Shown: piece after piece, positions 1-64,000 of the stretch | Layout: every line of letters begins with the position of its first letter | Numbering within the stretch: position 1 is the first letter of the stretch | NCBI GenBank assembly: GCA_963843575.1 | Contig: CAWJKZ010000014.1 | Coordinates: forward strand, 416,001-480,000 | Length of the DNA: 64,000 nucleotides | Source of the DNA: an uncultured Acidobacteriota bacterium | Lineage (GTDB): Bacteria; Acidobacteriota; UBA6911 | Reading direction: 5' to 3' | Program-made: the position numbers and the translations under genes | The notes under the pieces: model-generated | What the model was told of the DNA's origin: nothing | Seen by the model: the letters and a program-made list of their open reading frames with translations, nothing else | Databases searched by the model: none

Positions 1-67
1 AAAGTGCGAGCGTGATAAGACGCTTCGCAAGATCCGAACGACTGGTTTCTTCTAAGGATTCAAACAT
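1..67 (-). CDS. 5' fragment of a gene running off the window edge, possibly a TonB-family energy transducer (MFESLEETSRSDLAKRLITLAL...)
   Basis: ATG at 67-65 preceded by a GAGGGGG RBS; frame open to the edge; N-terminus followed by the start of a hydrophobic stretch resembles acidobacterial TonB N-termini (product is inference). Confidence 0.45.
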   Translation of the reverse strand, partial: MFESLEETSRSDLAKRLITLAL

Positions 68-135
68 TGATCCCCCTCGTAGACTGCCCGTGGGCCTGAG
101 AATTGGGGTGCTTGCGGTGCCGAATTGAGGAGGCG

Positions 136-165
136 ATCTTAATATCGCGCCGCAAAAACTGTCAA
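136..165 (-). promoter_or_regulatory. sigma70-type promoter for the edge gene
   Basis: Minus strand reads TTGACA-N18-TAAGAT. Confidence 0.55.
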
Positions 166-261
166 GCAGTTTTTCGCCCGCTTTCCCGTGAATTTTCAAC
201 CCTTTTGGGCGTTTTCGGAGATAGTTCTACCTTTCGACGAATGCTGTACTCCAACAATGTT

Positions 262-1464
262 CTAAGCAGCCTTCCGCCCCGATTTCTGATCCATGGTCCG
301 GTACCACCAGTCCACAATCGGGGAGGCGATCGCAATCGAAGAGTACGTCCCGATTATGATCCCCACCGTCAGGGCGAAAGAAAATCCGTTAAGCACCTCC
401 CCCCCGAACACAAACAGGGCAAATACGGATAGGAAGGTCATACCGGAAGTCATTATGGTTCGCGACAGGGTCTGGTTGATGCTCGTGTTGAGTATACGGG
501 TCAGGGATTCCTTCCGCATAACCCGCAGGTTTTCCCTGACCCTGTCGAAAATCACAATCGTGTCGTTGACCGAATAGCCGACCAAGGTCAGCACGGCGGC
601 GATAACGGTCAGCGAAATCTCCTTCTGGGTCAGCGCGAACAAACCCAGGGTGATGGTGACGTCATGCAGCAGCGCCACGATGGCTGCCACACCAAAAATC
701 GGCTTGAACCGGAACCCGATGTACACGAGCATGCCGAGGAACGACAGCCCGACAGCCAGCGCGGCCCGGCGCCGCAGGTCCGCTCCGACCACGGCCCCGA
801 CGCTCTCGACGCCCTTGATCGCGAACGCTCCCGCATAGAAGTTGTTCTTGGCAAACTGCACCACCGCGCCGCTCACCCCGGGCGCCTGGCTGAGTTCGTC
901 GAGCGAGCCCACCAGACCGTCCTTCACCCGGTTGCGGAAGTCGAGAAGCGAGGTCGCGACCTCTTTGTAGTGCGACTCCAGTTCCTGGCTTGTCTTCCCC
1001 TGGGACTTCAGCCCGTCAGGATCGGCTTCGAGCAGCCGCGTCCGCAGCATGTCGAGGCCGACATTGTTGCCGTTGAAGTCCGGTTTGGGATTGTTCACGT
1101 TCTCCTTGTCCAGCGCTTCCTGCAGGAGCTTTCTCACAACCCGCTGCCCCGAGTCGACATCCTCGCCCGCCTGGTACACCCGCTGCATCCTTATCTGGAC
1201 GGAGTTCTTCTCGGGCACGTCGAAGCGCTGGATGATCGTTGTACCAACGGACTCGGGCCTGAGCGCACCGCGGATCTCATCGAGATTCGGCGTGTTTCTC
1301 AGCTTCAGATACACCACCGTGCCACCGGTGAAATCGATTCCGTAGGCCAACCCGCCCCGCAGGATCCAGCCCGCGATGCCCAATACCAGCAGGGCCGCCG
1401 ACACCCCTATAAACCACCATTTTCTACCGATCCAATCGATCGATATATCGCGAAAAATTTCCAC
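262..1464 (-). CDS. secF: protein translocase subunit SecF (with extra periplasmic insertion)
   Basis: GIDFTGG, ALLHDV, GYSVNDTIVIFDRVREN, TLSRTIMTS, GTYSSI motifs; downstream of secD. Confidence 0.97.
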   Translation of the reverse strand: MEIFRDISIDWIGRKWWFIGVSAALLVLGIAGWILRGGLAYGIDFTGGTVVYLKLRNTPNLDEIRGALRPESVGTTIIQRFDVPEKNSVQIRMQRVYQAGEDVDSGQRVVRKLLQEALDKENVNNPKPDFNGNNVGLDMLRTRLLEADPDGLKSQGKTSQELESHYKEVATSLLDFRNRVKDGLVGSLDELSQAPGVSGAVVQFAKNNFYAGAFAIKGVESVGAVVGADLRRRAALAVGLSFLGMLVYIGFRFKPIFGVAAIVALLHDVTITLGLFALTQKEISLTVIAAVLTLVGYSVNDTIVIFDRVRENLRVMRKESLTRILNTSINQTLSRTIMTSGMTFLSVFALFVFGGEVLNGFSFALTVGIIIGTYSSIAIASPIVDWWYRTMDQKSGRKAA

Positions 1465-1593
1465 TTAAGTTCTCCCGTCGATCCAGGTATCCGGCCGGGA
1501 CTTCGGGGGCGTGCTCCAGAGGTATCCGTCGTTTTGGCTTTTCGCCTTCAGAACGTCTTGGACCCCTTTGTCGCCCCGAAGTTCCGACATTTC

Positions 1594-3204
<1,611 letters not shown>

Positions 3205-3265
3205 GTTTTTACCTTACGCTGTGGATCCGGCGGGGCCGCCGAACCGCGCCGTGAGAAGGGGTCGA

Positions 3266-3577
3266 TCAGCTGCCCTGATTCTCCTCCGGGCCCTGAATGC
3301 CCGCGACGGCACTCTTCGAGACTTCGATCTTGACCTGGTCGGAGATCTTCAGGATGAACGTCTTCTCCTTTACACCAGCGATGGTGCCATAGATGCCCGA
3401 GCTGGTGATTACCTTGTCGCCGTTCCGGAGGGCGGCGATCATCGCGTCCACCTTTTTCTGCCTCTTGCGCATCGGCATAAAGATCAGGAGGTAAAAGATG
3501 GCGCCGATAATGATGATAGGGGCAAATTGCACCAGGATATCCGGCGTCGCAGCCTGCATCAGTGTCGGCTGTTGCAT
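3266..3577 (-). CDS. yajC: preprotein translocase subunit YajC
   Basis: FYLLIFMPMRKRQKK, LRNGDKVITSSGIYG; tgt-yajC-secDF synteny. Confidence 0.95.
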   Translation of the reverse strand: MQQPTLMQAATPDILVQFAPIIIIGAIFYLLIFMPMRKRQKKVDAMIAALRNGDKVITSSGIYGTIAGVKEKTFILKISDQVKIEVSKSAVAGIQGPEENQGS

Positions 3578-3664
3578 TGAACTCCCAACCTTTCAGTTCC
3601 GGATGCCTCTTGATTTTGGAGAAGCCGGGTGGACTTGGTGGACGGAGACGGCCCGCCGATCCCT

Positions 3665-4861
<1,197 letters not shown>

Positions 4862-4905
4862 TTAGCAGTTGTGCGGGAACCCAGGGATTCGAGTATATTG
4901 GGCTC

Positions 4906-6093
4906 ATGCGAATCGCGGTGATCGGCGCTCGGCTCGCGGGTTCCTACGCCAGCCTGCTACTTTCGTCCCAGGGGCACGAGGTGCTCCTTTTTGACCACAC
5001 CACCGATCGGGAGAAGCCGTGCGGCGGCGGGGTCACATCCAAGGCCCTCCGCACAATGTCGTGGTTCAGGGAAAACCCGCTGCCGCACAACACCATCGAC
5101 ACAGTGCGGTTGACAACCCTGTTCGGCTACAGCGGCAAGCTCAAGCTGCGCAACCCGATCCACATCTTCTCCCGCGCCACTCTGGACGCGGCCCTGCGCG
5201 CCGCCGCCATGGCCGCGGGAGCCCGCTTCATCCAGGAACGTGCCGTCCGCTTCGAACCCGCAGTACGCGGCTGGGCTGTCCACACGAGGGGAACCGCCTA
5301 TGAGGTCGACTACCTGGTGGGCGCCGACGGCGCGACCAGCAGTGTGCGTAGCGCCCTCGCCGGCCGCTATGCGGCCGAGGACCTCTCCCTGGCCCTCGGC
5401 TACTACCTCCCGGGACTGTATCACCCGAACGCGGTGCTCGCCCATTTCCAGGAAAGCGGTTTCTTCGGCTATCTCTGGTCGTTCCCCCGTCTCGATCACT
5501 CGTCGGTCGGAATCCTCCGCTGGCTGCCCGAGGCCAACGCGGCGGAATTGCGCCGGCGCGTGCTGGAGTTCATCTCGGCAAGGTACCCCGGGGCCGGTGA
5601 GGACAAGAAGTTTTACGCGGCTCGCATCCCGTGTCTCAGCCGCAGGCGGTTGCTCGACCAGCGTGTCTGCGGCCGCAACTGGGCGCTGCTCGGCGATGCC
5701 GCCGGCTTCGCCGACGCCATCACCGCCGAAGGGATCCACTACGCGCTCCGTTCCGCCGAACTGCTCGCCGGCGTGTTCAGGCGAGGCAGGCCCGAGGACT
5801 TCGAGCAGGAATGGCGCGAGGACTTCGGCGGGGATCTCGAGCGTGCGGCCGCATGGCGCGACCGCTTCTATGCCGGGACGTTCCTGTTTACGACCTTCAT
5901 CCACCGCGCGGTGCAGATCGCACGCCTGAGCCCCACCGCCCAGCGCATGACCGACGCGCTCATCTCGGGGAAAAGCACCTACCTCGAACTGCGCCGACAG
6001 CTGATCGTGCGCAGCCCGCGGATCCTCGTGGAGGCCCTCTGCAACACTTCGTTCCGGGCCCGGGATTCCGCCGACGCCGTTCCGATCGCCTAG
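4906..6093 (+). CDS. geranylgeranyl reductase-family FAD-dependent oxidoreductase
   Basis: N-terminal dinucleotide fold, KPCGGG, VGADG, GYLWSFP, LLGDAAGFADAITAEGI. Confidence 0.85.
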   Translation: MRIAVIGARLAGSYASLLLSSQGHEVLLFDHTTDREKPCGGGVTSKALRTMSWFRENPLPHNTIDTVRLTTLFGYSGKLKLRNPIHIFSRATLDAALRAAAMAAGARFIQERAVRFEPAVRGWAVHTRGTAYEVDYLVGADGATSSVRSALAGRYAAEDLSLALGYYLPGLYHPNAVLAHFQESGFFGYLWSFPRLDHSSVGILRWLPEANAAELRRRVLEFISARYPGAGEDKKFYAARIPCLSRRRLLDQRVCGRNWALLGDAAGFADAITAEGIHYALRSAELLAGVFRRGRPEDFEQEWREDFGGDLERAAAWRDRFYAGTFLFTTFIHRAVQIARLSPTAQRMTDALISGKSTYLELRRQLIVRSPRILVEALCNTSFRARDSADAVPIA

Positions 6094-6217
6094 GCGATCC
6101 TGCGAGACCTCCGAATGTCGCTCGTGACCGGTAGCACGCACCTCGAAATCTTCTGAGTCCAACGGGATCGGAGGAACCCCGGTTCGTGCCGAGAAAGTGC
6201 GGGGTGGGAGCGAGGCG

Positions 6218-7237
6218 TCACAGAACGCTTGCGTACCCGCCCTGGCGCTGCAGCCAATACGCGGTGCTGTTGTCGAGCATAAACAGCTCGTCGCGGGAAC
6301 CGACGAGGCCCACCAGCATGGGGGCGGCGACATGGTGCTCGGGTACATTGGCCCCGGGCACCAGCCGGAAAATCCCCTTGCGGCCGGCGAACGCCGTCGC
6401 AATCCACAGCTCACCCTCGGGCGAGCACCACATCCCCTGCGGCCTGGCCAGTCCCGTCGCGCGTATTTCCACCCTGCCCTTTTCCGGTATGAGATAGAGC
6501 GGATCCCTCATGGCCAGCGTCGGGCCGGTCACGAAAAGCCGGTCCTGGGCATCGATGGCCAGGTGATACGCCGACACGCTCGGCTCGAGTCGCGCGTACT
6601 CCTCCCTTTCGCCCGATGCCCCGAGACGCAGGATCCGGCCCGCACGGTCGCCCACATACATGGAGCCATTGGAGTCGAACGCGATGCCGCACGCGGTCCC
6701 GAGATCGTCCGCGACAGTTTCCAGTTCCTCGAAATCCCTGAACCGGTAGACGGTGCCATCATGGCGGCTCGAGACGTACAGCTGGCCGTCGGGGCCGAAG
6801 GCGAGCCCGGTCGCGTTGGTGATATCGCAGGCGAACGCCGTCTTCTCTCCGGTGCGGGTGACCCGCACGATGGGTTGAGGCACCTGTTGGCCGCGCGAGC
6901 CGCTTATCGTCGTGACGATCGAACCGTCCGGAGCCAGGGCGGGGCTGGTGACCGGGTGCAACTCTCCGGCCAGCGGGGCCGCCACCGCGAATGGATAGAC
7001 AGCCGACTCCCTGGCCCCCACCTTCAGGATGAGCCCCAGGCTTCTGGAACTCCACGGCAGCCGTGCGATTACCCGGTCCTCCGACGCGCTCACGATCTCC
7101 GCCTCGGTATCCCCGAGCAGGACGCGGGACCGCGACGGGAGGCCGGGGCGAAATCCCCGGCAAAGGATCGTGATCTCGCCTCCAGGGACTCCGAGAGCAG
7201 GCTTAACCTCTGTGATGCAAAGACGTTCGGATGGCAT
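6218..7237 (-). CDS. IPT/TIG-domain plus NHL/SMP-30 (gluconolactonase-like) beta-propeller protein
   Basis: N-terminal ITEVKPALGVPGGEITI Ig-like segment; repeats ATGLAFGPDGQLYVS, ACGIAFDSNGSMYVGD, AYHLAIDAQDRLFVT, PQGMWCSPEGELWIA. Confidence 0.75.
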   Translation of the reverse strand: MPSERLCITEVKPALGVPGGEITILCRGFRPGLPSRSRVLLGDTEAEIVSASEDRVIARLPWSSRSLGLILKVGARESAVYPFAVAAPLAGELHPVTSPALAPDGSIVTTISGSRGQQVPQPIVRVTRTGEKTAFACDITNATGLAFGPDGQLYVSSRHDGTVYRFRDFEELETVADDLGTACGIAFDSNGSMYVGDRAGRILRLGASGEREEYARLEPSVSAYHLAIDAQDRLFVTGPTLAMRDPLYLIPEKGRVEIRATGLARPQGMWCSPEGELWIATAFAGRKGIFRLVPGANVPEHHVAAPMLVGLVGSRDELFMLDNSTAYWLQRQGGYASVL

Positions 7238-7275
7238 GTGGCCGGATTATGCATTAGCGCGCCGGGAAGATCAAG

Positions 7276-7304
7276 TTGACAACCCCGGGTGCCGGTCCTA
7301 CCAT
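7276..7304 (+). promoter_or_regulatory. sigma70 promoter for uvrA
   Basis: TTGACA-N17-TACCAT. Confidence 0.65.
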
Positions 7305-7350
7305 TTTTCGTTTGCTCACCACCGTAAAAACCTCGCCGGGAGACTGACAC

Positions 7351-10272
7351 TTGCCTGCAGAGAACAAGGGCGCGATCGTAGTCGTGGGCGCGAGGGTACA
7401 CAACCTTAAGAACATTACGGTGGACATCCCCCTGAATGCGCTGACCGTCGTCACCGGCGTCTCCGGCAGCGGCAAGAGCAGCCTCGCCTTCGACACGCTC
7501 TACGCCGAGGGGCAACGGCGTTACGTCGCCTCCCTGTCCGCCTATGCCAGACAGTTCCTGGAACGGATCGATCGCCCCGATGTCGACGACATTCAAGGCA
7601 TCTGCCCGGCCCTCGCGATCCGGCAGAAGAACTACACCAGGAACCCGCGATCGACCGTGGGGACCGTCACCGAGATCAACGACTACCTGAGGCTGCTCTA
7701 TGCCCGGATAGGGGTGACTCATTGCCACGTCTGCGGGCGGCGCGTCGAGAAGGACACCCCGGATAAGATCGCCGACTTCGTGCTCGCGCTCCCGCCGGGG
7801 ACCCGGGTCCTGGTTTGCCTGCCCCTGTCGCTCGAAGAAGCCGGGGCGACTCTTCCGGGCCGCGGACGCGCAACGGCCGGCGCCCGGGGACCCGAGACAA
7901 AGTTGGCGATGTCGCTTCCCGGGCTCCTGCAGCAGGGTTTCGTGCGGCTGCTGATCGGTGAGCGCGTCGTCGAGCTGTCGGAGGCAATGGAAGCGCTGCA
8001 AAAGAGCGCCTCCAAGCAGGTGCACGTGGTGGTGGACAGACTGGTGATCCAGGGGGACATCCGCAAACGCCTGGTGGACTCTCTCGAAATCTGCGGCCGG
8101 GAATCCGAGGGCCGCATCGAGCTCGTCTTCCCCGCCGCGCCGCAACCGGTCGATCTGCGGGAATTGATCCCCGCCGAACACCCCGAGGTCCGCTGGCTGG
8201 CCCATCCCGCGGGAACGCTCGTGAAGTTCAGCGAGAAGTTCGAGTGCCAGCTTTGCGGTGTACCCTACGAGGAGCCCGAACCGCGCCTCTTCTCGTTCAA
8301 CAACCCCTTCGGCGCCTGCCCCGATTGCCAGGGCTTCGGCAACACCATGACGGTGGACTTGGACAGGGTCGTCCCGGACAAGTCCAGGAGCCTGGCGGAA
8401 GGTGCCGTGCACCCTTGGACGAAGCCGCGTTATCGCACCTTCCAGGCGAAGCTGCTGCAGTTTGCCCAAAAGCGCGGGATCCCCGTCGACGCCCCCTGGT
8501 CCGACCTGGCCGAGGCCGACCAACATGCGATCGTGCGGGGGAAATTCGGCTTCCCCGGAATCCTCGGTTTTTTCGACTACCTTGAAGGCAAGAAGTACAA
8601 GATGCACGTGCGCATCTTCATCAGCCGGTACCGGGGATACTCGACCTGCCTGGCATGCGGCGGCGAGAGGCTGCGCCGCGAGGCGCGCGACGTGCTGGTG
8701 GGAGGGAAACGGATAACCGAGGTCACGCGGCTGTCGATCCGGGAGGCCGCCGCCTTCGTCGGAGGGCTCGCGCTGAGCCCGTCCCAGGAGGCGATCGCGG
8801 GAAAGATCCTCCAGGAGATCGCACACCGTCTCGACCTGCTGCTGCGCGTGGGGCTCGACTACCTTTCACTCGATCGCCTGTCTTCCTCGCTGTCCGGGGG
8901 CGAGTCGCAGCGCATCCAGCTGGCGACCTCGCTCGGGTCGACCCTGGTCGGAGCGCTGTACGTCCTGGACGAACCGAGCATCGGCCTTCACCCGCGCGAC
9001 AGCCGGCGTCTCGTGGACATACTGCAGGGCCTCAAGACGATCGGCAACACCGTGGTGGTCGTGGAACACGACCCGGAGATCATGAGCTTCGCGGACCACG
9101 TGATCGACCTCGGTCCCCGGGCCGGCGAGGACGGCGGCAGCGTGGTGTCCGCCGGAAGTTACGCGCATGTCCTACGCGACGCGAAATCGCTCACCGGCCG
9201 CTATCTCCGGGGCGAACTCAAGATCCCGGTGCCGCTTTTCCGGCGCAAACCCGACGGCCGCTGCATCGAGATCCTCAAGGCCAGCAAGCACAACCTGAAA
9301 TCGATCGACGTCCGCCTCCCGCTCGGGGTGTTCGTCTGCATCACCGGGGTCAGCGGCAGCGGTAAATCGACCCTCGTGCACGAGGTTCTCTATACCGCGA
9401 TTAAGCGGGCCAAGGGCGAGATCAACGAACCGCTCGAAGCGTGCGACGCAATCCGGGGTGGCGAACACCTCGCCGATGCGGTCCTCGTCGACCAGTCGCC
9501 GATCGGGCGTACGCCCCGCTCCAACCCTGCCACCTACGTGAAGGCCTTCGACGAGATCCGCGCCGTCTTCGCCCAGACGCGCGACGCGTACGCGCGCAAT
9601 CTCGGCCCCGGGCACTTCTCCTTCAACCTGGCCGGCGGCCGGTGCGAAACCTGCCAGGGGAGTGGGACCATCACGGTGGAGATGCAGTTCCTCGCCGACG
9701 TCGAACTCGTGTGCGACGACTGCAAGGGGAAGCGCTTCAAGAGTGCGGTCCTCGAGGTGCGTTACAAAGGGAAGAATATCGCCGAAGTGCTCGACATGAC
9801 CGTTCACGAGGCGATCGGTTTCTTCGCCGGCAACGCCGGCGTCACGCGCAAGCTGCGCCTGCTCGAGGAGATCGGTCTCGGGTACCTGCGGCTCGGCCAG
9901 TCGGCTACCTCGCTTTCCGGAGGCGAGGCTCAGCGGATCAAGCTCGCGTCCTACATCTCAAGGAAAACGGAGAAGCGGACGCTGTATATCTTCGACGAGC
10001 CGACCACCGGCCTCCACTTCGACGACATCCGCAAGCTCATCGCGGCTTTCGACCGGCTGCTGAACGCGGGCAACTCGATCGTCGTCATCGAGCACAACCT
10101 CGACATCATCAAGACCGCCGACTGGGTGATCGACCTGGGCCCCGAAGGGGGCGAGGCCGGCGGCCGGGTCGTTTTCGAGGGACCGCCCGACGAATTGGTG
10201 CGGTGCGAGTCGTCCTACACGGGGCGGTTCCTCAGGAAGTACCTCGAGGGCAGCCACGACAGCAGGCCGTGA
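7351..10272 (+). CDS. uvrA: excinuclease ABC subunit UvrA
   Basis: Two ABC domains (GVSGSGKS x2, [18 protein letters not shown]), zinc fingers, [15 protein letters not shown]; TTG start. Confidence 0.96.
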
Positions 10273-10639
10273 ATCGCCGGCAGCAACTCGCCGACCAGCC
10301 CCTCGTACGCACCATCGGATCCGGATTCTACCCGAAGTGAGGGTCCCGCCCTGCAGTGTTGAACAGCTCCTGGACATTGTCCTTGCTACCGGGAGATGAA
10401 AACCCCTCCACGAATCGGCGCGCGCAACTCCGCAGCCGGCCGCTTGTGTCTGAATCCAGCCTCGAGTGACGCCGGCTCTTCTCAGGCCATTCTGGCAGCT
10501 ACCCCTTTTCGATGGAGATCGGGAGGGATATCATTGAGTCAAGAGACACCATGGCATGAAACCACGCCATACTGGTCCCGCGCCGGCGAGCTCAATTCGG
10601 GTGGCCACCGACAGGTCTGCGGGATTCGCAGGCATTCAA

Positions 10640-10925
10640 GACGGACCGTCGAGCTCAAGATGCCGGCAGACGCACCCGGCCGCCTGGCGGGTCTGTCTCT
10701 GGAGAATGAAGCGGGAGAGCAATACCGGCTCCCTTCGACTCTGGAATCCCTTCCTGCCGGATCGCTGCTTCTCATCCTGTTCGACGGCAGAAACTCTGTT
10801 GAAGACGCGACTGTACATCCGCCCGCAGCGCGTTTCTCAACACCGGTTCCGGTTCGCTTCGGCTGGTAACATCAGGCGGGAATCCGCTGGACCAGATCGG
10901 CTGGGGGTCCAGCGAGCCTGTGGGT
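10640..10925 (+). pseudogene. frameshifted fragment of a lamin-tail-domain-like secreted protein
   Basis: VELKMP...LAGLSLENEAGEQYRLP...LPAGSLLLILFDG continues after a shift near 10820 into AFLNTGSGSLRLVTSGGNPLDQIGWG, matching the LTD pattern by eye. Confidence 0.45.
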
Positions 10926-10929
10926 GCGC

Positions 10930-11390
10930 CGCACGCTCCGGTACACGCAGTAGCTCCCGCCAGATCCGTCGGTGACCGGATACGTCTGAGTCTGGTGAAA
11001 GTTCAGCCTTGGGACTACCGTCACCCGCCTGCCCCACGGCGGCCAGTTGAATCCCAGCCCACCCCAGATCGTGCTGCTCTCCGGCCAGACCATAGGTCGG
11101 TCCGGGTTATTGGCCTCACACGGAGGATCCTCCGTGTAGGTAGGGGGCACCTCGCACCGCTGTGGGCCGTGGAAAAAACGCGAGCGAAAGCGAGCTCCGG
11201 TTCACCGGGCCAATCGAACCGCTGTTCTCATTGGGGGAAAACGTCTTCTCATAGCTGTTGGTAATAGTGAAGGGGCCACAGCCTGCATAGGTTCCCACCG
11301 AATCAGGGACAGATCCAGCAACCCTGCCAGATCCCCTGAAGAAACGCGGAGTGCCGGGCGCAATGCCGATCACCGAGGTGCCATTCCCTG
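10930..11390 (-). pseudogene. truncated, frameshifted fragment of an unknown extracellular-type protein
   Basis: ORF pieces 11116-11577 and 10872-11150 give protein-like text (GTYAGCGPFTITNSYEKTF; PPTYTEDPPCEANNPDRPMVWPESSTIWGG) with no credible start. Confidence 0.3.
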
Positions 11391-11398
11391 CACTTCCA

Positions 11399-11428
11399 TT
11401 GACCCTTCGGCCAGGTATTGAGTATGAT
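11399..11428 (+). promoter_or_regulatory. sigma70 promoter of 6S RNA
   Basis: TTGACC-N18-TATGAT, 7 nt before the predicted RNA 5' end. Confidence 0.7.
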
Positions 11429-11435
11429 AGCGACA

Positions 11436-11614
11436 GCCCCTGCAATGTTGGTGATGGCAACCAATATTTGAGCCAACATTCTATTTGACGGGAGCCTGAA
11501 TCGCTTCGCGGTGAGCGCACCTTTCCTTCGGGAACTCGAGCGCCTGAAGTGGAGCTAGGGCACCCCCTTGGTGACAAGGTTCAAGTAGAATTTGCCACAC
11601 GGCGGCGCGGGGGC
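11436..11614 (+). ncRNA. ssrS: 6S RNA
   Basis: ~180-nt rod: GCCCC/GGGGC ends, TGGCAA/TTGCCA, TTGAGCC/GGTTCAA, central bubble, GGGAGCCT/AGGGCACCC; followed by a T run; adjacent to ymdB and zapA, its usual neighbours. Confidence 0.88.
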
Positions 11615-11647
11615 CTTTTTTTTCGCGGGCAGGGGCGGACCGCTGCG

Positions 11648-12427
11648 ATGAGAGTGCTGTTTGTCGGGGACGTGTTCGGCAAAGCCGGACGGCGCATCGT
11701 GATCGAGAGTCTGCACGGCCTGATACACGAGCGCCAGATCGACTACTGCATCGCCAACGTTGAAAATGCCGCGGGCGGTTTCGGGATCACGCCGGAAATA
11801 GCCGACGAGATGCTGCGGTGCGAAATCGACCTGCTCACCTCGGGCAACCACATCTGGGACAAGCGGGCGATCATCCCATACCTTGCGGAGCAGCCCCGAC
11901 TGCTCCGCCCCCAGAACTACCCCGCCTCGGTTCCCGGCACGGGTGTCCACATCGGCCACACGGCCTCCGGGGTGCAGCTGGGGGTGCTCAACCTGCAGGG
12001 GCGCGTCTTCATGCCGACCCTAGATTGCCCATTCGCCGCGGGGGAGTCGGCTGTCGCTTACATCCGCAAGCAGACCCCGATTATCCTCGTCGATTTTCAC
12101 GGTGAGGCCAGCTCTGAGAAGCAGGCCTTCGCATGGTACATGGACGGGCGCGTCACAGCGGTGGTGGGGACCCACACCCACGTGCAGACCGCCGACGAGC
12201 GCATCCTGCCCAGGGGGACGGCGTTCATCACAGATCTGGGAATGACCGGGCCTTACGACTCGGTGATCGGCTCGGTGCCCGACCTCGCGCTGCAACGTTT
12301 CCTGACAGGGATACCGGTGCGGCTCGAACCAGCCTCGGGCAACCCGAGGCTCTGCGGCGTCATCATCGACGTCGATGATGAAACCGGCCGGGCCCGATCG
12401 ATCGTGCGGGTCAACCAGCACGGATGA
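11648..12427 (+). CDS. ymdB: YmdB/TIGR00282-family metallophosphoesterase
   Basis: LFVGDVFG, NVENAAGGFG, TSGNHIWD, VDFHGEASSEK, GTHTHVQTADE, DLGMTG. Confidence 0.93.
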   Translation: MRVLFVGDVFGKAGRRIVIESLHGLIHERQIDYCIANVENAAGGFGITPEIADEMLRCEIDLLTSGNHIWDKRAIIPYLAEQPRLLRPQNYPASVPGTGVHIGHTASGVQLGVLNLQGRVFMPTLDCPFAAGESAVAYIRKQTPIILVDFHGEASSEKQAFAWYMDGRVTAVVGTHTHVQTADERILPRGTAFITDLGMTGPYDSVIGSVPDLALQRFLTGIPVRLEPASGNPRLCGVIIDVDDETGRARSIVRVNQHG

Positions 12428-12440
12428 ACCCCGCAGCCGG

Positions 12441-12755
12441 TCAGCGCAGGAAACGGTCCAGCATCGACACGCACTCCAGGGAGCGACGGCTGAGCGACTC
12501 GTCCATCTGACGCAGCTGTTCGCGCGCCCGCCGCAGGTCGTCGGCGAGGCTCAGGGCGGAGAGGATGGCGACCTTGACGGTGTCGACCGATCCCGACTCG
12601 TCCGAGATCTCGCGCATGAGGCGGTCCAGCGCGTCGCACAGCGCCTTCAGCCGTTCGGGATCGCCGCTTGTCCGAAGGGAGTAATCCCGATCGTAGATCT
12701 TGACGTGCACCACGTCGGGCTGGGAATCGCTCACTGCGGGCCTCCGCGCTGACAT
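12441..12755 (-). CDS. zapA: cell division protein ZapA
   Basis: VHVKIYDRDYSLR, VAILSALSLADDL; downstream of pheT. Confidence 0.9.
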   Translation of the reverse strand: MSARRPAVSDSQPDVVHVKIYDRDYSLRTSGDPERLKALCDALDRLMREISDESGSVDTVKVAILSALSLADDLRRAREQLRQMDESLSRRSLECVSMLDRFLR

Positions 12756-12766
12756 GCGGACGGGGA

Positions 12767-13045
12767 TTACTTCATCTCCAGCGTAGCCAGGAGGTTCAAC
12801 GCCTTTTCCACCCTGTCCCTCAGTTCTTCCCGCTCCTTCTGCAGATGGGACAGGTTCTCACTGGCGGCGGTTTCCTGCTCGTGCAGGGCCTCGACCTCGC
12901 TCTTGAGCCGGCTGTTTTCCACGCGAAGCGTTTCGTTCTCCTTGCGGATCGTCTTGAAGGCTTCCACTACGCGGAAGATCTTGTCTTCCAGGTGGCTGAA
13001 CCGCTCCAGGCCCGCAGGCTCCCACTGGGCTTTTGTTTCGATCAT
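12767..13045 (-). CDS. ZapB-like coiled-coil protein
   Basis: 92-aa heptad coiled coil (LEDKIFRVVE...LQKEREELRDRVEKAL) between pheT and zapA. Confidence 0.75.
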   Translation of the reverse strand: MIETKAQWEPAGLERFSHLEDKIFRVVEAFKTIRKENETLRVENSRLKSEVEALHEQETAASENLSHLQKEREELRDRVEKALNLLATLEMK

Positions 13046-13051
13046 ATCTGC

Positions 13052-15100
13052 CTATCTGAGTACTGCGCCGTACGTATGACGGAGAAAGGTTAAGAGATTA
13101 TCGCTGAAGCCCTGAACCCGGTCAACGGTCAGGGTCCTCTCACGATCCAAAAACGTGAAACGAAGGGTCAGGCTTATCTTGTGCGGGGGGATTTTCTCGC
13201 CCTCGTAGACATCGACCAGGTCCAATGCGGCCAGTTCAGGTATCCCCAACCCTTTGACCCCCTCGCGGATGGACCCGTAGGTGACGTCGCGGCCGACCAT
13301 AACGGACATGTCGCGCTCGACCGACGGATACCTGGGCAGAGGCTCATACCGCACGGGCCGGGAAACGAGCCCGGATAGCTCTTCGAAGTCGAGTTCGGCG
13401 ACGTAAACCGCCTGTTTCAGCTTGTATTCCTCCGCGACGGTCGGGTGCAGCGCCCCGAGCACCCCTACCCGCTTCCCGTCCACCCGCACCGCCGAAGCGT
13501 CCGCAGGGCACAGCCATGGAACTTCCTGCGCGGGCACGACATCGACCGGCCCGCTCCGCATGCCGCAGAGGAGGCCGGAGACCACCCCTTTCAGATGGAA
13601 ATAGTCATAGCTCGTGGCCTGGTGATGCCAGTTGTGGCCGGCAAAACCGCCTGTCCCGAGGATCCCGACGGCAACCCGTTCGACGGGGCGCCCATCCTCG
13701 CTGGTGTGATACACCTTGCCGATCTCGAACAGCCGGATTTCGGTAGTGCCGTGATTGAAGTTCCTGCGAGCCGACCGGACGAGACCTGCAGTCAGGTTGG
13801 TCCGCATGTAGCGCGTGTCTTCCGTGAGCGGGTTGCGGATCTCCAGGCGGGCCCCCGCTCGCGGCGGGAAGAGTCGCTCATCTTCGGGCCCGGCGAAGCT
13901 CAGGTTGACCGCCTCGCAATACCCGAAACCGCGAAGGAGCTGCCGCGCGGCACTCTGCTGGTGGTATACGGGCGAAGGCACCCCGGCGCCCTTGCTGGGC
14001 AGCGCAGTCGTCGGGATGTTCTGGTAGCCGTAGAACCGCGCGACCTCCTCGATGAGGTCAGCTTCGAGCTCCATGTCTGCGCGAAAGCTGGGGCACGTCA
14101 CCCGCCAGGCTCCCTCCCCGACGCGCTCGAGAGTGAACTCGAGCCGCGACAGGGTCTGCTCGATGCCGGCGTCGGTCAGCCCGACTCCAAGAAGCCTCTC
14201 GGCCCGGGAACGCTGCAGGTCGATCCGGACCGGCTCTATCCTGCGGGGATAGGCGTCCTTGAGGCTGGCCGCCACCTGCCCTCCGGCCAGTTCCTGCACC
14301 AGACGGCCCGTCCGCGCGGCCGCCTCGACCGCGTCGTCCCAGTCCGCGCCCCGTTCGAACCGATAGCTCGCTTCAGTCGACAGCCCGAGTTTCTTGGATG
14401 TACGGCGCACCGAGGCGGGCAGGAAGTAGGCGCACTCGATGAGGATGGTGCGGGTGCGTTCCGAGATCTCGGACTCGAGCCCGCCCATGACCCCGGCGAT
14501 CGCCACCGGGCCTACCGCGTCGTTGATGAGCAGCATCTGCCCATCCAACTCCCGGGTCAGCCCGTCGAGCGTGCGCATGGCCTGGCCGTCCGCAGCCCGC
14601 GACACCACTATCCTGCCGCCGCGCAGGCGCCCGAAGTCAAAGGCGTGCAGCGGGTGTCCCATCTCGAGCAGCACGTAGTTGGTGATGTCGACGATATTGT
14701 TGAGCGGCCTCATCCCCGCGGCCTCGAGGCGACGCTGCATCCATGGGGGAGAAGGTGCGACCCGGATCCCGTCCATCACCAGCCCGACGTACCGCGGGCA
14801 CAGCTCCGCGTCCCGAATCTCGATGTCATACGCGACGCGGTCCCGCACCGGTGACAGCTCCCGGCAAGTCTCCGGCTTGCGGAGCCGCGCCCCGTAAAGC
14901 GCCGCGATCTCCCGCGCCACCCCGATGTGGCTGAGGCAGTCGGGGCGGTTGGAGGTCACCTCGAGTTCCAGGACCGGAGCGCCTTCCGGGTCGAGCACCC
15001 CCTCGACGACGAGCCCGGCCATCGTGAGGTCGTGCTTGAGCTGTCCCAGGTCGGCCGGGACATCCACGTAATCCTTCAACCACTCGACGCTGATTCGCAT
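13052..15100 (-). CDS. pheT: phenylalanine-tRNA ligase beta subunit (short form)
   Basis: LEVTSNRPDCLS, VDITNYV..GHPLHAFD, ASYRFERG, DLIEEVARFYGY, C-terminal FDX-ACB domain. Confidence 0.97.
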   Translation of the reverse strand: MRISVEWLKDYVDVPADLGQLKHDLTMAGLVVEGVLDPEGAPVLELEVTSNRPDCLSHIGVAREIAALYGARLRKPETCRELSPVRDRVAYDIEIRDAELCPRYVGLVMDGIRVAPSPPWMQRRLEAAGMRPLNNIVDITNYVLLEMGHPLHAFDFGRLRGGRIVVSRAADGQAMRTLDGLTRELDGQMLLINDAVGPVAIAGVMGGLESEISERTRTILIECAYFLPASVRRTSKKLGLSTEASYRFERGADWDDAVEAAARTGRLVQELAGGQVAASLKDAYPRRIEPVRIDLQRSRAERLLGVGLTDAGIEQTLSRLEFTLERVGEGAWRVTCPSFRADMELEADLIEEVARFYGYQNIPTTALPSKGAGVPSPVYHQQSAARQLLRGFGYCEAVNLSFAGPEDERLFPPRAGARLEIRNPLTEDTRYMRTNLTAGLVRSARRNFNHGTTEIRLFEIGKVYHTSEDGRPVERVAVGILGTGGFAGHNWHHQATSYDYFHLKGVVSGLLCGMRSGPVDVVPAQEVPWLCPADASAVRVDGKRVGVLGALHPTVAEEYKLKQAVYVAELDFEELSGLVSRPVRYEPLPRYPSVERDMSVMVGRDVTYGSIREGVKGLGIPELAALDLVDVYEGEKIPPHKISLTLRFTFLDRERTLTVDRVQGFSDNLLTFLRHTYGAVLR

Positions 15101-15112
15101 AGTGCCGTTCCT

Positions 15113-16129
15113 CTAGAATTGGGTCAGGAACCGGAGGTCGTTCTCGAAGAACAGGCGGATATCCTCGACCCCGTACTTCAGGATGGCGACCCGGTCGATG
15201 CCCATCCCCCAGGCAAATCCCGTGTAGACGGAGTCGTCGACGCCCGACATGCGCAGGACCTTGGGGTGCACCATGCCCGCTCCGAGAATCTCGATCCAGC
15301 CGCTCTGTTTGCAGATTCGGCAGCCTGCGCCGAAGCAGAAGATGCAGCTGATGTCGACCTCGGCCCCGGGCTCGACAAACGGGAAGAAGCCTGGCCGGAG
15401 CCGCATCCGGATGTCGGGGTGGAAGAGCTGTTTGAGGAAGGTTTCGAGGGTACCCTTGAGGTCCCCCATGGTGATCCCCTTGTCCACGGCGAGCACGTCG
15501 AGCTGGTTGAACATCGGGGAGTGCGTGGCGTCGAACGGGTCGCGCCGGTACACCTTCCCCGTGTGCGCGGCCCGGACGGGCGGCTTCATCGCCTCCATGG
15601 AGTGCACCTGCACCGTCGAGCAGTGGGTGCGCAGCAGCGTCACGTCGTCGAAGTAGAACGTGTCCTGTGCGTCGCGGGCCGGGTGATGGGGCGGCATGTT
15701 CAAAGCTTCGAAGTTGTAGTAGTCGTGCTCGATCTCCGGCACGTCGAAGATCCGGAACCCCATCGCGACAAAGACCTGCTCGATGTCGTTCTGCAGCTTC
15801 CTGATGGGGTGTTCCTTCCCCAGGGCATACGGGAAGCCGGGCCGCGTCACGTCGACGTGGGATCCCTCGGCGAGCCGCTCGGCCTGACGGACCAGGGCGC
15901 GCTGCTCCTCCAGGCGTTGTTCCGCCGCGGCGCGGAATTCGTTCATCGCCTGGCCGAAGACCGGCCGCTCCTCCCTGGGAAGTTCGCGCAGTCGCTTCAT
16001 CCCGGCCGTGATGATGCCGTTTTCCCGGGACAGCCACCTGTCGCGCACGGCCTTCCACTCGTCGGCGGTGGTGATCCGCGACAGGTCGTTTTCGAACTCC
16101 CGGCGCATCTGCGCAATTCCCTCGCTCAT
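15113..16129 (-). CDS. pheS: phenylalanine-tRNA ligase alpha subunit
   Basis: NFEALNMPPHHPARDAQDTFY, DATHSPMFNQ, FPFVEPG, WIEILGAGMVHP, GFAWGMGIDR. Confidence 0.97.
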   Translation of the reverse strand: MSEGIAQMRREFENDLSRITTADEWKAVRDRWLSRENGIITAGMKRLRELPREERPVFGQAMNEFRAAAEQRLEEQRALVRQAERLAEGSHVDVTRPGFPYALGKEHPIRKLQNDIEQVFVAMGFRIFDVPEIEHDYYNFEALNMPPHHPARDAQDTFYFDDVTLLRTHCSTVQVHSMEAMKPPVRAAHTGKVYRRDPFDATHSPMFNQLDVLAVDKGITMGDLKGTLETFLKQLFHPDIRMRLRPGFFPFVEPGAEVDISCIFCFGAGCRICKQSGWIEILGAGMVHPKVLRMSGVDDSVYTGFAWGMGIDRVAILKYGVEDIRLFFENDLRFLTQF

Positions 16130-16195
16130 CGTCTCAACCTCGGTGTTGAACGTCAGGCGGCCCGGCGCCATCGACGGTTGCCGGCGCCCGCCGTC

Positions 16196-16229
16196 AAAAA
16201 AAACGCCCGGCGTTGCGGCACGCCGGGCG
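16196..16229 (-). terminator. intrinsic terminator between rplT and pheS
   Basis: Minus strand CGCCCGGCGT-loop-ACGCCGGGCG followed by T8. Confidence 0.8.
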
Positions 16230-16257
16230 CATCACAAAGTCGCTGGGTCGTGTCCTG

Positions 16258-16620
16258 TCAGGCAGCCGCCAGTGCAGCTTTCGCAGTTTCGGTGAGGCGG
16301 GTAAAAGTCTCCGGGTCCTGGGACGCGATCTCCGCGAGCACTTTGCGGTCGAGCTGAACGTTCGCCTTCTTCAGCCCGTTCATCAGCTTGCTGTACGAGA
16401 TGTCGTTCAGACGAGCGGCGGCGCCGACCCGGATGATGAAGAGGCTGCGGAAGTCCCGCTTCTTGTTGCGTCGGTCCCGATACGCGAACCTCAGTCCCCG
16501 GTCCACGGACTCCTTTGCGGACCGATGGAGCTTGCTCTTGGTGAGGCGGTAGCCCTTGGCAAGTGTCAATATCTTCTTGCGGCGCTGGACGCGCTTGTTT
16601 CCACGCTTTACTCTCGGCAT
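16258..16620 (-). CDS. rplT: 50S ribosomal protein L20
   Basis: [32 protein letters not shown]. Confidence 0.98.
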
Positions 16621-16684
16621 TTCATTCGCTCCAGAATGGTGATGGCACCGGGCGCGGGGCCAAGCTCCGGGCGCCCGCGGGCAC

Positions 16685-16876
16685 TCAGATGTTCAACATT
16701 AACTTGACGCGGGCCTTGTCCGCCTTGCTCACCAGGTCCGACGAGACCAGGTGGCGCACGCGTTTGCGCGATTTCTTGGTCAGGATGTGCCGCGCGTGGC
16801 TGTGCCTGCGCATGATCTTGCCCGTTCCGGTGACCTTGAACCGCTTGGCCGCACTCTTGTTCGTCTTCCGCTTCAT
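16685..16876 (-). CDS. rpmI: 50S ribosomal protein L35
   Basis: [24 protein letters not shown]. Confidence 0.97.
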
Positions 16877-16878
16877 CG

Positions 16879-17421
16879 CTACTCCTTGGCGCTTCCTTGC
16901 ACCTTCTTGGGCATGAAGATCGTCACCAGCGCATACCCCTCCATCTTGGGGGGGCGCTCCAGCTCGGAGACATCCTTCAGCTCTTCCACCAACCGGTCCA
17001 TCAGCCTCCGCCCGATCTCCTGGTGCGTCATTTCCCTGCCCCGGAAAACGACCGTCGCCTTGGCCTTGTTCCCTTCGCTCAAAAACCGCGCGATGTTGTT
17101 CTTCTTGAACTGGAAATCGTGCTCCTCCGTCTTGGGGCGGAACTTGATTTCCTTGAGCACCACCTGCTTCTGGTGCTTCTTTGCCTCATGCGCCCTCTTG
17201 CTCTTCTGGTACTGGAATTTGCCGTAATTCATGATGCGGCAAACCGGAGGGTTGGCACTCGGGGCCACCTCGACAAGATCCAAGTCGCGCTGCTGGGCTA
17301 TAGCCAGGGCCTGCTCCGGAGTCATGATGCCAAGCTGCCCCGCGTCTTCATCGACTACCCGGACCTCTTTCGCCCGGATCATTTCGTTCACGCGAACCCG
17401 TACTTGCTTTGTCGTGGTGAT
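16879..17421 (-). CDS. infC: translation initiation factor IF-3 (probable ATC start)
   Basis: [41 protein letters not shown]; AGGAGG 6 nt before an in-frame ATC at 17421. Confidence 0.96.
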
Positions 17422-17463
17422 AGGCGACCTCCTTGAGGCAAAAAAGGTGAAGCGTTCCGGCAC

Positions 17464-19260
17464 CTACGGCCGGACTGCCCTCGCTTCGACGAATCCCCTT
17501 ATCTTTGTAATGAAGTCCTCCAGGTCTTGGGCCCCCTCGTCGCCCTGGAAGCGGTTGCGCACCGACACGTGTCCGGATTGGGCCTCCTTGTCGCCGACCA
17601 CGAGCATATAGGGCACCTTGGTCGTCTGGGCCTCCCGGATCTTGTATCCCATCTTTTCGTTTCTGTCGTCCACGTCCGCGCGCAGTCCGGCCGCGGACAA
17701 ACGCGCCAGAACCTGCCGGGCGTATCCGTGGTGGCGCTCGGAGATCGGGATGACCACTACCTGCACGGGGGCAAGCCAGATCGGGAACGCCCCCGCGTAG
17801 TGCTCGATCAACACTCCCATGAAGCGCTCGACGGATCCCAGCAGCGCCCGGTGCAGCATCACCGGCTGGTGCGGCTGCCCGTCGGGGCCGACGAAGGTAA
17901 GATCGAATCGCTTCGGCAGGGTGAAGTCAAACTGCACGGTGGAGAGCTGCCAGGGTCGGCCGATCGCGTCGATGAGCTTGACGTCGATCTTCGGCCCGTA
18001 GAAGACGGCCTCGCCTTCCATCCGTGTCCATTCCATGCCCTTGGCCTTCATGGCCTCGACCAGGGCACCCTCGGCCATCTCCCAGTCCTGCTCCGTCCCG
18101 GCGTAGTTCTCCTTCCGGGCCGAATCGCGGACCGAAAGCTCGACCTTGTACTGGTCGAACCCAAAGCTCTTCATCACAAACAGCACGAGGTCGAGCAGGC
18201 TCGATATCTCGTCGTACACTTGCTCGCGGGTGCAGAAAAGATGTGCGTCGTCCTGCGTAAATCCGCGCACCCGGAGCATGCCGTGCAGCACCCCGCTCTT
18301 TTCGAAGCGGTACACCGTGCCGAACTCGGCGTAACGCACGGGCAGATCCCGGTAGCTGCGCATCCTCGACTTGTAGATCTGGATGTGCCCGGGGCAGTTC
18401 ATCGGCTTGATCACGAACTCTTCGTCTTCGATGTTGAAGACATACATGTTCTCCCGGTAGTAGTCGTAGTGTCCGGAAGTTTTCCAGAGCGTGTTGCGGG
18501 CCACATGGGGGGTCGTGACGAACTCGTATCCGTGTCGCAACAGCTCCTTGCGCAGGAAATCCTCGATCTCCAGCCGTATCCTCGTCCCCTTCGGATGCCA
18601 GAAGATGAGCCCAGGGCCAGCCTCCTCGGAGATGCTGAACAGGTCCAACTCCCGCCCGAGCTTGCGGTGATCGCGCTTGCGGGCTTCTTCCAGCTGGAGC
18701 ATGTGGGCGCTCAGGGCCTCGGGCGTGAGGAACGCGGTGCCATAGATCCTTTGCAGCCTCTCGCGGTGCTCGTCGCCGCGCCAGTAGGACCCGGCAATGC
18801 TGAGGAGACGAAACGTCGACGGATCGATGTCGCCCGTGGAGACCACGTGCGGCCCCGTGCAGAAGTCCACGAGGTCGCCGAGTCTGTAACACGACAGCGT
18901 TTGTCCCGCCTTCTCCCTGATGAGCTCTACCTTCAGGTGTTCTCCGCTCTCGGAGAAGAGCCTGACCGCCTCTTCCTTGGAGACGATCGAGGGCTGATAC
19001 TCTAGGTTGCGGGCAGCCAGCTCACGCATCCGCTGCTCGATCCGGGCGAGATCTTCCTCGACGAATCCCTCCGGCCTTTCGAAGTCGTAGTAGAACCCGT
19101 CGCTTATGGCGGGACCTATACCGAGGTGAGTTCCGGGGAACAGGCTGTTGACCGCCGCCGCCATCAGGTGAGACGTGCTGTGGCGGTAGACTTCCAGGGC
19201 TTCGCCCGGATTCTCGATCTCTTCAACTCTGCCGTCTGCGTATCTGACTTTAAGCGCCAT
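17464..19260 (-). CDS. thrS: threonine-tRNA ligase (no N-terminal TGS domain)
   Basis: RHSTSHLM, DFCTGPH, RDHRKLG, KPMNCPGH, RVRGFTQDDAH, HRALLGSVERF; start placed at the ATG of MALKV. Confidence 0.97.
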   Translation of the reverse strand: MALKVRYADGRVEEIENPGEALEVYRHSTSHLMAAAVNSLFPGTHLGIGPAISDGFYYDFERPEGFVEEDLARIEQRMRELAARNLEYQPSIVSKEEAVRLFSESGEHLKVELIREKAGQTLSCYRLGDLVDFCTGPHVVSTGDIDPSTFRLLSIAGSYWRGDEHRERLQRIYGTAFLTPEALSAHMLQLEEARKRDHRKLGRELDLFSISEEAGPGLIFWHPKGTRIRLEIEDFLRKELLRHGYEFVTTPHVARNTLWKTSGHYDYYRENMYVFNIEDEEFVIKPMNCPGHIQIYKSRMRSYRDLPVRYAEFGTVYRFEKSGVLHGMLRVRGFTQDDAHLFCTREQVYDEISSLLDLVLFVMKSFGFDQYKVELSVRDSARKENYAGTEQDWEMAEGALVEAMKAKGMEWTRMEGEAVFYGPKIDVKLIDAIGRPWQLSTVQFDFTLPKRFDLTFVGPDGQPHQPVMLHRALLGSVERFMGVLIEHYAGAFPIWLAPVQVVVIPISERHHGYARQVLARLSAAGLRADVDDRNEKMGYKIREAQTTKVPYMLVVGDKEAQSGHVSVRNRFQGDEGAQDLEDFITKIRGFVEARAVRP

Positions 19261-19415
19261 GGTTAACTGAGCCGTATCCAGCCTCTCCCTCGAGTCCAGT
19301 TTGCCGGCATCCCCGGTCATCAAAATGTGAACGAAGCGGTTGAATAAGAATGGGTCGTTGCGGCGGAGTTCATCGAGATCGATCCCGGACTTTCCAAGCA
19401 CACGATGCAGCGAAT

Positions 19416-19490
19416 TGGTAGGCGCGAGCGGATTTGAACCGCTGACCCCTTCCGCGTCAAGGAAGTGCTCTCCCCCTGAGCTACGCGCCT
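19416..19490 (-). tRNA. tRNA-Val(GAC)
   Basis: Minus strand AGGCGCGTAGCTCAG...CTTCC-TTGACGC-GGAAG...GGTTCAAATCC...CGCGCCTACCA; 75 nt, encoded CCA; TTGACA upstream at 19536-19531. Confidence 0.97.
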
Positions 19491-19557
19491 AAAAAATAAG
19501 AGGTTAAACCTACCAGAAACGATAAAACAGTGTCAATACAATTGCGCCGCAACGCCG

Positions 19558-20814
19558 CTAGGCGGCGCGCTTTGCCGGGACTTGACCTTTCGAGAGGGCC
19601 TCGAGGGCCTTATCGAGTTGTTCCTTCCTGATCTTGTCCTGCAGGGCGCGGTACTTCAGCAGGTCGTCCTGGTCGTCGTAGTAGGCTTCGACCATCAGAT
19701 CCTGCCGCCGTTCGTCGTCCGGGGCCTGCACGTCCGGCTTGATGCCGGTGTTGCGAACCGCCTCGTCCTGGATCATCTTGCCGCCGGGAGTGTAGTACTT
19801 CGCCGTCGATAGGATGAGCAGAGCGCCGCTCTTGAGCGCGATCTGCTTCTGAGAGGAGCCGACGCCAAAAGACTTCTCCCCGATCACCAGCGCACGCTTC
19901 TGGTCCTTCAGGGCGCCGGCGACGATTTCGGCCGCACCGGCCGTCGAGCCGTTGATGAGGACCGCCATGGGCTCGTCGGTGAGGCTCTTGTCGGGCTGTG
20001 CGCCGACTTCCTGCACCCTCTCCCCGTGTTTGTTCTGGCTGTAATAAATGGTCCCGGTCTTCATGAACATGTTCGCCAGCTCGGCCCCGGCCGCGGTCTC
20101 GCCGTCGGCGCAGTCCCTCAGGTCTAGGATGAGCTTCTGGGAGCCGGCCGACACAAGCGTCTTGAGACGCACGCGGATCTGCTCGACCGAGTTGCCCACG
20201 AGCGAGGAGACCTGCAGCAGGCCGACGTGACCGTCGAGCATCTGCGAAGTCGCCTGTGGCGGCGTCTCCGACTTCCTCGTCACCTGGATGTCGATCGGCT
20301 TCGGCTGGGTGCTCCGGAAGACCGTCACCTTGGCGACCGAACCGGGCGCCCCTCGCAGCAGGCTCTCAACTTCGGGGATGCTCTTGTCTTCAACGCTCGC
20401 GTCGTCCAGCGCGACCAGATAATCCCCCGACCGGACGCCAGCGGCGTCGGCCGGGCCGTCGTGCTGCGTGGAAACCACATACAGCACATCGGCACGTTTG
20501 GAGACGATCATCCCCAGGCCGGCAGTGTTCCCTGCCTTGCGTTTTTCGAGCGCCTGCACCTGCTCCTTCGTCAGGAAGCTGCTGTACGGGTCGAGGGCAT
20601 CGATCAGGCCGCGGAAGGCCCCCTCCTGCACCTTGCTCATGTCCGGAGCCTCGACGTAGTCTTCATTGATCTTCTTGAGCGCATCCATGAAGACGGCCAG
20701 CTCCCGGTAGGCATCGTCTTTGGCGACCACCTTGCCGTAAAACGCCGCTGATATGCCGTACAACACGATCAGGGCAGATCCCAGAAAGACAAACAGTTTT
20801 CCCTTGTGGAGCAT
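19558..20814 (-). CDS. S41/CtpA-family PDZ-containing protein, probably catalytically inactive
   Basis: Signal/TM segment, LDPYSSF, PDZ (GPADAAGVRSGD), LILDLR, YYTPGG, GIKPDV; catalytic motifs read TAGAAE and FGVG. Confidence 0.9.
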   Translation of the reverse strand: MLHKGKLFVFLGSALIVLYGISAAFYGKVVAKDDAYRELAVFMDALKKINEDYVEAPDMSKVQEGAFRGLIDALDPYSSFLTKEQVQALEKRKAGNTAGLGMIVSKRADVLYVVSTQHDGPADAAGVRSGDYLVALDDASVEDKSIPEVESLLRGAPGSVAKVTVFRSTQPKPIDIQVTRKSETPPQATSQMLDGHVGLLQVSSLVGNSVEQIRVRLKTLVSAGSQKLILDLRDCADGETAAGAELANMFMKTGTIYYSQNKHGERVQEVGAQPDKSLTDEPMAVLINGSTAGAAEIVAGALKDQKRALVIGEKSFGVGSSQKQIALKSGALLILSTAKYYTPGGKMIQDEAVRNTGIKPDVQAPDDERRQDLMVEAYYDDQDDLLKYRALQDKIRKEQLDKALEALSKGQVPAKRAA

Positions 20815-21020
20815 CACACCTCCGACTCTACCGCGCAGAAATTCCGCAAAATTATATCGAAAGGGCCCCGGAGGCGCAAATTTTTCAGTCCTGAAGATGA
20901 AAATCGGGCGCCGGATCCACGCGGAGGCCGGGCATCTTCCCGTGCGGCTGGCGCGCGGGCACGCGATCGTCACCCATGCCTCAAATTGACGGCCGCCGGG
21001 GGTTGTGTTCCAATGAAAGC

Positions 21021-21443
21021 ATGTCGACCGGACGGATCCTCGCACTGGATTACGGCACCCGGAACGTCGGGCTGGCCTGCTCCGACGAACTGGGCGTCAC
21101 AGTCCAACCGCTGCCATCGGTGCCCAACAACGGTAAAGGCTACCTGGTCGCCCGCTTGAGGGACGCTGTGCTACAACACGGGATCTCTCTTATCGTCATA
21201 GGCTTGCCCTGGAACATGGACGGGAGCGCAGGCGACGCCGTTGATCGGGTCCGCGGCTTCATGAAAACCTTGAGCGCCGAATTCGCCCTCCCCCTCGCCC
21301 CGGTGGATGAGCGGCTCACGACAGTCGAGGCGGCGGAACTCTGGAACCAGATGAGCTCCAGGCAGAAGCGGCGGTATCGCACGGTCGACTCGCTGGCGGC
21401 CGCCCTGATCCTCCAGCGATATCTCGAGGAGCCTCGACCGTGA
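21021..21443 (+). CDS. ruvX: RuvX/YqgF pre-16S rRNA nuclease
   Basis: ILALDYGTRNVGLA, VIGLP.NMDG, VDERLTT, VDSLAAALILQ. Confidence 0.93.
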   Translation: MSTGRILALDYGTRNVGLACSDELGVTVQPLPSVPNNGKGYLVARLRDAVLQHGISLIVIGLPWNMDGSAGDAVDRVRGFMKTLSAEFALPLAPVDERLTTVEAAELWNQMSSRQKRRYRTVDSLAAALILQRYLEEPRP

Positions 21444-22459
21444 TCTCTTGGAGGAAGAGGATCGCACTGCTGTTGGCCCTCGTCGTCGTGGCGGCGGTCG
21501 CTTTCTGCTGGTGGATCGCCAACGAGCTCACGACGCCGTACTTCGGGGGCGCTCCGGGAGGCATTTTTGTCGAGGTGTCCCGCGGAGCAAGCACCCGCAA
21601 CATCGCCGGGCTCCTTTCACAGTCGGGCGTATTGCGCCATTCCCTGCCGTTCGTTGTTTACGTGCGCTGGACGGGAGCCGGCCGCCGGCTGCAGGCGGGG
21701 GAGTACCATTTCGACAGCCCGGCCACGCCGGTCCAGGTCTTGGACAGGATCATGCGTGGCGACATCCATTTCGTGGCAGTAACCATACCGGAGGGTCTCA
21801 CCGCGCGCGAGACGCTCGAGCAGGTCGCGCGCAGCGGATTGGGTAGGATGGAGGAAATGGAAGCCGCGCTGGTCCGCACGGAATGGATCCGCGATCTCGA
21901 CCCGCGCGCACGCAACCTGGAGGGATACCTTTTCCCGGACACCTATCGATTCACCCGGTCGATCCGTTCCGCTGACATCGTGCGCACGATGGTCACCGAA
22001 TTCCGCACCAATTACGAGAAACTGGTCCGTGAGCATCCTCCGGGGCCCGGTTGGGACGCTCGCCGGGTCGTCACCCTCGCCTCCCTGGTGGAAAAGGAAG
22101 TGGGCAACGATGAGGAAAGGCCGCTCGTCGCGTCCGTATTTGTCAATCGGCTCGAAAGGGGCATACCGCTCGCGTGTGATCCCACGATCATTTACGCGCT
22201 CAAGCTCGCCCGCGGGTACGACGGAAACATCCGCAAGCCCGACCTGAGCATGCAATCTCCTTATAACACCTATGTCCATCCGGGGCTGCCCCCCGGCCCT
22301 ATTGCCAGTCCCGGGATGGCTTCTCTCGAGGCCGCGATCAGCCCGGCGAGGACGGGGTTCCTCTACTTCGTGTCCAGGAACGACGGTACCCACCAGTTTT
22401 CCACGGACTACCGCAGCCACACGCAGGCGGTGCTGCGCTTCCAGAAGCGCGTGCCGTAG
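21440..22459 (+). CDS. mltG: endolytic transglycosylase MltG
   Basis: TIPEG, LEGYLFPDTY, LASLVEKE, SPYNTY..PGLPPGPI, LYFVS. Confidence 0.95.
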   Translation: MISWRKRIALLLALVVVAAVAFCWWIANELTTPYFGGAPGGIFVEVSRGASTRNIAGLLSQSGVLRHSLPFVVYVRWTGAGRRLQAGEYHFDSPATPVQVLDRIMRGDIHFVAVTIPEGLTARETLEQVARSGLGRMEEMEAALVRTEWIRDLDPRARNLEGYLFPDTYRFTRSIRSADIVRTMVTEFRTNYEKLVREHPPGPGWDARRVVTLASLVEKEVGNDEERPLVASVFVNRLERGIPLACDPTIIYALKLARGYDGNIRKPDLSMQSPYNTYVHPGLPPGPIASPGMASLEAAISPARTGFLYFVSRNDGTHQFSTDYRSHTQAVLRFQKRVP

Positions 22460-22554
22460 TGCCGGGCGCCCAATCCCGGCAATTTGTTGACTTGCGGAAA
22501 TCGCGATGTTAGGATTTGTGCGTGATCTTGAAATCTCATACTTGTCAACAGTTT

Positions 22555-23139
22555 ATGGCACGGCGACGCATCGGCTTGCTCGTCGTTGTCCTGCTGTTCG
22601 CCGGATCGATCCCAGGGCGTGCCCAGGCTCAGAAGCCCTCCCTTCCCGACCCTGTCAAGTTTGTAAACAAGTTCGACATCGTCTGGAACGTGGTGCGGGC
22701 GATCTTCGATGACATGGGTTTCGCCACCGAGCTGGAAGACCGCAAGGGCGGGCGCATCGTCACGAAGCCGTACGAGTTCATAACCGGCTCGCTGACTTCG
22801 AGCGAGGTCGATAAGGTTGCGATCAAGAACGACACCATTACCGGGAGCTGGCTGAAGGCTCGCTACACGGTCGAGGCGCTGCTCGAGATCGTGACCCCCA
22901 CCCAGACCATGCTGACCATCCGCACCCGGATGGAGGCGCTGAACCGCGACCTGGACGGCAGCGAGAAGTGGGTCCCTATCGAATCGCTCGGCACGATCGA
23001 GAAGCGCATACTGGGAAGGGTCAGCATGAAACTCCTGGGAAACGACCTTCCGTTCGACGACAAAAAGGGATTCTGGGACAAGAATCCCCAACCCGTCGAC
23101 TCGCGTCAGCCGAGGCCCTATCCGACGCGCCCCCGCTGA
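22555..23139 (+). CDS. secreted hypothetical protein, possible BamC/NlpB-like helix-grip fold
   Basis: Signal peptide ending AQA; VWNVVRAIFDDMGF..ELEDRKGGRIVT and S.G.IE.RIL pattern. Confidence 0.65.
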   Translation: MARRRIGLLVVVLLFAGSIPGRAQAQKPSLPDPVKFVNKFDIVWNVVRAIFDDMGFATELEDRKGGRIVTKPYEFITGSLTSSEVDKVAIKNDTITGSWLKARYTVEALLEIVTPTQTMLTIRTRMEALNRDLDGSEKWVPIESLGTIEKRILGRVSMKLLGNDLPFDDKKGFWDKNPQPVDSRQPRPYPTRPR

Positions 23140-23147
23140 TCCCTGCC

Positions 23148-23708
23148 ATGTCGACACCACCGCTTTCCCAGGATGATGTGTCACGCTCCGGCGCGGATCC
23201 CGATCCCGGCTATCCTATTTCGCCGGGCGTGTCCCGATTCCCGTTGCTCGCTGCGCTGCTCCGCGGGTTGCTGATCGCGCTGGCGATCGTCGTCGCCGCG
23301 GGATTCATCCTCGTCTTTCTGCCCCAACGGGCCGTGGACAAGACCGCAGCCACCCTCCGGGCGCGCACAGCCCCGCCCGCCCTCCCGGAAAGGATCGCGT
23401 TCCTTTATCTCGGCGATGAAGCCGCGGGAGGCGAGTTTCATATCCGGGGAGTGGTGCGCAACATTGCAACCGTGCCTGTCGAGAAACTCGACGCCACGGT
23501 CCGGCTGTATTCGGCAGAGGGGCGGCTGCTCGAGACCCGGGTGGTCCGGATGGACGCCGAGACCATCGCACCGGACGGGATCGCCCAATTCAACCTGATC
23601 TATCCCGACTACCGAGCCCAGTTCGGCAGCTATTCGGTCGATTTCATGCTGCGCGACGGCGAGCCTGTGCCCTACAAAGACATGCGCGCCTCTCGGGGAA
23701 AAGACTGA
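23148..23708 (+). CDS. membrane-anchored protein with FxLYD-like Ig domain
   Basis: One TM helix then IRGVVRN...ATVRLYSAEGRLL...IAPDGIAQF. Confidence 0.65.
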   Translation: MSTPPLSQDDVSRSGADPDPGYPISPGVSRFPLLAALLRGLLIALAIVVAAGFILVFLPQRAVDKTAATLRARTAPPALPERIAFLYLGDEAAGGEFHIRGVVRNIATVPVEKLDATVRLYSAEGRLLETRVVRMDAETIAPDGIAQFNLIYPDYRAQFGSYSVDFMLRDGEPVPYKDMRASRGKD

Positions 23709-23733
23709 CGCCCGCAGGCTCGAAATCCTGGCT

Positions 23734-25484
23734 ATGACCAACAGCAACCTCTCCCACCTCACTCCGTACCTTGCCAGGTACCGGGTGAAACTGGCGCTCG
23801 GCCTCGCGATGGTTTTCCTCACGGTGTCGACGGGGATGTTCGCGCCGTGGGTCCTCAAATACGTCGTCGACGACCTGCAGTCCGCCTTCGCGCGGGAGAA
23901 GCTGCCGCAATATGCGGGGATGATCATCGGGATTTCGGTGGCGGAAGGGTTCTTCCGCTTCTGGATGCGGAAGATCCTGATCGGGGTGAGCCGCGAGGTC
24001 GAATACGACCTGCGCAACGACTTCCTCGCCCATCTGCAGAAAATGCCGCTCAGTTTCTTCCAGGCCCGCAACACGGGCGACATCATGTCGCGGGCCACCA
24101 ACGACCTGAACGCGGTCCGCTCGGTGCTGGGGCCCGGCATCATGTACTCGGCCACCACCATCGTCACGGTCGTCGCCGCGACCGCCATACTGCTGCGCAT
24201 CAACTGGCACCTTACTCTTCTCGCCTATGTGCCGCTCGGCCTGGCTTCGTTTACCGTAAAGCACTTCGGACAGCAGATTCACGACCGGTTCGAGAAGATC
24301 CAGGAGCAGTTCTCCAGCATCAGCACGATGGTCCAGGAGAACCTGTCCGGCATCCGGGTCGTGAAGGCGTTTGCCCGCGAGGAATCCCAGGTCGAGGAGT
24401 TCAAGGCCCTCAACCAGGACTATGTCCGCCGCAGCGTGTCGCTGATCAGGCTTTGGGGGGTGTTTTACCCGCTCATGTCGGCCCTGATCGGGCTTTCCTC
24501 GGCCGCTCTGCTATGGTGGGGGGGAGACAAGTGGTCTCGGGCGCCCTGAGCCTGGGCGAATTTGTCGCTTTCATCGGGTACCTGGCGATGCTGACCTGGC
24601 CGACGATCGCCGTCGGGTGGGTGATCAACATCTTCCAGCGCGGCTCCGCCTCCATGGGACGGATCCTGAGCGTCCTGCAGATCGAGCCGGCGATCCGGGA
24701 CTCGGCGACGGCGGCGGCTCCCGAATCCCCGCAGGGGGCCCTCGAGGTGCGGCACCTGTCCTTCGCGTACCCCGGGACGGAAATCCCGGTGCTGCACGAC
24801 ATCGCCTTCTCCGTCCCGGCCGGCCAGAGCCTTGCCATCGTGGGTCACACGGGCAGCGGCAAGTCGACCCTCATCAATCTGATTCCCCGGCTCTTCGACC
24901 CTCCGCCCGGAACCGTGTTCGTCGACGGGCGGGACGTCCGTGAGTGGCCCCTGGCCGAACTGAGGCGCATGATCGGCTACGTCCCCCAGGAGACCTTCCT
25001 GTTTTCGGATACGATATTTGAAAACATCGCCTTCGGACGGCGCGGGGAGGTGCCCGCGGACGACGTCGCGTGGGCCGCGCGCGTCTCCCAGGTCGCCGAG
25101 GACATCGGGCATTTCCCCCAGCAGTACGAGACGTTCGTCGGCGAACGCGGCATCACGCTGTCCGGCGGCCAGAAACAGCGCGTGGCCATCAGCCGCGCCG
25201 TGGCGCTTTCCCCCCGGATCCTCCTGCTGGACGACTCCCTGTCGAATGTCGACACCTACACCGAAGAGCGCATCCTGGGCGAACTGGCGCAGGTCATGGA
25301 GGGCCGCACCACCATTCTGGTTTCACACCGGGTCTCGACGGTGCGCAACGCCCATCAGATCATCGTCCTGCAGGATGGGGCGATCGTGGAACGCGGCACG
25401 CACGAGTCCCTGATGGCGCGTCAGGGCGCATACGCCGACCTCTATCAGAAGCAGCTTCTGGAGGAGGAACTGGCGACCGCCTGA
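23734..25484 (+). CDS. ABC exporter ATP-binding/permease subunit 1 (MdlA/YheI-like); frameshift in G run 24518-24524
   Basis: TM domain in ORF 23734-24549 continues in the 23847-25484 frame (WWGGRQVV); GHTGSGKS, LSGGQKQR, LLLDD. Confidence 0.9.
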
Positions 25485-25487
25485 CAT

Positions 25488-27390
25488 ATGCCTCCCCAAG
25501 CGCACGACGACCAGGTTCTCGGCAAGGCGTACGACGCCCGCCTCATGCGGCGGTTGCTGACCTACATCCGCCCGTACCGCGGCTCGGCCGCCCTCGCCAT
25601 CATCTACATCCTCGGCGGCGTCGGCGCTGTCGGTGCTCCCGCCCTACCTGACCAAGGTCGCCATCGACCGATACATCACGGCCGGCGACCGGACGGGGCT
25701 CGACCGTATCGCAGCGCTGTACGTCCTCACCCTGATGGCGGTCTTCGGCCTGAGCTACGGTCAGACCTGGGTCATGAACCTGATGGGCCAGAAGATCATG
25801 TACGACCTCCGCCTGCAGATCTTCCGGCACCTGCAGCGACTCGACGTGGCGTTTTTCGACCACAACCCGGTCGGCCGCCTGATGACACGGGTCACTACCG
25901 ACGTCGACGCCCTCAACGAGCTGTTCACCTCGGGGGTGATCACCATCTTCGGCGACGTGTGCACCCTGGTGGGAATCGTCATCACCCTGTTCCTGATGAA
26001 TTTCCGGCTCGCCCTGGCGGTCTTCTCCGTCGTGCCGCTCCTGTTCCTGGTCACATTTCTCTTCAAGATCAAGGTGCGCGACTCCTTCCGCCGGGTCCGC
26101 ACAGCGATTGCCCGCATCAACACGTTCCTCCAGGAGAACATCACCGGGACGGCCGTGGTGCAGATCTTCAACCAGGAGGCGAAACAACACGAGCGTTTCA
26201 CCCGCATCAACCGCGAGCACCTGGACGCCAATCTGCAGTCGATTTTCTACTACGCCATTTTCTACCCGCTCCTCGAACTCGTCGGCGCGCTGGCGGTCGC
26301 ACTGATCGTCTGGTACGGCGGACTCCAGGTGTTCGCGGGTGCGCTGACCCTGGGAGCCCTGGTGGCCTTCATCCAGTACTCCGACCGCTTCTTCCGACCG
26401 ATTTCGGATCTCAGCGAGAAGTACACGATCCTGCAGGCGGCCATGGCTTCCTCCGAGCGGATTTTCAAGCTCCTCGACACTCCGCCGGCCATCATCAGTC
26501 CTGCACGGCCCCAGGCCATCGAGGTCCGGTCGGGCCGCGTCGAATTCCGCAACGTCAGCTTCGGCTACAACCCGGGAGAGACCATCCTGCACGACGTGTC
26601 GTTCACGGTCGAGCCCGGGGAGAAGGTGGCGCTGGTCGGCGCCACCGGAGCCGGCAAATCCACCATCATCGGACTGCTCAGCCGTTTCTACGAGGTCGGA
26701 CAGGGCGAGATCCGCGTCGACGGGACGGACATCCGCGAGTTCGACCTGCACGGACTGCGCCGCTCGATCGGCATCGTCCTTCAGGACGTGTTCCTGTTTT
26801 CCGGAACCGTGGGGGACAACATCCGTCTCGCCAACGACCGCATCACGGCGGAGGAGGTGCGCGCCGCGGCCGATACGGTGCACGCCGCGCGCTTCATCGA
26901 AAGGCTGGCCAACCAGTACGACACGAGGGTCGGGGAACGCGGCTCGTCGCTGTCGGTCGGCCAGAAGCAGCTGCTAGCCTTCGCCCGCGCCCTGGCGTAC
27001 GATCCGAAAATCCTCGTCCTGGACGAAGCCACCTCCAGCATCGACACGGAAACCGAGCTGCTGATCCGCGACGCGCTGGCCAGATTGCTGGCCGGCCGCA
27101 CCTCGATCATCATCGCGCACCGGCTGTCGACCGTGCAGAACGCCGACCGCATCGTCGTGCTGCACCGCGGGCGCGTGCGCGAGACGGGCACCCACCAGGA
27201 ACTGCTGAAGGCGAAGGGGATTTACTGGAGACTCTACCAGCTGCAGTACAAGGACCAGCTGACGACCGGCGGGCATGGCGGGACAAACCGGGATGCCGGA
27301 AGTCAGCGGGCCCCCTTGCCCATGAGCACGACCGGAAACGTGCGCAGCAGGATCTTCACGTCCAGGAGCAGCGACCAGTTGTCGATATAG
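25488..27390 (+). CDS. ABC exporter ATP-binding/permease subunit 2 (MdlB/YheH-like); frameshift near 25614
   Basis: LGKAYDARLMRRLLTYIRPY N-terminus joins the 25633 frame (ILAASALSVLPPYL); GATGAGKS, LSVGQKQL, LVLDEAT. Confidence 0.9.
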
Positions 27391-28734
27391 TGCAGGTCCA
27401 GCTTCATCCACTCGTGGAAATCGATCTCGTTGCGCCCCGACACCTGCCAGAGACACGTGATGCCCGGCTTGACCGAGAGGCGCCGGCGCTGCCAGCGCGT
27501 GTATTCGCGCACTTCCTCCGGCAGCGGGGCCCGGGGCCCGACGAGGCTCATGTCGCCCGTCAGGACGTTCCAGAATTGCGGCCACTCGTCGATGGAGCTC
27601 TTGCGCAGGAAACGGCCCAGGGGCGTGACCCGTGGGTCGTTGCGCATCTTGAACACCGGGCCGTCCATCTCGTTCAGGTGCTTGATCTCCCAAAGGACGT
27701 CCTCCGCCCCCTCGCGCATGCTGCGGAACTTGTACAGGACGAACTTCCTCCCGTACAACCCGCAGCGGATCTGCCTGTAAATGATCGGCCCCTTGGAGGT
27801 CAAACCGATCAGGATGCCGAAGACGACCATCAGAGGCGCCAGGAGGACGAGCAGGACCGACGCGATGAGCACATCCATGACCCGCTTCAGGAACATCGAC
27901 AGCGGGTGATCCGGCCGGCTGCCAAAGGTTATCAGCGGGACGTTTTCGAGGAACTCCATCGAAACCTTGGAGACCTTGACGGGGAAGAAGTCCGCGGCTA
28001 TGCGGGTCTGGATTCCCTGCTCCTTGCAGATGGCCAGCACTTCGCGGAAAGACTCGAGGTCGCGGGGTTCGCTGCCGACGAAGATCAGCTCGTCGACGAC
28101 GTTGTTCTCGATGATCTGAGGGATGTCGGAGAGGTCCCCGAGTTCCCCGTCGCCGCCCCCCCGATCACCGTTGGCACGCACGTAGCCCAGGATCTTCAGA
28201 CCCCCAATCCGAATAGCGCGAAATGAGGGCGCCCATCGCACGCGCCTTGTCCCCGGCCCCGACGATCAGGATGTTGCGCAGCGGCGGCGACGAGTGCCGG
28301 CGCCGGCTGCTGTGGATGAGGACCGCCAGGCGGGCAACCGACAGCAGGCTCGCCTGCAGCAGCACGAACAGGGCGATCAGGAGTCGGCTCAGGTTCAGCG
28401 TCAGGGCGAACGAAAGGAAGCCGAGAAACAGGCCCAGGAGGACCGACGACTCCAGGATGATCCGGATCCTCCCCCACCCGGAGCGCGTGAACGAGATGCG
28501 GTACAGGCCGAGCGAGTAGGCGACGATCGCCCACCACGCGATCGCGAACACCACCATCCAGAGGTAGGCCCGCAGCGGGTGCAGTTCCGGATTGAGCAAT
28601 CCCTCGAGGCTGCCCGGGACGGCCGAGCCCGCATGAATGCGCGCGAGATAGGAAAGCGGAAACGCCGCGCACGTCAGCAACAGGTCGGTGACGAACTGCA
28701 AAGTCGTGAAAAGCTTGGCGCGCTCTCGGAACAT
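27303..28734 (-). CDS. polyprenyl glycosylphosphotransferase (priming sugar transferase, WcaJ/CpsE-like); frameshift at 28201-28205
   Basis: N-terminal TMs and ILIVGAG, then KRVMDV, YKFRSM, DPRVTPLGRFLRKSSIDEWPQ, MSLVGPR, KPGITCLWQV. Confidence 0.9.
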
Positions 28735-28786
28735 CGCTTTTCGGACCCCACAAAACGTCGAATTATAGCACGGCCCGGTGGGCCGG

Positions 28787-31513
28787 CTAGTTCGGCAATT
28801 GCTGCGGCGGCACGGCGGAGAGGTACCGGCCGTTGGTCGCCCCAAAAAGCTCGAATCCTATGATCGGGTTGCTGGAAAGCACCTTGACGAATCCACCCAC
28901 CTGTCCGGCCGTGCTCGGAATGAGCTGCTCCAGCAAAGCGACGAGCCGCCCGCCCGCGCGCAGCACGAGCGATGCGCTGCCGGTCAGGGCACCCGTCCGG
29001 CCGTAGACCTCGACCCGCACCTCCCCTCCGACCGGCGCCAGGAACGCCAGGCCCGTGTAGAATCCCTGGCCCTGCGCCACCTGCGAGAACAGGAACTCGC
29101 GCTCCCCGGCGGCGCTGAGCGGGAGAGCAGCGCCGAAATCCAGCTCCTGGAAAGCAGGATTCCCGTTGCCGAACATCACATTTCCTATCAGGCGGGCGCC
29201 GGCGGAACCGGTAATCCTGATCGAGCCCTCCACAGGGGGGCTGCCTGCGAGGCCGAAATACGAGCCCACATCCACCGTAAAGTGCCCCCCGACTGGGATG
29301 GCAATCGAACTGCCCGCCCTCGATCCCGGGAGCAACTCCCCGTTGTTGCCGTGCAGCGTCACCGACACGGCAGCCGGCGCGGACCCGGCATTGACGACAT
29401 TCAGGCGCGTGCCGAAGGCCACGCCGAAGTCTCCGACGGCAAGCTGCGGCGAGTACAGGACGGCCGAAGCCTCCTCGGTCGGCTGTGCGTTGAGCCCCAA
29501 CACCGTCCCGGATTGCCGGACGAAAGCAAAACCCGCCAGCGCCTCCGCGGAGCAGGTCGCCTGGACATGCGCCGAGACCAGCGGGTGGGTGTAGCCGAAC
29601 ATCGTCGACACGCTTTCGCCGATCTTGCCCCGCGCCGGGATGGTGCGTTTGAGCGGCCCCCGCAGCACCTCCCCCGATGGCCCGACGAGCGTGAGCGCCA
29701 CCGGCGCGGGGGAGTCCGACACGTTCATGAGGTGGATTTCGGTGGCAGTGAACGAGTTCTGCAACACGTCGGCGAAGTAGAGCTGCCTGTAACCCCGGGT
29801 AAACGCCCCCGCACCGTCGAGGTAGTTGTTTGCCGTGTCACCCGACAGAAAAAATCCCTGCAGCTCGGCCGTGTCGGACTCCAGCACGATCGAACCCGCC
29901 TGGCGGCTGAGTGGCGGGAGGTTGAAGATCTGCCGCTCCAGCCGCGCGGTCTGGGCATTGGCCGCGATGCTTAAATCCGTCGGGACGGTTGCGTCCTGGT
30001 CGTAGATCAGCTCGCCGGCGTAGTCGCGGCTCGTGATCCGGACCGACGCGGGCAGCGATGCGGGGTTGGCCAGGGCGATTCCCGTGTACTGGTCGGGCGA
30101 GGTCACGAGATAAGGGATATAGAGGGTGAGCGCGGGTGGCGTCCGCTGCATGACGATGATCCCACCGGTGCTGGCGGCCTCCTCCTCCCCCGCCCGCACG
30201 GCCACCGTGCGTGGGCCGGGCACGGCATCGGGAGCCACGTGAATCAGCACCGAAACGCCGACCTCGGTCCCCGCCGTGTTCTTGAGCACCTTCAGCGGCC
30301 GGGCGCCGTCGATCGTTATCCCGGTGCCTAGGATGCGCACGTCGGGAATCCCTGCCACCTTCGACACGCCGGCTCCCCCGATCAACAGCGTCACAAGGTC
30401 CCCGGGGTGCACGATCACCCCCCCTGTGGCCAGGTAACCGGCTCCCGTCAGCGGATCGCCCATCCCCATGCGGTCGACGTTCAGGCCGGCGCTCTTGGCC
30501 GGCACCTCGAAATCCACCTCGTCCGAGGACTCTTCCGGACTCGAGACGTCGTCCGCCGACGAGACCCGCTGCTCCTTGAAGACCGTACGGAAAGTGGTGT
30601 TGAGCTTCCGGTAGTACGCCTCGTCCCCCTGCAACTGCAGGTCGTCGACCCTCGCCGGACCATCCAGCGGTTCGGCGTAGACCGTGTACCTGCCCGCCAC
30701 CGGCCCGGTGATCGAGTAGCTGCCGTCAGGCTCGGACAGGGTGGTGTAAAGCAGGTTGCGATCGACTTCCATAGCCGCCACCGACGCGCCAAAGACGGGC
30801 TTGCCCTGCTGCGTCACCCGCCCCGAAATGCGGCCGAGCCCCGAACTGCGGCTCCTGTCAGGATAGGTGAAGGTGGCAAACGACACGGAGTCCGCAGACA
30901 GGTACCGCTGGAAGAACTCACCCGGTCCGGTCAGGAAAAACATCGTGTCGTTTTGCGCGACGGCATGGTCGCATCCGAGAAGATGCCCCAACTCGTGCGT
31001 AACGATCGATTGGAGGTCGTAGGTGGCCGGCGCGAGGTTCGTCGAAAATCTGTAGTCCGGGTTGAGGACGATATCCGCCTCGGTGATCGCCCCGGTGCCG
31101 ACGCTGAAGACGACGCGGGTGAGCGCCACCGGCCCGTCTGCATCCCCGATCAGCTGGCGGTTGCCCGGCGTATCGGCCATGGTGAGCAGGTTCGTCCCGT
31201 CCTGGCCTCCCGACTGCAACCCGGAGATCCGCAACTCCGAAAAGCGCACCGCCGCCGTCTGCACGCTCTGCCATGCCAGCATCGAGGCCTTGACGGCCCC
31301 CATTACATCGCTCCCCGCGGCCAGATTCGGAGTTCCCCCCACCGTGGCGTCGTTTACCCAGAGCGCGATGGGAAACCTATCCGAGGGCCAGAAGAGACGC
31401 AGGCCCTCGGTCCCCCACCTCATGGGGACGTAGGCCGAGGCAGCCGGCAGAAAAAGCAGGGCGGGAGCCAGCCACAGCAGCAGGCGCGATTTCAAGGGGG
31501 GCCGGAGCTTCAT
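28787..31513 (-). CDS. secreted matrixin-like (metzincin) metalloprotease with carboxypeptidase-regulatory-like domain and C-terminal repeats
   Basis: Signal peptide, EADIVLN, THELGHLLGCDH plus Met-turn (DTMF), GRISGRV...DGSYSITG...GRYTVYAEP, four repeated beta modules. Confidence 0.85.
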   Translation of the reverse strand: MKLRPPLKSRLLLWLAPALLFLPAASAYVPMRWGTEGLRLFWPSDRFPIALWVNDATVGGTPNLAAGSDVMGAVKASMLAWQSVQTAAVRFSELRISGLQSGGQDGTNLLTMADTPGNRQLIGDADGPVALTRVVFSVGTGAITEADIVLNPDYRFSTNLAPATYDLQSIVTHELGHLLGCDHAVAQNDTMFFLTGPGEFFQRYLSADSVSFATFTYPDRSRSSGLGRISGRVTQQGKPVFGASVAAMEVDRNLLYTTLSEPDGSYSITGPVAGRYTVYAEPLDGPARVDDLQLQGDEAYYRKLNTTFRTVFKEQRVSSADDVSSPEESSDEVDFEVPAKSAGLNVDRMGMGDPLTGAGYLATGGVIVHPGDLVTLLIGGAGVSKVAGIPDVRILGTGITIDGARPLKVLKNTAGTEVGVSVLIHVAPDAVPGPRTVAVRAGEEEAASTGGIIVMQRTPPALTLYIPYLVTSPDQYTGIALANPASLPASVRITSRDYAGELIYDQDATVPTDLSIAANAQTARLERQIFNLPPLSRQAGSIVLESDTAELQGFFLSGDTANNYLDGAGAFTRGYRQLYFADVLQNSFTATEIHLMNVSDSPAPVALTLVGPSGEVLRGPLKRTIPARGKIGESVSTMFGYTHPLVSAHVQATCSAEALAGFAFVRQSGTVLGLNAQPTEEASAVLYSPQLAVGDFGVAFGTRLNVVNAGSAPAAVSVTLHGNNGELLPGSRAGSSIAIPVGGHFTVDVGSYFGLAGSPPVEGSIRITGSAGARLIGNVMFGNGNPAFQELDFGAALPLSAAGEREFLFSQVAQGQGFYTGLAFLAPVGGEVRVEVYGRTGALTGSASLVLRAGGRLVALLEQLIPSTAGQVGGFVKVLSSNPIIGFELFGATNGRYLSAVPPQQLPN

Positions 31514-32073
31514 CGGATTCTCTGACGGATGTCGCGCATGAACTCGTCCAGCCGGCGCTCGCCGAGAGGCTCAGGGACCTGCGGCCTGCGCACGCTGTCG
31601 CTCTCATACACCGGCTCGGCCTGCCGGTCGAGCGCGTGCGCCATCGGCGGACTCCCGGCCCCGTCCCGCGTCACCCCGTAAACCCCCTGACGCAGGCCCG
31701 TCACACGCAACCGGTTGCCGGTTGCACCGTGCAGAAACAAGACCACCTCGTCGTTCAGCCGGAAGCGCGGCACCCCGGGCAAGAGGTGCCCCACATCCCC
31801 GACTACGCCGCCAGGCTCGCTGACCGTAACCGTCCTCCCGGAACTTCCCTTCGCCGAGTCGATCACCAGGACTTCGGTGTGCGTCCAGATCGTCCTGGTT
31901 TCCGAATCCCACGCGGCGTGAGACCCGACCACACGCCCGTGGACGATCCGGTCCGAACGGGCAACGAGGGTATCCAGCGTCAGACTACGCACCGTCGCCG
32001 AGTGCGAGATCCCCCCGGCCAGCGCCATCACCCCCAGACACATCGCGGCAACCGCTGCAGTCTTCATGCGCAT
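31510..32073 (-). CDS. secreted hypothetical protein coupled to the protease
   Basis: Signal peptide, LTLDTLVARSDRIVHGRV, PGGVVG, PRF..NDEVVLFL; stop overlaps the protease start (ATGA). Confidence 0.75.
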   Translation of the reverse strand: MRMKTAAVAAMCLGVMALAGGISHSATVRSLTLDTLVARSDRIVHGRVVGSHAAWDSETRTIWTHTEVLVIDSAKGSSGRTVTVSEPGGVVGDVGHLLPGVPRFRLNDEVVLFLHGATGNRLRVTGLRQGVYGVTRDGAGSPPMAHALDRQAEPVYESDSVRRPQVPEPLGERRLDEFMRDIRQRIR

Positions 32074-32127
32074 GATCTTCCGGCTCAACAGTTCAGACGA
32101 AGCCCGCACTGTTTATAACGGCACTAT

Positions 32128-32856
32128 TTAACGAAATCGTACGTAACTCTGGCTGCGGAAGAAATCGACCGGGTCGGAGATGCCGAGGACGCCTCGCATA
32201 TGGAATCCTTCGGCCTTCGCCTTGCCGATCAGGGTGCCGTAAAACGAGTGGATGTTCTCGATGTGGGCCAGGAAATCGGGCTGGCTCAGGTACGTCGAGG
32301 GTTCCCGGCTTGCAGGGTCGAACAACTGGGAGCGATACGCCTGGATGGCGGAGAGACGGCGCCCGGCGAATTCGGTGACGTCGACGACAAAAGTCGGAGT
32401 CTCATGCACCGGGACCATGAAATACAGGAGCGTGCCTGGACGGAAACGCTCCTGACCCGTGTCGATCCGGGACAGGCCGGCGTGGTGCGCCGCCTCCGAA
32501 ACCAACCGGCTCGCGGCGACATGGTCAGGGTGCCGGTCGTCCCAATGGTGGGCAAGCACCAGCGGAGGCCGGTACTTGCGCAGGATCCGGATTACTTTCA
32601 AGCGGTTCGCCGCCGTCGCCGTCAGTCGGCCGTCGGGCAGGTTCAGGTTTTCCCGGACTTTGACGCCGAGGATTTGCGCCGCCGCACGAGCCTCGCGGGC
32701 GCGGACCGCCGGAGTGCCGCGCGTGCCCATTTCGCCGCGGGTCAAATCCACTATCCCCGCAGCGTAGCCCAAAGCGGCCATCTTGGCCAAAGTCCCGCCG
32801 GCGAAGAGCTCAACATCGTCGGGGTGCGCACCGAAGGCAAGCACATCGAGTTGCAT
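32128..32856 (-). CDS. bshB1: bacillithiol biosynthesis deacetylase BshB1
   Basis: LDVLAFGAHPDDVEL, DLTRGEMGTRGT, RHPDH, AYRSQ; adjacent to bshC. Confidence 0.9.
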   Translation of the reverse strand: MQLDVLAFGAHPDDVELFAGGTLAKMAALGYAAGIVDLTRGEMGTRGTPAVRAREARAAAQILGVKVRENLNLPDGRLTATAANRLKVIRILRKYRPPLVLAHHWDDRHPDHVAASRLVSEAAHHAGLSRIDTGQERFRPGTLLYFMVPVHETPTFVVDVTEFAGRRLSAIQAYRSQLFDPASREPSTYLSQPDFLAHIENIHSFYGTLIGKAKAEGFHMRGVLGISDPVDFFRSQSYVRFR

Positions 32857-32858
32857 CG

Positions 32859-34259
32859 TCAGTCCAGGAAAATGATCTGATGTTGGAAGTCCCACACGTC
32901 CGTCTTGCGCAACACCTCGTCAAGCAGCGCGCTGGAATAGCGCAGTACAAAATGAATCGCGCAGATCCGGCTCTCCTGTCGCCGCCCTTCTGGTGCAAGC
33001 GAGTCGCACAGCCGCGAGAGCTGCCGGCCAGCCGCCTCGCGCCTGAGCGCGAGCGAGGAGGCATAGTGCTCCCTGAGCTTCGCCACCTGGTATTGCATAC
33101 GGGAACGGGAGTCGGAAACCACTTCCGCCAGCGGGTCGCCCGCAGGGACGAAATGAGTCAGCGCCTCGACGCGTGCGTCGATCTCCCGGAGGAGGACATC
33201 GAATCGGCCAATCGTCTCCTCGCCCCGGGATCCCCGATCCAGCTTCGCCAGAAGCTCTTCCTGCCCGGCAAACAAATCCGGAAGCTCCAGGCTATACTTG
33301 CCGAGCGTCTTCCGGTTCCGCGCATCCAGGAGTGTCGCGCTCAGCGCCGGCCAGACCGGGGGTTCGTCGATCCCCAGCAAACCAGAAAGCGGGAGCAGCT
33401 CCGCCGTGCGGCAGACATCCGGGCCCGAGACGACTTGAGCGGCGACGGGGAGCAGCGCGTTCATCACAAGGAGATCGGGGACAGCCGCAGCCTGTCGCTC
33501 CTCTGCGGCGCAGGCGCCGTAACCGCTTTCCGAGAGCCGGCGCCGGGCCGCCGAGATATGCGCCTCGATGGCAACGGGATCCAGCGTCTGCAGGGGACCC
33601 GGCCACCCCCCAGTCCACCCGACAAGGCCTTCTCCGTCGATCACCACAAGGCCACGGTCCCCAAGGAGCGAGGAGAGGAACAGGCCGGTGGCCCGCCCGG
33701 GGCCTCCTTGGCCGCTGCCGGCTCGCCGTGCATCAACTAAATGCGTGTTTTGTAGTAATTCTCCATAGATATGTATTAGTTCATCAAGTAATACTTCAGT
33801 CTGTCCGTTAGATTTCGGGTGAACGATGCGGCCGTTCCCGTCCAGCAGCCGAAGATCGGTTTCGACGGGTGCCGACGGCGAAAGCCAGGCAAGCGGCACG
33901 GCCGGATGTCCCTCGGATTGGAGTATTTCGGCCAGTTTGAGTGTGGAAAGACACTGCAAGAGCCGGGATAGGCTCCCGCCCAGCACCGCCGGAGGGACGG
34001 GGGAGACGACCGCCACTGTCCCGGGAAGCGCCAGGCGCCGGATGTTGTCCTGCGCGGCGGACGATGGGTTCAGGCCGGCCGTCATCCGGTCCAGGAACGG
34101 GTCGAGCTCAGGGCGAGGGTGTTTTCGTGCCAGATCCGAGACACGCCGCATCAGCGAATCGCGGCCGGGTTTCCACGCAAACACTCCGCGAGCCGCGTCG
34201 GTTTGGTCGACAAAATCGAGGTAGAGCGCCGGGAAATCGGGAAGGTCGCGCAGTCTCAA
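32859..34259 (-). CDS. bshC: BshC-like protein (divergent bacillithiol cysteine-adding enzyme)
   Basis: LYLDF N-terminus, NIRRL...AVV, AVPLAW, RGLVVID, ALLP, coiled coil, L.PEGRRQE, H-terminal motif; several family motifs degenerate. Confidence 0.72.
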   Translation of the reverse strand: MRLRDLPDFPALYLDFVDQTDAARGVFAWKPGRDSLMRRVSDLARKHPRPELDPFLDRMTAGLNPSSAAQDNIRRLALPGTVAVVSPVPPAVLGGSLSRLLQCLSTLKLAEILQSEGHPAVPLAWLSPSAPVETDLRLLDGNGRIVHPKSNGQTEVLLDELIHIYGELLQNTHLVDARRAGSGQGGPGRATGLFLSSLLGDRGLVVIDGEGLVGWTGGWPGPLQTLDPVAIEAHISAARRRLSESGYGACAAEERQAAAVPDLLVMNALLPVAAQVVSGPDVCRTAELLPLSGLLGIDEPPVWPALSATLLDARNRKTLGKYSLELPDLFAGQEELLAKLDRGSRGEETIGRFDVLLREIDARVEALTHFVPAGDPLAEVVSDSRSRMQYQVAKLREHYASSLALRREAAGRQLSRLCDSLAPEGRRQESRICAIHFVLRYSSALLDEVLRKTDVWDFQHQIIFLD

Positions 34260-35173
34260 GGGCTTATGCGTGAGTGGCGGCGCCGGTCAATCCCCGCCGC
34301 CCGGAATGTCGAGTTCAACGAAGCCTGCTGCTGCGCAGAGAGGGGCAGCAGCGGAAGCCGCGGCCTGCCGCCGAAGTAGCCCATCAGGTCCATCGCGGCC
34401 TTCAAGCCGGGGACGCCGAAGGACGTCGTGACAGCCGCGGCCGGGGGCGACAGCCTTTCCTGGACGGCGGCAGCCCTCTTCCAGTCGCCATCCCGAAACG
34501 TCTCGTAAAGCTCGACGGTCAACTCGGGCAAGGCGCAGGCTACGGCGACTATGCCCCCCGAAGCGCCCTGGACAAGACTGGGCAGCAGAGTCGGGGCCGA
34601 CCCGACGAGAACGTGGAAATCCTTACGCGTGTTTCGCCGGATATCCGCCTGCAGCGCCAGGTTCGCCGAGCTCTCCTTGATGCCGGCGATGTTCTCGTGA
34701 GCCGCCAGCCGCTCGATCAGCGTCAGGCTGGTATTTACCCCGGTAAACTGGGGAACGTTGTACACGAGGATAGGGATCGGGGATTCGTCCGCGATGGTCC
34801 AGTAGTGGGCAAACAGTGCGTCGTCCGTCATCCGCACCTTGAAATAACAGGGCGTGCCAATGAGGGCGAAGTCGGCGCCCAGGTCGGCCAGGCGCTTTAC
34901 GAAGGCCACGCACAATCGTGTCGATTCGCGGCCGGCCCCCGCGATGAGCGTTTTATCCGACGCGACCTGCGCGCGGGCCTCCTTGACGAGCACGATCTTC
35001 TCATCATCCGAGAGGTAGGCGCTTTCGCCGTTTGAGCCGAGCACGGTAATCCCGGCCAGCCCGCACCCGGCCCACCTCCTGAGGTTTTCCCGGAATCGGT
35101 CGGGGAGCAGTTCACCCTCGGGGTCAAACGGCGTCGTGACCGGGGGAAACACGCCGCACAGGTTTTTGCTCAT
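34256..35173 (-). CDS. DapA-family class I aldolase, HOGA-like
   Basis: GVFPPVTTPF, LGSNGE, TPCYF, ILVYNVP, GIKES Schiff-base Lys. Confidence 0.88.
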   Translation of the reverse strand: MSKNLCGVFPPVTTPFDPEGELLPDRFRENLRRWAGCGLAGITVLGSNGESAYLSDDEKIVLVKEARAQVASDKTLIAGAGRESTRLCVAFVKRLADLGADFALIGTPCYFKVRMTDDALFAHYWTIADESPIPILVYNVPQFTGVNTSLTLIERLAAHENIAGIKESSANLALQADIRRNTRKDFHVLVGSAPTLLPSLVQGASGGIVAVACALPELTVELYETFRDGDWKRAAAVQERLSPPAAAVTTSFGVPGLKAAMDLMGYFGGRPRLPLLPLSAQQQASLNSTFRAAGIDRRRHSRISP

Positions 35174-35679
35174 CCTCGTTTCCTCCCGCCGGGGCGTCGA
35201 CGGGCAGCAGGGCGCCCGGTTCCCGCGGCGGCCCCGGCCCCGCCGGGCCTCACCTCGATGGAGCGCAAGTCCCCCCCGCGATCCGAAATCGCGACGACGG
35301 TCGCCGGTTGAACCGGGGAATTCAGCCGTTCGCTCCACTCGACGACGGTGACCCCGACGGTGCCCATGAATTCCTCGAGTCCTATGGAGTAGATATCGCG
35401 GCTCCCGTCGAGGCGGTAGAGGTCGACATGATAGACCGGGCAGCGACCCTGGTAAACATTGACCAGTGTGAACGACGGGCTCGTCACCACCGAAGGGTCG
35501 GCGACCCCCAAACCTTCGGCAAACCCGCGGGCCAGGGTGGTCTTGCCCGCGCCGAGCGACCCGCGCAACAATACCACACTCGGGACCCGCAGCGATGCGG
35601 CCAAGCGGCGTCCAAGCGCCTGGGTCTCCTCGGCGGAACGGGTGAGGTAGGTGGTGCGTCCGGCGCTGCGTTCAGGCAC
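35170..35679 (-). CDS. tsaE: tRNA threonylcarbamoyladenosine ATPase TsaE
   Basis: GSLGAGKTT, VTSPSFTLVNVY, YHVDLYRL, VVEWSE. Confidence 0.95.
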   Translation of the reverse strand: MPERSAGRTTYLTRSAEETQALGRRLAASLRVPSVVLLRGSLGAGKTTLARGFAEGLGVADPSVVTSPSFTLVNVYQGRCPVYHVDLYRLDGSRDIYSIGLEEFMGTVGVTVVEWSERLNSPVQPATVVAISDRGGDLRSIEVRPGGAGAAAGTGRPAARRRPGGRKRG

Positions 35680-37259
35680 GCCCCGCCCTCCTGAACGCCC
35701 CGGGCAGAAAGGGCAGCAGGTCCGTCGCTATGAGCGAGTCCATTCCCTTTTCCTCCGCCGCGAGGTCGCCGGCGAGCCCGTGGATGTAAACGGCAGAGGC
35801 AACGTGGTCCCCGAGCGCCTCGCGGTCGCCCGCCCGGTCCAGGCGTCTCCAGAGTGCGACAAACCGGCCGACGATCCCGGCGAGAATGTCCCCCGACCCG
35901 CCGGTCGCCATTCCGGGATTGCCGCTACTATTTATGTATACCGACTCCTCCGGCGTGGCCGTGACCGTCTGGAAGCCTTTAAGTACGGTGATGCACCCGT
36001 GATGTCCCGCGAAATCGCGGGCCGTGCTCAGCCTGTCGGACTGGACTTGTGCGATGGCTTGACCGGTGAGCCGGCCCATCTCCCCGGGGTGAGGCGTGAT
36101 GACGAGAGGCTGGCCGTTGCAGTTGCGCAGTTGCTCGGGAATGCCCGCGAATGCGTTCAGACCGTCGGCGTCCAGCACCACCGGTACGCTCGAGCGCTGA
36201 ACCAGTTCGACCGCAAACTCCCGGGTTTCCGAACCGGTCGTCAGGCCGGGACCCACGACGAGCGCATCCGACTGCCCGAGGGCCGCGAGTATGGGATCTA
36301 GTCCCGCCAGCGAGAAAGCCCCCTCCGCCGTCTCGGGTGCGGCTTCGATCATGAGTTCCGGGACTCGGCCGGCGAGGTCGGCCTGCACGCTCCTTGGGAC
36401 ATACAGCGAAGCCAGGCCCGCACCGGCCCTGAGGGCTGCCAACCCGGCCATCACGGCCGCCCCGCTCTTCCCCCGGGATCCCGCGACCACGAAAACGTGC
36501 CCGAAGGTGCCTTTGTGCGAGTTTCTTGGACGCGGGCGCACCGACACCAGACACGATTGACGGATCGGTGAGGATCAGGCGGTGCTCCGGCGCTTCCACG
36601 AGGGCCGCCGGGGAACCGATCGGCACCACCACCACTTTGCCCGCATTGTCAGAGGCGGGGGGCATCACGAGTCCCAGCTTGAGAGCCGAAAAGGTGACCG
36701 TCAGAGCCGCCCTGATTGCCGGACCGGGGACGGAGGGTGAATCGGCGAGCAAGCCCGAAGGCAGGTCGACGGCCGCAACGAAGGCTTCCGATTCCTCGTT
36801 TACCCAGTCGAGCACTCCCCCGAGATCCGGGCCGACCGGATGCGAGAGACCCGTACCGAAAACCGCGTCCACCACGACATCGAACCTGTGGGTCTTGCGC
36901 AGGTATTCCAGGGCTTCCGCCGGCTCGCCGAAAGCGCTGCTCCGCAGCCCGAGTGCGCGCGCGATCTCCCAGTTCTTGAGCGTATCCCCTTTCAGGCCTG
37001 AGGGGTCGCCCAGTAGCAGGATTTCGGGGCGTCCGCCCCGCATCTGCAGTTGCCGGGCGGCCACGAACCCGTCCCCGCCGTTGTTTCCCCGACCGCAAAG
37101 GACCAAGGTACGGGCGAACCTCCACCGGGGCACGGCCTTTTGCAGCTCGTCGACCACCGAACGACCCGCGTTTTCCATGAGCAGGAGCGAAGGGAGCCCG
37201 AAACGCTCGGTGCTGAGCCTGTCCACCTCGCCCATCTGACGTGCGGTGAGGATTTTCAT
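35672..37259 (-). CDS. nnr: bifunctional NAD(P)H-hydrate epimerase/dehydratase Nnr; frameshift near 36541-36550
   Basis: LMENAG, CGRGNNGGDG, DAVFGTG, DLPSG then HKGTFG, VVGPGL, LDADGL, TPHPGEM, MATGGSGD. Confidence 0.93.
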
Positions 37260-37320
37260 ACGCGTTTCCAGGACCTCGCGGATGGCCGCGCCGTACCTGG
37301 TCCTAAGGCCTGAGGATTGA

Positions 37321-37350
37321 TTGACACCCGGGAGAGCATCGGCCTAGAAT
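37321..37350 (+). promoter_or_regulatory. sigma70 promoter upstream of the M48 gene
   Basis: TTGACA-N18-TAGAAT. Confidence 0.6.
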
Positions 37351-37482
37351 GAAGTGAAACATTTGCCTCCCTCTGAGTATCTAAAGCGTTGGAACGGTAT
37401 GTGTGTTCGTGCTGGCAGCCTGGTTGCATGGTTTAGAATAGCGGGCCGCAGGGGATAAGACAACCGCTTCCACGGAGGTCGT

Positions 37483-38544
37483 ATGAAGTCAGCCGGAATC
37501 AGGGCGATTGCTGTTGCGGCGCTGATGCTCCTCAGCCTGTCTGTTCCCGTTTTTGCCGATCGCAAGCACGGCGATGTCGAGAACATCGGGAATCGGAACA
37601 TCAGCGGCAAAGTCTGGGGTATCCTGCCCAACTTTGTCTCTCTGGAAAAAGAAATAGCGATAGGGGCCCAGGTCGCCCAGCAGTTCGAGCAGACCGCCAG
37701 GTTGATCGAGGACCCGGTTATCGCCGACTACATCGATCGGGTGGGACAGAACATCGTAAAGCACTCGGACGCCAAGGTGCCCTTTCACATCAAGGTGGTC
37801 GACACGGACGAAGTGAACGCCTTCGCCTTCCCCGGCGGCTATTTCTACGTGAACAAGGGGCTTATCCTGGCAGCGGAGAACGAGTCCGAACTGGCCGGCG
37901 TCATGGCCCACGAGATCTCGCACGTTGCGGCGCGCCATGCGACCGAACGGTTGTCGAAGGCCCAGTACCTGCAGTTCGCGGCAATACCGGCGCTGTTCGT
38001 CGGCGGTTACTGGACCCAGATGGCGATCCAGAACGGCCTCGGGCTGGGTATCAACCTCGAGTTGCTCGGAATCACCCGCGATTCGGAACGCGAAGCCGAT
38101 CAGCTTGGCATCCAGTACCTCTGGAATTCGGGATATGACCCGAACGGCTTCGTCACTTTCTTTGAGAAGCTGCAGGAGCAGGAAAAGAGCAAGCCGGGAC
38201 GCCTCGCAGGCTTCTTCCGCACCCACCCGTACACAGAAACCCGCATTGCTGCATCCATGGACGAGCAGCGTTTCCTGCCCGAAAAGGACAACTACGTCGT
38301 CAACACGTCCGAGTTCGACAGGGTTAAGTCCCGGCTCCAGGCGATCGACAACTCTCAGCGCGCGGAGGGGGCGACAGCGACGACGGACCAGAAGCGGCCG
38401 ACACTGAAGCGCCGGACCAACACGGACGGTGGAGGCGGCTCCCAGGATCCCGCCGACCCTGACGAGGACGGTTCTGCCAAGAAGAGCAGGCCCACACTGA
38501 AGCGGCCGACCGACACCCAACCGGAACCGACGCCGCAGCCCTGA
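37483..38544 (+). CDS. secreted M48-family (BepA-like) metalloprotease
   Basis: Signal peptide, VNAFAFPGG, ESELAGVMAHEISHV, EREAD, FRTHP. Confidence 0.92.
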   Translation: MKSAGIRAIAVAALMLLSLSVPVFADRKHGDVENIGNRNISGKVWGILPNFVSLEKEIAIGAQVAQQFEQTARLIEDPVIADYIDRVGQNIVKHSDAKVPFHIKVVDTDEVNAFAFPGGYFYVNKGLILAAENESELAGVMAHEISHVAARHATERLSKAQYLQFAAIPALFVGGYWTQMAIQNGLGLGINLELLGITRDSEREADQLGIQYLWNSGYDPNGFVTFFEKLQEQEKSKPGRLAGFFRTHPYTETRIAASMDEQRFLPEKDNYVVNTSEFDRVKSRLQAIDNSQRAEGATATTDQKRPTLKRRTNTDGGGGSQDPADPDEDGSAKKSRPTLKRPTDTQPEPTPQP

Positions 38545-38699
38545 ACCAGGCTGCACTTGCACCCACCCCGGATTCCATGAGCCGGCACGCAGTTAACCGC
38601 GTGCCGGCCTCTTCGTTTTTGAAACATTTTGGTTCCCGCGCTCGTATTGGGTTGTGACACGTTCGATGTAAGACTGCGGCATTTTGAAGGAGCCTTGAC

Positions 38700-40451
38700 A
38701 TGATACTCGCAACCGCTTCCCGCCGGCGGGCGGCAGGCACGAAATTATTCTCGCTTTTGGGGATCCTGGCGCTAACCCTGACGCTCTGGACATTCGGGGC
38801 GCTCGGCCAGGAGCCACCCGCCGCGGCCAAACCGCAGCAGCCTGCGGTCGCAAAGGCGGACGAGCTACCGCTCCCGCTGAGCCCGATCGAGGTCGCCGAG
38901 AATAACGGGACGGCACTGCGCCTCTCCCTCCAGGACCTGACGAAGCTGGCGCTCCAGAACAACCTGGACATCGCGATCTCAGACACCAACGAGGAGCTGT
39001 ACCAGCAGAAGATCTTCCAGGCGTACGGCCCCTATGATCCTGCGATCACCGCAGGGTTGGGTGTCCAATCGAGCAAACGGGCGAACACCAACCTGAGCAC
39101 CAAGTCTGTCCAGGACAACTTCAACAAGAGCGACAACGCATTCTGGAACTTCGGGTTTACCCAGAACCTCCCCACCGGCGGCGGGATCACGGCGGAGTAC
39201 AACACCCAACGCAGCGACACCAACCAGCAGTTCGCGCTGTTTACGCCCCAGTACAACGCTTCTACCCGTGTGCAGTTCACGCAACCGCTGCGGCGCAACT
39301 TCCGCACCGACCAGATCCGGAGCAACATTAAGCTGGTCAACCTCGACGTCAAGACCAACGACAGCCAGTTCAAGCAGAAGGTGGTCGATACCGTAGCGAG
39401 AATCCAGTCCCTCTACTGGGATCTGGTCGGCACCATTCGGAACTATGAAATCAAACGCGAGTCTGTGAAGCTCGCCCAGATCACCCTGCAAAACAACCGC
39501 AAGAAGGTCGAAATCGGGACGCTCGCCCCCATCGGGATCACCGAGGCGCAGGCCGACATGGCCAGCCGCGAAGTGGAAATGATCGCCGCCGAGGAGCAGA
39601 TCAACAACGTCGAAAACAACCTCCGCGCACTCATCTCGAGCGACCGCAACGCCGAGATCTGGCGCCAGACCGTGGTTCCCTCAGAAACTCCGGATTTCAA
39701 GGAGTACAAGGTCAGTCTGGACACCGCCATCGACACGGCGTTGCAGAACCGTCCCGAACTCGAGCAGCTCGCGATCAAAATGCAGATGGCAGACATCACC
39801 TACAACCTCGATGCAAACCTGAAGAAATGGCAGTTCGACCTTGTTGCATCCTTCGGGTCTATGGGGGTCGCCGGGCCGCAGGCCACCATAGACCCGCTGA
39901 CCGGCAACCCAATCACCTGTCCCGGCGATTCCCGGTGCATTCCGAATAGCCTCGTCGGCGGCCCGGCGAACGCTTATAAGACCCTGTTCACCGGAGGGTT
40001 TACCAACTGGGCAGTGGGATTCAACGTGCAGATCCCACTCAAGAACCGGAGTCTCGAGGCCCAGCTGGCGCAGGTCAAGATTCAGAAGCGGCAATTGCTC
40101 ATGAACCGCAAGTCGGTCGAGCAGCAGGTCCAGGTCGACATACGCAACGCTGTCCAGAAGATCGAGACGAACAAGAAGCAGGTCGACACCGCCAGGGTCG
40201 CCCGCGAACTGGCCCGGGAACAGCTCGAGGGCGAAGAAAAGCGGTTCCAGGCCGGCTTGAGCGAGAACTTCCGCGTTCTCGACCGTCAGAGAGGGCTCTC
40301 AACCGCGCAGGGGGTCGAGCTTCAGGCGCTCATCGCCTACAAGAAATCGATCATCGAACTGCAGAAGGCCATGTACACCCTGCTGGAAGCGAACGACTTC
40401 CAGATCGCCAAGACGAGTTCCGACAGCGTCAGCGTGCCGGCGTTGAAGTGA
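38700..40451 (+). CDS. TolC-family outer membrane protein
   Basis: LSLQDLTKLALQNNLDI, FTQPL, ALQNRPEL, VQIPL, two OEP repeats. Confidence 0.9.
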   Translation: MILATASRRRAAGTKLFSLLGILALTLTLWTFGALGQEPPAAAKPQQPAVAKADELPLPLSPIEVAENNGTALRLSLQDLTKLALQNNLDIAISDTNEELYQQKIFQAYGPYDPAITAGLGVQSSKRANTNLSTKSVQDNFNKSDNAFWNFGFTQNLPTGGGITAEYNTQRSDTNQQFALFTPQYNASTRVQFTQPLRRNFRTDQIRSNIKLVNLDVKTNDSQFKQKVVDTVARIQSLYWDLVGTIRNYEIKRESVKLAQITLQNNRKKVEIGTLAPIGITEAQADMASREVEMIAAEEQINNVENNLRALISSDRNAEIWRQTVVPSETPDFKEYKVSLDTAIDTALQNRPELEQLAIKMQMADITYNLDANLKKWQFDLVASFGSMGVAGPQATIDPLTGNPITCPGDSRCIPNSLVGGPANAYKTLFTGGFTNWAVGFNVQIPLKNRSLEAQLAQVKIQKRQLLMNRKSVEQQVQVDIRNAVQKIETNKKQVDTARVARELAREQLEGEEKRFQAGLSENFRVLDRQRGLSTAQGVELQALIAYKKSIIELQKAMYTLLEANDFQIAKTSSDSVSVPALK

Positions 40452-40475
40452 GAGGTCACGCTTGCAGGAAAGGAG

Positions 40476-40509
40476 GCCGCGCGGGTCTAGGATCCGCGCG
40501 GCTTTTTTT
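40476..40509 (+). terminator. intrinsic terminator after the TolC gene
   Basis: GCCGCGCGG-loop-CCGCGCGGC followed by T7. Confidence 0.85.
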
Positions 40510-40571
40510 GGCCGCGACGTGCGGCGTCAAATCCCCTTGCCCCAAATGCTGATTTTGCCTACAGTACCGGG

Positions 40572-41402
40572 ATGCTCGCGCTCGAGATCCTTTACCTGGT
40601 GTTCGGCCTGGTCGTCGGCAGTTTCCTGAACGTCTGCATCTATCGCATCCCGCGCCGCGAGTCTATCGTGTTTCCCGGATCCCGCTGCCCGCACTGCGGC
40701 ACCGGAATCCGTCCGTACGACAATGTCCCGGTGCTCGCTTACCTCTGGCTCCGAGGACGCTGCCGCGACTGCGGCGCCCCGATTTCCCCGCAGTACCCGG
40801 TTGTAGAACTCGTCACCGGCGCCTCGTTTCTCGGCTGCGCACTGAAATGGGAGTTCGCCGCCCCGACTTACGTCAATTCCCTGTTCCTGGCCGTAGTCAT
40901 CGTCCTGGCCTTGATCGACTACCACCATCGTCTGCTGCCCAACGTCATCACCCTTCCGGGATGGCTCACAGGCCTTGCGCTCTCCCCCTTCCAGGACCCG
41001 GCGTTTTTCGATGAGCCGCTCGCGCGCCTCGTCGCAACGATGATCTTCCCCCGGGCGACCGAGGCGGCGCTCTCATGGGCGGCCTCGCTTATCGGGGGCC
41101 TGGTCGGCGGCGGGCTCCTGCTCTCCGTCGCGCTGCTTTATGAAAAGGTGCGGCGCAGACAGGGACTCGGGATGGGCGACGTGAAGATGATGGGTATGGT
41201 CGGGGCGTTCCTCGGCTGGCGGCTCGTCCTGCTGACCATTTTTGCCGGGTCGGTACTGGGAAGCATCATCGGGGTGTTCGTCGTTATCTTTCGCGGCGGA
41301 AGCCTGCAGACCAAACTCTCCTTCGGCACCTTCCTCGCCCTTGGGGCGATCCTGGCCGTGTTCCTCGGCGTCGGTATTCTGGCCTGGTACACCCGCGTCT
41401 GA
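40572..41402 (+). CDS. pilD: prepilin peptidase (A24)
   Basis: GSFLNVCIYRIP, SRCPHC, GRCRDC, ID and GMGDVK aspartates, FGTFL. Confidence 0.93.
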   Translation: MLALEILYLVFGLVVGSFLNVCIYRIPRRESIVFPGSRCPHCGTGIRPYDNVPVLAYLWLRGRCRDCGAPISPQYPVVELVTGASFLGCALKWEFAAPTYVNSLFLAVVIVLALIDYHHRLLPNVITLPGWLTGLALSPFQDPAFFDEPLARLVATMIFPRATEAALSWAASLIGGLVGGGLLLSVALLYEKVRRRQGLGMGDVKMMGMVGAFLGWRLVLLTIFAGSVLGSIIGVFVVIFRGGSLQTKLSFGTFLALGAILAVFLGVGILAWYTRV

Positions 41403-41511
41403 CGTCCGCACTGTTCTCTTACATCTTCCTGGACCCGCAGTCGGTGGGGCCTCGCTGCAAAAAACTTCGCCCGATCCGGCCGGCCGCCGTTAGACAGGTT
41501 GCGGGGACAGT

Positions 41512-41949
41512 ATGCGAGACCAGGAAGGGGTGACCGTCGTCGAGGCTTTGATCACGTTGCTGTGCAGCGCTGTCCTGTTGGGGATGGCGGTGCCGAACCT
41601 GCACAGGCTGCAGCAGCGGTGGGCGCTTTGGGGGGCGGCCCAGGTGCTCGACATGTCGCTGCAGTGGGGCCGCATGTACGCGGTTTCAGCCAATGCGCCC
41701 CTTCGTTTCGAGATCGACTCGGGAGGTCGGGGTTTTCATTGGTCCGACCCCGAATCCGGCGAGCGCTACGAAGCCACAGTACGTGTTCTCCCTCCGGGTG
41801 TTCGGATCACGGGATCTCCGAGCCAGCCGCTGCGGTTTTACCAGCGTGGCAACGCGGTGCCCGCCGGCACCTACGTGCTGACAGGATCCACGGGCTCGTA
41901 CCGGGTCATCGTGAATCCGGCGGGCCGGATTCGGGTGCAGCGGAATTGA
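41512..41949 (+). CDS. FimT/GspH-like minor (pseudo)pilin
   Basis: Class III signal G|VTVVE, hydrophobic helix ending AVP, C-terminal VIVNPAGRIRV. Confidence 0.85.
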   Translation: MRDQEGVTVVEALITLLCSAVLLGMAVPNLHRLQQRWALWGAAQVLDMSLQWGRMYAVSANAPLRFEIDSGGRGFHWSDPESGERYEATVRVLPPGVRITGSPSQPLRFYQRGNAVPAGTYVLTGSTGSYRVIVNPAGRIRVQRN

Positions 41950-43018
41950 GGGGAGCATCAGGCGGAGGGGCAAGCCGGTGCGAGAGGTCGACGAGCACGT
42001 CCAGCCTTCGGAGGGCCTCGCCCGAGCGGATCGATGCGCGCGCCGGCTCGATGGCCGCCCTGAGACTGTCGGCCCGGCCGCCCGCAACCAGCCCTGCCGC
42101 GGCGTTGAGCAGCACGATGTCCGCATGCGCACCTTCCGCGCCCGAGAGGATCTCCCGGATCATCTGGGCGTTGCGCCTCACGTCCCCTCCCTGAATCTTC
42201 GCAATGGGCGCCCGCTCGATGCCGAAATCCTCCGGGGTGACGTAGTAGGTGCGCACCGCGCCGTCCCGCACTTCGGAGATCTTGCTTTCGCCGGTGATGG
42301 AGATCTCGTCCAGCCCGTCGGAGCCATGCACCACGAACGCCCGCCGCGTTCCGAGGTCGCACAGCACCTGGGCCATGGGCTCGGTCAACTTCTCGGAGTA
42401 AACGCCCAGTACCTGGGCATTCGCGTCGGCCGGGTTGCAGATCGGTCCCAGGAGGTTGAAGACGGTCCGGATCTTCATTTCACGCCGCGCCAGCATGACG
42501 TAACGCATCGCGTCGTGCAGGAGCGGGGCATAAAGAAACCCGATTCCCGCCTCGTCGATGCAGCGCGCCACCGCCTCCGGGCCAAGGTCGATCCGGATGC
42601 CGAGCGCCTCGACCACGTCCGCGCTCCCGCACAGGCTCGAGACGCTGCGGTTGCCGTGCTTCGCCACCCGAACGCCGGCGCCGGCCAGCACGAAGGCGGT
42701 CGCTGTGGAGATATTGAAGGTGCCGGTTGCGTCGCCTCCAGTTCCGCACGTGTCGACCAGCATCTCCCGATCCGTGCCCGACAGGGCCGTGCCGACCCCG
42801 GAGCGGGTCCGAACCGGAATGGCTTTGGCCCTCATGACCCGGGCGAAACCGATCAATTCCTCGACGGTTTCCGACTTCATCCGCAGCGCCGTGAGGAACG
42901 CCGCGATCTGAGCGTCGGTCGCCTTGCCGCTCATGATGCCGTTCATGACCGACTCGGCCTCCGCCCGGCTCAGGTGTTCCCCTTCCACGACCCTTCGGAT
43001 GGCTTCAACGATGTCCAA
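41906..43018 (-). CDS. trpD: anthranilate phosphoribosyltransferase
   Basis: VDTCGTGGD, FNIST, AKHGNRSVSS, RTVFNLLGP, DGLDE; TTG start. Confidence 0.96.
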   Translation of the reverse strand: MDIVEAIRRVVEGEHLSRAEAESVMNGIMSGKATDAQIAAFLTALRMKSETVEELIGFARVMRAKAIPVRTRSGVGTALSGTDREMLVDTCGTGGDATGTFNISTATAFVLAGAGVRVAKHGNRSVSSLCGSADVVEALGIRIDLGPEAVARCIDEAGIGFLYAPLLHDAMRYVMLARREMKIRTVFNLLGPICNPADANAQVLGVYSEKLTEPMAQVLCDLGTRRAFVVHGSDGLDEISITGESKISEVRDGAVRTYYVTPEDFGIERAPIAKIQGGDVRRNAQMIREILSGAEGAHADIVLLNAAAGLVAGGRADSLRAAIEPARASIRSGEALRRLDVLVDLSHRLAPPPDAPLNSAAPESGPPDSR

Positions 43019-43305
43019 AGATCTCCGCCCTTTCTTTCACCGTGCAGGGCGTGGCCTGCCGATATGGAGATGTGAGTTCTGAAAGTAAGGTATCGCCCTG
43101 CCGAAATCAAGACCCGAGGCAGACACTGCGCCCGGAGGCGACCTCTCTCTTTGCATTAATGCCGGCGCCCGGCGCGCCCGATAAGGGAAGAGACTCCTTG
43201 GGCAGAGGCGCGCCTCGTATGGCGATATCCGGGTACTCGGCTACCCTTTGCAGCGGCGCACGCATGAGCGGGGTTAGCCCTCCGCGCCGCAGGAAGGTTG
43301 CTGTG

Positions 43306-43800
43306 ATGGGTTCCGCAACGCAGAAAGCGGCTTCACAACGCGAGTCGTCGGCCGCGGGGTTCACCCTCGTCGAAATGTTGATCGCCATGACCATCATGAC
43401 TTTCGGCCTCCTGGCCGCAGGGAGGCTCATGTACGTGGCCATGGGCTCGGCGTCGCTGGCCCGCTCGAAAGGCAGTGCCGCCATCGTTGCGCAGGACAAG
43501 CTGGAGTTCCTGGCCGACCGATACCGGCAGACTTCCGCCGCAGCGGAGCTCACCGACGGCAGCCATGGCCCGGAACAGGTGCAGGTGCTCAACACGGACA
43601 ATGGCCGCGTGCTGAACCGATTCAACGTCGCGTGGACCGTAGCCACCGTTTCCGACCCCCGCCCGGGGGTGACTTTGAAGGCCAAACAGGTCCGGGTGAC
43701 CGTGACCCCGATTCTCGCCACTTCCACGACGGTCAACACGAAGACCTCGCTCAACAAGGTCGTAAGTGTCACCGCCATTTTCAGTGCGAGGGTGAGCTGA
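43306..43800 (+). CDS. PilV-like minor pilin
   Basis: G|FTLVEMLIAM, FGLLA, AQDKLE. Confidence 0.85.
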   Translation: MGSATQKAASQRESSAAGFTLVEMLIAMTIMTFGLLAAGRLMYVAMGSASLARSKGSAAIVAQDKLEFLADRYRQTSAAAELTDGSHGPEQVQVLNTDNGRVLNRFNVAWTVATVSDPRPGVTLKAKQVRVTVTPILATSTTVNTKTSLNKVVSVTAIFSARVS

Positions 43801-44432
43801 TGAAAAACGACGATTCGAACGGGGGGAGGGGGGTAGTCGGAGCCGCGGAGGGATTCAGTCTGGCCGAGTTCATGCTGGCCACCGGGATCCTCCTCGTCAT
43901 AACGGCGAGCATATTCGGCATGCTGGGTGACACCCAGCGGGCGGCCAGCTATCAGACGGAAGTCCAGGCCGTGCTCGACAACACGCGCATCGCGATGGAC
44001 ACGGTGGAGCGCGTCCTGCGCCAGGCGGGGAACGACCCGCATGCCACCGGGTTCGACGGACTCACAATTGTGAGCGCCACCGAGGCTCGGGTGCGTGCCG
44101 ACCTGACGGGGTCCGCCGGACCGGCCTACCCCGACAAGGGCGATCCCGACGGCGACACCTCCGATTCCGGCGAGGACCTCACGATACGCTACAACGCCGG
44201 TACGCGCAGCGTCGAGGTCTCCCCGACCGGCGGAAGCGCGCAGCCCGTCGCAAACTACATCTCGGCGTTCTCGATGCAGTACTTCGACACCGCCGGAGGT
44301 GCGGCGGCCGCAGGCGCTGACGTGCGCAAAGTCAGCATCACGATTACGGGCAACAGTACCATCCTGGATCCCAAGACCCGTCAACCTTTCAGCCTGCAGC
44401 TCAAAACCGATGTCCAACTTGCAACCCGATAG
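43800..44432 (+). CDS. PilW-like minor pilin
   Basis: G|FSLAEFMLA, RIAMD...LRQAG, QPVANYI...QYFD, VRKVSITI; coupled to the upstream gene. Confidence 0.85.
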   Translation: MKNDDSNGGRGVVGAAEGFSLAEFMLATGILLVITASIFGMLGDTQRAASYQTEVQAVLDNTRIAMDTVERVLRQAGNDPHATGFDGLTIVSATEARVRADLTGSAGPAYPDKGDPDGDTSDSGEDLTIRYNAGTRSVEVSPTGGSAQPVANYISAFSMQYFDTAGGAAAAGADVRKVSITITGNSTILDPKTRQPFSLQLKTDVQLATR

Positions 44433-44502
44433 TAGGCAAGCGCTTACACCTATTTTCGGCCGGCCGTTCAGCCGGCCGTACCCCATGCCTCGAGGTAACC
44501 CC

Positions 44503-45084
44503 ATGAAACTTGCCCTCGCGGTCCTGTCCGCCATGATTTTGATGGGTTCCGCCGCAATCACCTTTCCCCAGTCCCTGGGCGATCTGGCCAAAAAAGAGAA
44601 GGAGCGGCGCGACAACGTCGGCGCCGACGGCAAGGTGATCACCAACAACGACACGTCGAGGTACTCCAACGGCGCCGTGACGACCGGAACACCACCCACC
44701 CCAACGCCCCCCGACAAAAAGACCGGCGACAAGGCTGCCGTCGCCGAATCCGGGAACAAGGAGCAAAACGACGAGCCGGTCGATTTCGAAGGGAGGCCCG
44801 AGAGCTATTGGCGCCAGACCTTCGCCGACGCCAGGAAACGCGTCGCGGACCTGGAAAACCAGGCAAATGTGCTCGTGCTGAAAATCGTCGACCTGCAGAC
44901 GCAGTTCTATCGCGAAGCGGACGGATTCCGACAGCAGACGATCCAGCGGGACATCCAGAAGTCCTTCTACGAGCAGGACGCCAACAAGGAGGAACTCGCG
45001 AAGGCGAAGGCGCTACTCCAGGACCTCGAGAAGGAGGCCCGGAAAAGCGGGGCGTTGCCCGGCTGGCTCGCCCCAGGTAAGTAG
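44503..45084 (+). CDS. secreted coiled-coil hypothetical protein
   Basis: Signal peptide, QSLGDLAKKE, VITNND, ESYWR, EARKSGALPGWL. Confidence 0.75.
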   Translation: MKLALAVLSAMILMGSAAITFPQSLGDLAKKEKERRDNVGADGKVITNNDTSRYSNGAVTTGTPPTPTPPDKKTGDKAAVAESGNKEQNDEPVDFEGRPESYWRQTFADARKRVADLENQANVLVLKIVDLQTQFYREADGFRQQTIQRDIQKSFYEQDANKEELAKAKALLQDLEKEARKSGALPGWLAPGK

Positions 45085-45087
45085 AGG

Positions 45088-45819
45088 TCAGCTACCCTCC
45101 GCGGCACAGCGGTCCGCAAGCAGCAGAAACGCGATGCCGCCCGACAGGCTGCGGTGTTCGATTCGCGAGAATCCGATGCGCGCGGTCCGGGCCGAGAGTT
45201 CCGGCGGCGACGGGAACTTTCCGACGCTCTCGGGCAGATAGCGGTAGGGAGCCTCGACCCCGGACACGGCTTTCCCCAGCCACGGCAGCACCCGGGTGAA
45301 ATATGCCCGGTACACGGTTCCTACGACCGGGAGCCGCGGCATCGAAAACTCCAGAACCGCAAGCGTCCCCCCGTCCCTGAGCACCCGCCTCATTTCAGCC
45401 AATCCGGCATCGATGCCCGCCAGGTTGCGCACCACGAAGGCCGAAGCCACAACGTCGAACGAGGCGTCCGCGAACGGCAGCGCCAGGGCATCACCTTCAA
45501 GGAGGTCAACACGGTGGGGCAGGCTCAGGTGGCGCGTCTTCTGGAATCCGATGTTCAACATGGGACGGCAGAAGTCGCAGCCGAAGACCTCGCCCAATCC
45601 GGAGAATTCGATCGACAGGTCCGCGGTGCCGCAGCCGACGTCCAGAATCCGCAGCGGTCGCTCCGGCATCCGGGTCGCGACGCCCCGCACGCACGCCTTG
45701 CGCCAGCGGCGGTCCACGTTCAGGGACAGGAAGTGGTTCAGGAAATCGTAGCGTCGGGCGATGGCGGCGAACATGTCGCGCACCGCGCGAGCTTTTTCCG
45801 CCCCTGCGTTATGCGCCAT
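45088..45819 (-). CDS. menG: UbiE/MenG quinone C-methyltransferase
   Basis: VRDMFAAIARRYDFLNHFLS, LDVGCGTAD, GDALALPF, YRYLPES. Confidence 0.92.
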   Translation of the reverse strand: MAHNAGAEKARAVRDMFAAIARRYDFLNHFLSLNVDRRWRKACVRGVATRMPERPLRILDVGCGTADLSIEFSGLGEVFGCDFCRPMLNIGFQKTRHLSLPHRVDLLEGDALALPFADASFDVVASAFVVRNLAGIDAGLAEMRRVLRDGGTLAVLEFSMPRLPVVGTVYRAYFTRVLPWLGKAVSGVEAPYRYLPESVGKFPSPPELSARTARIGFSRIEHRSLSGGIAFLLLADRCAAEGS

Positions 45820-46936
45820 GGCCTGCGGGTTCCCGCCCGCCCCGGCCCGCCTGCGCCAGGAAGGCCGAAAGGAAGCGCCTGAGATGACCGGGGTCGATGT
45901 CGGAGCGCACCTCTGTCAGGCCCAGGCGGGGCAGCAGGACCATTCGGATTGCGCCGGATCGGAATTTCTTGTCTCGTCTCAGGGCGGCCCAGGCTTCCGA
46001 CGGCCGGATCCGCCCAAGCGACGGCAGGGGCTCCACCCGATGGATCAGCGAGACGAGGCGGCCGGCTTCCTCCTCGTTCATGAGTCCGAGATCCCGGCCG
46101 AACTGTGCCGCCGCCACCATCCCCCAGGCGACCGCCTCGCCGTGCTTGAACCACCTGTAGGAGGTGGCCGCCTCGAGGGCGTGCCCGACGGTGTGCCCGT
46201 AGTTGAGGATCATGCGCAGCCCTTCTTCCTTTTCGTCCCCCGACACGACCTCCGCCTTGATCCGTGACGATTCGAGAACGATGTGCTCGAGCGCCCCGGC
46301 GCGGCACCCCTTTATGGCGGGCAACTCCCTTTCGACGTAATGCAGCAGCGGCACTGAGCGGATAGCGGCCGACTTGATGACCTCGAAGAGGCCGGCCGCG
46401 AGTTCACGCGCCGGCAGGGTCCGGAGCAGGCGCGTATCCGACAGGACCGCACTCGGCTGGTGGAAGGCCCCGACAAGGTTCTTCCCCTGGGGCACGTTGA
46501 TCCCCACCTTGCCCCCGATGGCGCTGTCCACCTGGCCCAGCAGGGTCGTGGGCACACTCGCGTACCGGATGCCCCGCATAAAGGTGGCCGCGGCAAATCC
46601 CGAGATGTCCCCCACGACCCCGCCGCCGAACGCCAATATCCAAGAGCGACGGTCCGCCCTCGCCCGGAAGAGGGCGTCATATATCTTCAGCAGCGTCTCG
46701 TGGTTCTTGAAGCGCTCTCCGTCCCCGATGCGTATCACCCGGGCCGGACCCCACGCGCTCTCGATCGAGCGCATGAGGGCGGCGCCGTGCAGACGGAAGA
46801 CGACAGGGTTCGTGACCACGATGGGCGCGCTCCGGAAACCCTGCCGGCGCAGGATCTGCCCGGCGCGGGTCAGCACGCCGGCGCCGACGACAATGGGATA
46901 ACGGCGGTCGGCAAGTTCAACCATCAGGGTTTTCAT
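45809..46936 (-). CDS. aroB: 3-dehydroquinate synthase
   Basis: GGGVVGD, PTTLLGQVDSAIGGKVG, KNLVGAFHQP, LNYGHTVGHALE, HGEAV. Confidence 0.96.
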   Translation of the reverse strand: MKTLMVELADRRYPIVVGAGVLTRAGQILRRQGFRSAPIVVTNPVVFRLHGAALMRSIESAWGPARVIRIGDGERFKNHETLLKIYDALFRARADRRSWILAFGGGVVGDISGFAAATFMRGIRYASVPTTLLGQVDSAIGGKVGINVPQGKNLVGAFHQPSAVLSDTRLLRTLPARELAAGLFEVIKSAAIRSVPLLHYVERELPAIKGCRAGALEHIVLESSRIKAEVVSGDEKEEGLRMILNYGHTVGHALEAATSYRWFKHGEAVAWGMVAAAQFGRDLGLMNEEEAGRLVSLIHRVEPLPSLGRIRPSEAWAALRRDKKFRSGAIRMVLLPRLGLTEVRSDIDPGHLRRFLSAFLAQAGRGGREPAGHGA

Positions 46937-48423
46937 GTGCGCAGTCCCAGCAGTAAACGGTCCGTGAGGATCTGAGGGTCCAGGCCACCGAGCCCGAGCT
47001 CGCGGCTCAACTCTTCGGCGCCATACAGCTGCCCGGTTTCCCAGATCTCCTTCAAGAGCCTTCCCGCCGCCCGGTTGCGGTGCCAGCTTGCACCGTACTT
47101 CGTCCTGAGGTATTCCTGCAGCATGGCCTCCAGCACCCAGCCGCGCAGATAGCCGGCGCAGCGCACGGCATCCGTGTCCGCCGCCCAGAACTCGGGAGCA
47201 TGGCGGAGCCCGGTGTGCTTTTTCATGACGTCGGCATAGCGCTCGGGCGCATCGGCCGCGCCGGACGGTTCGTTGACGTCGATCTGGAATCTCAACATGC
47301 CGACCTGGCGCCGGACGGCATAGCACTCGTTCAAGCCTTGGAAGCGCCCGAACGCCCCCTGCCGCGCATAACCGAAGTTCTCCATCAGCCAGTTCTCACT
47401 GCGAGCCAACCGCTCGAAGAGGAATCCGAAGGCCTCCGCGAGCGCCGCATCCCCGAGCAGCCTGTACTCGGACGCGAGCCCCTCCCCGGTCCAGGCAAAG
47501 TGGTGCGCGTGGCCCATCTCGTGCAAAAGCAACGGATAGTCCCGAAAGCCGCCTCCGAGGGTGGCGACCACGTGAATCCGCCGGGGAACCCGCACCGGGA
47601 TGCACCAGGCGCCGGGAGGCTTACCGGGGCGGCTGTCGAGATCGCAGGCGATCGCGCCCGGGATCTCCGGCTGGAGCTCCAGCCCGGCAAAAGTCTGGTC
47701 GAGTGCCGGTGCGAGCAGCTCCTTGCGGAAGTACCCCGCGGGCTCGTTTCTCTTTTCCCAGCACCCTGCATCCCATTCCCCCGCATCCCCGGCGCCAACC
47801 CCGAGCGTGGCGCAGAACGATTGGGCCAGCGCGTCGCAGTATTCCGCTTCCGTCCCCGCGATCACAAGCTCCAGCGCGGCGGAGAGGCTCTTCAGATCGA
47901 GCCCGCTGCTTGCCTCCAGGGCTTCCAGATACCCTGCGTAACCGATCCGGGCCGACGCCGCGCGCATCTGCTCCAGCCGCGCGAGACGCAGCGGCTCGAG
48001 TTCCCGGGTCCGGGCGGCGGCAATCCGCTGCAGGGCCTTCCGGCGGGAGGTTTCGGGCTCGTTGACCAGGAGCCACGGCAGCTGGGGAAAGCCCACGGGG
48101 CTCCCATCCCACAGGAAGGAGCCGGCGAACTCGCGGCGGGCGATTTCCTGATCGAGTCCGGCGGTTTCGTGCGCCAGGTGTCCTGCTATGGCGAAGGACC
48201 GCAGCCGGGCAAGCGACTTGCGGCGCGACGGGAAGGATGCGGGCGTCTTATCGAGCTGATCCCCGAGCTCGCGGACGGCGTCGGCGCTGTACAGGTCGGC
48301 GTGATCGGCATAGACAACCGCCAGGTCGGGGAATTCCCTTCGGCCCGAGCGATAGGCAAGCGACTCGCTCAGCAGCGCCTCGTGAAACCGGTCGAGTTGT
48401 GCGCGATACTCCTCGATCTGCAT
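46933..48423 (-). CDS. M3/M2 zincin-like metallopeptidase of unknown function
   Basis: DLDSRPGK, LLHEMGHAHH, downstream AEAFGFLFE third-ligand helix, GYLRGW. Confidence 0.75.
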   Translation of the reverse strand: MQIEEYRAQLDRFHEALLSESLAYRSGRREFPDLAVVYADHADLYSADAVRELGDQLDKTPASFPSRRKSLARLRSFAIAGHLAHETAGLDQEIARREFAGSFLWDGSPVGFPQLPWLLVNEPETSRRKALQRIAAARTRELEPLRLARLEQMRAASARIGYAGYLEALEASSGLDLKSLSAALELVIAGTEAEYCDALAQSFCATLGVGAGDAGEWDAGCWEKRNEPAGYFRKELLAPALDQTFAGLELQPEIPGAIACDLDSRPGKPPGAWCIPVRVPRRIHVVATLGGGFRDYPLLLHEMGHAHHFAWTGEGLASEYRLLGDAALAEAFGFLFERLARSENWLMENFGYARQGAFGRFQGLNECYAVRRQVGMLRFQIDVNEPSGAADAPERYADVMKKHTGLRHAPEFWAADTDAVRCAGYLRGWVLEAMLQEYLRTKYGASWHRNRAAGRLLKEIWETGQLYGAEELSRELGLGGLDPQILTDRLLLGLRT

Positions 48424-48432
48424 GGTCTCCCG

Positions 48433-49221
48433 TTACCGGGGGACACCCTGGAGAGGACTGCTCGCGGCGGCGTGGAGCTTCCTCGGGATGCGTCCCGCCT
48501 TGAAAGCCAGCCGACCCGCCTCGACGGCCAGCTTCATGGCTTCAGCCATCGCCACGGCATCCTCCGCGCCGGCAATGCCTGTATTCATCAGCACGGCATC
48601 ACAGCCAAGCTCCATCGCGACGGTGGCATCGGAGGCAGTTCCCACCCCGGCGTCGACGATCACCGGGATCTTGACGGTCTCCATGATGATCCTGATGTTG
48701 GCCGGGTTCTGCAGCCCCATGCCCGATCCGATGGGAGCGCCCAGGGGCATGACCGCGGCCGCGCCCGCATCCGCGAGCCGGCGCGCCATGACGGGGTCGT
48801 CGTTCGTGTACGGCAGCACGACGAAACCGTCTTTAACCAGTTCGCGAGTCGCCTCGAGCAGCCCGAGGGTATCCGGGAACAAGGTCCGCTCGTCACCGAT
48901 CACCTCGAGCTTGACCCAGTTGGACAACCCGGCCTCCCGGCCGAGTCGCGCCACCCGGACCGCGTCTTCCACCGTGTAGCACCCGGCCGTGTTCGGGAGG
49001 AGCGTGAAGCGGCGCGTGTCTATGTAGTCCAGGAGCGACTCCCTGGAACGGTCACCCAGGTTGATGCGGCGGACCGCAACGGTAACCATTTCTGCTCCCG
49101 ATGCTTCCAGCGCCTCTTTCATTATCGGAAATGTGGTGTACTTTCCCGTCCCGACGATGAGGCGCGATCCGAACGAGCGCCCTCCCAGTTGTAGAGGGTC
49201 GTCTGCCAGCTTGTATGCCAC
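48433..49221 (-). CDS. thiG: thiazole synthase
   Basis: [38 protein letters not shown]. Confidence 0.97.
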
Positions 49222-49252
49222 TCTGCGCTCCTGTTACTCTGGCCAAGGATTC

Positions 49253-49465
49253 CTAGCCGCCACCCACGAACTGTACGATTTCGATCTTGTCCCGGTCTTT
49301 GATCGTCGTCGTGCCCCAGTCTCCCCGTCGCACGATGCGCCGGTTCAACTCTACCGCAACCCTGTCCTCCTTGATACCCAAGACGGACAGCAGTTCGCGC
49401 ACGTTGGCGAGCGGAGGGACGGAGTGCGGCTCTCCGTTTATGTCCAGCGTCCATGTAGTCGACAC
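49253..49465 (-). CDS. thiS: sulfur carrier protein ThiS
   Basis: INGE, VAVELN, DKIEIVQFVGGG C-terminus. Confidence 0.95.
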   Translation of the reverse strand: MSTTWTLDINGEPHSVPPLANVRELLSVLGIKEDRVAVELNRRIVRRGDWGTTTIKDRDKIEIVQFVGGG

Positions 49466-49562
49466 AAAAGCTATGATACTCAGTCACTTGGACGCAAATC
49501 AAGTGGTCTGTGGAGCTCGCCCCCCGCGCACGCCGCACCAGCCCGGGCGCGCCAGAAAAGCC

Positions 49563-49591
49563 TTGACACGTCTGGAGGGTGCCAATAATAT
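49563..49591 (+). promoter_or_regulatory. sigma70 promoter of the nuoE-J-K-L-M-N unit
   Basis: TTGACA-N17-TAATAT. Confidence 0.65.
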
Positions 49592-49696
49592 CGAAGCTTA
49601 TCTAGAGCGCCCGTAGTTGTTTTAAATAATTGATTTATCGGTTCTTGTGGAGCACGCGCGCAGTTGCCCGCGGCGAGGCGCGCGGCGTGTGCCGGC

Positions 49697-50161
49697 ATGC
49701 TATCGGAAGCCACCAGACAGAAAATCGGCGAGTTGATGACCCGCTATCCGCAGGATAGGTCGGCGCTCATCCCCTCGCTGCGGCTGGCCCAGTCCGAAGC
49801 GGGGTACCTGACCCTCGAGGTCATCTCCGAAATCGCGGGCATATTCCGGCTGACGCCGAACGAGGTGTACGAGGTCGCCAGCTTCTACACGATGCTCTAC
49901 AAGCAACCGGTCGGCAGATACGTGCTCCAGGTGTGCACCAACATTTCGTGTCTGCTGTGCAACTCGGAGACGCTCATGGCGCACCTTCAGAAAAAGCTCG
50001 GGATTAAAGCTGGCGAGACCACACCGGACCGGAAGTTCACCCTGCTCGAGGTTGAGTGCCTCGGATCGTGCGGCACGGCTCCCGTTGTCCAGATCAACGA
50101 CGACTATCACGAGGACCTCACACCGGGAAAGCTGGACGAAATCCTGGACAAGCTGGCCTGA
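49697..50161 (+). CDS. nuoE: NADH-quinone oxidoreductase subunit E
   Basis: RSALIP.L..AQ, VASFYTM, VCTNISC and ECLGSC 2Fe-2S ligands. Confidence 0.93.
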
Positions 50162-50659
50162 ATGGAAACGATCCTGTTTTTTGTGTTCGGCGGCGTCGCG
50201 CTGATAGCAGCGCTTTGCGTCGTCTTGCTGAAGAGGGTGTTTTACTCGGCCCTCTCGCTGATTGTCTGTCTGAGCGCCGTTTCGGCACTGTACATGCTGC
50301 TGCAGGCCCCGTTCATCGCAGCCGTCCAGATAATCGTGTACGCCGGGGCCATCATGGTCCTCTTCCTGTTCGTGATCATGTTGCTCGATCCTTTTTCAGC
50401 CACCGCCCTCAAGGACAAGAAGCGCCACCTCACGACGGTCGGAGTGCTCCTCGGAGCCGCGGCGCTCACTCTGGTCTGCCCTCTTCTGTCGAGCTACAGG
50501 CCGGGCGGCGGCAGTCCCCCCGGATCCGAAGCGGTCGGAACCGTCGCCACCATCGGCTCGACCCTGTTCAGCCGTTACATGCTCCCGTTCGAAGTGACCT
50601 CGATCCTGATCCTGGTGGCTATCATCGGAACGGTAGTCCTGGCGAGGAGGCAGTCGTAG
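50162..50659 (+). CDS. nuoJ: NADH-quinone oxidoreductase subunit J
   Basis: [35 protein letters not shown]. Confidence 0.95.
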
Positions 50660-50664
50660 CCGCG

Positions 50665-50964
50665 ATGGAGATCTCCTACTATCTTGTCTTGAGTGCCCTA
50701 CTGTTTACCGTGGGAACCGTCGGGTTCATCGTCAAGAAGAACATTATTTCGATGTTCCTCTGCATCGAGTTGATGCTCAACGCGGTGAATCTCACGTTCG
50801 TGGCCTTCTCTCGCTACCTCAACCAGGTACACGGGCAGATCTTCGTGTTTTTCGTCATGGTGGTAGCCGCCGCGGAAGCCGCCGTCGGGCTGGCAATCAC
50901 GCTCAGCATCTACCGGAACCGGAACACGCTTAGTGTCGACGACGCAGATCTCATGAAGTGGTAG
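50665..50964 (+). CDS. nuoK: NADH-quinone oxidoreductase subunit K
   Basis: [22 protein letters not shown]. Confidence 0.95.
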
Positions 50965-50973
50965 AAAGACGGC

Positions 50974-52914
50974 ATGTCCAGCTATCTCTGGTTGATCCCC
51001 ATGCTTCCGCTCGCCGGCGCCGTGCTCAACGGCCTGGCAGGTAGGCGGCTGCCCAAAGTCTTCGTTTCCTTGACCGCCTGCGGGGCGTCTGGGGGAGCCT
51101 TCGTGGTCGCGATGGCGGCCGTACTCGATCTGCTGAAGCGGGCCCCGGCCGATCGGCACCTCGCCAACACCCTCTTCACCTGGATCTCCTCGGGGGACTT
51201 CGTCGCCCGGGCGGAGTTCCTGCTCGACCCGCTCTCGGCGGTGATGCTGCTGGTCGTCACCGGGGTCGGCTTCCTGATCCACGTCTATTCGATCGGGTAC
51301 ATGCACGCGGAGGACGGCTACTACAGGTTTTTTTCCTACTTGAACCTGTTCCTCTTCTCGATGCTGGTGCTGGTGCTGGCGGGCAACTTCCTTCTGATGT
51401 TCGTCGGGTGGGAGGGGGTAGGGCTCTGCTCGTACCTCCTGATCGGCTACTATTTCGACCGCAAGAGCGCGGCGGACGCCGGGAAAAAGGCCTTCATCGT
51501 CAACCGGATCGGCGACGTCGGGTTCATCCTGGGGATATTCCTAGTTTTCGACACCTTCAACAGCGTCGATTTCGGTGAGGTGTTCCGCCAGATCGCCGAA
51601 GGGGGTCAGCGATTTCCGGTTGAACAGGGGGTAGGGCTACTGACCGCCATCGGGTTGCTGCTTTTCGTCGGCGCGACGGGCAAGAGCGCACAGATACCGC
51701 TGTACGTCTGGCTGCCGGACGCCATGGAAGGTCCGACTCCGGTCAGCGCGCTCATTCACGCGGCCACGATGGTGACCGCCGGGGTCTACATGGTCGTGCG
51801 CTGCGCCCCGATTTTCAGCCGCGCCCCCGTTGCCATGGAGGTCGTGGCGCTCGTGGGCATCCTCACCGCGCTCGTCGCCGCCACCATCGGACTTGTGCAG
51901 ACGGACATCAAGCGCGTGCTAGCCTACTCGACCGTCAGCCAGCTGGGCTACATGTTCGTGGCCGCAGGGGTCGGGGCGTTTTCGGCAGGCGTGTTCCACC
52001 TTATGACCCACGCGTTTTTCAAGGCCCTCCTGTTCCTCGGAGCCGGCAGCGTGATCCATGCCCTGGGGGGCGAACAGGACCTTACCCGGATGGGCGGGTT
52101 GAGGCGGCACATTCCGATAACGTATCGCACCATGTTTGTCGGGGCCCTGGCCATAAGCGGCATCTTTCCGCTCGCGGGATTCTTCAGCAAGGACGAGATC
52201 CTGTGGTCGGCCTGGTCCAACGGGCATCCCGTCGTGTGGATCGTGGGTCTGGCGACGGCGGGGATGACTGCCTTCTACATGTTCCGGCTGGTGTTCCTTG
52301 CGTTTTTCGGGCGGGAGCGTTTTTCGCACGAGGCGAGCCACCATCTGCACGAGTCTCCGGCGAGCATGACCCTGCCGCTGATGGCCTTGGCGTTTCTGTC
52401 GTTGGTCGGCGGTTTCGTCGGGCTGCCCGCATGGCTGGGGCCGAACGCGTTTGCCCGCTTCATGGAGCCTTCCCTCGAGTTCGCCCGGGTGGCGGAGCAT
52501 CACGGGACGAGCCACGCGGTCGAAGCTGGATTCGCCGCAGTTTCCGTCGCGGTTGCCCTGCTGGGCATCTACCTTGCGTACCGGCTTTATGTGGCGCGGC
52601 CGGGTTCGGCCGACGCCCTTGCGCGTAGGTTCGGCTGGCTCTATACGCTGCTGTTCCACAAGTACTACGTGGACGAGATCTACGACGCGGCGCTCGTGAA
52701 ACCCGTGGTCGCGGGATCGCGCGAGGTGCTATGGAAAGGGATCGACGTGCAGGTGGTGGACGGGCTCGTCAACGGGATGGGGCTCTCCGTACAGGCATGG
52801 GCTGCGTATCTGAAGAACGTCCAGAACGGGTTTGTCCGCAGCTATGCCACCTGGATACTGTTCGGTGCGGTCGTCCTGCTGTTTTATGTCGCAGTCATGA
52901 GCGGGCGGGCCTGA
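50974..52914 (+). CDS. nuoL: NADH-quinone oxidoreductase subunit L
   Basis: GWEGVGLCSYLLIG, GKSAQIPLYVWLPDAMEGPTPVSALIHAATMV, THAFFKA. Confidence 0.96.
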   Translation: MSSYLWLIPMLPLAGAVLNGLAGRRLPKVFVSLTACGASGGAFVVAMAAVLDLLKRAPADRHLANTLFTWISSGDFVARAEFLLDPLSAVMLLVVTGVGFLIHVYSIGYMHAEDGYYRFFSYLNLFLFSMLVLVLAGNFLLMFVGWEGVGLCSYLLIGYYFDRKSAADAGKKAFIVNRIGDVGFILGIFLVFDTFNSVDFGEVFRQIAEGGQRFPVEQGVGLLTAIGLLLFVGATGKSAQIPLYVWLPDAMEGPTPVSALIHAATMVTAGVYMVVRCAPIFSRAPVAMEVVALVGILTALVAATIGLVQTDIKRVLAYSTVSQLGYMFVAAGVGAFSAGVFHLMTHAFFKALLFLGAGSVIHALGGEQDLTRMGGLRRHIPITYRTMFVGALAISGIFPLAGFFSKDEILWSAWSNGHPVVWIVGLATAGMTAFYMFRLVFLAFFGRERFSHEASHHLHESPASMTLPLMALAFLSLVGGFVGLPAWLGPNAFARFMEPSLEFARVAEHHGTSHAVEAGFAAVSVAVALLGIYLAYRLYVARPGSADALARRFGWLYTLLFHKYYVDEIYDAALVKPVVAGSREVLWKGIDVQVVDGLVNGMGLSVQAWAAYLKNVQNGFVRSYATWILFGAVVLLFYVAVMSGRA

Positions 52915-52915
52915 T

Positions 52916-54479
52916 ATGGAAATACGCAATATCCTGTCCTGGATTACCTACCTGCCCGCGCTCTTCGGCCTGATCGTGCTGGCCCTCCCCCCCCGCGGGG
53001 AGCGACTGATCAAGAGCATGGCGTTTGCCGGTTCCCTGGCCGTCTTCCTGCTCTCGCTCTCCCTGCTCGGAACCTTTGACGGCAGCCGCGGCGGCATGCA
53101 GTTCGAGGAGTCGGCGCCCTGGATGGACGCGGGCGGGTTTCGCATTGCGCACCATTTAGGCATCGACGGCATCAGCCTGTTCCTGGTGCTCCTCACGACC
53201 TTCATCATGCCCCTGGCCATCCTCTCGTCCTGGCGCTCGGTGGCGCAGCGGTTGCGCCAGTACATGGCGTGCATCCTGGTGCTCGAAACGGGGATCGTCG
53301 GCGTCTTCTGCTCCCTCGACCTCGTGCTCTTCTACGTGTTCTGGGAGGTCATGCTGATCCCGATGTATTTCCTGATCGGGATCTGGGGGGGGGAGCGCCG
53401 GATATATGCGGCCGTCAAGTTCATCCTCTACACGATGGCGGGCTCGCTCTTGATGCTCGTCGCCATCCTGTACCTGTTCTACCACGCGGGATCGACGTTT
53501 GACTGGGTGCGGATCTCACAGAACCTGGCCTCCGGGGCCGTGCAAATCACCCCGAACGAGGAGTTCTGGCTGTTTTTGGCATTCCTACTGGCCTTTGCGA
53601 TCAAGGTGCCGCTCTTCCCCTTCCACACCTGGCTTCCGGATGCCCACGTCGAAGCCCCGACCGCAGGCTCCGTGATCCTGGCCGCGGTCCTGCTGAAAAT
53701 GGGAACCTACGGGCTGCTGCGCTTCTGTCTCCCGCTCTTCCCCACCGCATCGCTCAGCGCGGCCCCGGTCCTTTCGATCCTCGGGCTGATTGGGGTCGTC
53801 TACGGTGCGCTGGTCGCCATGGTGCAGCCCGATCTGAAGAAGCTGGTAGCCTACTCCTCGGTCAGTCACATGGGCCTCATCGTCGTAGGGATCTTCGCCT
53901 TCACGACCCAAGGGCTGCAGGGTTCGACCCTCCAGATGCTGAACCACGGTCTCTCGACCGGAGCCTTGTTCCTCCTGGTCGGCATGATCTACGAGCGCCG
54001 GCACACGCGGCAGATTTCGCAATTCGGAGGGCTGGCGCACGTCAGCCCCATACTGGCCTCGTTTTTCCTGGTGGTGACCCTCTCGTCGATCGGTCTCCCC
54101 GGCATGAACGGCTTTGTGGGCGAAGTGCTGGTCCTGCTCGGGACCTTTGTGCAGAACCGCACCTACGCCGCAATCGCCGCGCTCGGGATGATCCTCGGCG
54201 CCGTCTACATGTTGTGGATGTACCAGCGGGTTTTCTTCGGCAAGGTGACCGTCCCCGAGAACGCGAGCATGGGTGACATCGGTGCGCGCGAGGTGGCCTT
54301 GTTGGTACCGATCGTGGCGCTCATGTTCTGGATGGGAGTCTACTCCAGCGCCGTTCCTCGGGCGCATGGAGGCCAGCCTGCGGGTGGTGCAGGACCGCAT
54401 CCAGCACGCGCGCGCGCCCGAAGGCGGGTTCCGGGTCGAACAGCTGCGCCTGCCGGCCCTCGAGGAGGCGAAACGGTGA
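52916..54479 (+). CDS. nuoM: NADH-quinone oxidoreductase subunit M; frameshift near 54345-54352
   Basis: FYVFWEVMLIP, KVPLFPFHTWLPDAHVEAP, YSSVSHMG; true C-terminus PFLGRMEASL...EEAKR* lies in the 54273-54479 frame. Confidence 0.93.
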
Positions 54480-55921
54480 TGATCTCCGATCTCGTCCCCC
54501 TGGTGCCCCAACTGATCCTGGTGATCGCCGGGATGGCCCTGATGCTCCTGGAGCCGTTCACCCCTGCGGAGCGCAAGGGCCGAATGGGGCAGATCGCCGT
54601 CATGGCCACGGCGGTCGCCGCCTACAGCCTCGCCTTTCAGTGGACGGGGCAGCCTCGCAGCGTCTTCGGCGGCATGATCATCGTCGACCGCTACAGCACC
54701 TTTTTCCAGTGGCTTTTCCTGGTGATCACGGGCGTCTGCGCCCTCGTCTCCATGCGCTTCAACCAACGGGAGTCGATCGACCGGGGTGAATACTACGCCC
54801 TGCTCCTGTTCGCCTGTTCGGGCATGTCGCTCATGGCCTCGAGCGGCGACCTGATCCTCACCTTCCTCGGCATTGAGATTCTGTCGATCGCCACCTACAT
54901 CCTGGCCGGATTCAAGCGCAATGACCCGAAGTCCAACGAGTCGTCCCTGAAATACTTCCTCCTCGGGTCGTTTGCGACGGCGTTCCTCCTTTACGGCATC
55001 GCCCTCGTCTATGGCAGCACGGGGAGCACCAACTACATGGTGATCCGCACGATGGCCTCGGCTTCGACGGCGCCGCAAGCCACGATGCTCATGGGAATGG
55101 TCCTCCTGCTGGTCGGGTTCGGCTTCAAGATCGCGCTGGTCCCCTTCCACGCCTGGGTGCCCGACGTGTACGAGGGGGCGCCGACGGCCGTGACTGCATT
55201 CATGACCGTCGGGCCGAAAGCCGCGGGCTTCGCGGCACTGATCCGGGTCCTGACGGAGGCCATACCGTTCCTCGGTTTCGACTGGACCCTGCTCCTCTGG
55301 GTCTGTGCAGTCTTGACGATGACTCTCGGCAACATCGTCGCCGTGCTCCAGAACAACATCAAGCGCATGCTGGCCTACTCGGCCATCGCGCACGCGGGGT
55401 ATATCCTCGTCGGCGTCGTGGCCAACAGCGAAGCCGGGTTCGGCGCGGTGCTGTTCTACCTCGTCGTGTACACGGTGATGAACCTGGGCGCCCTCAGCAT
55501 CGTGCTCTCCCTGAGCCGCCAAGGGGACCGCAGGGTGAACATGGAGGACTATGAGGGCCTCGGCCGGAACTCCCCTTTTCTCGCCGCTGCGCTTTCGGTC
55601 TTCCTGGTGTCGCTGGCCGGCATCCCGCTGACGGGCGGTTTCATGGGCAAGTTCTACCTGTTCAGCGCGGCCATCCAGCAGGGCTACATCGGCCTGGCGA
55701 TCATCGGGGTGCTCAACAGCCTGTTGTCGGTTTTTTATTACTTCCGCATCCTCATCGTCATGTATATGAAGGAACCGGCCGAGGCGCTCCAGGAGCCCGC
55801 CCCCGTGGCGCTGCCGGTGCTCGCCATCATTGCGATTGGCGTGGTCGGCATCATCTGGCTTGGAGTCTACCCGTCGGAGATTCTGAATCTTGCGGCGCAC
55901 TCCATCCCTGGCCTAAAATAG
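54479..55921 (+). CDS. nuoN: NADH-quinone oxidoreductase subunit N
   Basis: GAGGAGG RBS then ATG (MISDLVPLVPQ); ESSLKYFLLG, FKIALVPFHAWVPDVYEGAP, KRMLAYS. Confidence 0.94.
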   Translation: MISDLVPLVPQLILVIAGMALMLLEPFTPAERKGRMGQIAVMATAVAAYSLAFQWTGQPRSVFGGMIIVDRYSTFFQWLFLVITGVCALVSMRFNQRESIDRGEYYALLLFACSGMSLMASSGDLILTFLGIEILSIATYILAGFKRNDPKSNESSLKYFLLGSFATAFLLYGIALVYGSTGSTNYMVIRTMASASTAPQATMLMGMVLLLVGFGFKIALVPFHAWVPDVYEGAPTAVTAFMTVGPKAAGFAALIRVLTEAIPFLGFDWTLLLWVCAVLTMTLGNIVAVLQNNIKRMLAYSAIAHAGYILVGVVANSEAGFGAVLFYLVVYTVMNLGALSIVLSLSRQGDRRVNMEDYEGLGRNSPFLAAALSVFLVSLAGIPLTGGFMGKFYLFSAAIQQGYIGLAIIGVLNSLLSVFYYFRILIVMYMKEPAEALQEPAPVALPVLAIIAIGVVGIIWLGVYPSEILNLAAHSIPGLK

Positions 55922-55953
55922 TCTAACGCCCTTCGTAACGCCGGAGTTTTCCC

Positions 55954-56424
55954 ATGATCGACGTCCGCAAGAAGTTGCAGGAGGATCTGAACGCGATCGA
56001 GCGCGAGCTTCGCGTCGACTTGCCCAGGGAAATTCTCCGGGCGCGGGAACACGGCGACCTCAGTGAGAACGCGGAGTACAAGGCCGCCAAGGAGCGGCAA
56101 TCCTATCTCGAGGGGCGGAAGGCGCAATTGCAGAAGCGTCTGGCGTCGCTGTCGCTCGTCAACCTCGACAAGATCCCGACGGACCGCGCCGCCTACGGGT
56201 CGCGCGTGGTCCTGTACGATTTCGAGGCGGACCGTGAGGTTGAATACCGCCTCGTCACGCCGGAAGAGTCGGACCTGTCCAAGGGGCTCATCTCGATCAC
56301 CTCACCGATCGGTCGCAGCCTGGTCGGGAAGATGGTCGGGGACGGGGTGGAGATCGTCACCCCCGGGGGCCGTCGGGACTACGAACTGCGCGGCCTGATC
56401 ACAATCCACGAAATCGAGGAATAG
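55954..56424 (+). CDS. greA: transcription elongation factor GreA
   Basis: AREHGDLSENAEY, ISITSPIGRSL. Confidence 0.93.
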   Translation: MIDVRKKLQEDLNAIERELRVDLPREILRAREHGDLSENAEYKAAKERQSYLEGRKAQLQKRLASLSLVNLDKIPTDRAAYGSRVVLYDFEADREVEYRLVTPEESDLSKGLISITSPIGRSLVGKMVGDGVEIVTPGGRRDYELRGLITIHEIEE

Positions 56425-56554
56425 AGACCGCGGGAGGACGCCCGGGCACGATGCGCCGTGAGGCGCGGAGCGGCCGGAGTGCGCACCGCGCTTCGGGGCC
56501 CTGGTGATCACGGCCCCGAGGCGCGCGCGTCTGCCAGTGCAGGATGGGCTGAAC

Positions 56555-56881
56555 TCAGACGTAGAGCAGCATCATGATGACGACGAACGTCAGCAGCGCC
56601 AGGAACTCGATGAATGCCAGTCCGAGGAAGATGAAGATGCGGATCGTGTCGGTAGCACCCGGGTTGCGCGACACGCCCTCGCAGGCGGCCGTCAGCGCGC
56701 GACTTTGCGCGTAGCCGCAACCGGCCGCGGCGAGCGCCATCCCGAAACCCGACGTGATCACCAGCCACTGCCCCTTCGCGGGTGCGGCGGCCCCACCCGC
56801 CTCCCCTTGCGCAAAAACCGGTACGGCCAGCATCAGGAACACGAATGTAAGGATTAGAGCAGGAACTAACTTTCGGCCCAT
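56555..56881 (-). CDS. atpE: F0 ATP synthase subunit c with N-terminal signal-like extension
   Basis: GxxxAxxGxxQ helix, SRNPG loop, GLAFIE carboxylate. Confidence 0.93.
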   Translation of the reverse strand: MGRKLVPALILTFVFLMLAVPVFAQGEAGGAAAPAKGQWLVITSGFGMALAAAGCGYAQSRALTAACEGVSRNPGATDTIRIFIFLGLAFIEFLALLTFVVIMMLLYV

Positions 56882-56942
56882 CAGAAGTCTCCTTTCAGTG
56901 AATCAGATATCCGTGGCGCGGATTTGTCCGGACGGTTGTCCT

Positions 56943-57737
56943 TTAAGCCGCCGCCGCTTGAGTTTGTGGGTGCACGGGGGCGTCGGCGTGCGGTTCCGCG
57001 TGCGCCTCCTCGTGCGCGTCTTCGACCGCGCCCGAGATGTAGACCATGGTCAGCAGCACGAAAATGAATGCCTGGATCGTGCCGGCAAAGAGCGCGAGAA
57101 ACATCACCGGCACCGAGGTCAGGAACGGGAAAATATACTGGTTCAGCGACCCGATGATCAGTTCCTCGGCAAAGATGTTGCCGAAAAGCCGCATGCTGAG
57201 CGAAAAAGGCCGTGCCATGTGGCTGACGATCTCCACCGGGAACAGCAGCCAGGCGAGCCACCAGACCGGACCGGCGAAGTGCTTCAGGTACTTCAGAAAC
57301 CCGTGTTTGCGGATCCCCTGGTAGTTGTAATACAGGAAAACGCAGATGGCGCACGACGCCGTCACGTTCAGGTTGCTGGTCGGCGACAGGAATCCCGGCA
57401 TCATGCCGAGGAGGTTGCCGAGCAGGATGTATATCGCCAGGGTGAAGATCAGCGGGACGAACTTGCGCGTGTCCTTCCCGATCACATCCTTCATCAGCGA
57501 CTGGATGGCCTCCAGCAGGATCTCGAGGATGTGCTGCAGCCGGGTGGGATTCTCAACGCTCAGCTTGGTCCGCATCCAGAGGGCAAACCCGACCAGGCCC
57601 AGCGCGATGAGCAGGATCATCACGATGTGGTCGGGCAAGGCGTGGTGCCCGTGGGCGGGCACCAAACCCAGCATGCGGGCCAGCGGATCGAACAGGTGCT
57701 CGTTCAGGAACAGGGCTACTTCGCTTGCCTCATGCAT
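56943..57737 (-). CDS. atpB: F0 ATP synthase subunit a
   Basis: PTSNLN, EIVSHMARPFSLSMRLFGNI, IQAFIFVLL. Confidence 0.96.
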   Translation of the reverse strand: MHEASEVALFLNEHLFDPLARMLGLVPAHGHHALPDHIVMILLIALGLVGFALWMRTKLSVENPTRLQHILEILLEAIQSLMKDVIGKDTRKFVPLIFTLAIYILLGNLLGMMPGFLSPTSNLNVTASCAICVFLYYNYQGIRKHGFLKYLKHFAGPVWWLAWLLFPVEIVSHMARPFSLSMRLFGNIFAEELIIGSLNQYIFPFLTSVPVMFLALFAGTIQAFIFVLLTMVYISGAVEDAHEEAHAEPHADAPVHPQTQAAAA

Positions 57738-57738
57738 A

Positions 57739-58116
57739 CTACTTCCGGCTCTCAAAGGCTTCGAGGAGGCCTTCAACAAAAACGCTGCAGTGGAAGACCG
57801 CAAAACCGGCCACTGCAGCGAAAACGCTCATAAAAAGAAAGCGGATCATAACATACAGGCACAGGGGAATCAATAAAAGGCGGAGGAAAAATCCGCTTAA
57901 AGCGCGCCGTTTCGACCGCTTCGCGTCGTCGAGCAGGAGCCCCTCGATACTCCGGCGCAACCACAGCATGCTTAGCGCCGCCAGCCCGCCCCCGGCCAGG
58001 AACGACAGCCCCGAAAAGGCGCCGTAGAGCAGGAAGACAAGGACGCTCCCTGCGGCTACGAGCACGCCACCGATGACGGGGATGCGTCTCTCAGGATGCC
58101 CCGGGACGCTACTCAT
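57739..58116 (-). CDS. atpI: ATP synthase subunit I (4-TM)
   Basis: Hydrophobic 125-aa ORF (SFLAGG, FFLRLLL) directly upstream of atpB. Confidence 0.8.
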   Translation of the reverse strand: MSSVPGHPERRIPVIGGVLVAAGSVLVFLLYGAFSGLSFLAGGGLAALSMLWLRRSIEGLLLDDAKRSKRRALSGFFLRLLLIPLCLYVMIRFLFMSVFAAVAGFAVFHCSVFVEGLLEAFESRK

Positions 58117-58330
58117 CTGGATTCTGCTGTTCGCGGCTGAGGATCCGGTAGATCTCGTAAAACCCTGCGCCCGCGCCGAAGAGGGTCAGGACGACGGCGG
58201 CGACCGGAAAGGTGCCGAGCATGCGATCGACAGCCCACCCCAGCAACCATCCCGCCCCCATCGAAGAAGGGAGGATCATCACAATGGCCGAAAGGCGCGA
58301 CATCCTGGCGTAAAACGTCCGGTCCGGCAC
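58109..58330 (-). CDS. AtpZ/ATPase gene-1 family protein
   Basis: GAGWLLGWAVDRMLGTFP...LFGAGAGFYE; GTG start after GGGGAG. Confidence 0.8.
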   Translation of the reverse strand: MPDRTFYARMSRLSAIVMILPSSMGAGWLLGWAVDRMLGTFPVAAVVLTLFGAGAGFYEIYRILSREQQNPDE

Positions 58331-58439
58331 GATCTGCTCCCCCGAATGCGACGGCCCAATCATTATAGCCGCGGCCAATCGCGCCCGCGCCCAGAAAACT
58401 CTTTGGCGAAACCCGAGGAGTTTGGTAGTCTTTGGCGCC

Positions 58440-58533
58440 GGAGAGGTACCGAAGAGGTCGTACCGGGCTCGACTCGAAATCGAGTTAGGGACCAAAAGTC
58501 TCTACGTGGGTTCGAATCCCACCCTCTCCGCCA
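58440..58533 (+). tRNA. tRNA-Ser(CGA)
   Basis: GGAGAGG acceptor, CTCGA-CTCGAAA-TCGAG anticodon arm, long variable arm, GGTTCGAATCC, CCTCTCCGCCA. Confidence 0.97.
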
Positions 58534-58639
58534 CATCCACTTAAAATCAATAACTTACAGACAATACTAAGTACCCCATTTCGCAAGTACGCTAACGTCT
58601 TCTTGGGATGGAGCTGGTCACCGATTGACCACAGCCGAA

Positions 58640-58735
58640 CGCGGATCTTCGCGGATTTTACGGATTCACGCGGATCGGCCGCGCGCGGCCTGCCACCAGG
58701 TAGCAAGCCGCGTGTATCCGCGCAAATCTGCGTCC
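58640..58735. repeat. short-period CGGAT repeat element with inverted arm
   Basis: CGCGGATCTT-CGCGGATTTT-ACGGATTCA-CGCGGATC followed by inverted ATCCGCG-CAA-ATCTGCG. Confidence 0.65.
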
Positions 58736-58771
58736 TGGGAACGTTAGCGTATTTCTGAACACGAGTACCTC

Positions 58772-59461
58772 TCAGCTGTTCACCAGCTCGCGCCAGATTC
58801 CCACCTCAACGGCTACGACCGGCCTTTCTATTTCGTCCACCAGAATGTCTATCCTCTCCAGCTGTTTCTGCTCTTCCTGATCCAAATTCCGGCCCTTCCG
58901 AAGATTGCGTCCGGAGCAATAGGAGCTCAGTTCCTTGTCGAGCTCCGTGTAGAGCCGCAGGTAGTTGGGATCGGCGAGGACTCTCTCGACATGCGCGAGT
59001 TCATGCCCAAGGACTTCCGCGTACCGTGCCTTCCTGCTGAGTCCTGCCAACGGCTTGAATTGATCCGCGCCACGGGGCACGCTTTTTGCCGCAGAAGCCC
59101 GGTTGATGGTCGAGAGGAATAGCCGGACGGATATGATGTGCTGACCGCCGCCCTGATCGACCTTTTCGAGGACCATTTCGCCCGCCTTGGAAGGTGCGTT
59201 TTTCGCATGTTTGCCCAGCTCGACAAAGATCAGATGGCCGCTCCCCTCTGCGGATTGCCACAGTTCCTGGAGTCTCGGATGCAGCAACCGGTTGGCGCCG
59301 TCTTTGGCAAACACGATCTCCCGGATCGAATTCCACACTCGAACCTGTTGAGGAGAGAGCCGATCGGTGCGGATAGCCGCCAGAGTTTCGGGAATTTCGG
59401 GAGTCACCGTCAGCAACGAAACCACGAAAATCAGCTTCGATAAAATCGATCGGTGTGCCAT
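58772..59461 (-). CDS. secreted hypothetical protein with HEXXH motif
   Basis: N-terminal hydrophobic signal; EVLGHELAHVE; GGAGAGG RBS. Confidence 0.7.
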   Translation of the reverse strand: MAHRSILSKLIFVVSLLTVTPEIPETLAAIRTDRLSPQQVRVWNSIREIVFAKDGANRLLHPRLQELWQSAEGSGHLIFVELGKHAKNAPSKAGEMVLEKVDQGGGQHIISVRLFLSTINRASAAKSVPRGADQFKPLAGLSRKARYAEVLGHELAHVERVLADPNYLRLYTELDKELSSYCSGRNLRKGRNLDQEEQKQLERIDILVDEIERPVVAVEVGIWRELVNS

Positions 59462-59695
59462 GGGGCCTCTCCTTCCGCGGCCTTGTCCTGCCGCGTTCGG
59501 CCCCTAATGCGCAGATTGTTCGGAAAGGGGAACATGCCGTCGATCTTCAATAGCTCGCACCGCCGTGGTAAGGCCCAGGGACATGGAGAGCCGAGCGGGT
59601 AGGGTGATCATTCCCTGCGGGGAGGAGAGTCGGAAGATGGGTGTATAATTGCGGACAATTCGGGATCAGCTTCTCACCAACTTGGGATTGCCGAG

Positions 59696-60223
59696 ATGCC
59701 ATCCCCGCACGAAGTCACTCATCTGCTCCAGGCCTGGTGCGGCGGCGACCAGGCGGCCCTGGATAAGCTCGTCCCTCTGGTTTATGACGAACTGCACAGG
59801 CTGGCCCACATCCACATGGTGCGCGAGCGGCCGCGGCTCATCGATGCCAACCAGGTCCAGTGGCAGGACCGCACCCACTTTTTTGCCATTTCGGCCAATG
59901 TGATGCGCCGCATCCTGGTGCAATTTGCGCGCTCGCGCGGCTCCCGAAAGCGGGGCGGCGGCGCCGGGCGCGTGGACCTCGACGAAGCGCTCATTCCGTC
60001 GCCGGAACGCGATACCGACCTGATAGCGCTGGACGACGCGCTGACTGCGCTGGCCGCGATCGATCCGCGGGAGGCGAGGGTGGTGGAGCTGCGTTTTTTC
60101 GGCGGAATGAGCGTGGACGAGACCGTGGAGATCCTGCAACTCTCGGGCATGACGGTGAAGCGGGATTGGAATCATGCGAAGGCGTGGTTGCTGCAGGAGT
60201 TGAAACGAGGGGCGCGCGGATGA
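59696..60223 (+). CDS. ECF sigma factor, TIGR02999/kinase-associated type, with internal in-frame deletion
   Basis: EVTHLL.AW..GD..ALD.L.PLVYDEL, WQDRTHFFA, MRRILV..AR, VVELRFFGG, TVKRDW..AKAWL. Confidence 0.88.
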   Translation: MPSPHEVTHLLQAWCGGDQAALDKLVPLVYDELHRLAHIHMVRERPRLIDANQVQWQDRTHFFAISANVMRRILVQFARSRGSRKRGGGAGRVDLDEALIPSPERDTDLIALDDALTALAAIDPREARVVELRFFGGMSVDETVEILQLSGMTVKRDWNHAKAWLLQELKRGARG

Positions 60224-63053
60224 GTATCGATCGGTGGCAGCGGGTCAAGGAGATCTACAACTCGGCCCTCGATCTCGAGCCGGGAGGGCGCGAGGCCTAC
60301 CTGCGAGAGGCCTGCGGGGGAGACCAGTCCCTGCGGCAAGAGGTGGAGGCTCTGCTGGCCAACCTGCCGGAGGCCGAGGGATTCATGAAGGATCCCGCCA
60401 TGGAAGTGGCGGCCCGAGGTCTGGCGAAAGACCAGGAAAACGCGCTGGCGGGAGAGCTGGCGGGCCGCACCGTTTCGCATTACCGCATCATCGAGAAGAT
60501 CGGCCAGGGGGGCATGGGAGAGGTGTTCCTTGCCGAGGACACCTCCCTCCATCGCAAAGTCGCGCTGAAATTCCTGCCGCCGGAAATGCAGCGGGATCCC
60601 GTCGCCCGAAAGCGCTTCCTGCGGGAAGCCCATTCGGCCGCTGCGCTGGACAATCCCTTTATCTGCAGCATCCATGAAGTCGGCGAGTTCGAAGGCAAGG
60701 ACTTCATCGTGATGGAGTACGTGGACGGTCAGATGCTGATGGACAGGCTCCGTCGGGGGCATCTGCCGCTGAAGCAAGTACTGCAGATCGCCACAGAGGT
60801 TACGGAGGCGCTGGAGGCGGCGCACGGGAAGGGGATCATCCACCGGGACCTGAAGCCCGCGAACATCATGCTGACGCGGACAGGTCATGCCAAGGTGATG
60901 GACTTCGGGCTGGCCAAGCAATTGATTCCGCCTGGAGGCATCGACGGTCAGGAGGCCACGGTCACTGCCCTGACCCGCGACGGGTCGACCGTCGGGACGC
61001 TGGCCTACATGTCGCCGGAGCAGTTGCGGGGCGAGACAACCGACGCCCGGTCGGACATATTCTCATTTGGCGTGGTTCTATACGAGATGCTGGCGGGAGT
61101 TCATCCCTTCAGGAAACAGACGGGGATGGACACGGCCGGTGCGATCCTCAACTCCGCCCCTCAGCCTCTTGGCGAGCTCCGCCCGGATACTCCCGCTCTT
61201 CTCCAGCACATTGTGAAGAAGATGCTCGCCAAAGATCCTCAGGATCGGTATCCATCGATGCACGATGTAAAGACCGACCTGAAGGAGTTGATGGAGGAGT
61301 CGAATCGGCCGGCACCGGGGAAACGTCGAGGGCTGAAACCCGTTGTACTGGATTGCCGCAACCGCGTTGGTGGTTGTCGGCGCGGGGATCTGGACGTTTT
61401 TCCAGTTTTTCTCTCGCGGGGCGGCGCTGCCCCCGCCGAGGATTGTGCCCGTAACAACGTCCGGTGGCGAAAAGGCTTCTCCATCGCTTTCACCAGACGG
61501 CAACTGGGTCGCGTTTCCCTGGAGGGGTGAGAAGCAGGACAACTGGGACATCTACGTCAAGGAGTTGGATGGCCCCGGATTCAATCGATTGACGACCGAC
61601 CCGGCAGATGACCGCATCTCCCGCATGGTCTCCCGATGGCCGCCAGATCGCTTTCCTGCGAGCCTCGGGTGATCGATGGATACTGTACCTCATCAGCCCG
61701 TTGGGCGGTGGAGAAAGAAAGCTGGCTGAGGTAGGCGGCGATCAACTGAGCTGGTCGCCAGACGGAAAGAACATCGCATTTGTGGACAGGAAATCGCCGA
61801 AAGATCCGCTGAGCATCTGGTTGCTATCGGTGGAAACGCTGGAAAAGAGAGCAGATGACCGCTCCGGATGTAAGTTACTACGGCGACGAGCGAGCCGGCC
61901 TTTTCACCCGACGGTCGCTACCTTGCATTCGTCAGGGTTAGTGACGCTTGTGAGACCCGCCCTTTATGTCATGGATCTTCCCCGTGGAGAGCCAAGGCTT
62001 GTGACCGACTATCACTGTCCTTATCGGCCATGCTGGACTGCCGACAGCCGCGAGATTGTCTTCAACAGTTGCCTCTCGACAGGAGATGTGGCGTTGTGGC
62101 GGATCTTCGTGGACGGCGGAGAGCCTCGCAGAGTCCCGGCACGTGGCGAGCGGGTTTTTGGGCCCACCATCAGCCGGAATCGTCTGGCGTACGTCAGCTC
62201 AACTGGCAACTCGGACATCTGGAGGCTTGAACTGACCGGGCAGGATGCGATGAAACCGCCATCGAAGCCTTTATTCTCGTGGTCGTCATCTGAGGCGGAC
62301 CAGCGTATTTCACCGGACGGAAGCAGGATCGCCTTCGTGTCCGACAGTTCAGGGAGCATGGAAGTCTGGGTTTGCAGTGCCGACGGCACAAAGCCGATGA
62401 AGCTCACCGACATGAAAGCCGGAAGCACCGGCAGTCCGACCTGGTCTCCCGACGGGAAGAACATTGCTTTCGATTCCACCAAATCGGGGAATAACGACAT
62501 CTATGTGGTGAGCGCCGAAGGGGGGCCGGTGCGCCGGATCACGACAGATTCCACGGAAGAGGCGGTCCCTCGCTGGTCAAGGGACGGTCGCTGGATCTAC
62601 TTCGGCTCGAACAGGAGCGGACGCTGGATGATCTGGAAGGTGCCTTCCGATGGAGGCAAGGCGATTCAGATCACCACGGACGAAGGCCTGGATGCCTGCG
62701 AATCGGCTGACGGGTATGTGTACTACCATGGCTACAATGATCTCCAGAAAAAAGGTATTTGGCGGGTGCCGGCCTCGGGCGGCTCGGAGACGCTCGTACT
62801 GGACAAAGAGATTGGCTCCATGGTTTGGGATTTGTCAGACCGGGGCATCTACTTCATCGATGAAACAGCCAAGCCTATGGCCATATGCTTCTACGATTTT
62901 GCGACCCGGTCCGTAAGTACTCTGGCTCCTGTTCATGGTGATCCGGGATTTGGGGTAAGAGTGGGTTTCAGTGTTTCGCCCGACGGCAAGTGGCTTCTCT
63001 ACTCCGGTGGGATCTGCACTTCCGACATCATGATGATCGACAACTTCCGCTGA
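60220..63053 (+). CDS. Ser/Thr protein kinase with TM helix and TolB/PD40 beta-propeller; several frameshifts (possible pseudogene)
   Basis: GQGGMGEV, VALK, HRDLKPAN, DFGLAK, GTLAYMSPEQ; TM LYWIAATALVVVGAG; repeated SPDG motifs; shifts near 61340, 61615 and 61850-61950. Confidence 0.88.
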
Positions 63054-63228
63054 CAGATGTTGTGGACTGATTGCGATGCATCCAATCAGCGTGCAGCGGA
63101 AAGCGGTACCACACTGACCGATCTCCCCGCCATGACCTCAGATGGCCTGCCCGGTTTCGGGTCCTCAGGTCCCTGCGCTCCCACCTGATGCTTTAGTTCG
63201 GATTCGGGTTTCGCACGGGGTCCAAAAC

Positions 63229-63264
63229 AAAAAGGCCGCCTCCGGCCAATCGGCGGGGCGACCT
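63229..63264 (-). terminator. intrinsic terminator for the 63289-63675 gene
   Basis: Minus strand AGGTCGCCCC...GGAGGCGGCCT followed by TTTTGTTTT. Confidence 0.7.
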
Positions 63265-63288
63265 CTTTGACCAACGGCGGTGGTCGGT

Positions 63289-63675
63289 CTAGTTTCCTTC
63301 CACCTTCGTGTGGGCGTGCTTTCCCGGGGCTCCCTGGAGGTGAAAACCGTCCATGCCGGGAAAATAGACTTCCGTGAGGAAGCTTTTATCCTCAGTCTTG
63401 TCGAAAACCATCTGCACCGATTTTCCCGGCCGCGCCGAGAGCCGTGTGAGGACCGGGACGATTACGGTGACGTTGGTGTCAAGGTTGATAACGGTCAAGC
63501 CGTTTCCGTTGGCATTCGGCCGGATGGTGTATTGTCCTGCCGGAAGCTCCTTGTCCCCAGCCGTGAACACAAATGGGATCTTTACCGCCCCAGAGTTCTG
63601 CGCCCACGCAGCCATCCCACCAACGCTCAGCACGATCGCAATTACAGACGACACAAACAACAGTCTCCTCTTCAT
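63289..63675 (-). CDS. small secreted beta-rich protein (IPFxFxxGxxxLPAGxY type)
   Basis: Signal peptide ending AWA; VKIPFVFTAGDKELPAGQYTI, MVFDK...FLTEVYF. Confidence 0.8.
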   Translation of the reverse strand: MKRRLLFVSSVIAIVLSVGGMAAWAQNSGAVKIPFVFTAGDKELPAGQYTIRPNANGNGLTVINLDTNVTVIVPVLTRLSARPGKSVQMVFDKTEDKSFLTEVYFPGMDGFHLQGAPGKHAHTKVEGN

Positions 63676-64000
63676 AGCACCCACCCTTTCTGGTCGGTCA
63701 TTCGAAGGTTTGGCGTTACACCGCGATAACTCCCGCAACCACACCACGGAATAACGCTTCCACTCGGTTGAAACGGATACGGCAGTTGAACGACTCAGGG
63801 ACGCCACCCGAGACGGCCCTGCAAATCCCTTAACCAACTTCGATGTCATAAATGCTGCGCTTACCGCGCCTTCGGGTCAAGAGCATTGTTTGCCGGAGCC
63901 TGAAGAGTGCCGACAGGGCGACGCGCTGAGTTTCTATCTGCTCACCACGCTGAGGATCCCGCCGGTTCCTGTCCGCCGGCCCACTCCATTCTCCGTTCGC

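Follow-up and report, generated by a model that had tools for sequence, protein, structure and literature searches.

To our knowledge, the proton-driven export motor SecDF has been studied almost wholly in Thermus, Deinococcus, Escherichia coli and Vibrio, where the P4 domain of SecF is a small, passive-looking base. The family, as represented by the model TIGR00966, by the structures 3AQP, 5XAN and 5YHF and by E. coli SecF in 5MG3, is marked by a GG motif, a six-helix membrane domain and a periplasmic P4 domain with the order β-α-β-β-α-β. As described in PMC5974789, the P1 head of SecDF swings over the base, double-cysteine pairs spanning SecD and SecF become disulfide-linked in vivo, and the substrate may also be touched at further periplasmic sites of SecDF. 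A second system relevant here is ComEA, of the HHH_3 type (PF12836; E. coli YbaV and Vibrio cholerae ComEA), a periplasmic, DNA-binding module of two helix-hairpin-helix (HhH) motifs and about 65–90 residues that is either free or membrane-anchored. According to a study of the V. cholerae protein (PMC3879209), DNA binding requires the Gly-Ile-Gly hairpin of HhH1 (G60) and the K62/K63 pair, and the substitutions G60E and K63E abolish function. We found no published description in the literature of an inserted domain in SecF like the one reported here.

The window, a stretch of 64,000 nucleotides from an uncultured Acidobacteriota bacterium, contains the gene row tgt-yajC-secD-secF, in the same order as in E. 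coli (Table 1). The SecF protein scored 295.4 bits against TIGR00966 (cut-off 160) and matched the Pfam families SecD_SecF_C at residues 213–389 (218.9 bits; cut-off 20.5) and Sec_GG at residues 38–56 (22.3 bits; cut-off 20.3). Its AlphaFold2 model matched the solved SecDF structures 5xap, 5mg3_F, 5yhf and 3aqp with E-values from 7.8e-14 to 7.7e-11, and its fold agreed with the SecF half of these structures: one transmembrane (TM) helix, a periplasmic, ferredoxin-like P4 domain and five further TM helices. secD was also found ahead of secF in six of seven related loci, namely those with DNA reaching upstream of secF; the seventh (L002) starts inside secF. Among the 840 six-frame open reading frames of the window there was neither a second copy of the insert nor a YbaV-like gene, as judged for the latter with a narrow YbaV model.

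Table 1. Positions of the genes and of the parts of SecF P4 in the window.
Feature	Position	Strand	Basis
secF, 400 aa, GTG start	262..1464	-	Open reading frame; TIGR00966; Pfam SecD_SecF_C and Sec_GG
Strand β4 of P4 (residues 213–222)	799..828	-	AlphaFold2 model; E. coli SecF alignment
Inserted domain (residues 121–212)	829..1104	-	Gaps relative to TIGR00966 and E. coli SecF; pLDDT
HhH2-like half (residues 183–208)	841..918	-	hhalign with E. coli YbaV and family; sub-threshold HHH_3 matches
Long helix (residues 159–180)	925..990	-	Greedy hhalign with YbaV; full-length AlphaFold2 model
HhH1-like half (residues 129–158)	991..1080	-	Column counts (n = 40); colinear greedy hhalign with first YbaV HhH, low confidence here
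N-terminal part of P4 (residues 36–120), β1-α1-β2-β3-α2	1105..1359	-	AlphaFold2 secondary structure; Sec_GG at 38–56
secD, 536 aa, ordinary P1 domains	1594..3204	-	Pfam SecD_1st, SecDF_P1_head, SecD_SecF_C
yajC	3266..3577	-	Pfam YajC, E 9.9e-25
tgt (queuine tRNA-ribosyltransferase)	3665..4852	-	Pfam TGT, E 7e-154

Unlike E. coli SecF and the family model, this SecF has about 92 extra residues, which lie between helix α2 and strand β4 of the P4 domain in the AlphaFold2 model, in the gap left by TIGR00966 and in the alignment with E. coli SecF. The TIGR00966 match was split into two stretches, with residues 205–387 corresponding to model positions 97–279. E. coli SecF (323 aa) aligned by hhalign in 281 columns over residues 9–385, and the unaligned residues all fell within approximately 100–212; in the solved E. 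coli protein, residues 125–295 of the chain paired with residues 213–383. No alignment with a solved SecDF sequence extended through the insert region. Strand β4 aligned with its counterpart in E. coli SecF, immediately ahead of the conserved VGPSVG stretch. The extra periplasmic segment reported in the first-pass annotation is thus real, and window positions 841–1080 translate to residues 129–208 with the same letters as were quoted there. The extent of about 80 residues given at that time needs to be widened slightly, based on the secondary structure that AlphaFold2 predicted for full-length SecF.

The insert is ordered. In the model of full-length SecF, the P4 domain consists of β48–55, α61–67, β77–80, β88–93 and α103–118, followed by the four helices of the insert (137–147, 159–180, 188–193 and 199–208) and by β214–222. 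The pLDDT of the insert was 85–93, the highest in the protein, compared to 52–70 for the P4 core, and the insert modeled alone also formed four helices, with a pLDDT of 84.7. Disorder, which would have counted against the original proposal, was therefore not seen in either model. The proposal was less well served by structure comparison: a Foldseek search with the insert gave no match at E ≤ 0.001, with best TM-scores of about 0.4–0.5 and no ComEA chain among the matches listed, and a search of all clusters and named clusters in the ESM Atlas gave no usable match. Over half of the Foldseek matches listed are proteins that we take to contain HhH motifs. Four of the top 12 were chains of PsbU of photosystem II (rmsd 2.9–4.0 over 36–47 columns; E 1.3–3.9, not significant). 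PsbU resembles the insert in being an extracytoplasmic HhH-type module on a membrane complex, but no sequence relation between the two was found. The PsbU fold is HhH-like and binds protein, not DNA, an example of HhH modules acting outside DNA metabolism.

A sequence relation to ComEA was seen in profile comparison, most clearly for the second half of the insert. An hhalign profile of the insert matched E. coli YbaV with a probability of 81.5, the YbaV family with 89.6 and the cut YbaV domain with 91.8. (The ComEA profile is shallow, because the YbaV search gave close enterobacterial relatives only, among the matches listed.) The score for the cut domain was 36.5. Of 300 column-shuffled profiles, the best scored 16.7; the unshuffled score lies over 10 standard deviations above these controls, and reversing the profile gave 17.6. 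The confident match comprises 33 columns, covering the second HhH only, aligned to YbaV residues 84–116; a greedy alignment was colinear over 62 columns, with low confidence for the first half. HHH_3 was also the commonest Pfam match of the isolated inserts (7 of 13 at E ≤ 10; best E 1.6e-4), with all matches below threshold, and HHH_3, HHH and HHH_5 jointly dominated the weak Pfam matches. Of the full-length relatives, 5 of 12 matched HHH_3 at E ≤ 1, on profile positions 25–64, the best with 18.6 bits (P0007), and none reached the gathering cut-off of 27 bits. The window's own insert had no Pfam match at E ≤ 10, and the insert alone had none in NCBIfam. In a profile search of the PDB, the best match covered two stretches with the motif Ala-x-x-Ile-x-x-Tyr/Phe-Arg ... 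Gly, and a ComEA chain appeared at E 1.4. A direct search of PDB sequences with the insert gave a best E of 0.03; its top matches, a complex I subunit and tau, were rejected as chance.

The insert and ComEA share four helices in the same order, an Asp/Ser-x-Asn cap, an Ala-x-x-Ile-x-x-Tyr-Arg helix, a Gly-x-Phe/Val-x-Ser/Thr turn and Asp-Leu-x-x-Val-Pro-Gly. In the first half, the cap is formed by the invariant Asp129 and the near-invariant Asn131 (n = 40), followed by helix 137–147. Where the first Gly-x-Gly hairpin would be, there is a loop of 11 residues, D148-P149-D150-x-L-(K/R)-x-Q-x-K157-T158. The first 15 or so residues of the long helix that comes next are extra compared to ComEA, whereas its end has the Ala-x-x-x-x-Asp-Tyr-Arg common to both; Y166 and R177 are invariant in all 40 sequences. 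The second half contains G183-L-V-x-S-L-D-E-L, the hairpin (A/V)-x-G196-V-(S/T) and the final helix. Besides being embedded in a membrane protein, the insert differs from ComEA in scoring below the Pfam cut-off, in the loop at hairpin 1, in lacking the lysine pair and in being acidic. Judged by sequence, then, the insert appears distantly related to the ComEA DNA-binding module, and the ComEA/HhH reading put forward in the first-pass annotation is partly supported: it holds for the second half, at the level of profile comparison, while an above-threshold family match in Pfam and a significant structural match in Foldseek did not materialize.

We considered the possibility that the insert has no kinship with HhH proteins and is instead a helical domain particular to this lineage, in which the ComEA-like motif of the last 35 residues arose by convergence or represents a short shared structural motif. 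The lack of significant matches in Foldseek and of usable ones in the ESM Atlas, the Pfam scores and the 11-residue loop in place of a tight hairpin would all be consistent with this, as would the fate of the other weak Pfam lead, the first domain of the minor pseudopilin GspK (PF21687, T2SSK_1st). This domain, which is likewise periplasmic, matched three of the 13 inserts, with E-values no better than 0.0059, and was the eighth Foldseek match (3ci0_K, TMq 0.44), but was ruled out as the closest family by an hhalign probability of 1.6% against E. coli GspK. The margin over the shuffled profiles, the prevalence of HhH families among the weak Pfam and Foldseek matches, the helix order and the motif shared with the best PDB profile match argue against an unrelated domain, and we consider it unlikely.

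The first-pass annotation had also suggested that the insert might link SecDF to the handling of periplasmic DNA or another polyanion. A working ComEA-like binder of this kind, anchoring such polyanions at the proton-driven motor, would be in keeping with the relation to ComEA and with the shared periplasmic location, but the features required for DNA contact in ComEA are largely missing. The stretch that matches ComEA hairpin 1 reads Asp-Pro-Asp-(Asn/Gly)-Leu-(Lys/Arg)-(Ser/Ala/Thr), with Pro149 in 39/40 and Asp150 in 34/40 sequences at the first two positions of the absent Gly-x-Gly. In hairpin 2, G196 is present in 34/40, but position 198 is Ser or Thr in 35/40 and Gly in just 2/40. The lysine pair is absent from all 40: position 154, equivalent to K63, is Ser, Ala, Thr or Gly in 40/40 and basic in none, in a register that rests on the low-confidence part of the greedy YbaV alignment. 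Lys or Arg is kept at position 153, equivalent to K62, in 34/40 and K157 in 37/40, so the insert may make some anion contact near hairpin 1, although lysine is missing from position 153 in the three most divergent members. The inserts are net negative in 34/40 and have a pI below 7 in 39/40. Their net charge of −6 to +1 argues against DNA binding without deciding the matter; the argument is a modest one, since the YbaV HhH domains used for comparison are themselves weakly basic (+1 to +2 in 10/10). Taken against the effects of G60E and K63E in ComEA, these losses make a DNA or polyanion binder very improbable.

The insert was present in 122 of the 122 closest SecF relatives listed, down to 45% overall identity, and all named carriers are Acidobacteriota, as are the seven confirmed genome loci, all from metagenome-assembled genomes (MAGs). 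The loci were found with the pattern [ATG]DPD[NG][LM]K[SA]Q, derived from a six-row insert alignment, and their number is a lower bound, because this single pattern is narrow. Two of 18 matches in a representative library (P0020 and P0022) were spurious, being repeat proteins that matched query residues 4–43 at most, and not SecF. The insert thus looks like the lineage-wide trait that had been guessed at, and alignment of the homologs showed its conservation to be close to that of the remainder of P4, with a majority-residue fraction of 0.62 compared to 0.70 for the P4 core. At least 90% conservation was found in 18 of its 92 columns, and the loop motif is nearly invariant. In the three most distant SecFs, insert identity (36–40%) exceeded that of the P4 core (27–34%). 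That the insert is merely a tolerated, functionally neutral growth of a variable loop, as the known size variation of SecD and SecF periplasmic regions (NCBIfam SecDF models span 755 to 1403 positions) and a tandem double insert in 3 of the 122 relatives listed might suggest, has little to recommend it against this universal retention and conservation and against the confidence with which the insert is folded in the AlphaFold2 model.

The explanation that we favor, at roughly even chances, is that the insert is a divergent ComEA-type double HhH (HHH_3) module that was co-opted for protein contact and does not bind DNA. This reading is drawn from what has been lost relative to ComEA (Gly-x-Gly in either hairpin, the paired lysines and a basic charge) and from the near-invariant loop, D-P-D-x-L-K-x-Q-x-K-T, that the family has instead. 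With the DNA-contact signatures of ComEA gone, the insert is more likely to assist the export motor in a lineage-specific way than to handle DNA. Since β4 continues directly into TM2, the insertion point would be at the membrane-distal tip of P4, and the module would form a small "head" on SecF beside the mobile P1 head of SecD, a placement based on topology rather than on coordinates. From there, the SecF head might steady the P1 head or control its swing; alternatively, it might offer an extra docking surface to the emerging preprotein or to a periplasmic partner. The mobility of the P1 head, the SecD/SecF disulfides and the further candidate substrate sites described in PMC5974789 leave room for such a contact. 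A more far-reaching version, which we regard as quite doubtful, is that SecDF in this Acidobacteriota clade is "two-headed", the HhH-derived SecF head serving as another active element of the motor. This head would hold the emerging polypeptide together with the P1 head or else use its conserved D-P-D-x-L-K-x-Q-x-K-T loop to bind a polyanion or a partner in the periplasm, thereby coupling proton-driven movement to something besides ordinary secretion, much as ComEA ratchets DNA.

Current annotation names proteins with the insert simply SecF and overlooks the domain: for 120 out of 120 relatives listed, the precomputed Pfam results comprised SecD_SecF_C and Sec_GG only. While the role of the insert is inferred here from sequence and model, a conserved, folded module on P4 in a large clade of soil bacteria suggests that the export motor has been tuned in a lineage-specific manner. 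It would also add a case in which a DNA-binding HhH module was reused outside the cytoplasm after the residues for DNA contact had been lost, and the insert-bearing SecF provides a natural variant for asking what P4 does.

The row tgt-yajC-secD-secF, a gene order shared with E. coli K-12, lies at the start of the window. The product of secF is a full member of the SecF family: it scored 295 bits against TIGR00966 (cut-off 160) and contains the Pfam domains Sec_GG (residues 38–56) and SecD_SecF_C (residues 213–389). A phmmer search of PDB sequences returned the SecDF chains 5xan and 3aqp (about 1e-59 to 1e-56) and E. coli SecF (5e-52), and a full-length AlphaFold2 model based on a 40-row alignment (pLDDT 78.4) matched solved SecDF chains with E values of 7.8e-14 to 7.7e-11. 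The SecD protein is ordinary, with both SecD_1st and P1_head domains present (Pfam).

The first-pass annotation had described this SecF as unusually long, with a ComEA-like helix-hairpin-helix (HhH) insert at 841–1080. These positions correspond to residues 129–208, and the translation agrees with the reading quoted there. The extra length was also borne out: TIGR00966 matched in two pieces, with residues 205–387 on model positions 97–279, and when the 40-row SecF alignment was compared by hhalign with E. coli SecF (323 aa), 281 columns aligned between query residues 9 and 385, the unaligned query residues all falling within ≈100–212. The periplasmic P4 domain is modeled in full-length SecF as β48–55, α61–67, β77–80, β88–93 and α103–118 (α2), followed by four insert helices (137–147, 159–180, 188–193 and 199–208) and a strand (β4, 214–222) that is directly continuous with TM2 at residue 224. 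From this order of secondary structure, we place the insert at approximately residues 121–212, between α2 and β4. Since β4 enters the membrane directly, its start and the end of α2 would form the membrane-distal tip of P4, and by this topology the insertion point should be at that tip.

Features of the window (positions in nucleotides)
Feature	Position	Strand	Description
secF	262–1464	minus	400 aa, GTG start
SecF insert	829–1104	minus	between α2 and β4 of P4
secD	1594–3204	minus	536 aa
yajC	3266–3577	minus	between tgt and secD
tgt	3665–4852	minus	part of the tgt-yajC-secD-secF row
6S RNA	11434–11617	plus	Rfam RF00013, 71 bits
YmdB-like gene	11549–12427		listed ORF
ABC-transporter ATPase ORF	23847–25484	plus	
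912-aa ORF	25488–28226	plus	just 3' of the ATPase ORF
Prepilin peptidase	40572–41402	plus	A24
ORF with N-terminal methylation motif	43042–43800	plus	
302-aa ORF	50056–50964	plus	NuoK domain (Oxidored_q2) on residues 209–302 only
NuoL-like gene	50974–52914		
1001-aa ORF	52916–55921	plus	two Proton_antipo_M stretches; directly 3' of the NuoL-like gene

Alignment of SecF homologs and AlphaFold modeling, both suggested earlier as checks, showed that the insert is ordered and conserved. Modeled alone from a 13-row alignment, it reached a pLDDT of 84.7 and a pTM of 0.74; within full-length SecF, its 10-residue blocks had pLDDT values of 85–93, the highest in the protein, compared to 52–70 for the P4 core. 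Across 40 SecFs, the mean majority-residue fraction was 0.62 in the insert, 0.70 in the P4 core and 0.87 in the membrane domain, and 18 of the 92 insert columns were at least 90% conserved. Residues D129, D148, Y166, R177 and G183 are invariant (40/40), while P149 is kept in 39 sequences and K157 and T158 in 37 each. The three most distant SecFs (45–46% identity overall) are 36–40% identical to that of the window in the insert and 27–34% in the P4 core.

The suggestion that the insert is a lineage-wide trait held up among the relatives examined. Searched by phmmer against 1.84 billion 50%-identity representatives, the insert had 18 matches at E ≤ 0.001, 16 of which were SecF proteins or fragments thereof. 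Two repeat proteins (P0020 and P0022), in which only a short stretch matched, were set aside as spurious. When whole SecF was searched against a 90%-identity collection, 7997 of 8000 scored candidates had E ≤ 1e-20; the best 120 of these, plus matches from another search, made up a set of 122 relatives, with shorter SecFs beyond its reach, and the insert profile matched all 122 at E ≤ 1e-5. Precomputed Pfam lists for the best 120 held only SecD_SecF_C and Sec_GG, so the insert domain goes unannotated. A tandem double insert is present in three of the 122 (P0008, P0084 and P0089; 478–479 aa); the first copy in P0008 keeps the D-P-D-N-L-R-S-Q-N-K loop and has lost the second-half Tyr-Arg ... Gly-Leu-Val motif. 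No second copy of the domain was found among the 840 six-frame ORFs of the window. When genomes were scanned with a single narrow peptide pattern, 35 stretches matched and at least seven loci were confirmed; seven of seven are in Acidobacteriota MAGs, and the one organism-bearing cluster name is also Acidobacteriota. Only 261 bases of the window lie beyond secF, so the genes 3' of it can be seen only in related loci. In L001 (3920–5485) and L007 (3939–5465), Pfam confirmed that the genes next after secF, on its strand, encode a TonB_C protein and a MotA/ExbB protein; similar ORFs follow secF in three other Acidobacteriota loci (L002, L005 and L006). Size variation in the SecDF periplasmic region is already known as such, since NCBIfam SecDF models span 755 to 1403 positions. 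Full-text literature searches outside the subscription journals, judged by titles and abstract openings, brought up no description of an HhH insert in SecF or SecDF.

The proposed likeness to ComEA stood for the second half of the insert. Against E. coli YbaV, a ComEA-type protein annotated in RefSeq as a "helix-hairpin-helix 3 family protein", the insert profile gave an hhalign probability of 81.5; the values were 89.6 (E 1.9e-6, 33 columns) with a 10-row YbaV family alignment, in which insert profile positions 47–81 lie on YbaV 84–116, and 91.8 (score 36.5) with YbaV cut to its HhH domain. This score was far above the shuffle controls, which averaged 10.0 (SD 1.9) for 150 shuffles of the ComEA profile columns and 9.4 (SD 2.0) for 150 of the insert profile; the highest of all 300 was 16.7, and the reversed profile scored 17.6. 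With greedy hhalign, the whole ComEA domain (1–62) was colinear with insert 6–89, the first half at low confidence and with ≈15 extra insert residues after the first hairpin, and the four-helix order is that of HHH_3. Pfam searches of 13 single inserts gave HHH_3 in seven (best E 1.6e-4), HHH in four, HHH_5 in two and T2SSK_1st in three, and HHH_3 matches in full-length relatives always put profile positions 25–64 of 65 on the last ≈40 insert residues. Among PDB sequences, the top match to the insert profile was EEPD1 (E 0.016, two stretches), whose N-terminus carries HhH motifs, and ComEA chain 8dfk matched at E 1.4.

However, no HHH_3 match in the full-length relatives reached the Pfam cut-off of 27 bits, and the window's own insert matched no Pfam or NCBIfam model. 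Foldseek of the insert model against the PDB, another suggested check, gave 141 matches at E ≤ 10 and none at E ≤ 0.001, with best TM-scores of about 0.4–0.5 and no ComEA chain among the matches listed; an ESM Atlas search gave no usable match. The top Foldseek rows, individually not significant, were mostly HhH-containing proteins: the polymerase lambda/beta lyase domain, PsbU, GspK, endonuclease III, AlkA and the MUS81 HhH domain. GspK was rejected as the closest family (hhalign probability 1.6). We read the insert as a divergent HHH_3-type module, securely so in its second half and plausibly in its first half, albeit remodeled.

Handling of DNA or polyanions, one of the roles first proposed for the insert, is not what its residues suggest. 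According to PMC3879209, K62 and K63 of V. cholerae ComEA directly follow the Gly-Ile-Gly hairpin of HhH1, and both in vitro DNA binding and transformation require them; transformation is abolished by K63E, the G60V and G60E variants are likewise non-transformable, and binding is lost in variants lacking either HhH motif. The counterpart in E. coli YbaV is Gly-Val-Gly-Leu-Lys-Lys, whereas the insert has D148-P149-D150-(N/G)151-L152-(K/R)153-(S/A/T/G)154, in a register taken from the low-confidence part of the alignment. The first two hairpin positions are Pro (39/40) and Asp (34/40); a basic residue stands at position 153 in 34 of the 40 sequences (Ala or Ser in the three most distant members) and at position 154 in none. 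In hairpin 2, G196 is found in 34 of 40, V/I197 in 33 and S/T198 in 35, with Gly at position 198 in two. The insert lacks three of the defining traits of a ComEA-type DNA-binding HHH_3 domain: the Gly-x-Gly hairpins, the lysine pair and a match at the Pfam cut-off. Net charge is negative in 34 inserts, zero in five and +1 in one, and 39 of 40 have a pI under 7; the net charge of all ten YbaV HhH domains is +1 to +2. With so mildly basic a comparator, charge lends the argument support but does not decide it. Judged from sequence, the DNA-contact signature is absent, and K157 (37/40) leaves some room for anion contact.

Elsewhere in the window, a narrow YbaV profile found no ComEA-like gene among the 840 six-frame ORFs. 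The prepilin peptidase and the methylation-motif ORF lie close together, pointing to type IV pilus or pseudopilin genes nearby. The 6S RNA overlaps the start of the YmdB-like ORF, so this gene probably starts further downstream. No Pfam family matched the 912-aa ORF at E ≤ 1e-5. The 1001-aa ORF may encode a fused NuoM-NuoN-type subunit, and the 302-aa ORF, whose first ≈200 residues had no Pfam match at 1e-5, could be a NuoJ-NuoK fusion or have a wrong start.

The SecF insert, placed in the α2–β4 loop of P4, is folded and under constraint and derives, on our reading, from an HhH module. Its mode of action would be at most that of an HhH module that makes protein contacts, for which PsbU is a precedent. 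As described in a SecDF review (PMC5974789), P1-base and P4 form a single eight-stranded sheet, or barrel; in the I form the P1 head sits on the base, and in the F forms it lies close to the membrane; double-cysteine pairs that join SecD and SecF positions become disulfide-bonded in vivo, and function is blocked; and its authors consider that further periplasmic sites may touch substrate. We suggest that the insert gives P4 a small head of its own, next to the swinging P1 head of SecD, and acts by protein contacts, with the D-P-D-x-L-K-x-Q-x-K-T loop as its likely contact site. It might brace or limit the travel of the P1 head, or it might give a preprotein or periplasmic partner a docking surface.
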